This document shows, piece after piece, positions 1 through 30,091 of a stretch of 30,091 bases of DNA. The stretch lies in the IMG/VR virus record IMGVR_UViG_3300025529_000005; one strand, 5' to 3'. The stretch comes from an uncultured virus (IMG/VR IMGVR_UViG_3300025529_000005). Taxonomy: Duplodnaviria; Heunggongvirae; Uroviricota; Caudoviricetes. The translations under genes were made by a program, and so were the position numbers. The stretch's first letter is position 1; each line of letters opens with the position of its first letter. The notes beneath the pieces were generated by a model. The model did no database searches and had not been told where the DNA came from. It worked only from the letters and a program-made list of their open reading frames with translations.

Positions 1-963
1 CTCGTCGTCATAAATCGTTTCCCGCTTAGGTCCCCGCCTAAGCTCCCGAATCGCCGCGTCCACCGTGATTTTCGCGAGTACCAACGGGCTCGACACAAAC
101 CCGATCGGCGCCTTGACGCCGCAGCCGCCCACCGGGCAGCCGGTGAATCCGAGATTATCCTGAATATACTGGCATGTGTGCGGTTCACCGTCCTGCAGGG
201 CGTGCTCGATTTTTCGGTCCGTCTCCGCCGGCGAGTACCCGGGATACGGCCGGCTGAGCTCATGGATCAGTTCCCGCCCGCCATCCGCCCGCGCCAGATT
301 CGAGATCATGGCGTACCATTCCGGTTCGCTGAGAGTCTCCGCATTATCCCGGCAGTGTTGGCAAAACGCGCAATTGTTCAGAATCACTTCCGCCCCGGCG
401 CCGGGCTCATACTCGCGCTTCGGTTTTGGCGGCGGCGTTGGTTCGGGATCCTGTTTCTTTGTGAGCAGTTCCATCAACCACACCGGCGGATCGGCGGGCT
501 CGGCGTCCTCGGGCGGAATTACCCATTCATACCGCCGCCCCGACGGATGGATCGACGGCGGCGCGACAATATATCCGCCGTCGCCGCGAAAATCGAGCCC
601 CGGTTTTTTCCCGGCGAAGTTCCGCCACTCTCCACCGCCGGGATGCCGAAACAGATAGTGACGACCCTTCCCCGTGTTCGTGTGCGGTGTCCGCGGGATG
701 TCGCTACCAGCGACTTGCTCAAGTGACCGCCGTCCGTCCTCACCGTCAACGTCCAGCACGACGATGCCGGATACCGCCCCTGTGGCGATGCCGATGTTTG
801 CTTCCGGCCACTTTTCCCACCAGGAGCGAATTTCGTCCTCCGTCGCCCGGCGTTCCTGATATTCCTTCCATGAAGCGATCGCCGGCTTTTTGTCGCGGCG
901 TCGGAGGGGAATCACACTCCATCCGAGCCGCGCGTATTCGAGTGCATGTTCAAGCATGTTCAC
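1..963 (-). CDS. Bifunctional DNA primase/polymerase (Prim-Pol, AEP family), C-terminus beyond window
   Basis: Absent from the ORF track because it has no stop in the window. Manual translation from GTG 963 (RBS GGAGGGG): MNMLEHALEYARLGWSVIPL..KKPAIASWKEYQ..WPEANIGIATG..GIVVLDVDG..TGKGRHYLF..GLDFRGDGGYIVAPPSIHPSGRRYEW, carrying Prim-Pol DxD, H and D motifs. Confidence 0.9.
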   Translation of the reverse strand, partial: MNMLEHALEYARLGWSVIPLRRRDKKPAIASWKEYQERRATEDEIRSWWEKWPEANIGIATGAVSGIVVLDVDGEDGRRSLEQVAGSDIPRTPHTNTGKGRHYLFRHPGGGEWRNFAGKKPGLDFRGDGGYIVAPPSIHPSGRRYEWVIPPEDAEPADPPVWLMELLTKKQDPEPTPPPKPKREYEPGAGAEVILNNCAFCQHCRDNAETLSEPEWYAMISNLARADGGRELIHELSRPYPGYSPAETDRKIEHALQDGEPHTCQYIQDNLGFTGCPVGGCGVKAPIGFVSSPLVLAKITVDAAIRELRRGPKRETIYDDE

Positions 964-1007
964 GGTATCCCCTCCGACAAGGAGTGCGGCCGTTTGACCG
1001 CCTCACT

Positions 1008-1790
1008 TTATGCAATGTCTTCATCCGTGCTGGTTCCTGCCGTCTCCTGCACGTCGTAATCCGTCACATCGATCGTGACATTCCGCAGCACAGGCTTAAT
1101 GCCGGCGACGTATGCCTTCATGTGTTCGATTTCCTCTTTGGTCAGGTCTTTCACGCGGGTAAATACACCTTCGCTGTATTCGATGCCTCCGCTATTTTTC
1201 GCCTTTTGCAGTTTGATTTTGGTCACGACGCCATAAAACTTTTTCAGTTTGGATGTGAGATTGACCATATACGCATTCCATGCTTTGACGCTGGTTGGCG
1301 GGATTGTGATAATGAGTGGCAGGATTTCACCTTCCCTTAGCAGCGCCACACGCTTCATGTTTTTGCAGGCCTTGCCGTTCGTCTTGTTTCCGTTTTGATC
1401 CACGGCCGTGCCCCACTGGTTGAACGGACAGGTTGCACACTCCTGGCATCCTCCGGCCCACGGCACGTTCGCACCTTCCGGGGCAAAACCGATTTTGCCG
1501 TCCATCGACGTGCAATCCGGCGCGTTTCTCTCGCCATCGAAGCGTCTGGACCAGTAGGCGTTCGCGGAATGCTGATCCACCACGACGCCGACCAATTCCT
1601 TAGCTACGTCCGCTTCGTCCTCGCCAGGAATTTCAAAAGCGAGATTGCCGCCGCTGGGGAATTTTACTCGCGGAAAATCCGGCGTAATGCCGTCCAGATT
1701 TTCCATCATATATTCTTGGACTTCATTCGGCTGGGTCAAGATAGGAAGATTGATCGAAGGATTTACGATTGCAGGGAGATTGTTGCTCAT
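1008..1790 (-). CDS. Phage replication protein, probable ssDNA-binding protein with Cys cluster
   Basis: RBS AAAGGAG before ATG 1790; CxxCxxCP..W...GKACKN motif; acidic C-terminal tail (DYDVQETAGTSTDEDIA); lies between helicase and primase. Confidence 0.6.
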   Translation of the reverse strand: MSNNLPAIVNPSINLPILTQPNEVQEYMMENLDGITPDFPRVKFPSGGNLAFEIPGEDEADVAKELVGVVVDQHSANAYWSRRFDGERNAPDCTSMDGKIGFAPEGANVPWAGGCQECATCPFNQWGTAVDQNGNKTNGKACKNMKRVALLREGEILPLIITIPPTSVKAWNAYMVNLTSKLKKFYGVVTKIKLQKAKNSGGIEYSEGVFTRVKDLTKEEIEHMKAYVAGIKPVLRNVTIDVTDYDVQETAGTSTDEDIA

Positions 1791-1818
1791 GGTTTGATTC
1801 GCTCCTTTGTGGTATTTT

Positions 1819-2244
1819 TTATCCGCGTCCTCTGCGGACAGCAATTTTTTGTTTTTGGTACACATTGAGCAGTTGCGCGAATTCTTCCGGCAATTCGCCG
1901 TTTTCGTCCAGCTCTTTATACAGTGACGTGAGAGACTGCGCGTTCACTTGCTCCTTAACCAAGTCACCGTAGCCGTTTTCCTTGAGCCACGCGAACGCCT
2001 CTTCTTTGCATTCGGCCCTGATGCTGGCGTAAGTTTTGACTTCCGGACGGAACGTGCGGCCGGCATAAGTGAATTTTTCCAAGTCTTCCGAGATCATCAG
2101 TTCAAAAAGCTGGCGCTCGGTTTCCTCTTCGAGCTTGTTGAGCTCCTTTTCTCGTTCCGAGAGCGCTTCTTTTTCGTCCCGGATCGTGACGAGCCGGTTG
2201 GCCAACTCGACGATCGGATTTTGCTGTTGCACTGTTGCTTCCAT
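1819..2244 (-). CDS. Conserved phage replication-module protein (coiled-coil N-terminus)
   Basis: RBS AAAGGA before ATG 2244; AFAWLKENGYGDLVK..VNAQSL motif typical of proteins next to phage SSB/helicase genes. Confidence 0.7.
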   Translation of the reverse strand: MEATVQQQNPIVELANRLVTIRDEKEALSEREKELNKLEEETERQLFELMISEDLEKFTYAGRTFRPEVKTYASIRAECKEEAFAWLKENGYGDLVKEQVNAQSLTSLYKELDENGELPEEFAQLLNVYQKQKIAVRRGRG

Positions 2245-2249
2245 GTGAA

Positions 2250-3947
2250 TCATCCTTTCATGAATTCTCGCCATCGGTCCACGACCAGATCGGCAACATT
2301 CTTCTTTTCCCGCAGCGCATCGTATATGTGCTCATCGACAGTACCTTGTGCAAGCAGATAGATATAGGTTACCGGGTACTTTTGCCCGATCCGGTGAATG
2401 CGCGCCTTCGCTTGCTCGTGATTCGCCAGGCTGAAATCCATGCTGTAAAAGATCGCCGTATCCGCCGCAGTCAAGGTGATTCCCAGCCCAGCCGTCTGAA
2501 TCTGCGCAACAAACACTTTCACTTCCGGATTGGTCTGAAAATCCTGCACGGCTTGGCCACGGTCGGCCTGCTTTACGTCGCCCGTAATCACACGGTACCC
2601 GATACCGCGCTTTTCCAGCAGTTTGCCAATCTCTTTGATTTCCGGAATGAACCGGGCAAAGACGACCACTTTCTTGCCGGCGTCTAACAGATCGGTCAGC
2701 AGTTCATCAAATACTTTCAATTTCTCGCTCCCGACCCGATGCACAAAGCCATTTTCGTCGGTGACAAAACCTCCGGTCACCTGGGAAAGCCGCAATAGTT
2801 TGGTCAACACATTCGCCGCCGTGACCGTGCCGCCGGACAGCTCTGCGATTGCTTCTTTTCGCAGTTCGTTGTAGACGTGGCGGGCGTCTTTCTCCAGTTC
2901 GATATAATGCGGTTGCGTGATTTCTTTCGGCAGATCCAGGGCTTCCGCTTTCGTCACTCGAAACGCGATGCTGTGTGCCTTTTTCACCAGTTCGTCGAGT
3001 CGCTGGTATCCGACGATCTTTTTCGGTCCTTGCATCGGACGGCTTTTGTCCAGCGGCACCATTTGCGCGTAACGCGCGCGGAATGCCGTGAAACTCCCGC
3101 CGAAAATCTCTGGTTGCAGAAACTTGTACTGGCTGTAGAAGTCGAGCGGACTTTGCGTGACCGGCGTTCCCGTCAAAATCATCCGGTATGCCGCCAGCTG
3201 CCCGATCCGGTGCAAGCACTTGGACTGTGTTGCCCCTGGCGTTTTGATCCGCTGACTCTCGTCGCAGATGATCATTCCACCGCGGATCCATGCGGCCAGT
3301 TCCTTCTCTACTCGCCATGTGGACTCATAGTTGATCACGGCCACTTGCAGTTTGTCGCCGGGCGGAGGCCACTTTTTCAGCGTCTCCGCCTTTTCTTTGC
3401 TCGACCCTTGCAGGGCAATGACTTCCGTCGGAAAAGCGGCAAACTGTTTAAATTCTTTCGGCCAGACTGTAACAACGGAGGTCGGCGCCACGACCAGCAC
3501 ACGACGCAAACCGTCGTACTTGTATCGGTGTCCCGCGATGGCGATAGCCGTCAAAGTCTTGCCGCAACCCTGCTCCATAAGTGCAGCGAAATTGGGCAGC
3601 GTGATGCCGATCGCAAAAGCACGCTTTTGATGTTCGAATGGTTTGGCCAGGATCGGCATCTCTACATCCGGAACGTTATCACTGTTTTTAATCCGCTGCG
3701 CTTCTTGTTCCCGTTCCTCGATGCGCTGTACTGCCCGCACTGCTTCCGCATCGATGGAAACGGTCGGAAACAAACGACGGATATCCTTGACCACTTCCGG
3801 TCGGACCGGATACGTCCAGGCTTTTTCTGCGCTGTCCCATTTGTAACCGGGAATGTTTTTCGCAAGCTCCCGATCTTCATAGGGACAACGCAGAATGAGA
3901 CGTTGATCTTTGATGCTGACTTTCGGAATATGCAATGCGGTAGACAT
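2250..3947 (-). CDS. SNF2-family (SF2) helicase/ATPase
   Basis: Q motif (PFEHQ), Walker A-like MEQGCGKT, DESQ, LTGTP, motif V TAGLGITLT, motif VI QAKARIHRIGQ. Confidence 0.95.
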   Translation of the reverse strand: MSTALHIPKVSIKDQRLILRCPYEDRELAKNIPGYKWDSAEKAWTYPVRPEVVKDIRRLFPTVSIDAEAVRAVQRIEEREQEAQRIKNSDNVPDVEMPILAKPFEHQKRAFAIGITLPNFAALMEQGCGKTLTAIAIAGHRYKYDGLRRVLVVAPTSVVTVWPKEFKQFAAFPTEVIALQGSSKEKAETLKKWPPPGDKLQVAVINYESTWRVEKELAAWIRGGMIICDESQRIKTPGATQSKCLHRIGQLAAYRMILTGTPVTQSPLDFYSQYKFLQPEIFGGSFTAFRARYAQMVPLDKSRPMQGPKKIVGYQRLDELVKKAHSIAFRVTKAEALDLPKEITQPHYIELEKDARHVYNELRKEAIAELSGGTVTAANVLTKLLRLSQVTGGFVTDENGFVHRVGSEKLKVFDELLTDLLDAGKKVVVFARFIPEIKEIGKLLEKRGIGYRVITGDVKQADRGQAVQDFQTNPEVKVFVAQIQTAGLGITLTAADTAIFYSMDFSLANHEQAKARIHRIGQKYPVTYIYLLAQGTVDEHIYDALREKKNVADLVVDRWREFMKG

Positions 3948-3948
3948 C

Positions 3949-4155
3949 TCAATCCTCCATCCCCGCTACGACTATCCGCGCACCCATGAAGCGCATGAAG
4001 CACACGAAGTCACAGAAGTATTCGCCGCCGCTTTCAACAGCATCATCACCAAGGAAAATTGAGGCGCCGCACGCTTCGCACTTCGCTACGATCGCCGCCG
4101 GCTTCTCCTGCGGATCGGGGAGGCCGACGGCAAAACGATCCAAAGATGGAGCCAT
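3949..4155 (-). CDS. Small Zn-binding phage protein
   Basis: RBS GGAGG; CEACG...FCDFVC cysteine pairs. Confidence 0.75.
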   Translation of the reverse strand: MAPSLDRFAVGLPDPQEKPAAIVAKCEACGASIFLGDDAVESGGEYFCDFVCFMRFMGARIVVAGMED

Positions 4156-4168
4156 CTTCACATCCTCC

Positions 4169-4197
4169 TTGCTCCATCCTACCAACCGTGGTAGAAT
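4169..4197 (+). promoter_or_regulatory. SigA-type promoter antisense to the early operon
   Basis: TTGCTC-17 nt-TAGAAT with extended -10 TG. Confidence 0.65.
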
Positions 4198-4203
4198 GTC
4201 TGT

Positions 4204-4253
4204 GATAGGTTGATTTCGCTTAGGTCGCCCTCAGCAGGCGGCTTTTCTTTTTT
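4204..4253 (+). ncRNA. Putative ~50-nt antisense sRNA ending at an intrinsic terminator
   Basis: Promoter at 4169-4197, then hairpin GTCGCC-CTCAGCA-GGCGGC (4224-4242) and T-rich tract 4243-4253. Confidence 0.5.
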
Positions 4254-4347
4254 GCCAGCGTCGCCTGTTCTGCTCGCTGACGTGTGACAGCAGAGCCATG
4301 CGTTCGGCGCTGGTCAACATTCGCCAGACTCTCACGCGGATGAACAT
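4231..4347 (-). CDS. 38-aa basic micropeptide (paralog of 4858-4959)
   Basis: RBS GAGGAG; MFIRVRVWRMLTSAERMALLSHVSEQNRRRWQKRKAAC. Confidence 0.6.
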   Translation of the reverse strand: MFIRVRVWRMLTSAERMALLSHVSEQNRRRWQKRKAAC

Positions 4348-4353
4348 GCTCGA

Positions 4354-4509
4354 TCACTCCTCGTGGTATTCCCGCAACCGCATAAGCCAGAGTTCCGCCG
4401 TCTCCATGTGCGTGATCGCGATACTCTTTTCACGGCAGTTTTCCAGCTCGCGGACGGCTTCCAGGGCGTCGTCGAGTTTTTGCAGTGCGGCTTGTATTTT
4501 CTCTTGCAC
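4354..4509 (-). CDS. 51-aa helical-hairpin protein, Tad1/Acb2-like motif
   Basis: RBS AAAGGAGGTG before GTG 4509; CREKSIAITHMETAELWL motif. Confidence 0.7.
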   Translation of the reverse strand: MQEKIQAALQKLDDALEAVRELENCREKSIAITHMETAELWLMRLREYHEE

Positions 4510-4526
4510 GGTTTGGTCACCTCCTT

Positions 4527-4706
4527 TCAAGCAGATTTTCCGAATGTCAATTCCCAGCTGCCGTTCTCGACCATCTCCAACCAACGCTCGAACGTGATGC
4601 CGTATTTCTCACGCAACCGTAACCTTGCAAATACTCGTCCGAGTCGATCCACCCGGTCGTCGGGGTGCGCGTAGCCATCAGATTCGTAGCAAGGTCTGGG
4701 CATCAT
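4527..4706 (-). CDS. 59-aa hypothetical protein
   Basis: MMPRPCYESDGYAHPDDRVDRLGRVFARLRLREKYGITFERWLEMVENGSWELTFGKSA; ATGA overlap with the upstream stop. Confidence 0.6.
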   Translation of the reverse strand: MMPRPCYESDGYAHPDDRVDRLGRVFARLRLREKYGITFERWLEMVENGSWELTFGKSA

Positions 4707-4855
4707 GCGCGCTCACTTGCCATTTCCAGCTTTTGCTCGTAACTGATCAGCGCGTCTGCGATCGTCCGCGTCGCAAACCACTCTCGCGCTTCTTTCGTGA
4801 TGAGCTTGGCGCGCCGATCCGCGTCACAGACCTCGCCGATCCAAAAGACTTCCAT
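4703..4855 (-). CDS. 50-aa hypothetical protein
   Basis: RBS GGAGG before ATG 4855; tiles the operon. Confidence 0.6.
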   Translation of the reverse strand: MEVFWIGEVCDADRRAKLITKEAREWFATRTIADALISYEQKLEMASERA

Positions 4856-4857
4856 GC

Positions 4858-4959
4858 TTACCGCCTCCATCTTCTCTTGTTTTGCTCGCTGGCAAACTCC
4901 AACATCGCCAGCCGCTTGCTGTCCGTCAGCGCCATCCAGACTCTGCCTGTCACTTTCAC
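4858..4959 (-). CDS. 33-aa basic micropeptide (paralog of 4231-4347)
   Basis: RBS GGGAGGTG; GTGA overlap; MKVTGRVWMALTDSKRLAMLEFASEQNKRRWRR. Confidence 0.6.
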   Translation of the reverse strand: MKVTGRVWMALTDSKRLAMLEFASEQNKRRWRR

Positions 4960-5120
4960 GTGTCGTCACCTCCCTTCGCCTTCATCAACTCTGCCTCCAG
5001 CCGCTTCTCCGCCGCGCACAGCTGATATATCGCGATGTCGATGTGATCGGGATCCGCCTGCTCAAACTGCTGCTGGGCGACCTGCCAGGCTTGCAGGGCC
5101 GCTTGGTACTCCTTACTCAA
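4956..5120 (-). CDS. YaaL/DUF2508-like protein (54 aa)
   Basis: RBS GAGGTG, TTG start; MSKEYQAALQAWQVAQQQFEQADPDHIDIAIYQLCAAEKRLEAELMKAK matches the W..A...F...DPD.ID.AIY.L.AAE pattern. Confidence 0.65.
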   Translation of the reverse strand: MSKEYQAALQAWQVAQQQFEQADPDHIDIAIYQLCAAEKRLEAELMKAKGGDDT

Positions 5121-5126
5121 CGTCTA

Positions 5127-5237
5127 TCACCTCACAATCAGATAAATGAGTCCTATCACGGCCCCTACTACCGCATAGATCAGCAGTGAGACCAGGCAGC
5201 CCCTAAACACCCCTACACCGTCATAGTCATCGTGCAT
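5127..5237 (-). CDS. 36-aa single-pass membrane peptide
   Basis: RBS GGAGGGAGG; MHDDYDGVGVFRGCLVSLLIYAVVGAVIGLIYLIVR. Confidence 0.6.
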   Translation of the reverse strand: MHDDYDGVGVFRGCLVSLLIYAVVGAVIGLIYLIVR

Positions 5238-5542
5238 AGCTCTGCCTCCCTCCTCCATCGCGACTTGTAGCCCCTCAGCGTTGATGGCCTGATGCCGTAC
5301 AGCTCCGCGATCTCCAGATCGCTGTAACCGGCAGCGCGTCTCTCATCGTAAAGCTCCGCGCTGATCAACTCGCGGCCAGATGCGCGTGTCTGATGCGCAC
5401 GCTCTCGGTGTGCCGCCATATCGGGATCCGACGGCCAGACCACGACCGGCACATCACGGATCTCGTGCGGCTCGCCCAGATCAGCGCCGGGCGTGTAGGC
5501 TGCGAGCTGCGCAGGCGATAGGCGCCAGATTTTCATGAGCAT
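5213..5542 (-). CDS. Hypothetical protein with C-terminal HTH
   Basis: RBS AGGAGGTGG; GYSDLEIAELYGIRPSTLRGYKSRW. Confidence 0.7.
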   Translation of the reverse strand: MLMKIWRLSPAQLAAYTPGADLGEPHEIRDVPVVVWPSDPDMAAHRERAHQTRASGRELISAELYDERRAAGYSDLEIAELYGIRPSTLRGYKSRWRREAELCTMTMTV

Positions 5543-5736
5543 GTTAGACCACCTCCTACATAGATAAGCTCTGTTACTAACCGGCCATCCACCCGCTTCA
5601 CCTCGCGCCGGTATCCGTCAAGCGGCGGAATCGGTGCCGCCGACCAGGCACCGGCACGATTAAGCAGTTCAGATAAACCGTGAGGGACAGGAACGGTGTG
5701 GCCGTCGATTGACATAGCAGTTATAGTGATTTGCAT
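5533..5736 (-). CDS. Hypothetical protein
   Basis: RBS GAGGAGG before ATG 5736. Confidence 0.6.
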   Translation of the reverse strand: MQITITAMSIDGHTVPVPHGLSELLNRAGAWSAAPIPPLDGYRREVKRVDGRLVTELIYVGGGLTCS

Positions 5737-5948
5737 GTTGATTGAGCCTCCTCGATGGACTCTTTCAAGTCCCACAAATCTTGAATGGTTACATCGATAT
5801 AAAAATCCAAAAATTCCTCTCGGCTAACGATAGTGTCAATGCCGTTTATCTTTATTACATAAGGCCTTTTGTAATCTTGAGCCATTTTCAAAACGCCCGC
5901 GATGTCGTCGATCTTTGTCGTAACCTCAATCTTATTCAAACCTTGCAC
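5721..5948 (-). CDS. Hypothetical protein
   Basis: Fills the gap after the antirepressor; AT-richer than neighbours. Confidence 0.55.
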   Translation of the reverse strand: MQGLNKIEVTTKIDDIAGVLKMAQDYKRPYVIKINGIDTIVSREEFLDFYIDVTIQDLWDLKESIEEAQSTCKSL

Positions 5949-5952
5949 CTCC

Positions 5953-6570
5953 TCACTGCGCGTATTTTTGATAGATCGCGTCGCTCACTTTGACCGGTAG
6001 ACCGAAACGATCCACAACGCCCATCAGCTCAACCGTGTCGTCCAGGATCGGCTCACGGTCAACAAGCATTTCCGGTGTCATCTCGCCTTTCTTGAGCATT
6101 TTCGGGTAGCCAAAACGGGTTGACACTGCTTTGTTGGCGATGGCATTCGCTTTGATAAAATCTACCCGCGCCGGTTTCCGAAGCGATTGACGCAGTCTCT
6201 CCATCGCTGCCCTTTGGTGTTCTTTGTCGAGCATCCGGAAGATTTGGAAGCCTTCGAGGCCGGACGCTTGACGGAGTGTGCGAATGACGCCATACACCCA
6301 TTTTTGGAATTGAACTGCTTCTTTTCGTCTCGATCTCATGATCACAGCGTAGATTCCAATCTCCGAAACAATCGCCACTTCCTGCTTCCCGCCCGGGGTG
6401 TCCACAATGTGGACATCCTTCTGATCGCCGTCGAGCACACGGAGCATATGCGGCGTGTGCCGATAACCGAGTGCAGTTGCGACATCAGCTGCAACGGCCC
6501 ACCAGTCGCCGGCCTCTTTCTCCACGAATCGGATCTCGTGTCCGTTCCAGTTTTCGGTTTTGATGTTCAC
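5953..6570 (-). CDS. BRO-N domain phage antirepressor
   Basis: GTG 6570 with RBS AGAGGTG; EIRFVE..WWAVAADVATALGY..TPGGKQEVAIVSEIGIYAVIMRSRRKEAVQFQKWV. Confidence 0.9.
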   Translation of the reverse strand: MNIKTENWNGHEIRFVEKEAGDWWAVAADVATALGYRHTPHMLRVLDGDQKDVHIVDTPGGKQEVAIVSEIGIYAVIMRSRRKEAVQFQKWVYGVIRTLRQASGLEGFQIFRMLDKEHQRAAMERLRQSLRKPARVDFIKANAIANKAVSTRFGYPKMLKKGEMTPEMLVDREPILDDTVELMGVVDRFGLPVKVSDAIYQKYAQ

Positions 6571-6608
6571 GTTGTCACCTCTCTTCCCCATCCTAATCTT
6601 GAGCATGT

Positions 6609-6625
6609 TTTTACTTTAAGTAAAA
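6609..6625. promoter_or_regulatory. Repressor operator (perfect palindrome)
   Basis: TTTTACTT-T-AAGTAAAA, same consensus as the operators in the cro-cI intergenic region. Confidence 0.7.
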
Positions 6626-6829
6626 CTATGCCGACGAAGGAACCTTAATCACATCAATGTCGACATCGTACAACTTTGCGAGAGCATAAATAACAAGCTC
6701 TTTCGGTTTGGCAATTCCGCTCTCCCACTTCATAACGGTTTGCCGCGAAACGCCGAGTTTATCGGCTACATCTTGTTGAGTCATGCCGGCATTGATCCTT
6801 AATGCTTCGAGCGACAACTGCGCAGGCAT
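6626..6829 (-). CDS. Cro-like XRE HTH regulator
   Basis: LRINAGMTQQDVADKLGVSRQTVMKWESG; divergent from cI; start 6829 (RBS AAGGTGG) or 6853. Confidence 0.9.
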   Translation of the reverse strand: MPAQLSLEALRINAGMTQQDVADKLGVSRQTVMKWESGIAKPKELVIYALAKLYDVDIDVIKVPSSA

Positions 6830-6866
6830 TTTTTTTCTCACCACCTTCGTCATGTGCTGTACCAAT

Positions 6867-6945
6867 AATATATTTCACTTAAAGTTAAATGTCAACACCA
6901 AAAGTAAATTTCATATGTTTACAAATTTAACTTTTAGTATATAAT
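6867..6945. promoter_or_regulatory. Divergent lysis/lysogeny switch promoters with operators
   Basis: Minus: TTGACA(6895-6890)-17-TATATT(6872-6867). Plus: TTTACA(6918)-16-TATAAT(6940). Operators TTTCACTT-A-AAGTTAAA (6873-6889) and TTTAACTT-T-TAGTATAT (6926-6942). Confidence 0.8.
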
Positions 6946-6967
6946 ATAAACATTGGAGGGGATAGCG

Positions 6968-7597
6968 TTGAAAAATAAAAGTGCGCGTGAGATTTTAGCC
7001 GAAAATCTTCAAAGGCTAATCGATAGTCGGAAGATTGATCAAAGGGTATTGGCTGAGCATCTAGGCGTCAGTGACTCGGCGGTGTCACAATGGTTAAGTG
7101 GCGATAAGTACCCTCGTATTGATAAAATTCAAAAAATGGCCGACTTTTTCAATGTACCGAAATCAAGAATAACCGAAGAGCAACCAACCAATCTTATTCC
7201 AGCGGGACCCAGAACCGTACCAATTCCTGTTTTAGGAACCGTCGCTTGCGGTGAACCGATCCTAGCTGAACAAAATATTATTGAATATGTGTATGAATCT
7301 CCAGAACGACTACCAGCCGGTAATCTTTTTTACCTTCGAGCCAAAGGCACAAGCATGGAACCTACCATACCTGATGGCTCACTTGTTTTGATACGGCAGC
7401 AACCGAATGTAGAGTCAGGTGCGATCGCTGCTGTAATAGTAAATGACGACACGGAAGCGACACTAAAGCGCATAAAAAAGCAGGGTGATATGATTATCCT
7501 CATGCCGGATAACCCCGAGCACGAGCCGATTGTTATTACACCGGACAGCCCTGCTCGCATTATTGGCCGAGCGGTCCAGGTAACTCAAATACTGTAA
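6968..7597 (+). CDS. CI/LexA-like repressor (HTH + S24 autopeptidase)
   Basis: RBS GGAGGGG, TTG 6968; N-terminal HTH; cleavage site VACG; catalytic GTSM and ATLKR. Confidence 0.95.
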   Translation: MKNKSAREILAENLQRLIDSRKIDQRVLAEHLGVSDSAVSQWLSGDKYPRIDKIQKMADFFNVPKSRITEEQPTNLIPAGPRTVPIPVLGTVACGEPILAEQNIIEYVYESPERLPAGNLFYLRAKGTSMEPTIPDGSLVLIRQQPNVESGAIAAVIVNDDTEATLKRIKKQGDMIILMPDNPEHEPIVITPDSPARIIGRAVQVTQIL

Positions 7598-7608
7598 AGG
7601 AGGTATAG

Positions 7609-8958
7609 ATGATGAGAGCAGCTCTTTACTTGAGAGTATCCACACAAGAACAAACTGAAAACTACAGCATCGAGGCGCAGCGTGAGCGCCTCGAAGCCTA
7701 TTGCAAGTCGAAAGGCTGGACGGTCTATAATGTCTATGTAGATGGCGGATACTCCGGCGCAAACATAAACCGACCGGCATTACAGCAGATGCTCGCCGAT
7801 CTACCCAATATCGATGTTGTCCTCGTCTATCGCCTCGATCGCCTTTCTCGATCACAGCGTGACACACTCACATTAATCGAGGACTACTTCTTAAAAGCTA
7901 ATGTCGACTTTGTCTCCATCACCGAGACGCTGGATACGTCCACGCCGTTTGGCAAAGCCATGATCGGGATCCTGTCCGTCTTTGCTCAACTGGAGCGCGA
8001 GACGATCACTGAGCGTATGAGACTCGGTCAGATCAAACGCGCGGAGGAGGGGCTAGCTGCAATGGGCGGCGACTACGATCCCGCTGGTTACGCTCGACAA
8101 GATGGCAAGCTGATCATCAAACCGGACGAAGCGGAGCACATCCGCACCGCATATAATCTATATGAGCAGCTCCTGTCTATCACCAAAGTCCAGCGGGAGC
8201 TAAAGCGGCTAGGGTACCCGGTCTGGCGGTTTAGACGTTATCGGGATATACTATCCAACCGCTTGTACTGCGGATACGTGAGTTACGCTGGGCAGCACTA
8301 CCGCGGACAACACGAGCCGATTATAAGCGAGGAGCAGTTTGAGCGAGTGCAAGCGCTTTTGAGCCGGCATCGAGGGCATAATGCGCACAAAGCAAAGCAA
8401 AGTTTGTTTTCCGGCCTGATCCGTTGCGGTTGGTGCGGTGAGACTTACGTGTCGTACCATACATCTAAGAGCAAGTACGGCGTATACCGATACTATATTT
8501 GCCGCGCGAAACGTTTCCCAAGCGAGTACGACCGCAAGTGCACTAATCGGACATGGAATGTTAAAAAGTTAGAAGAGATCGTGCAGCATGAGCTAGCTTC
8601 AATTACGCTCGATAAAGAGATGAGTGAGCGTAAATCAAAGAGAATAGATTACAACAAGTTAATAAAAAATGTCGATGTGAAGATCGAGCGAATATTATCG
8701 CTATACGCAGATGGGGGAATAGATCGTACGGCTTTGGATCGGCAAATCGAGAAGCTAAATAGGGAAAAGAATCAGTTGCTACACGATCAGATAAATCAAG
8801 GTGTAGTTGAAAAGAAACGAATCACTAAAGAAGAGTTAGAAAAATACCGGGTAGACCTTACGCGATCCGACTTTGAGACCAAGCAGGCGATCGTTGAAAA
8901 GCTGATAAAATCAATAACCATTAACGATAAATCCGTCTCTATTGAGTGGCTTTTTTAA
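7609..8958 (+). CDS. Large serine recombinase (integrase)
   Basis: YLRVST catalytic Ser, DRLSR, recombinase domain, Zn ribbon CGWCG..YYIC..C, coiled coil. Confidence 0.95.
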   Translation: MMRAALYLRVSTQEQTENYSIEAQRERLEAYCKSKGWTVYNVYVDGGYSGANINRPALQQMLADLPNIDVVLVYRLDRLSRSQRDTLTLIEDYFLKANVDFVSITETLDTSTPFGKAMIGILSVFAQLERETITERMRLGQIKRAEEGLAAMGGDYDPAGYARQDGKLIIKPDEAEHIRTAYNLYEQLLSITKVQRELKRLGYPVWRFRRYRDILSNRLYCGYVSYAGQHYRGQHEPIISEEQFERVQALLSRHRGHNAHKAKQSLFSGLIRCGWCGETYVSYHTSKSKYGVYRYYICRAKRFPSEYDRKCTNRTWNVKKLEEIVQHELASITLDKEMSERKSKRIDYNKLIKNVDVKIERILSLYADGGIDRTALDRQIEKLNREKNQLLHDQINQGVVEKKRITKEELEKYRVDLTRSDFETKQAIVEKLIKSITINDKSVSIEWLF

Positions 8959-8968
8959 TTGCGAAGTC

Positions 8969-9018
8969 TTTACGTATTCATTACTGGCTACTGTGGGAGC
9001 AGGAAACGAGTACGTAAA
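8969..9018. other. attP of the serine integrase (50-bp imperfect inverted repeat)
   Basis: TTTACGTATTCATTACTGGCT-actgtggg-AGCAGGAAACGAGTACGTAAA, 10 bp downstream of the integrase stop; central dinucleotide GT at 8993-8994. Confidence 0.75.
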
Positions 9019-9021
9019 CAG

Positions 9022-9061
9022 AAAATCCCCCGCAGCGGTGCATCCGCTGAAGGGGGATTTT
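9022..9061. terminator. Bidirectional intrinsic terminator between integrase and lipoprotein genes
   Basis: AAAATCCCCC-g-CAGCGG-tgcat-CCGCTG-aa-GGGGGATTTT. Confidence 0.8.
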
Positions 9062-9063
9062 GA

Positions 9064-9615
9064 TTATTGACCAATATCGCTTCTCTCGATCCGCCAGATG
9101 GCTTGCCCGCTTGTGAACGGATTGGAGAAAATGAACTCGTAGTAATCAGAATCAGGAACGTCAAATGCAACTTCACCGCGCATCTTTCGCCCAGGTGCGA
9201 CTTCTCCGTCTAGGGATCCTTTCGCATCTGGGTACAGAGCAATGTCATATGAGTAGCTATCTGCGTCCATCAGTTCCATTTGCATCAAAGTGGAAATATG
9301 TTCCGATTCAGTGCCTACATTCTCGATTGTCAAATCTACCAACAGATATTTATCGTTACTTGGGGTGAAAAATTCTGCCCCCTCTACCTCAGTTACACCG
9401 TGCAGAGTTATATGGAGATCGTCGAATTTAACTGTATCTCCAACCACGAATATCTCTGGTGCATTAGAGACCGGCTCCTCCCCTTTTTGCTCTTGTTTTT
9501 GCTCTTGACTACTCGCGTCTGCAGAATTCGCGCTAGGGTCAACCTTTTCTATGGTTGAGTCGGAGCAACCTACGATTACCATAAAGACTACGATCAGCGC
9601 CAGTATTCTTTTCAT
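9064..9615 (-). CDS. DUF4352-like lipoprotein (candidate superinfection exclusion)
   Basis: Signal peptide with lipobox IVGC; Ig-like domain YLLVDLTIENVG..GEVAPGRKMRGEVAFDVP; RBS GAGGAGG. Confidence 0.85.
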   Translation of the reverse strand: MKRILALIVVFMVIVGCSDSTIEKVDPSANSADASSQEQKQEQKGEEPVSNAPEIFVVGDTVKFDDLHITLHGVTEVEGAEFFTPSNDKYLLVDLTIENVGTESEHISTLMQMELMDADSYSYDIALYPDAKGSLDGEVAPGRKMRGEVAFDVPDSDYYEFIFSNPFTSGQAIWRIERSDIGQ

Positions 9616-9640
9616 CTACTAAACCTCCTCACAATAATAA

Positions 9641-9697
9641 ATCCCCGCGACAGGTGCTTCCTGCTCACGAGGATCGCGTGCCGGTGCTTCCGGCCAC
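9641..9697 (-). promoter_or_regulatory. Structured 5' leader with two GGAAGCACC-capped hairpins
   Basis: GCCGG-AAGCA-CCGGC and ATCCTCGTGA-g-CAGG-AAGCA-CCTG-TCGCGGGGAT followed by a U-rich run. Confidence 0.65.
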
Positions 9698-9703
9698 AAC
9701 ACC

Positions 9704-9732
9704 AATATACAATGTTCGCCATGACTGGTCAA
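9704..9732 (-). promoter_or_regulatory. SigA promoter for the lipoprotein gene
   Basis: TTGACC-17-TATATT. Confidence 0.7.
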
Positions 9733-9881
9733 CCCTTCCCTGCGTTTTCTCGCTGCAACCAAAACCTCTCATATCCCCGCACGCACTTATTGCACCGTTC
9801 GCAGATCAGGACCCTGACACCGTCCGTGATCCAGCGTGGCTTGATGTCAGCTTTACAGTCGCAAACCGGTACTCCGTACAT
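9729..9881 (-). CDS. 50-aa Zn-ribbon-like protein
   Basis: MYGVPVCDCKADIKPRWITDGVRVLICERCNKCVRGYERFWLQRENAGKG; RBS GGGTGA. Confidence 0.5.
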   Translation of the reverse strand: MYGVPVCDCKADIKPRWITDGVRVLICERCNKCVRGYERFWLQRENAGKG

Positions 9882-9919
9882 GTCGATCACCCAAAAAATC
9901 TTTTTAAAAAATTTTTCCT

Positions 9920-9956
9920 TAAATGTATTGCTAACAATACGTTTATGTGATATATT
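9920..9956 (+). promoter_or_regulatory. SigA promoter with an inverted-repeat operator over the -35
   Basis: TTGCTA(9928)-17-TATATT(9951) with extended TG; palindrome TAAATGTATTG-ctaa-CAATACGTTTA (9920-9945); A/T-tract upstream. Confidence 0.75.
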
Positions 9957-9997
9957 ATAAGTGTAAGGAAAACAATACAGTAACGGAGGCGGTAACG

Positions 9998-10396
9998 ATG
10001 AAAAGATTCATTAGGCTTGATGTAAAGGGTACGTGGATGGGACGCGATCATATCAGCACGGCAGGCGATGGATACTACGAAGAGCCAGGCATTTCCTGCT
10101 ATAGATTCGATGCTGAGGGTGTCAAGAACCTCATCAGGTACTGGCGAGAATACTGCTCCAACTACAGAGTTGAGGACTATGTTGACATGCAGCTGACGGT
10201 GTTCGCCGGTGAGTATGTCGGGTGGGGAACAGACGCAGAAGATTGCGCAACCTGTGAGGAGACGCTGGCCGAACTGGCCGGCGCGGAGTTTTACAAAATG
10301 TTCCTTAACCTCGAAAATCGCTGGTTTAACGAGGAGATCACGGAAGACGGGATCTACGAGGAGCTTGCAAAGTGGATTGAGGAGGCGATCGCATGA
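9998..10396 (+). CDS. Acidic hypothetical protein (132 aa), candidate anti-defence protein
   Basis: RBS GGAGG before ATG 9998; about 28 D/E versus 13 K/R. Confidence 0.8.
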   Translation: MKRFIRLDVKGTWMGRDHISTAGDGYYEEPGISCYRFDAEGVKNLIRYWREYCSNYRVEDYVDMQLTVFAGEYVGWGTDAEDCATCEETLAELAGAEFYKMFLNLENRWFNEEITEDGIYEELAKWIEEAIA

Positions 10397-10842
10397 GTCG
10401 CCTCCTCATCAAGGGGTCTGATCCGTCAGAGCTGCTCGATCGGGCCCAGGAACGAGTCGTCGAGCTGGTGGAAGGTGCCGAACGTCTGGAGGTTGACGGT
10501 TTTGAGCGGATCGGCCCGCTGACCCGATATCACTACGAGGTGCAGGATCGTGACATGAACCAGATTGCAAAGGTCACCATCGACGTATATCCCGACGAGG
10601 ACGATGAGCTGATCGCGGAAATCGTCGGAATCCCAGCACCGGCGCCGATCTGGATCGTTTACACCTCACGCGAGGCAGCGCGTCTGTGGAAATTGTCAGA
10701 AAACACGGTCACGCAGTGGTGCAACAGGCGCAGATTCCTACCGTCAGAGGCCCGCAAATCCGAAAAAACCTGGATCGTGTCGCACACGGGTATGGTTCGG
10801 CTGACAGGGAGGGAGCCGGATGATGAGTCTCGAAAAAATTGA
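10393..10842 (+). CDS. Acidic N-terminal domain fused to a C-terminal HTH
   Basis: YTSREAARLWKLSENTVTQWC..EARKSEKTWIVS; ATGA overlap; RBS GGAGG. Confidence 0.85.
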   Translation: MSRLLIKGSDPSELLDRAQERVVELVEGAERLEVDGFERIGPLTRYHYEVQDRDMNQIAKVTIDVYPDEDDELIAEIVGIPAPAPIWIVYTSREAARLWKLSENTVTQWCNRRRFLPSEARKSEKTWIVSHTGMVRLTGREPDDESRKN

Positions 10843-11662
10843 GCGGCGTATGTGGAATGACATGCGCCGCGAATGGGATTTCATCGATAAGATTTATGTC
10901 GATCACGAGGAATTCGAGAGGCTGAAACAAGTCCGGTTGTCACAAGATGAAATATCACCCGTGCTCGAAGCGCTATTTCGACCTGAGAAGAAAATGTTCC
11001 TTGACGACATTGTTTTTATCGTTTCAAAAGACGACAATTTGAAGCGGATTATCCACCTCCACCAGGCTGGGGATGATCGGGCGGCGTTGACCGTCTATGA
11101 CGGTGACGGTCGACTTTTCGGAAAGGCTTCGATCACTATCGACGGCGATCATGTTAACGTCCGACCAGACCCGTCCACCCCAGTCGGTGTGCGATATTTT
11201 GAGCGATATGCGAAAAGCATCGCATCACAAATGCCGATAGGACAGTTGAGCAAGAAAAATCAGTCTGAGATCATTCAGCAGTCCGTCATTCGTCGCATGT
11301 ATCCTCGAATCGAGGAAGTTGTCTATTTTATCCTTAGCGCGATACATCAAGCTCTGACAGCGGTTGAGATCAGGCAAATCGACACCGATGATGAATTGAC
11401 AGGTGAAGAAGCAAAAAAATCTCATACAAGAACACCTCACCTGAAACATCGAGCAGCAAAAAAGCTGCATCGACTTATCTATGAAGGTCGAGCAGTCTCG
11501 AAAAATTTATCGAAAAAACAGTATATCAAACGAGTCGCGGCCTGGAAAGTCCGCGGTCACTACCGCACCTACCCGAGCGGAAAACGTGTGTGGGTCAAAC
11601 CTTACGTCAAGGGCTGGAAATCGGAAAAATTCCGCCCCCTCGGTTCGGAATACAGGTTGTAA
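10820..11662 (+). CDS. Hypothetical phage protein with basic C-terminal VRGHYR..W.KPY.KG motif
   Basis: RBS GGAGGGAG; 280-aa ORF overlapping the HTH gene. Confidence 0.8.
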   Translation: MMSLEKIERRMWNDMRREWDFIDKIYVDHEEFERLKQVRLSQDEISPVLEALFRPEKKMFLDDIVFIVSKDDNLKRIIHLHQAGDDRAALTVYDGDGRLFGKASITIDGDHVNVRPDPSTPVGVRYFERYAKSIASQMPIGQLSKKNQSEIIQQSVIRRMYPRIEEVVYFILSAIHQALTAVEIRQIDTDDELTGEEAKKSHTRTPHLKHRAAKKLHRLIYEGRAVSKNLSKKQYIKRVAAWKVRGHYRTYPSGKRVWVKPYVKGWKSEKFRPLGSEYRL

Positions 11663-11707
11663 GTCAACCTATACAACCGATCGCGAATATGATGTTGCGC
11701 TCAACGT

Positions 11708-11734
11708 TTTCCCGGTATAGACCGGGAAATTTTT
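11708..11734 (+). terminator. Intrinsic terminator of the accessory operon
   Basis: TTTCCCGGT-atag-ACCGGGAAA-TTTTT. Confidence 0.75.
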
Positions 11735-11742
11735 ATCAATTG

Positions 11743-11774
11743 AGGTTGACAGACGTCAACCTGTAGTGTATAAG
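11743..11774 (+). promoter_or_regulatory. Orphan SigA promoter with perfect operator, facing the lysin 3' end
   Basis: AGGTTGAC-agac-GTCAACCT; TTGACA(11746)-17-TATAAG(11769). Confidence 0.55.
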
Positions 11775-11789
11775 CAGGCGGGGAATTGC

Positions 11790-12500
11790 TCATCTACCCA
11801 GTGCTCTGTACAGCATAACCCAAACCTCTTCCCGGGTCACAGGGTCCTGCGGCCGGCTACCATCCGTGATGCCCTGCTCCACCACCCATTTCCGAGCCCG
11901 GTCAAACTCTTCTCGCCAGCCGTTCGGTGACACAGGTGGTTTATACGTGTAACCGGCATGCTGGCAGAATGCCCTGACGGCCGCTTCTGCGTACTCTTTC
12001 CAATTGCGCTCGAGCAGATCCACGTCCGCTGAGTTGGTCGCAAATCCGTATTCGACGATTACCGTGCTGACGACCCCCGTCTCGCGATGCATGAAGTAAT
12101 AGTCAACTTGTGGATTGTTATCAAGTGACTTGCAGAAGACTCTGCGACCAGGCATGCCGGCATCTCTGATCGCGTTATAGATTGCGGTGGCCAGCTTGCC
12201 GTCCGAGTAGATGCTGTGGATCGTCTCCACGCCGCGAGCCGTTGAGCTGCCGGCAGCGTTAATATGATTGCTGATGCAATACTTAGCACCGCTATCACGC
12301 ACGATCTTGGTGCGATCTGCAGGCGATAAATACACGTCTTTGTCACGGGTTAGCGCGACGGGGACGCCAAGTTGCTTAAAGCGGTCGTACTGGTACAAGC
12401 TAATTTGCAGGACGAAATCCTTCTCAGCCCAGCGCTCGGTCGATCCGCCTCCGGGATCCTTGCCGCCGTGGCCAGGGTCGATGATGAGGGTCGGCTTCAT
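11790..12500 (-). CDS. Endolysin, N-acetylmuramoyl-L-alanine amidase (Amidase_3) with short SLH-like C-terminus
   Basis: IIDPGHGGKDPG, EK, SNHINA, IVEYGF; GITDGSRPQDPVTREEVWVMLYR. Confidence 0.95.
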   Translation of the reverse strand: MKPTLIIDPGHGGKDPGGGSTERWAEKDFVLQISLYQYDRFKQLGVPVALTRDKDVYLSPADRTKIVRDSGAKYCISNHINAAGSSTARGVETIHSIYSDGKLATAIYNAIRDAGMPGRRVFCKSLDNNPQVDYYFMHRETGVVSTVIVEYGFATNSADVDLLERNWKEYAEAAVRAFCQHAGYTYKPPVSPNGWREEFDRARKWVVEQGITDGSRPQDPVTREEVWVMLYRALGR

Positions 12501-12901
12501 TTTCCACCGCCCCCCTCGCCTTTACTCCGCAGCACTTCCACCGCCTGCTTAATGATACCAGGGATCGGCGCCCCTAGCCGACCAGCATTCTCGATCAAGC
12601 TCAGCAGCTCATTGGCTAAATAAAAGAAAATAGCAGCATCCCGAAACAGATGCGCCTCTCCTAGCGCAGAATCGACCAAATGAGCGACCGCCACGATCGC
12701 GAAAATCATGACTTTTTTTGCAATACCCCACAGCCCTACGTCACTCCGCAGCTTTCCCTCTTTCGCAGCCGCCAGCACTCCGGAGGTATAGTCTAGTACG
12801 ACGAATGTGAGAAGAATAGACAGCAACGACGACCAACCTCCGAACAAATATGATGTTGCGGCTCCTGCCACACCTATTAAGCCTTTAACGATTGTCTCCA
12901 T
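12497..12901 (-). CDS. Holin (Phage_holin_4_1 type)
   Basis: LFGGW..DYTSGVLAA..GIAKK..FYLANELLSLIENAGRLGAPIP; ATG 12901 with RBS GAGGAG. Confidence 0.92.
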   Translation of the reverse strand: METIVKGLIGVAGAATSYLFGGWSSLLSILLTFVVLDYTSGVLAAAKEGKLRSDVGLWGIAKKVMIFAIVAVAHLVDSALGEAHLFRDAAIFFYLANELLSLIENAGRLGAPIPGIIKQAVEVLRSKGEGGGGK

Positions 12902-12920
12902 TAGGATCACTCTCCTCGTA

Positions 12921-12952
12921 TAAAAAATTAAGAGAGCCGCATCAGCAGCTCT
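12921..12952 (-). terminator. Intrinsic terminator upstream of holin
   Basis: GAGAGCTGC-tgat-GCGGCTCTC-TTAATTTTTT. Confidence 0.6.
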
Positions 12953-13065
12953 CATGATTGACCTTGCGCGTCGAGCTCAGCCTGCACCGCAGCCTTTAGG
13001 TGCTCAGGCACATCCTCGATTGTGATCTTACCGAGCCTGATCTGTAACGCTAAAAACTTAGCCAC
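12952..13065 (-). CDS. CD1375/XkdX-like small tail-associated protein
   Basis: MAKFLALQIRLGKITIEDVPEHLKAAVQAELDAQGQS; RBS GGAGGTG. Confidence 0.7.
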   Translation of the reverse strand: MAKFLALQIRLGKITIEDVPEHLKAAVQAELDAQGQS

Positions 13066-13363
13066 CAAGGATCACCTCCAGCAGCGCGGCCTCCAATGCC
13101 TCGATGCGCTCTTTATCACTCACTGGCGTAGGTGCATCAGCAAGTCGCCACCCGTGCTCCTCGCTGTAGACAACCTCGCGCTCTTCCGTATACGCCCCCT
13201 CCGGCAGAGGATTAGTCGGCTGATCCTCATAGACCGCCTCGCTTATCAGGTTTCCTTCTTCGTCATACTCAGCAGGTGATACCTCAACGGGCTTTATCAT
13301 ATAGTCCCACTCGCCGATGTTGATCAGATTGCCGTTTGCATCAAACACACACGTCTTAAGCAT
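13058..13363 (-). CDS. Tail-fibre-associated (chaperone-like) protein
   Basis: RBS AGGAGG; C-terminal ERIEALEAALLE coil typical of genes following fibres. Confidence 0.7.
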   Translation of the reverse strand: MLKTCVFDANGNLINIGEWDYMIKPVEVSPAEYDEEGNLISEAVYEDQPTNPLPEGAYTEEREVVYSEEHGWRLADAPTPVSDKERIEALEAALLEVILGG

Positions 13364-13374
13364 GCTCATACCTC

Positions 13375-14346
13375 CTATTTCGCTGTCCATCCGGTGTTAC
13401 CGGTGCCGCTTGTCTTGACGTACAGTGTTGTGCTTGTACTACCGTCAGTTCGTAAATATAGTGATCCGACAGGCGCGGCTACAACTCCGTCAGGCGATCC
13501 CGAACCGATATATAATTTTGTCCCATCAAAGTTATACTTTCCGATTCCCTCAATGCGTATAGACCCATCAATATTGCCCTCATTCCTACGCACAATTTGA
13601 GCTTCACCAAAAGGACTTACCCCAATCTCAGTGCCATATACAACGTCAGAAACAACTCGCTCAGATCGCACATATCTAAAATTAGAACCATCTGATATAA
13701 CCAAACTTCCTGTCATCGTCCCGCCATTACTGCTAATTAGCTCGACCCAGGCCGACCAAGTAGCACCAGCGTCTGTACTTGATCTTACAAACACCCTGTC
13801 CCTATACTGATTTGCTGATGATGCAGTAAGCCATAATTGTGTAACTGTAGTATCAGATCTTCTCATGACGTAGATAGTTCCTGTCGTTTCTATTGGTCTG
13901 TTTAGAGCCGTTGATACAGCGTATTGTCCAGTCTCGATAACGTCATTTAAATCCGAATCAATAAAGCCTCCCTTTCCTCTGCCAGATGGAGAGGTTAACT
14001 CGAAGCGTTGCCAGTTAACTGTTTCCTCCTTGTGCGCAGCAAACTGCGCCTGCATATCCCGTGTTACATCTCCAGCTACGTTAATCTCGCGCTGCGGTGT
14101 GTAGCTCGGATCCAAATTGCGGATATCTACCAACTCCGGGTCTTTATCGGGACCTCCACCAACTATGATATTATCAACACGTTGATCAACATACTCAACT
14201 GCTGCCTCGCGATCTGCAATCTCTTGCGATAAATCGGCTTGCAATTGATCAACGTCCTGCTGCACCAGGTCAAATCCGGTATTGATCTTCTGCCATTCGT
14301 CCTTGATTTTATTGCTCCCTACCAGATTAGCGTATCGGTTTGCCAC
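13375..14346 (-). CDS. Tail fibre / receptor-binding protein
   Basis: N-terminal coil; knob-like DLNDVIETGQY..TWSAW; C-terminal GSGSPDGVVAAPVGSLYLRTDG..TLYVKTSGTGNTGW. Confidence 0.8.
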   Translation of the reverse strand: MANRYANLVGSNKIKDEWQKINTGFDLVQQDVDQLQADLSQEIADREAAVEYVDQRVDNIIVGGGPDKDPELVDIRNLDPSYTPQREINVAGDVTRDMQAQFAAHKEETVNWQRFELTSPSGRGKGGFIDSDLNDVIETGQYAVSTALNRPIETTGTIYVMRRSDTTVTQLWLTASSANQYRDRVFVRSSTDAGATWSAWVELISSNGGTMTGSLVISDGSNFRYVRSERVVSDVVYGTEIGVSPFGEAQIVRRNEGNIDGSIRIEGIGKYNFDGTKLYIGSGSPDGVVAAPVGSLYLRTDGSTSTTLYVKTSGTGNTGWTAK

Positions 14347-14524
14347 GCTGATCAGCCTCCTCTATGACTTTGAGATGTCCGTTGATCGCCTTCGACAGCT
14401 CTATAAGGATCTCACGCTCTCGGCCTGGCCACGATTGCAGTACTGATGCAATCACGGTGCAGAGCTCTGGCACCGGCTGAGATACATCGATCTCGGCATG
14501 CAAGTGTTGGGTGATCTTAGCCAC
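14327..14524 (-). CDS. Hypothetical protein (65 aa)
   Basis: RBS AAAGGA; overlaps the fibre start. Confidence 0.65.
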   Translation of the reverse strand: MAKITQHLHAEIDVSQPVPELCTVIASVLQSWPGREREILIELSKAINGHLKVIEEADQRGKPIR

Positions 14525-14549
14525 AGTCGATCAGTCCTTTCTAGGTATA

Positions 14550-14582
14550 ATAAAAGACGCTCCCGTTTTACGGGGCGTCTCT
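14550..14582 (-). terminator. Terminator after the moron gene
   Basis: AGACGCCCCG-taaaa-CGGGAGCGTCT-TTTATT. Confidence 0.6.
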
Positions 14583-14593
14583 GTGTATGGGGG

Positions 14594-15067
14594 TTATTCG
14601 GTTGTCTGAAGCTCTGATAATCTCCGCTCATATTCGGCTATCTGCTGTTCCAATTCAGCAATCTGCTTTTTTAATCCTTCTGGTTCGTAGCCGTTTTGTC
14701 TGTCTTGATCTAACGCGAACCGCAGTTTTTCGAGCAAATCATTGCCGCTTGCGATATTACGTTTCAACTCCTCGATCATTTGATGAGTTGTGATCAAATC
14801 GTCACCTTCTTTTGACGCTTCCGGCGTCCGTATTATCACTTCACCATCCCAATCAACTTCCTTACCGAGAGCCTCTGCAAATGCACGAACTGGCGCATAC
14901 GTAACTCCTTCGAAGCCTATAGCCTTAACATCTAGATATTCACCGTCTAGCTTGATAGGGACTTCCACTTCCACTGTTTTTCCTACCATAGTAAAGCTGT
15001 CTGCCAAAGCACTAATCGGGAGAGCGATGCAAAGACCCGAAATCAGACCAAGAAAGAACTTTTTCAT
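14594..15067 (-). CDS. Secreted stalk-domain (copper amine oxidase N-terminal-like) protein, moron
   Basis: Signal peptide MKKFFLGLISGLCIALPISALA; GVTYAPVRAFAEALGKEVDWDG; C-terminal coiled coil; own extended -10 TGGTATAAT at 15107-15099. Confidence 0.8.
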   Translation of the reverse strand: MKKFFLGLISGLCIALPISALADSFTMVGKTVEVEVPIKLDGEYLDVKAIGFEGVTYAPVRAFAEALGKEVDWDGEVIIRTPEASKEGDDLITTHQMIEELKRNIASGNDLLEKLRFALDQDRQNGYEPEGLKKQIAELEQQIAEYERRLSELQTTE

Positions 15068-15134
15068 ACGACCCACCTCAAACATCAAATTTTCAGATAT
15101 TATACCATATTATTTGCACATTTTTAAGGTGGGA

Positions 15135-17090
15135 TTACATCAAACTGTAGATGGCATTCCAGATATCATTTAGCTCTTGCTGAAGTGTTCTCATAGAACC
15201 GTCGATTTTAATGCTTGACCAACTAGTAAACCTCACATCTCCGCTCCAAAACTTCACATACGTTCCGCTAAGCCCCAGCGGTCTATTTAGTGCAAACACG
15301 TAAAAATCAGTCGGTGCAGCGTATAATATACCGGCGTTTATACCATTTTGAATAAACTGAATAGCCGGGGTGTTAGAGTAGTTAGTGATAATTCTAACAT
15401 ATTCTTGGGGGTTAGTATAAGCGGTGAGCATGTTTGAATCCGAACTGAACTCTATCCTAGGATACACTCCCGGACCCGCCGTCATAATAGTACTACCTAG
15501 GATGAGCGTTCCAAGTATCTGCCCCCCACTAATCGTTGAGGATGATATTGTGCCGGATATCTGAGCATTATTTGCGACAAGCTGCCCCTGCATATTAACT
15601 CTAAAAGGGGCATCGCTAAAGTTACCATTACCCGCCCAGATGCCCTGCGTATCAGCGCGGAATACATTATTGCCGGAGCCGATCGTGATACTGCCGCCTT
15701 GGAGCTCTCCCGTAAACGTCCCGCTGGCAGCTTGCAGATGACCGTCAAACACATAGCGGTTGTTGACCGCATCAAAGTACAGTCTCCGCTGACCGCCCTG
15801 ATAAAACGCCAGCTCATCTGCGTTAAACACAGCCTTAGCCGTACCGTCCTCACGCTGTACGACGATGCCCTCTGTGCGGCTGTGTGTCACGCCGTAATAA
15901 GGCTTACCATACCGCACCGCGTTCTCGTTGAGTCTTTTAACAGCAGCCGTAAGCGAGCCGTCGATACCAAATTCGCTCTCCTGCTCGCTGATGGACGGTG
16001 CCTCGATCTGCATGGCCAGCCCGCCGCGGAAGTCAAGCACCTGGTGCAGGATGATGCTCTGGTGAGTATGGACCCCATCCCACGGTATGTCAGCTTCCTC
16101 CCAGGCAATATCTGCGTCCTCCCAGGCTAGACTTTCCGTTGATTCAAAATTGATAACATCTCCCTGATCCAAATGCGGGAAGCCGCGAGATGGCATGGAG
16201 ATCGGCGTATACGACAGCCCGTTGATCTCGGCCAGGATCTTGTCAGCCATGGCTTGTGTGCCAAACGGATTTTCAACGTACAGCGTTTCCGCTTCACTGC
16301 CAGACCCCGCTTCGTAATACAGGCCATCGTCAGGATCGTAAATGACGACGACACGGCTGTAGGACTTAACCGGGTTGGTCTGCTGCACGCGGATGTAGTC
16401 GGATTCGGTAAATAGGAATGCCGGCTCGTTATGCTTGCTAATCTTTTTGAACCTCAATACTCCATCTTTCCCCATGTATACACAGGCGCTGTTGGCGCTT
16501 GCGATAAAACCCATCACCTGGCGGCAAGTATAGCCGGCGGGCCCAGCGCTAATCGTAAATGACGGATCAATTACGACGCTGTCGTCATACGTAAAGCCGA
16601 TCAGCTCGCAAATCTCATCCCAGACCGCTTGCATGGTTGTCGGGTAATTGAGCCCAGACACATACTCCACATCAGCAAACACGAGTCGGTCATAGCAGAC
16701 GTATGTCCAGATGTCCCGGTCTTTCGTTCGATTATCAACGTAGAATTCGCCAAGCGGCAACCAATCCGTTGTACCGCCCGCCCAAGGGATGTCGGCTTCC
16801 TCCCAGCTCATATCCGCCTCGTCCCAGGTGAGATTGTCAGATCGCAATGCAATGTATGGCACAATCTTCGCATTTGGTGGAAACTGGCTATGCATGCGGA
16901 AACGGATCGTCAGCTTGCTCGGGATGACGGTCCCTAGCTCCAGCTCGTCGCTTAGCGACAGGCTGTTTTCGATGCTAAAATCGACAATCACATCGTCACC
17001 GTATTCCACATCGTTCACGAGCGCTTTGACCGCGAATTCGCGCTGTGGTCTACGCAGCCAATCTGCAACTAAAGTCGGTACAGGATACAT
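15135..17090 (-). CDS. Baseplate hub / tail-associated minor structural protein
   Basis: Follows Dit; LGEFYVD..YDRL, ENPF and Gly/Ser/Thr-rich beta-repeat region. Confidence 0.8.
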   Translation of the reverse strand: MYPVPTLVADWLRRPQREFAVKALVNDVEYGDDVIVDFSIENSLSLSDELELGTVIPSKLTIRFRMHSQFPPNAKIVPYIALRSDNLTWDEADMSWEEADIPWAGGTTDWLPLGEFYVDNRTKDRDIWTYVCYDRLVFADVEYVSGLNYPTTMQAVWDEICELIGFTYDDSVVIDPSFTISAGPAGYTCRQVMGFIASANSACVYMGKDGVLRFKKISKHNEPAFLFTESDYIRVQQTNPVKSYSRVVVIYDPDDGLYYEAGSGSEAETLYVENPFGTQAMADKILAEINGLSYTPISMPSRGFPHLDQGDVINFESTESLAWEDADIAWEEADIPWDGVHTHQSIILHQVLDFRGGLAMQIEAPSISEQESEFGIDGSLTAAVKRLNENAVRYGKPYYGVTHSRTEGIVVQREDGTAKAVFNADELAFYQGGQRRLYFDAVNNRYVFDGHLQAASGTFTGELQGGSITIGSGNNVFRADTQGIWAGNGNFSDAPFRVNMQGQLVANNAQISGTISSSTISGGQILGTLILGSTIMTAGPGVYPRIEFSSDSNMLTAYTNPQEYVRIITNYSNTPAIQFIQNGINAGILYAAPTDFYVFALNRPLGLSGTYVKFWSGDVRFTSWSSIKIDGSMRTLQQELNDIWNAIYSLM

Positions 17091-17094
17091 ACCA

Positions 17095-17451
17095 TCACCT
17101 CTCCGTAAGCGTCAGCTTGAGCCCGGTCCAGTAGATTTCGTTGCCCCGGCTCACCGCGAACGGCGCCACCCGGTCGCCGACATAAAAAGTCCGGGTTTCC
17201 AGTTGCCCAGACATCGGATCAGGGTAGGTGCACTGGAAAAACTCGTTTTGCACCGCTTGGAGGATCGCTGACGTGTCCGACCAATTGAGCGGGCCCCAGG
17301 TCATATCGATTTTACGCTTGACAGCGATTCTGTCGCGGTGCATCGTGCCATCAGCCGTTCGTTTCGTGGCTTCAGCATCATCCAAATCCAACACAGTCAC
17401 CTGAAATGAAGAAGGGGCGGCCGGCAGGTCTACCCCATTAATCTTGATCAT
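17095..17451 (-). CDS. Distal tail protein (DUF6711-like)
   Basis: INGVDLPAAPSSFQV..RTADGTMHRDRIAVKRK..FYVGDR; immediately after the tape measure. Confidence 0.8.
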   Translation of the reverse strand: MIKINGVDLPAAPSSFQVTVLDLDDAEATKRTADGTMHRDRIAVKRKIDMTWGPLNWSDTSAILQAVQNEFFQCTYPDPMSGQLETRTFYVGDRVAPFAVSRGNEIYWTGLKLTLTER

Positions 17452-17463
17452 ACTACCCCCTCC

Positions 17464-19965
17464 TTATACGATTCCTAGTGTTCTGCCGGCTCTGCGATAT
17501 CTGTCATCTCGAGCATCGTCGACCACTTTAGCGAGTTGTGTGCCGTTAGCTTCCAGAATCACCGGCCGGCGTGCGAAGTCTTGCAGAGCCGCAAGGATCA
17601 TGTACAGCACTTCCACGACTTCTTGATTTGATCCACCGAGCATTTCTTGTAGCTTACTGAGAGGCGCGACAACCTCAGGGTCAACGCTTGCGTGCGGGTT
17701 ATCGCCGACCATGGCGAGCGTTGGAGCCGTTACTAGGCCACCTTTAGCCAGTCTGGGTATCTCAGGTATGTTGATCCCAAAACCTTTCCAGCCGGTTAAG
17801 TCCTCAACCCAACCCGGCATGTCGATTCGGACTTTATTAAGCTGACGGATGAGCCAGTTCATCGCGTCTATTATGACGTTGATAGCTCCCTTAAATAGCG
17901 CAACGATACCATCCCAGATGCCGCCGAAAAAGTCTTTAATGCCGTTCCAAGCCTTTTTCCAGTCTCCAGTAAATACTCCCGCGATGAAGTCTACAATACC
18001 ACCCAAGGCCTTGATGATCCCCTTGGCTACATCGACGATCGCTCCGAGAGCGCCGCCAATGATCGTAATGACCCCATCAAACACTTCGGCCACGACAGGA
18101 CCTAATGTCTTCACTAGCCAGTTCACGATCGGCATAATGAACTTATTAAAGATATCCTGCGCGGCCGTAACCAACTTCCCGATAAAGTTACCGATCTCTT
18201 TGAGCAAGTCTTTCAGATGGTCATCCCATAGCTTTTTCATCGTATCGAGCATCTTCGTGATGATCGGTTTGAGAAGTTTCTCCCATAGACTGTCCCATAG
18301 CTCTTTGATTCGATTTAGCGTCTCGCGAATATTGTCAACAATCTTCTTGCCCCACTTGTCCCACCAATCGAACAAGATGTCGAGCGCGTCCTGCACAATC
18401 TTAGAGATTAACTGCATGACCGGATCGATTACATCTTGCCAGATGTCATCAAATATCTGCTTGACCGTCGCAAACAGTTCTCCGAATATCTCCTGAGCCC
18501 CAGTGACAAACTCTGAAATCCTCGGCAAACCATCTGTGACGAACTTCTCAATGATCGGAAACGCTGCGTCCCAGATGTCGCCGAAAACGGTGCGCACAGT
18601 CTCGGACAGTCCGCTGTAGATCGTCGCAACTCCCGCAATCGACTGCTCCCAGAGTGGCATCAGATCATTCTGCCACCAATTTTTAAGCGGTTCACCAAGA
18701 GATACGATGTCACTAAACATCAAACCGAATTGCTCTTTCCATTTGCCGAGTTCCGGTTGAATGATCGACCAGGCTTTCTGGATTCCAGGGCCAAACGTAG
18801 CTACTGTCCAATTCCATCCATCCTGGATTGCACGAAAGGTGCGGTCGAACGTCGTCCGGATCCCGAGTGCCAGAGCGTCCATCTGCGTTTGGATGCGGTC
18901 GATATCCAACTCCGGCATCTCATATTCCGAGAGCGCCGCGCCAAAACCTCCATCATCCCCGCCGCCTGTTTCGAGCAAATTGAGCTCATCGAAACCGGCC
19001 AGCTTGTTCGCGCTCTTGGCCGTCTTATCCATCGCTGCGCGGGCCTTGTCTAAGCCGGCTGCCGCCTGCATGCTCTGCTTGTATGTCTTGCCAAAGAGCG
19101 CGGAAACAAAAGCGGCGACGTACGTTGTCGCCGTTACCATGGCCTTTATGAGCGCATTGATCGCCGGCAGCACCGCCTGGAAGATCGGGGCGAAAGCCGC
19201 CTTCAGGTTCATCTGAATTTGCATGAGCGACTTGGCATATTCCTCATTGGTCTTGAGCGAACTGCCTACGTAGCTTTGCAGACCGCGGATCGCCCGATAG
19301 AGGACGGAAAAAACGAGCACCTGCTTGGCGATGCGGCTGAATGCCTGCGTGAATTGATTGCTCATCTTGCCAGCGCCTTTGCCTGCTGCTGTAAATGCCG
19401 AACCGAGACGGGTCACCCCTTTAGCCGCCGCCTTAAACCGCTTACCGGATGCATTCAGCGTCTGATTCGTCTTCTTCAATGCCTTTTCCGTTTGTTCAAC
19501 CGGCTGTTCGACTTTCTGCGCAGCTTGTCCGGCACTACTGAGGTTGTCTTCCAGTTTCCATATTTTTGCCGCTGTGGAATCAGACTGCTTGGTGAGGCGG
19601 AGGATGGCAGATTCGGTGTTCAGAATTTGCTGTTGCAGTTTCGACTTCCGCGCCTCATTGAAGGTGTTTTCGTATGACTCCTTTAGTTGGGTTAGTTTTT
19701 GCCGCTGGAAGTCCAGTTTCGCGTTTACATTGTCCAGTAGCGCGGTCAGTTGGTTAATCTCGGCTTGTACCTTATCTGCATCAATTTCAGGCGCAGGTAT
19801 ACTTTTCGCGCTTGCTTGCGCACCTTTCATGACACTCTGCATCGAGGATTTGATCGCCAGTGAAAATTGCGCACCCATTCCCTTTGCAATTGCGCCGATT
19901 TGCTTCCCGATGCTGCTTTGGTCCAACTCGAGTCCAAGGCTAACCTTTCCAACTTCATCGGCCAC
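17464..19965 (-). CDS. Tape measure protein
   Basis: Long helical ORF with W/F-spaced repeats, LAGFDELN, GDWKKAW, IPRLAKGG..AMVGD..PEVVAPLSKL; GTG 19965 with RBS AAGGAGG. Confidence 0.93.
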   Translation of the reverse strand: MADEVGKVSLGLELDQSSIGKQIGAIAKGMGAQFSLAIKSSMQSVMKGAQASAKSIPAPEIDADKVQAEINQLTALLDNVNAKLDFQRQKLTQLKESYENTFNEARKSKLQQQILNTESAILRLTKQSDSTAAKIWKLEDNLSSAGQAAQKVEQPVEQTEKALKKTNQTLNASGKRFKAAAKGVTRLGSAFTAAGKGAGKMSNQFTQAFSRIAKQVLVFSVLYRAIRGLQSYVGSSLKTNEEYAKSLMQIQMNLKAAFAPIFQAVLPAINALIKAMVTATTYVAAFVSALFGKTYKQSMQAAAGLDKARAAMDKTAKSANKLAGFDELNLLETGGGDDGGFGAALSEYEMPELDIDRIQTQMDALALGIRTTFDRTFRAIQDGWNWTVATFGPGIQKAWSIIQPELGKWKEQFGLMFSDIVSLGEPLKNWWQNDLMPLWEQSIAGVATIYSGLSETVRTVFGDIWDAAFPIIEKFVTDGLPRISEFVTGAQEIFGELFATVKQIFDDIWQDVIDPVMQLISKIVQDALDILFDWWDKWGKKIVDNIRETLNRIKELWDSLWEKLLKPIITKMLDTMKKLWDDHLKDLLKEIGNFIGKLVTAAQDIFNKFIMPIVNWLVKTLGPVVAEVFDGVITIIGGALGAIVDVAKGIIKALGGIVDFIAGVFTGDWKKAWNGIKDFFGGIWDGIVALFKGAINVIIDAMNWLIRQLNKVRIDMPGWVEDLTGWKGFGINIPEIPRLAKGGLVTAPTLAMVGDNPHASVDPEVVAPLSKLQEMLGGSNQEVVEVLYMILAALQDFARRPVILEANGTQLAKVVDDARDDRYRRAGRTLGIV

Positions 19966-20330
19966 GCCCTCCACCTCCTTTGCCAAACATGCTGGCCATC
20001 ATTTTTTCAAACTGCTCTACAGCCTTCCGCGCTTCTTCCGGGTTCATCTGCACTTGTTTCATCTGCCGTGTACGCCACGCAGCGCGGATCCGTTTTTGCT
20101 CCGGGGTGAAGTGTTTCAGCTTCTCCCGGTCATTCTCGCTGCGGATCTGGACGATGTAGCCCAGCGGCGTGTCCGGCAGTAGGCCCGCGAGCAGCGAAGA
20201 AAATTCCGCCCAGGACATATCCGATTCATTGCGGAGGCGGATACCATACTGGGCGGCGAAGGACGCCTCGATCAGTTCCCAGTCTTCATACAGGTCGTAC
20301 CACGTTTCAGATTTCTTCTCGCGCCCGGCG
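19955..20330 (-). CDS. Gp15-like tail assembly chaperone T segment, probably made by frameshift
   Basis: YDLYEDWELIEASFAAQYGIRL..W.EF..LL.GL..DTPLG..V.IRSE; no convincing RBS/start of its own. Confidence 0.8.
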
Positions 20331-20636
20331 AAATCGGGCCTCCACAACTTCGAAGTCCTCATCCATGGCGCCAGCCATGCAGGCGATGAAAATGGTTTGA
20401 TAGTCAGCGAAAGAGATGTCCATCTCACTGATCTTCTGGACGGCCTCTTTGCCGAGAAGCAGTTCGAGAATGCCGTCCACTTCGCGGAGGTCATTCAGAT
20501 CCGTCTCCTGGATCTTCTGATTCAGGATCAGAACCGTATTCTTGCGGTTGTCGATCTCGAATTCCACTCCCTCAGCCAGTTTCAGCCGAGGGCGCCCGTT
20601 CGTCAGCTTCGAGGAAATGTCGATTGTTTTGGACAT
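20307..20636 (-). CDS. Tail assembly chaperone G
   Basis: Between major tail and tape measure genes; RBS GGAGGG. Confidence 0.85.
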   Translation of the reverse strand: MSKTIDISSKLTNGRPRLKLAEGVEFEIDNRKNTVLILNQKIQETDLNDLREVDGILELLLGKEAVQKISEMDISFADYQTIFIACMAGAMDEDFEVVEARFRRAREEI

Positions 20637-20660
20637 GTGCTAATCCCTCCAAAGAAATGG

Positions 20661-20687
20661 AATAGACGGCCGATATTGGCCGTCTTT
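20661..20687 (-). terminator. Hairpin/terminator after the major tail gene
   Basis: AGACGGCC-aatatc-GGCCGTCT followed by ATTCCATTTCTTT. Confidence 0.5.
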
Positions 20688-21135
20688 ATGCTGCTGGTGT
20701 ATACGTCGGCTTACCGTCGCTCATGACTTCGACCGAAAGCGCCGCGACGGCCGTGCTGTCGCCGCCTTCTGCTTCGGTGACGTTGAGGATGCAGTCGAAA
20801 TCGAGCGTTGCACCGGACGGGAATTCCACCTGGAATTTCGTTGAACAATCCAGTCCAGACTTCCATGCGGTTTCCGCCACATAGTCGTTCCCCGGATCGC
20901 CGACGTGCCTTTTGCCGTTCAGTGTGAGCGTGAAGCTCTTCCCGGTCATCAGGCGGCGCATCCAACCCTCGGTTTCCATCGGTGTCCACTCTTCCACGTT
21001 TCCGTCGATGGCGATCTGGAACGTTTCCATCTCCTTGATGACCGCCATATCGGCAGCCGTGGACGCCCGACCTTTCGTCCCGACCTTGAAGACGATGTCA
21101 AATACGGGGAAAACCCCGCTCGTTACAGTAGCCAA
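20686..21135 (-). CDS. Major tail tube protein
   Basis: DGNVEEWTPM..EGW.RRLMTGKS.T..L.GKR.VGDPGNDY. Confidence 0.88.
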   Translation of the reverse strand: MATVTSGVFPVFDIVFKVGTKGRASTAADMAVIKEMETFQIAIDGNVEEWTPMETEGWMRRLMTGKSFTLTLNGKRHVGDPGNDYVAETAWKSGLDCSTKFQVEFPSGATLDFDCILNVTEAEGGDSTAVAALSVEVMSDGKPTYTPAA

Positions 21136-21141
21136 CTTCCA

Positions 21142-21522
21142 TCACCTCTCGTAATAAATGTGCGTTTCAATCACAAATTCATAAATACCTTCACTGTCCA
21201 CACCAACGCTGATCGGTCCGGACTGCGGCATGTGGAACCACGCCCGCCGGTCGCCGATCGTCGCCTTCTGACCAAACAACGCGTCGTACATCTCCTGCGC
21301 TTTCGTCTCCGCTGCGCTGGCGCTCTTGCCCCAATGGACAAGGATGGAGACAGCCTTGACCGCGTACCCGGTCGCCTGCGGGCCGCCGACAGCCATCCGA
21401 GACGGCGCGCCGGTGGTGTTATATAGCGTGATGGATCGATCTGCTGCTCCTCGGCTGTTCAGATACCATTGCGGGCTGTCAATGACCGTCTTCATCCAGT
21501 CGCGAATTTCTGATAGATTCAC
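21142..21522 (-). CDS. Tail terminator-like protein (A118 minor capsid gp11 type)
   Basis: GTG 21522; SILVHW.K..AE.KA..YD.L..P.SVG.D.EGIYEFVIE. Confidence 0.8.
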   Translation of the reverse strand: MNLSEIRDWMKTVIDSPQWYLNSRGAADRSITLYNTTGAPSRMAVGGPQATGYAVKAVSILVHWGKSASAAETKAQEMYDALFGQKATIGDRRAWFHMPQSGPISVGVDSEGIYEFVIETHIYYER

Positions 21523-21911
21523 TTGATCAGCCCCTTTTGTTTCATGAGAATCTGCACAAACTTCCCGTACGTCTCGATGACCCACTCCTGCTTTTGCCCT
21601 TTCGTGTGGTATGGCTCCATCCACTTGCCGCGGGCATTCGGGTTTTTGTCTGTCCGGAAGTTGTATTCCGGATGCCAGTACAGGCGTCGTGCGTACGGTG
21701 TATCAAAGACGATACGAGCGACATTCTGCTGGATCTCGGACAGATCAACAAATCCGCTGCGCTCCAGCTCACCGGTGTCCTTTGGAACAACGCCCGATGT
21801 GCGGATATCCGTCAGCACGGCCTCTGCTGTCAACTCGACCGCCTGGCGCATAATCTTCTTCGTCTCCGTCAACCAAGATTGATTGAGCGTCACTTTTGTG
21901 GTTACCTTCAC
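21519..21911 (-). CDS. Tail completion / neck protein (Minor_capsid_2 / HK97 gp10-like)
   Basis: VPKDTGELERS..DTPYARRLYWHPEYNF..NPNARGKW. Confidence 0.85.
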   Translation of the reverse strand: MKVTTKVTLNQSWLTETKKIMRQAVELTAEAVLTDIRTSGVVPKDTGELERSGFVDLSEIQQNVARIVFDTPYARRLYWHPEYNFRTDKNPNARGKWMEPYHTKGQKQEWVIETYGKFVQILMKQKGLIK

Positions 21912-22228
21912 GCCAGCATCAGCTCCGTCGAGTACACCGTGCCGTCAGGATTTCGCGGTCGCAGTGTACTATGGATAGCCTTGTGCTGACCGTGAACCAC
22001 GACATAGCCCTGGATCGGCTTATCCGGGTAAATGTCGCCCTCGATGATGACCAGACCCGTTAGCATCACAAGTCGCCTCTCAGCGTCCAGCACCTGACGA
22101 CTCTTTTCGTCCAAAAATGCCGGACCGTCATAGATCAGCTCCTCCATATATTCGCCGTCGCTGTCCGTCCCTTCCCAGTACACTTTGACCGGGATTTTCG
22201 GCAGCCACTTCGGATATGGAAATTTCAT
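21908..22228 (-). CDS. Head closure protein
   Basis: Synteny; RPRNPDGTVYSTEL C-terminus. Confidence 0.75.
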   Translation of the reverse strand: MKFPYPKWLPKIPVKVYWEGTDSDGEYMEELIYDGPAFLDEKSRQVLDAERRLVMLTGLVIIEGDIYPDKPIQGYVVVHGQHKAIHSTLRPRNPDGTVYSTELMLA

Positions 22229-22602
22229 GCCCTCACCGCCCTGTTTGCAAGGCCCGTGGGCAGGAGCAGCCCCATCACTTCCTGGGATGTTCTCACACCT
22301 CCGGCACCCTGCACAAATCCGGATTCACCGAAGCTCCACGAAATTGATCCTGCACCGAATCCCGTCATCGGGGCGCTCAGTAAGTCGCCGTACTGATGCC
22401 AAAAGTCAGCCTGCCGGCACACGGCTTTCTTGACATTCTCCTGCTGAAACGGCGTCAGGTTCTCGAATACTCGTGCCTTGATACGATTGTACGTTAGCGC
22501 GTCGATCTGATCTGAAGCACGAGAAAGGGCCTGCTCCAGCTTTTCAGCCGGAATCAAGCCCGCACCGTATTGCTCGTAATCCTGCGGCGTCGCGTAGCTC
22601 AC
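22225..22602 (-). CDS. Head-tail adaptor
   Basis: MSYAT..Y..RASDQIDALTYNRI..VKKAVC.QA..L.PTGL. Confidence 0.85.
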   Translation of the reverse strand: MSYATPQDYEQYGAGLIPAEKLEQALSRASDQIDALTYNRIKARVFENLTPFQQENVKKAVCRQADFWHQYGDLLSAPMTGFGAGSISWSFGESGFVQGAGGVRTSQEVMGLLLPTGLANRAVRA

Positions 22603-22616
22603 GGGCGATCACCGCC

Positions 22617-22889
22617 TTATTTGCCCGATCTCTTGCCGGTCTTCTCGATAGGGCCGTCGTCCGTACCGTTGGTAAGTTGCGCCAGTTGCGCTTTCAGCGC
22701 CTCGTTTTCCTTCTGCAGCAACTCGTACTGCGCATACGGCACCGTCTTGCTCGGCGCGTGCTGGACGATCTCCAGCTTGCCGCCCCGATCCTCGGCGATG
22801 TCGAATCCGAGGTTCAGATACCGTTGCCGTTCCGCTTCATCGATTTTGAGCTGCTTGTTTCCTTTGACCGCATACAGCACTTCGATCAC
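22617..22889 (-). CDS. Hypothetical head-associated protein
   Basis: Between capsid and adaptor; coiled-coil C-terminus; RBS AAAGGAG. Confidence 0.75.
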   Translation of the reverse strand: MIEVLYAVKGNKQLKIDEAERQRYLNLGFDIAEDRGGKLEIVQHAPSKTVPYAQYELLQKENEALKAQLAQLTNGTDDGPIEKTGKRSGK

Positions 22890-22919
22890 TCCTTTGGAAA
22901 GAAATCAGGAGACCCGAAA

Positions 22920-23801
22920 TCAGGCCTCCATGTTGATTTGCACGCCGTCAACCTTCCGCTCGATCAGGAATAGGTCTGTGTAGCTGCGGTTTTGGTACAG
23001 CCAACCGTCGCCGGTGGTGTGGCTTCCAGGAGGCCACAGGTAGATGGCTTGGTGCTTGATCGGTGCAATGACTGCACTCGGATGCACCAGAATCATGTTG
23101 ATCTGCTTTGCTCCGACGCCAGGCGCGAAGCCGTCCGTGAAGTCGTAAGCAGACTTCATGCGATCGGACGGCACCTTCACCAGTTCGACGTCGTCCAGCT
23201 GGTTTACGGCGCGAGCCACACGACCCGGACCGGATTGCACGTAGAAGGTCCGCTGGATGTCCTCGGCTTGTTTTAGTAGCTTGTGGACAGTCGGTGTGAC
23301 ATAAAGTAACCGTCCGCCTTCTGGTACGCTAGCCTCGTCCATAATCTCCATCAACTCGTCAAATACCTGCAAGACGTTGTTCACGTCTAGGACGGTTGTA
23401 TCCGGAGTGCCTCCGTACGTTTGCTGCTCAGAGAGCAGCTTGCTGTACCGATAGCAATCCAGCTCCGGGATTGCCTGTTCCGTCACAAACACATTCGTGA
23501 TGTTGGCTGCGGACACAATCTGGTTCGTCTCGTCCACGTCCATGGCATCAACGAAGAATTCGACATCCCGATCGTGCTGCAGGATTTTCGTCTCGAAGTC
23601 GTTCGAGATATCTTGACGGTTCCACCCGCCCGTTCGGCTGTGATCCTTGTACCCGCCCAAGTCAAGGCGCGGAATCTTGATTTCCTTCGCCCCCACGAAA
23701 CGCACACGATCCGTGGTAAGCGCGGCGCTGGTCAGTTCGCGAGCATATTTCTGCTGCAGCTGCGTTTCAAACGCGGTGACGTAGTTGAACGCATTCGCCA
23801 T
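22920..23801 (-). CDS. Major capsid protein
   Basis: NYVT.F...L.Q.Y..GAKEIKIP..HDRDVEFFVDAMDVDETN..IPELD.YRYSKL. Confidence 0.92.
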   Translation of the reverse strand: MANAFNYVTAFETQLQQKYARELTSAALTTDRVRFVGAKEIKIPRLDLGGYKDHSRTGGWNRQDISNDFETKILQHDRDVEFFVDAMDVDETNQIVSAANITNVFVTEQAIPELDCYRYSKLLSEQQTYGGTPDTTVLDVNNVLQVFDELMEIMDEASVPEGGRLLYVTPTVHKLLKQAEDIQRTFYVQSGPGRVARAVNQLDDVELVKVPSDRMKSAYDFTDGFAPGVGAKQINMILVHPSAVIAPIKHQAIYLWPPGSHTTGDGWLYQNRSYTDLFLIERKVDGVQINMEA

Positions 23802-23818
23802 TGTTCATCACTCCTGAA

Positions 23819-24394
23819 TTATTTTTGATCGTTTCCAAATATGGCGGCCAGTTGGTCGTTGTTCACCGTCGGCGGCTGACCGCCGTTACCGCCGATATGG
23901 AAGCCGGGCTGTTGCTGCGTGTCGTCCGATTTAAACAGGAACGCCTTGGATTCTTGCAGCGTCTTCAGCTGCTCGTCCAGACCGACCACCTTGTCGCCAT
24001 CCAGAACCAGCTTTTCGCGATCAAAAAGGCCGGCTACCAGATCCTCATCGTGGACCTTGCCGGCGATCGCTGCCTTGATGGCGCTGGACAGTTTGAGGTT
24101 TTTCAGATCGTCCTCATACTTCTCCTTGGCCTGTCGATTCTCGTCCTGGAGCTTCTGAATCTGCGCTCTAAGCTCTTCGCTGGCCCCGGCCGCTTTCTTC
24201 AGTTCGTCCAGCTGTTTGTCCCGTTCGGCGACGTCGGTCTCCAGCTTCTTCTTCGCTTCAGCCACCTCGTTGTATTGCTGCTTGGCGACAAAGTGCTTTG
24301 GCAACTCCTTATTCACGTCGGAAATCAGGCCGTCGATCTTGGATTCATCGACCCCAGCTTTTTTGAGCAATTCTTTGAGCCATTCCATGTTCAT
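23819..24394 (-). CDS. Scaffolding protein (Phage_GP20 type)
   Basis: Coiled coil; RDKQL.ELKK..GLDEQLK.L.ESK.FLF. Confidence 0.9.
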   Translation of the reverse strand: MNMEWLKELLKKAGVDESKIDGLISDVNKELPKHFVAKQQYNEVAEAKKKLETDVAERDKQLDELKKAAGASEELRAQIQKLQDENRQAKEKYEDDLKNLKLSSAIKAAIAGKVHDEDLVAGLFDREKLVLDGDKVVGLDEQLKTLQESKAFLFKSDDTQQQPGFHIGGNGGQPPTVNNDQLAAIFGNDQK

Positions 24395-24411
24395 CCAACC
24401 TCCATAGATTT

Positions 24412-24546
24412 TTATAGCCGCTCTCCGGCTGCGGGAGTCGGCCGATATACCCCGGCCGCGGGTAAAACATTGGGCCCCGGAAGTCTCATCCGGAGCCCAA
24501 TACAGCGCTGTAACGTCAGCGCCAGACGAGATGTCGGATCACCTTA
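24412..24546 (-). promoter_or_regulatory. Multi-hairpin RNA leader upstream of the scaffold gene
   Basis: Hairpins GGCGCTG..CAGCGCT, ATTGGGCTCCGGA..TCCGGGGCCCAAT-GTTTT, CGGCCG..CGGCCG and AGCCG-gagag-CGGCT. Confidence 0.6.
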
Positions 24547-24555
24547 ACCATTCTG

Positions 24556-24702
24556 CTACTCAGCATCCTCAATCTCTTTGCTTATCAGCAACTTCACATA
24601 TTCAATTGCACCGAGTGCTTCAAATACTGTGATACCCTCATCAGATTCATAGTCAACAGTTCCTTCAACGTGATTTATGATGATTGTCAATTTTCTTTCC
24701 AT
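24556..24702 (-). CDS. 48-aa acidic hypothetical protein
   Basis: MERKLTIIINHVEGTVDYESDEGITVFEALGAIEYVKLLISKEIEDAE; AT-rich. Confidence 0.6.
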   Translation of the reverse strand: MERKLTIIINHVEGTVDYESDEGITVFEALGAIEYVKLLISKEIEDAE

Positions 24703-24704
24703 CT

Positions 24705-25955
24705 CTACACCACCATCGCCTTATCAACTTCACGCGCCCGATCACGGCGCAGCTGCGGATATGCTTCGAGCAACTCTTCCATACGCATGTTCCATTCGCT
24801 GACCTTACGCTTGTATCGTTCAACGTTCTGCTCGTCCAGCGAGCCGGCGGCGAGGCGTTTGTATTTGCGGATGTTGCGCTCAATATAGCGTTGATATTGT
24901 TCCGCTTTATATAGCTTTACAGCTGCTTCGTCATCCACAGGGTCCGGCAACCGGCTGATCCCCGGGAAGTACGTGGACAACGAGTGCCGGCAGTTCGGAT
25001 GAAACGCTCCTTCCTTCATGGCTTCTGACAACCGGACCAACTTCATCTCCTTGGCCAGCTGCTCAGCCTGCTCCGGAGTGATCGACGTATACACATCATC
25101 GATCATCACCGTGCCCTGATACGGCAAACACCAAGGCGAGCAGTTAGCGTGAGCGCTCATCACCACGGTATAGACGCCCCACTCATCGCGCTTCTTTCCT
25201 TCGCCAAGAAACGTTGCTCGCTGACTTGCAGTCCGCAGCGCCATCTCAGCCCAGGATGCGATGTTGACCTTGCGTCCATCTCCGTAGGTGATCGTATCGA
25301 TGCCGCGTGCCAAAAAATCACGCGTTGCCATATCAACCGCCTGATCCAGTGCCTTAGCTCCGGCTGCCATATTGACCTCCGCCTTATAGATGACCTGGCG
25401 ATAAACGTCATCCATCTTTCGCAGCACGCCTTGCTCAGCTTGTCTGAGATCGTTTTTCACAGACTCTTGCAAAGCTTCAAGCTTCTTTTCGTTCGTGCCG
25501 AAAAACTGAGTTTCCGAAGCGGCTCGCGGAAGATCTTCGTGCGGCACTTTGTCAGGCTGATAATCCGGAATCCTTAACCTCGGCTTTTCGTCTATCGGAA
25601 ACCGGATTTCTCCTGACACCTCATATGCAGCTCGTCGCTCCATCCCAAACAACCTTTTCATCTCGTTCTCGACGACGCGCTCTCCCTCGGCAAAGCTTTC
25701 TTGTAGGAGGTCCTCTGTCAGCTTTTCCGCCTCGCGAAACACACGTCTTACAATCCGACTGTTTGCCTTCCGGTAACTGGCCAGACTTCGCAGCTTGACC
25801 AGCTGCCAGCGATCCCAGCGGAACCCCTCTTTGATCTCTTCCTGTTTATGCCGCTTAAAGTTGCGTTTGAGTGACGCTATCAGATCCAGCGCCATCGCCT
25901 CAAAGATCGCCACGATATCATACGGATCTCGTTTCCGCTTCTTGTCCTCAGCCAT
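24705..25955 (-). CDS. Minor capsid protein (Phage_min_cap2 type)
   Basis: AEMALRTA..SAH..CSPWCLPYQG..FHPNCRH..QRYIERNIRKYKR. Confidence 0.9.
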   Translation of the reverse strand: MAEDKKRKRDPYDIVAIFEAMALDLIASLKRNFKRHKQEEIKEGFRWDRWQLVKLRSLASYRKANSRIVRRVFREAEKLTEDLLQESFAEGERVVENEMKRLFGMERRAAYEVSGEIRFPIDEKPRLRIPDYQPDKVPHEDLPRAASETQFFGTNEKKLEALQESVKNDLRQAEQGVLRKMDDVYRQVIYKAEVNMAAGAKALDQAVDMATRDFLARGIDTITYGDGRKVNIASWAEMALRTASQRATFLGEGKKRDEWGVYTVVMSAHANCSPWCLPYQGTVMIDDVYTSITPEQAEQLAKEMKLVRLSEAMKEGAFHPNCRHSLSTYFPGISRLPDPVDDEAAVKLYKAEQYQRYIERNIRKYKRLAAGSLDEQNVERYKRKVSEWNMRMEELLEAYPQLRRDRAREVDKAMVV

Positions 25956-27499
25956 CAGTCGTCACCCTCTGGCAGATCTACATCCTGTTGAGGATCGCCC
26001 TGCTGGACATCCTGATTAATTGCAGGCTCATCTAGCTCGATGTATCCCAGTTCCTTTTTCAAGCGGTTAATCTCTTCCTTCTTCTCCTCATCCGTCCACG
26101 TATCGCCATATAGTTCTTCCACGGCTTGCTCAATAGACATGATTCCAAACGAACGGGCTTTCCCGACAATCTCAACGATCGTGCCAAAATCCGGGCTCGC
26201 ATACTCGCCAAATTTGACGCTGGCTTCGTATTCGCCCGGGACGCGCTTCTGCATCGTGTCCTGGACTTTCAGCGCGACGTCGACCAGGCGCGGGATGACC
26301 TCATTCAGCGCATCAATGATCTTGCCGCGCGTGTAGAGCGTCGTCTTTTCCTTCTCGCGCTGCGCCTCGGCGTTGTCGGTCTTTTTCAGATCAATGCCGA
26401 GCGTCGCCGGGCTGATGATCCCCTGCAGGCACATGTCCAGAGCGTTTGCATACGACTCGACAAACGCTTCGTACAGTATTTGCGGTTGAACTGTAGTGAT
26501 CTGCCCCTTCGCATCCTCGGCCATCACGGCGCCGACCTTGATGAACTGGTTGTCGAACGGGTTCGGGCGCAGGGTCGCACCGGTGCGCGGGTCGCGCGGG
26601 ATCAGATCCTCCGGGATGTACTTTTGCACGCGCCCCGCGCGAATGGCGTCGATCCACTGGCTGATGACCTCGTCCAGCGCGTCGAAACTGTCAGCCTTCG
26701 CCTCGAAAATGGACTTCCCCCGGCCGGGCCACTTCGGACTCTTAAAAAACCGCATCGGCACGGCCATCAGGAAGTCGCCGGCATATATCACCTCGGGCAC
26801 CAGCTTCGCCGTTTCCGGTACCGTCCCGAGCGGCACCTCTCGGCCTTGATCATCGAACAGGCGCGTCCGGATGTAGCCGCGGCCGTATGTTTCCTCCAGC
26901 CGGTACGTCTTGTCGCGGTGCGTATATTCCGACAGGAAGACGATCTCCTGCAACCGGTCGCGTACCGTCCTATATTCCACCCGCTCGCCGCCATAGAACT
27001 CAATGATCGGATACTCGGATACATCCGGATCGACGACCAGTTTGAACGCCCCATCCCCGGCCACAAGCGTCTCCGCGATGCTCTCGCCCAGCAGTTCGGG
27101 GAACTTGTTGTCCTCGCTGATTTCATCCCATCGCTTCAACAGCATCTCGGTCTCCAACTCGATGCCGTCGAAGTCCACCGTCACAATATCCGTGATGCGG
27201 TCGACTATCATCGCCGGGAGACCGCTGTGAATCTTCCGGATCTGGAGGTCGGCAGACGGAACGGCCGCCCAGAAGCGCGACGCAGCCACGCTGTCGTTGG
27301 TTGCGCTGGAGAGCTGCTTATAAAACTGGTCCAGCTCCGACGGATCACCGCGATACCAAAGCCGGTTCCGCAGCACGTTGGACTCATAGCTCAGAGGCTC
27401 CTGAATAATAATTGACTGCTGAGCTGGTGCTGGATTAATCCGTAATAGTCTCATGACCGCGTTTCTCACCCCATCCCCTAAAGAACTCCAAAAACTCAC
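25955..27499 (-). CDS. Portal protein (A118/SPP1-like)
   Basis: Follows TerL; LDEVISQWIDAIRAGR..GIISPATLGID..AEAQREKEKTTLYTR; GTG 27499 with RBS GGGAGGTG. Confidence 0.9.
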   Translation of the reverse strand: MSFWSSLGDGVRNAVMRLLRINPAPAQQSIIIQEPLSYESNVLRNRLWYRGDPSELDQFYKQLSSATNDSVAASRFWAAVPSADLQIRKIHSGLPAMIVDRITDIVTVDFDGIELETEMLLKRWDEISEDNKFPELLGESIAETLVAGDGAFKLVVDPDVSEYPIIEFYGGERVEYRTVRDRLQEIVFLSEYTHRDKTYRLEETYGRGYIRTRLFDDQGREVPLGTVPETAKLVPEVIYAGDFLMAVPMRFFKSPKWPGRGKSIFEAKADSFDALDEVISQWIDAIRAGRVQKYIPEDLIPRDPRTGATLRPNPFDNQFIKVGAVMAEDAKGQITTVQPQILYEAFVESYANALDMCLQGIISPATLGIDLKKTDNAEAQREKEKTTLYTRGKIIDALNEVIPRLVDVALKVQDTMQKRVPGEYEASVKFGEYASPDFGTIVEIVGKARSFGIMSIEQAVEELYGDTWTDEEKKEEINRLKKELGYIELDEPAINQDVQQGDPQQDVDLPEGDD

Positions 27500-27512
27500 T
27501 GTCTCACCTCCC

Positions 27513-28913
27513 TTACCCGCCATGGATCAGGTACATTGTTTCAGCAACACCCGTTGTCGCGTCCGGCGCGTCATCATGTGCGTTTTTACCCTCTCGCTGA
27601 TAGGTTGTCATTGCCTTGTAATATTCCGGCCACCGATCGCGCCAGTTGACCGGGAAATAGATATGGTTCATGACCCATGTCGAATTTGCGAGAATCCGGG
27701 CGATTTTGTTCTTACTCTGGTGGAACCAACTGATGTCTGTGCGGTTGCTCTGCATCTCAACCTCCAGTATCCTCCGCACGTTGCGGGCAAATGCTCGGCC
27801 ACCGCTGTTGGACTCAAACCTCGCGCGATTAACCGCGTGCTTGTACAATGCTTTGGCAACAGCTGGCTCCGTTTCCTCCATCGGCGCCTTGGTGTATATG
27901 ACATCTAGGACGTACGCCTCTTTGTTGTACGCGCCCCAGATGATGTTGCACAGGTAATCGTCGCCCTGGTCGGCGCTGTCGCAGTATGAGTAAATACCAG
28001 TAAACAGTGGATGACCATTTGCGTCTGTCGGGATCCGCTCGTATGTCTTAAACGAGCTGTACAGCTTACCCTTGATGTCGATCGGGATTTGCTGGTAGTT
28101 CGCGCTGGCGATATCCTCGCCCATGGCCCTGACGCGCATGTCGTACGATTCGCGGGATAGGATATCCTCGCAAAGCATCGTGCCGTCATCCTGTAGCGCC
28201 TTCATGGTCAGATGGCGGACTCGCTTTTTCTCTTCGGCAAAGTGTTCGAGCGCTCGACCGGCTAAATCCCCTGTTGCCCAGCGCGTCATGATAATGATGA
28301 TCTTGCCGCCTTCCTCCAGGCGGGATAGCATGGTGTTCGTAAACCACTCCCAATGCTTTTCCAGCGTTGTCTCGTTATGCGCCTCCTCGGCGTTCTTGAT
28401 TAGGTCGTCGATGATCAGCAGCGTCGCGCCGAAGCCGGTAGCCGTGCCCGTGGGCGACGTCGCTAGATAACTATTGTGCGCACCTTCCAGACTCCATAGG
28501 TTCATGGCTCCGTCGCCCTTTTTAATGCGCACCTGCGGAAACACGTCACCATACACAATGACATTAGGGTCAGCTTTGGCGGTGCTGATTCCGTTTCGCA
28601 CGGCCTTTGAAAACGTGTTGGACAACGTCTCGTTGTAGGATCCCGTCATGACTTTCTCGTGGATGTTCTGGCCGAATACCCACTGAGCAAACAGAGTCGC
28701 CGTCCTGGACTTACCATGTCGCGGCGGCAGGTTGATGATCATCACATCATCGTCGGACTCATAGAAGTCCTGCATTTCGTTGCATAGATCAACCAGGTAC
28801 TTCCGGTCGTCCCTGTAGAAGTCCGGTGCCATCGCTTGGCAGAAATAAAAAAACTCGCGCCTTGCGAGTTCGATGCGTGCATAGAGTCTGATGGTGTCCA
28901 TGTCAACCGTCAT
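27513..28913 (-). CDS. terL: Terminase large subunit
   Basis: Walker A PPRHGKS, Walker B LLIIDD, MTRW, nuclease HDDAPDA. Confidence 0.97.
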   Translation of the reverse strand: MTVDMDTIRLYARIELARREFFYFCQAMAPDFYRDDRKYLVDLCNEMQDFYESDDDVMIINLPPRHGKSRTATLFAQWVFGQNIHEKVMTGSYNETLSNTFSKAVRNGISTAKADPNVIVYGDVFPQVRIKKGDGAMNLWSLEGAHNSYLATSPTGTATGFGATLLIIDDLIKNAEEAHNETTLEKHWEWFTNTMLSRLEEGGKIIIIMTRWATGDLAGRALEHFAEEKKRVRHLTMKALQDDGTMLCEDILSRESYDMRVRAMGEDIASANYQQIPIDIKGKLYSSFKTYERIPTDANGHPLFTGIYSYCDSADQGDDYLCNIIWGAYNKEAYVLDVIYTKAPMEETEPAVAKALYKHAVNRARFESNSGGRAFARNVRRILEVEMQSNRTDISWFHQSKNKIARILANSTWVMNHIYFPVNWRDRWPEYYKAMTTYQREGKNAHDDAPDATTGVAETMYLIHGG

Positions 28914-29391
28914 CCTGAATCAGCTTCCTCAGCTCTTCGGTTGTCAAACCCTGCAGCGGATTATTAACCTCCATGCTGCCAGAGTGGTTGATGTCCCACT
29001 TATCACGCCACTTATCCGGACGACGGTTTTTGAGCCAGAAGATCTGTGCCGTCACATCCGGCTGCACCTCTTTCGTCACTACTTTCGTGACGGTCAGAAC
29101 CTGATCGCCGGTATCTGGATCAACCGCAGCTTCACGCGTCACCTCTTCGTAGGTGTATCCGATCGCGCGTTTGAACAGCGCGTTCTCAACCTCAACATCG
29201 GCAACCTCCTTGCCCCTTTTTAGGGCTGCCGCAAGTGCCGGATGCTGCTTCACGTACTCGCGAAATGTCGAATAGGCTACACCAAGCTTCTTGGCAATAT
29301 CAGCGTCAATGTAGCCATCTCTTGCCCAAGCCTCCACAAGCAGGAGCTTGGGCTCAACATGCGTATGATATTTGCTTCTGGCTCCTGCCAT
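28903..29391 (-). CDS. terS: Terminase small subunit
   Basis: HTH (IAKKLGVAYSTF), VENALFKRAIGY, PDVTAQIFWLKNRRPDKWRD; ATG 29391 with RBS AAAGGAG. Confidence 0.92.
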   Translation of the reverse strand: MAGARSKYHTHVEPKLLLVEAWARDGYIDADIAKKLGVAYSTFREYVKQHPALAAALKRGKEVADVEVENALFKRAIGYTYEEVTREAAVDPDTGDQVLTVTKVVTKEVQPDVTAQIFWLKNRRPDKWRDKWDINHSGSMEVNNPLQGLTTEELRKLIQDDG

Positions 29392-29414
29392 GCGATCAGC
29401 TCCTTTCGCAAATG

Positions 29415-29435
29415 AAAAAGCACCTATCAAGGCGC
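29415..29435 (-). terminator. Terminator-like hairpin just upstream of terS
   Basis: GCGCCT-tgat-AGGTGC-TTTTT. Confidence 0.5.
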
Positions 29436-29436
29436 A

Positions 29437-29466
29437 AAAGGATAAACGTTCCAACGTATCGAATTC
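29437..29466 (+). promoter_or_regulatory. SigH-like promoter for the KTSC gene
   Basis: AAAGGATAA-12 nt-ATCGAATT versus B. subtilis SigH consensus RNAGGAWWW-11/12-RNNGAATWW. Confidence 0.6.
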
Positions 29467-29487
29467 ACTCGTAAGGAGGTGAATTAT

Positions 29488-29697
29488 GTGAACTGGATTC
29501 CGGTCAGCTCGTCGAACCTTTCGGCGGTCGCCTACGATGATTCAACTCACACGTTATACATCGAATTCCACAGCTCTGGAGTATACGCCTATTTCGACGT
29601 TCCACCGTCCGTGTTTCGGGGACTCCTAACCGCCCCTTCACACGGTAGCTATCATGCGGCACATATTAAGCACAATTACAGATATAGCAAGCTTTAA
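29488..29697 (+). CDS. KTSC-domain protein (moron, antisense to late operon)
   Basis: PVSSSNLSAVAYD..TLYIEF..GVYAYFDVP..F.GLL.APSHGSY..HIK..Y; RBS AAGGAGGT, GTG 29488. Confidence 0.9.
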   Translation: MNWIPVSSSNLSAVAYDDSTHTLYIEFHSSGVYAYFDVPPSVFRGLLTAPSHGSYHAAHIKHNYRYSKL

Positions 29698-29867
29698 TCT
29701 TGATTGATGAGGATGATTGCTGGCCCTTGGATTGTCCGTTCCTCTCGACCAGTAATGATCCTCATTTCTTCGTACGGCAACAACTCAATCCTTGAAACAC
29801 CTTCACGTGCAGACAGTTCATCTGAAAGTTCTTTCGTTGAAACAACAGATATTGCGCGTTTAGTCAT
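29694..29867 (-). CDS. BC1881-like small phage protein
   Basis: STKELSDELSAREGV..PYE..GPAIILINQD. Confidence 0.7.
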   Translation of the reverse strand: MTKRAISVVSTKELSDELSAREGVSRIELLPYEEMRIITGREERTIQGPAIILINQD

Positions 29868-29922
29868 CTTAATCAACCCCTATGCACCATTTTTGACAGG
29901 CTCCCTGGATATATACCCCGGA

Positions 29923-29983
29923 CACCGCGCCGCACCTATCCGGCTCGGCAGGAGGAGGTCGATGCACACCTTGCGACGCGGTG
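29923..29983 (-). ncRNA. Structured RNA element in the late leader (12-bp closing stem with two inner hairpins)
   Basis: CACCGCGTCGCA...TGCGGCGCGGTG encloses AGGT..ACCT and CCT.CCG..CGG..AGG. Confidence 0.45.
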
Positions 29984-29991
29984 GACGAAGT

Positions 29992-30022
29992 AAAGAAAAA
30001 GCCGCCCGATCGCTCGGACGAC
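29992..30022 (-). terminator. Terminator just downstream of the late promoter
   Basis: GTCGTCCGA-gcga-TCGGGCGGC-TTTTTCTTT. Confidence 0.7.
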
Positions 30023-30045
30023 TCTATATACAACTCTCACACACT

Positions 30046-30091
30046 ATCATAATAATCGATTTTATGACGCCAAAAGTGCAATTAAAGTGCA
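30046..30091 (-). promoter_or_regulatory. Late promoter, probably dependent on an ArpU/RinA-type activator
   Basis: -10 TATGAT (30051-30046), no -35 consensus; direct repeats TGCACTTT at 30091-30084 and 30080-30073 (11-bp period). Confidence 0.6.

Follow-up and report, generated by a model that had tools for sequence, protein, structure and literature searches.

Among anti-CRISPR (acr-aca) operons are the acrIIA1-type loci of Listeria phages, which adjoin the lysin gene. Such operons carry an inverted repeat over the promoter, an HTH regulator inside the operon and a small acidic first gene, and their regulators are swapped among homologous first genes. AcrVA2 is an anti-CRISPR of a Moraxella bovoculi prophage (PDB 7CI1/7CI2; phrog_6160; PF26125) with a plasmid relative, FinQ, and is to our knowledge the only bacterial case in which a protein recognises a nascent peptide and causes the destruction of the corresponding mRNA. 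Its C-terminal His and Arg residues are conserved and essential, the N-termini of the family diverge and the C-terminal part is ribosome-associated (10.1101/2022.11.29.518452, PMC13728456). According to the first of these reports, residues H286, R288 and H291 are conserved and required for mRNA down-regulation, the orthologs number roughly 1,800, and FinQ reduces F tra mRNA (10.1101/2022.11.29.518452). AcrIF11, finally, is a small phage-borne enzyme of the ADP-ribosyltransferase (ART) superfamily, with a defence protein as its target; PMC8120803 lists it as an ADP-ribosyltransferase anti-CRISPR and gives the ART NAD-pocket motif as H-x-[S/T], an aromatic residue and an acidic or hydrophobic third position.

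The operon described here lies in the window, that is, the whole 30,091-nucleotide stretch of uncultured-virus DNA that was analysed. Its features and surroundings are as follows.

7609-8958: large serine integrase, upstream of the operon
9064-9615, minus strand: DUF4352 lipoprotein gene, upstream of the operon
9920-11737, plus strand: operon with palindromic promoter, three overlapping genes and terminator, antisense to the lysis cassette
9920-9945, plus strand: putative operator O1, a 26-bp inverted repeat overlapping the -35
9928-9956, plus strand: SigA-type promoter, with TTGCTA as -35 (9928-9933), a 17-nt spacer and TATATT as -10 (9951-9956)
9962-9978, plus strand: putative operator O2, a second, degenerate core (TGTAAGGAAAACAATAC) lying downstream of the -10 and upstream of the ribosome-binding site
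9985-9989, plus strand: Shine-Dalgarno GGAGG of gene A
9998-10396, plus strand: gene A, 132 aa, phrog_18831
10375-10410, plus strand: predicted RNA hairpin at the A/B junction, with the GGAGG of gene B paired and its AUG in the loop
10393-10842, plus strand: gene B, 149 aa, acidic N-terminal domain and C-terminal HTH_59
10820-11662, plus strand: gene C, 280 aa, distantly AcrVA2/FinQ-like
11708-11737, plus strand: intrinsic terminator, a 9-bp stem (11708-11729) followed by a T run
11790-12500, minus strand: Amidase_3 endolysin
12497-12955, minus strand: holin

The layout of a promoter overlaid by a 26-bp inverted repeat, three overlapping genes and a terminator, all antisense to the lysis cassette, had been described in the first-pass annotation and was confirmed. 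The same annotation had placed the operon between attP and the lysin; the endolysin and holin do adjoin it, but no att site, attP included, was identified near the operon. Neighbouring genes overlap, A with B by 4 nt (ATGA) and B with C by 23 nt. A 56-nt stretch with the terminator folded at −17.4 kcal/mol (z −3.2), and the A/B-junction hairpin at −22.6 kcal/mol (z −4.0), a stability reached by none of 200 shuffles. A DNA similarity search with positions 9600-11800 against 50,697 phage records gave no match.

The promoter hexamers match the consensus at 9 of 12 positions, and a TG at 9948-9949 provides an extended -10. Since eight sites of equal quality were seen between 9000 and 13000, where 3.8 were expected, the hexamers alone are not significant. 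The promoter lies in an A/T-rich stretch (30% GC, 9880-9997). The arms of O1 (9920-9930 and 9935-9945) are complementary at 10 of 11 positions across a 4-nt gap, and its conserved core, TGTATTGCTAACAATAC at 9924-9940, contains the -35 hexamer. When the AT-rich region (118 nt) was shuffled 3000 times, an inverted repeat of this class arose in 52 of the shuffles; the window holds ten of them, whereas 30 Markov simulations gave 2.2 on average. When the 17-nt core was searched with at most two mismatches, only O1 and O2 matched (four strand-wise matches, 0.39 expected). The palindromic core reads TGTATTGC[A/T]AACAATAC.

Four other mobile-element loci carry the core twice, on either side of a TATATT -10 (L024, L026, L039 and L044; L026 is on the contig of L002 and L039 on that of L003). 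In each, the operator pair stands directly upstream of an HTH_59 gene, the promoter is conserved in its -35, spacer and -10, and the second operator copy is intact and in the same place as O2. These loci are the four among 50 exact operator matches in IMG/VR that have an HTH_59 ORF (E 5e-34 to 5e-36). In all four cases the ORF follows the operator pair on its downstream side and starts within about 90 nt of it; the HTH domain of one shares 74% identity with that of gene B. A fifth exact match, L048, is a near-identical truncated copy of the window. The remaining 45 matches, which lack an HTH_59 gene, were taken as chance or unrelated. As judged by comparison of these loci, the palindrome appears to be a conserved operator travelling with the HTH_59 domain, which supports autorepression. 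The cargo behind the operator is an agr-like membrane cassette in all four, accompanied in L024 by an FtsK-like gene and Rep.

Gene B encodes the HTH_59 domain at residues 89-141 (nt 10657-10815; Pfam, E 1e-17) behind an acidic N-terminal domain (residues 1-85, pI 4.28), and we propose that its product is the autorepressor of the operon. A putative inverted-repeat operator over the promoter and an HTH regulator gene within the operon are both readable from the DNA, and the small acidic first gene and the adjoining lysis genes likewise recall acr-aca operons. The regulator differs from those of acr-aca operons in being an HTH_59/HTH_17-type domain behind an acidic N-domain, with relatives that regulate agr-like cassettes. 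Elsewhere, gp66 of Parageobacillus phage NIIg3.2 is a full-length homologue of gene B, situated beside an ArpU late regulator and otherwise flanked by unrelated genes, and L012 has an HTH_59 fusion amid unannotated small acidic genes. In this small sample (the four operator loci, NIIg3.2 and L012), homologues of the regulator were not found beside known acr genes. The expectation that the HTH homologues would associate with acr genes was therefore not borne out, as those that could be placed control agr-like cassettes or adjoin unrelated genes. The original proposal of an autoregulated acr-aca-type cassette consequently holds for the architecture (promoter-embedded palindrome, HTH gene inside, operator and HTH_59 together in four loci) but not for acr neighbours. 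None of A, B and C matched an anti-CRISPR-annotated PHROGs family, nor did NCBIfam or PDB sequences return anything meaningful for the three proteins.

The product of gene A is acidic (pI 4.33, net charge −15), and its structure model (pLDDT 89.9) weakly suggests an ADP-ribosyltransferase-like fold. H18-x-S20, Y35, Y48 and E81 are invariant in all nine homologues (34-98% identity), as are R6 and S33. Foldseek of the model against the PDB gave no match at E<=1e-3, and AcrIF11 was absent among the structural matches listed; gene A matched no Pfam family, its profile search of PDB sequences returned chance-level rows only, the ESM Atlas yielded no usable match, and no ART family appeared among the family matches of the nine homologues at E<=10. 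AcrIF11 offers a precedent for such a protein, with the ART fold of gene A itself as a weak lead. In phiCDHM11 and L012, too, the gene-A homologue is the first gene of an operon, and the near-consensus promoter contains a palindrome. Upstream of phiCDHM11 gp27 the repeat search detected no inverted repeat of at least 9 nt, and a 7+7 palindrome was read by eye. In these operons the gene-A homologue is followed by a DNA-binding protein of another type, with an AP2 domain in phiCDHM11 and an HTH_3 domain in L012, so that regulators are swapped among homologous first genes as in acr-aca operons.

Gene C combines a variable head (residues 1-190) with a conserved tail that is basic (residues 191-280, pI 10.6) and bears the motif W242-x-V-R-G-H-x-R ... 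G254-K ... W258 ... P261. Foldseek matches of its AF2 model (pLDDT 90.3, pTM 0.86) in BFVD included a 'putative mycothiosynthase' of RisingSun (E 7.1e-5) and proteins of Yoloswag (1.7e-3) and Dickeya JA13 (7.5e-3), which are themselves tblastn relatives of an annotated Shewanella-phage AcrVA2 (8e-8, 4e-6 and 2e-5, respectively). When 97 gene-C relatives were compared with seven AcrVA2-family proteins by hhalign, the C-terminal motif was aligned over 27 columns (E 8e-4, probability 24.6%), placing R245-G-H247-W/Y-R249 ... G254 ... W258 ... P261 on R-[GA]-H-W-H ... G ... W ... P. In this register, the favoured one, H291 of AcrVA2 corresponds to H247, and an ungapped extension would bring the essential H286 and R288 onto W242 and V244, which speaks against the relationship; alternatively, H247-x-R249 may fall on the H-x-R of AcrVA2. 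The nearest ESM Atlas clusters include one of 392 members, 14% of which have the AcrVA2-like PF26125. As modelled, gene C also appears to share with the AcrVA2/FinQ proteins an order of helices, mixed beta/alpha body and short C-terminal beta module, together with a basic C-terminal motif that aligns (R-[GA]-H-W-x-x-Y-x-x-G ... W-x-x-P), variable N-terminal parts and carriage by mobile elements. In Lactobacillus phage JCL1032 the AcrVA2-family ORF32 lies between the endolysin and attP/integrase, a position like that of the operon of gene C. The AcrVA2 family, in contrast, measures 322-358 aa against the 280 aa of gene C and belongs to another PHROG: gene C matched only phrog_10678 (E 1.3e-12, residues 194-266) and not the AcrVA2/FinQ profile phrog_6160, which was matched by all seven AcrVA2-family controls (best E 4.7e-107).

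Other comparisons were negative. The model had no Foldseek match in the PDB at E<=1e-3, and a HMMER profile of the 97 relatives did not recover AcrVA2 (7CI1) from PDB sequences at E<=10. Against the Shewanella AcrVA2 protein alone, hhalign aligned A2 over 6 columns at a probability of 2%, and nine full-length gene-C relatives (A1) against A6 reached E 0.007 and a probability of 5.5%. Pfam gave nothing beyond single chance-level or isolated matches for gene C and the 97 relatives, a result that is uninformative because the annotated Shewanella-phage AcrVA2 (P0172), used as positive control, was also unmatched. We attribute gene C, by structure model and motif, to the distant relatives of AcrVA2/FinQ, which revises the earlier remark that no member of the operon was recognised as a named Acr. 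Proteins matching gene C number 182 at E<=1e-3 and only 9 at E<=1e-10, and most of the 150 listed matches align only to about residues 160-280, which fits a common tail on varied heads; one relative has a T4 RegB-like RNase head. A related-locus search with gene C gave no relative in viral contigs and one locus in genome contigs, with a C-terminal match only. In the only readable loci of gene-C homologues, L006 and L007, neither gene A nor gene B is present, and A, B and C are therefore not an obligate system. Both homologues lie near terminase and sigma-like genes, and in L006 the small-gene cluster includes a RadC-like JAB gene, a type common in anti-defence islands.

We lean, if only slightly, towards reading the locus as an accessory ('moron') operon that represses itself, has the layout of an acr-aca operon and serves a temperate Firmicute-type phage in conflict between genomes. 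An unlikely though serious competitor, consistent with much of this evidence, is a prophage defence or exclusion function, in which A, as an ART-fold toxin, and B, as a DNA-binding antitoxin autorepressing the operon, would form a toxin-antitoxin or abortive-infection-like pair and C would silence a gene of a competitor as FinQ does. Type II toxin-antitoxin systems typically have the toxin gene first, couple the translation of the two genes and carry an operator to which the partner binds, all of which could apply to A and B. An ART-fold protein next to a DNA-binding one is also the layout of the ParST and Xre-RES pairs, and an operon with its own promoter and terminator, antisense to late genes and beside a lipoprotein gene, occupies the usual site of lysogen-expressed genes. 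The other relative of AcrVA2 that has been studied, FinQ, is moreover an exclusion factor and not an anti-defence protein. It lowers F tra mRNA (10.1101/2022.11.29.518452). Against this reading, however, none of A, B and C matched PADLOC at E<=1, A and the N-terminal domain of B are both acidic (pI 4.3 each), and the ART fold of A is a weak lead. The order of genes in ParST, Xre-RES and MbcTA is the reverse of A-B, and B has another N-domain with a C-terminal HTH_59, a DUF2384-type domain not being found in it by Pfam. Outside the DNA-binding domain, B has no relationship to the proteins that follow gene A's homologues in phiCDHM11 and L012, and BLASTP gave no alignment between them and B at E<=100; the partner domain was thus not seen to covary with the presumed toxin, and swapped regulators fit better than a co-evolving antitoxin.

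It is less probable still that the operon is ordinary lysogenic-conversion or regulatory cargo, with B as a moron-control repressor and A and C acting on host physiology or phage development. The HTH_59/operator module does drive an agr-like membrane cassette in four of four other loci, the homologue in NIIg3.2 sits beside a late regulator, and gene-C homologues occur near terminase and sigma-like genes; yet among the structural and motif relatives of gene C only AcrVA2 and FinQ have a known function, and the RadC-like JAB gene of L006 points the same way. A role of B as excisionase or recombination directionality factor of the neighbouring serine integrase, with the cassette controlling excision, was rejected as most improbable. 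It was raised by the 'excisionase' label on PHROG matches of the HTH (phrog_2655, E 2.4e-11), by the same annotation of a gene-B homologue in Geobacillus virus E2 and by the integrase 1 kb away. The label, however, reflects the HTH_17/HTH_59 fold only, and the promoter-embedded palindrome is kept with the HTH in elements that use other recombination machinery, such as L024. We also know of no directionality factor of a large serine integrase that is an Xis-type HTH protein.

For the self-repressed conflict operon, the following mechanism is proposed. The extended -10 SigA-type promoter would drive A, B and C, until the HTH_59 domain of accumulating B, as a dimer, bound TGTATTG-N3-CAATAC(A) over the -35 (O1) and, more weakly, O2 downstream of the -10, shutting the promoter; we infer this repression because operator and HTH domain covary. 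Translation of B would start only once ribosomes on A opened the hairpin masking its Shine-Dalgarno sequence, a coupling suggested by the predicted fold. By analogy with AcrVA2, the basic tail of gene C probably docks on translating ribosomes, and recognition of a single nascent target protein, the mRNA of which would then be destroyed, probably falls to its family-specific head. Gene A is a candidate enzymatic effector, as a lead with AcrIF11 as precedent. The favoured target would be a host defence protein.

In summary, an acr-aca-type autoregulated conflict operon with an anti-defence role is the favoured reading, and the operon of gene C is probably a counter-defence or phage-versus-phage weapon. 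The HTH_59/operator pair constitutes a sequence-defined repressor and promoter module that can be used as a marker for accessory operons in mobile elements of Firmicutes. Should gene A be an active ADP-ribosyltransferase, AcrIF11 would be joined by a second class of enzymatic effector in such operons. As a small Firmicute-phage relative of AcrVA2 with separable tail and head, gene C would be a tractable model for separating ribosome docking from target choice. More tentatively, and on balance doubtfully, gene C could stand for a compact and as yet unnamed AcrVA2/FinQ branch among phages of Firmicutes. In this branch the basic tail (W-x-V-R-G-H-W-R ... G-K ... W ... P) would serve as a portable ribosome-docking module on many unrelated heads; in the present operon, gene C would be expressed together with a new mini ADP-ribosyltransferase, and HTH_59 would define a new class of Aca-like repressor with an operator readable from sequence. 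If this were true, ribosome-coupled, nascent-chain-guided mRNA silencing would be a general modular weapon of mobile elements.

The cassette at 9920-11737 contained all elements described in the first-pass annotation, namely a promoter, a 26-bp inverted repeat, genes A, B and C, their overlaps (4 nt and 23 nt) and a terminator. The genome around it is temperate, of siphophage type and Firmicute in character, with the following features.

SNF2 helicase and Bro-N antirepressor genes, on the same side of the cassette as repressor and integrase
6953-7597, CI/LexA-like S24 repressor gene
7609-8958, large serine integrase gene
9064-9615, minus strand, DUF4352 lipoprotein gene (E 1e-24), between integrase and cassette
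9920-11737, plus strand, cassette, with promoter TTGCTA-17-TATATT (extended TG) and inverted repeat of 26 bp over the -35 (arms 10/11 complementary, 4-nt gap)
9998-10396, plus strand, gene A, 132 aa, pI 4.33
10393-10842, plus strand, gene B, 149 aa, acidic N-part, HTH_59 at residues 89-141 (E 1e-17)
10820-11662, plus strand, gene C, 280 aa, followed by the terminator, a hairpin plus T run
11790-12500, minus strand, Amidase_3 endolysin gene
12497-12955, minus strand, holin gene; tail genes also on the minus strand

Within 6953-12500, the endolysin gene is found within about 3 kb of the repressor and integrase genes, which indicates a circular or replicative gene order rather than that of an integrated prophage split at attP; attP itself was not located in the window. 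The DUF4352 lipoprotein, likely a surface protein expressed by the lysogen, weakly resembled several lipoprotein families at its N-terminus, among them the Cor exclusion lipoprotein (E 0.07, well short of the cut-off). Divergent from the cassette promoter, a small Cys-rich ORF (9729-9890, minus strand, 53 aa from a GTG start) matched only phrog_29598, weakly (E 6.6e-4), and could share an AT-rich control region with the cassette. Two near-identical public contigs, L001 and L005 (100% and 99% identity to the window), both end inside gene A, at window positions 10117 and 10174, about 57 nt apart and from opposite sides; an assembly break or local variation among strains may be responsible.

Taken alone, the promoter hexamers were not significant (8 promoter-like sites in the scan, 3.8 expected) and the inverted repeat was modestly so, such a repeat occurring in 52 of 3000 local shuffles. 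Repeats with 11-nt arms, at most one mismatch and a gap of 0-8 nt numbered 10 between window positions 5854 and 24499, where 30 Markov simulations averaged 2.2; those at 5854, 6396 and 7668 lie outside the cassette, in the immunity/integrase region. A search for gene-B relatives in viral contigs returned HTH_59 proteins that stand alone, with an HTH sharing 74% identity with that of gene B, and TGTATTGCAAACAATAC is present twice upstream of their genes, once on each side of a TATATT -10. In the window, operator O1, TGTATTGCTAACAATAC at 9924-9940, and a degenerate O2 at 9962-9978 occupy the same positions as in these relatives, with the -35 (TTGC[A/T]A) inside O1 and the 17-nt spacer retained. 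An exact IMG/VR scan for TGTATTGC[A/T]AACAATAC gave 50 loci, four of which carry an HTH_59 ORF (E 5e-34 to 5e-36 with a profile of the HTH region), in every case with its start some 90 nt or less downstream of the paired operators. A fifth, L048, is a truncated near-identical copy of the window, and the other 45, without an HTH_59 gene, were taken as chance or unrelated matches. L024 and L044 add two independent cases to the first two loci, one being a conjugative-type element and the other a phage in which the HTH_59 module again follows an amidase gene. This co-occurrence of HTH domain and site in different elements provides good comparative evidence that gene B would repress its own promoter, presumably as a dimer because of the 7-N3-7 symmetry of the operator. 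A single full-text search, for PF20038 or HTH_59, returned one paper, with one mention of HTH_59, and no description of this regulator-operator pair.

At the A/B junction, an RNA hairpin (10375-10410; -22.6 kcal/mol, z -4.0, none of 200 shuffles as stable) pairs the Shine-Dalgarno GGAGG of gene B and holds its AUG in the loop. This masking makes coupling of B translation to A translation probable, and suggests that the repressor is translated only by way of gene A. A second stable hairpin, at about 10843-10870, falls early in gene C (z -3.1 over an 81-nt stretch).

The HTH homologues had been expected in the company of known acr genes. This was not borne out in the small sample of loci read: the cargo in all four other operator loci consists of agr-like membrane proteins and not of gene-A or gene-C relatives. 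HTH plus operator would thus travel as a control unit that serves accessory operons generally. The loci (L024, L026, L039 and L044) belong to phages and to a conjugative-type element, and in them the same module of promoter, double operator and HTH_59 drives a conserved cassette encoding a multi-pass membrane protein of 202-214 aa, an AgrB-like protein of 172-184 aa and a protein of 127-130 aa. A full-length gene-B homologue, in Parageobacillus phage NIIg3.2, stands beside ArpU among otherwise unrelated neighbours.

Five gene-A homologues were present in a large protein collection. Others occur directly after the endolysin in Clostridioides difficile phages phiCD418, phiCDHM11/13/14 and JD032/JD033, and a further one was found in the IMG/VR phage L012. 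In phiCDHM11 and L012 the homologue is likewise the first gene, behind a near-consensus promoter (TTGACT-17-TATAAT and TTGACA-17-TATAAT, respectively) whose spacer holds a 7+7 palindrome; the palindromes were read from the sequence, and the repeat tool did not report that of phiCDHM11. The proteins encoded next are different DNA-binding proteins, with an AP2 or HTH_3 domain and no similarity to gene B; in L012, an additional protein that combines an N-domain with HTH_59 is encoded two genes later. The gene-C homologues of L006 and L007 (47% and 40% identity) are without genes A and B and are preceded by a conserved 165-181-aa gene with no Pfam family (L006 7496-7993, L007 6783-7328), whose products may be other partners for gene-C-type proteins. 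This region is near terminase and sigma-like genes, with another shared small protein upstream; the L006 cluster also includes a RadC-like JAB gene. Since A, B and C are each found apart in relatives, we regard them as separate modules.

Gene A gave a confident model (pLDDT 89.9) whose structural matches were weak but one-sided, with a score of 4.7 for CC0527 and scores of 3.8-3.1 for the A chains of the pertussis, cholera and LT toxins. Residues R6, D8, H18, S20, S33, C34, Y35, Y48, E81 and C86 are kept in nine homologues (34-98% identity). An H-x-[S/T] motif belongs to the NAD pockets of ARTs in the part of the source consulted (PMC8120803), and the H-x-S, Tyr and Glu of gene A, recognized here from sequence conservation alone, are of the same kinds as the pocket residues. 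No sequence profile supported the assignment, and an ART-like enzyme is a lead to which we give an even chance.

Gene C had been counted among products not recognized as named Acrs, but it is probably related to such a family and so not wholly new. Its sequence relatives are rare: among 5.8 billion clusters, a word-indexed search matched 7, of which 3, gene C's own cluster among them, were full-length. An exhaustive search gave 182 at E<=1e-3 with only 9 at E<=1e-10, and most of the 182 share only residues ~160-280. Nine aligned full-length relatives keep W242, V244, R245, G246, H247, R249, G254 and K255. Local Pfam was blank for gene C, as it was for the annotated Shewanella-phage AcrVA2 control, and PDB sequences gave no match. 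The lead to AcrVA2 came from the nearest ESM Atlas clusters, one of which has PF26125 "AcrVA2-like" in 14% of 392 members. The AF2 model (97 sequences; pLDDT 90.3, pTM 0.86) found nothing in the PDB by Foldseek; in BFVD it matched an Erwinia phage RisingSun "putative mycothiosynthase" (E 7.1e-5), Yoloswag (1.7e-3) and Dickeya phage JA13 (7.5e-3). The Shewanella-phage AcrVA2 reached RisingSun, Yoloswag and JA13 proteins by tblastn (8e-8, 4e-6 and 2e-5), with gene lengths for RisingSun and JA13 equal to those of the BFVD matches (333 and 347 aa). The two sets of matches are independent bridges between gene C and AcrVA2. In profile-profile comparison of the 97-member alignment with seven AcrVA2-family proteins, only the C-terminal motif aligned, RGHwRtYKSGKk...VWIKPyvKG with raHWHgyW.G...W.ppi.Vn (27 columns, E 8e-4, probability 24.6%). 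Two results speak against membership: the PHROG of gene C is phrog_10678 and that of all seven AcrVA2-family controls phrog_6160, and in the favoured register W242 and V244 would stand where AcrVA2 has H286 and R288, conserved and essential in the portion of the source seen (10.1101/2022.11.29.518452). We read gene C as probably a distant, compact branch of the AcrVA2/FinQ superfamily, outside the family in its current profiles.

Listeria acrIIA loci adjoin the lysin, and acr promoters are repressed by Aca proteins through inverted repeats. A lysin also precedes the gene-A homologues and one HTH/operator cassette (L044), and in Lactobacillus phage JCL1032 (L017) the true AcrVA2-family ORF32 is located between the endolysin and the annotated attP/integrase, forming with a small overlapping ORF33, which has no Pfam family, a terminator-bounded unit (2794-4084). 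Exchange of regulators behind a conserved first gene is typical of acr-aca operons and, in this small sample, speaks against an antitoxin that co-evolves with its toxin. Prophage exclusion or a TA-like function is a serious though less likely rival. Of the acr-aca reading in the first-pass annotation, the predicted autoregulated architecture is well supported by these comparisons, and an anti-defence role is favoured, though unproven. New here are the divergent compact gene-C branch, a readable HTH_59 operator and a possible mini-ART partner.

A mechanism for gene C can be proposed by analogy with AcrVA2/FinQ. In the parts of the sources consulted (10.1101/2022.11.29.518452, PMC13728456), AcrVA2 binds the nascent Cas12a N-terminus, ribosomes and polysomes associate with its C-terminal part, a cellular enzyme then degrades the mRNA, and AcrVA2 relatives are mostly found in settings that lack Cas12a; FinQ reduces the levels of F tra mRNAs (10.1101/2022.11.29.518452, likewise in part). 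With a pI of 10.6 and a net charge of +18, the gene C tail (191-280) is strongly basic, the head being near-neutral, and in the exhaustive search the wider family shows a common tail on varied heads. One of the 97 relatives scanned, P0034 (229 aa, gene-C-type tail), has an N-terminal match to the T4 RegB endoribonuclease (PF10715, E 3.8e-6; 27.5 bits, cut-off 27), a hint that tails of the gene-C type bring a variety of effectors to the translation apparatus.
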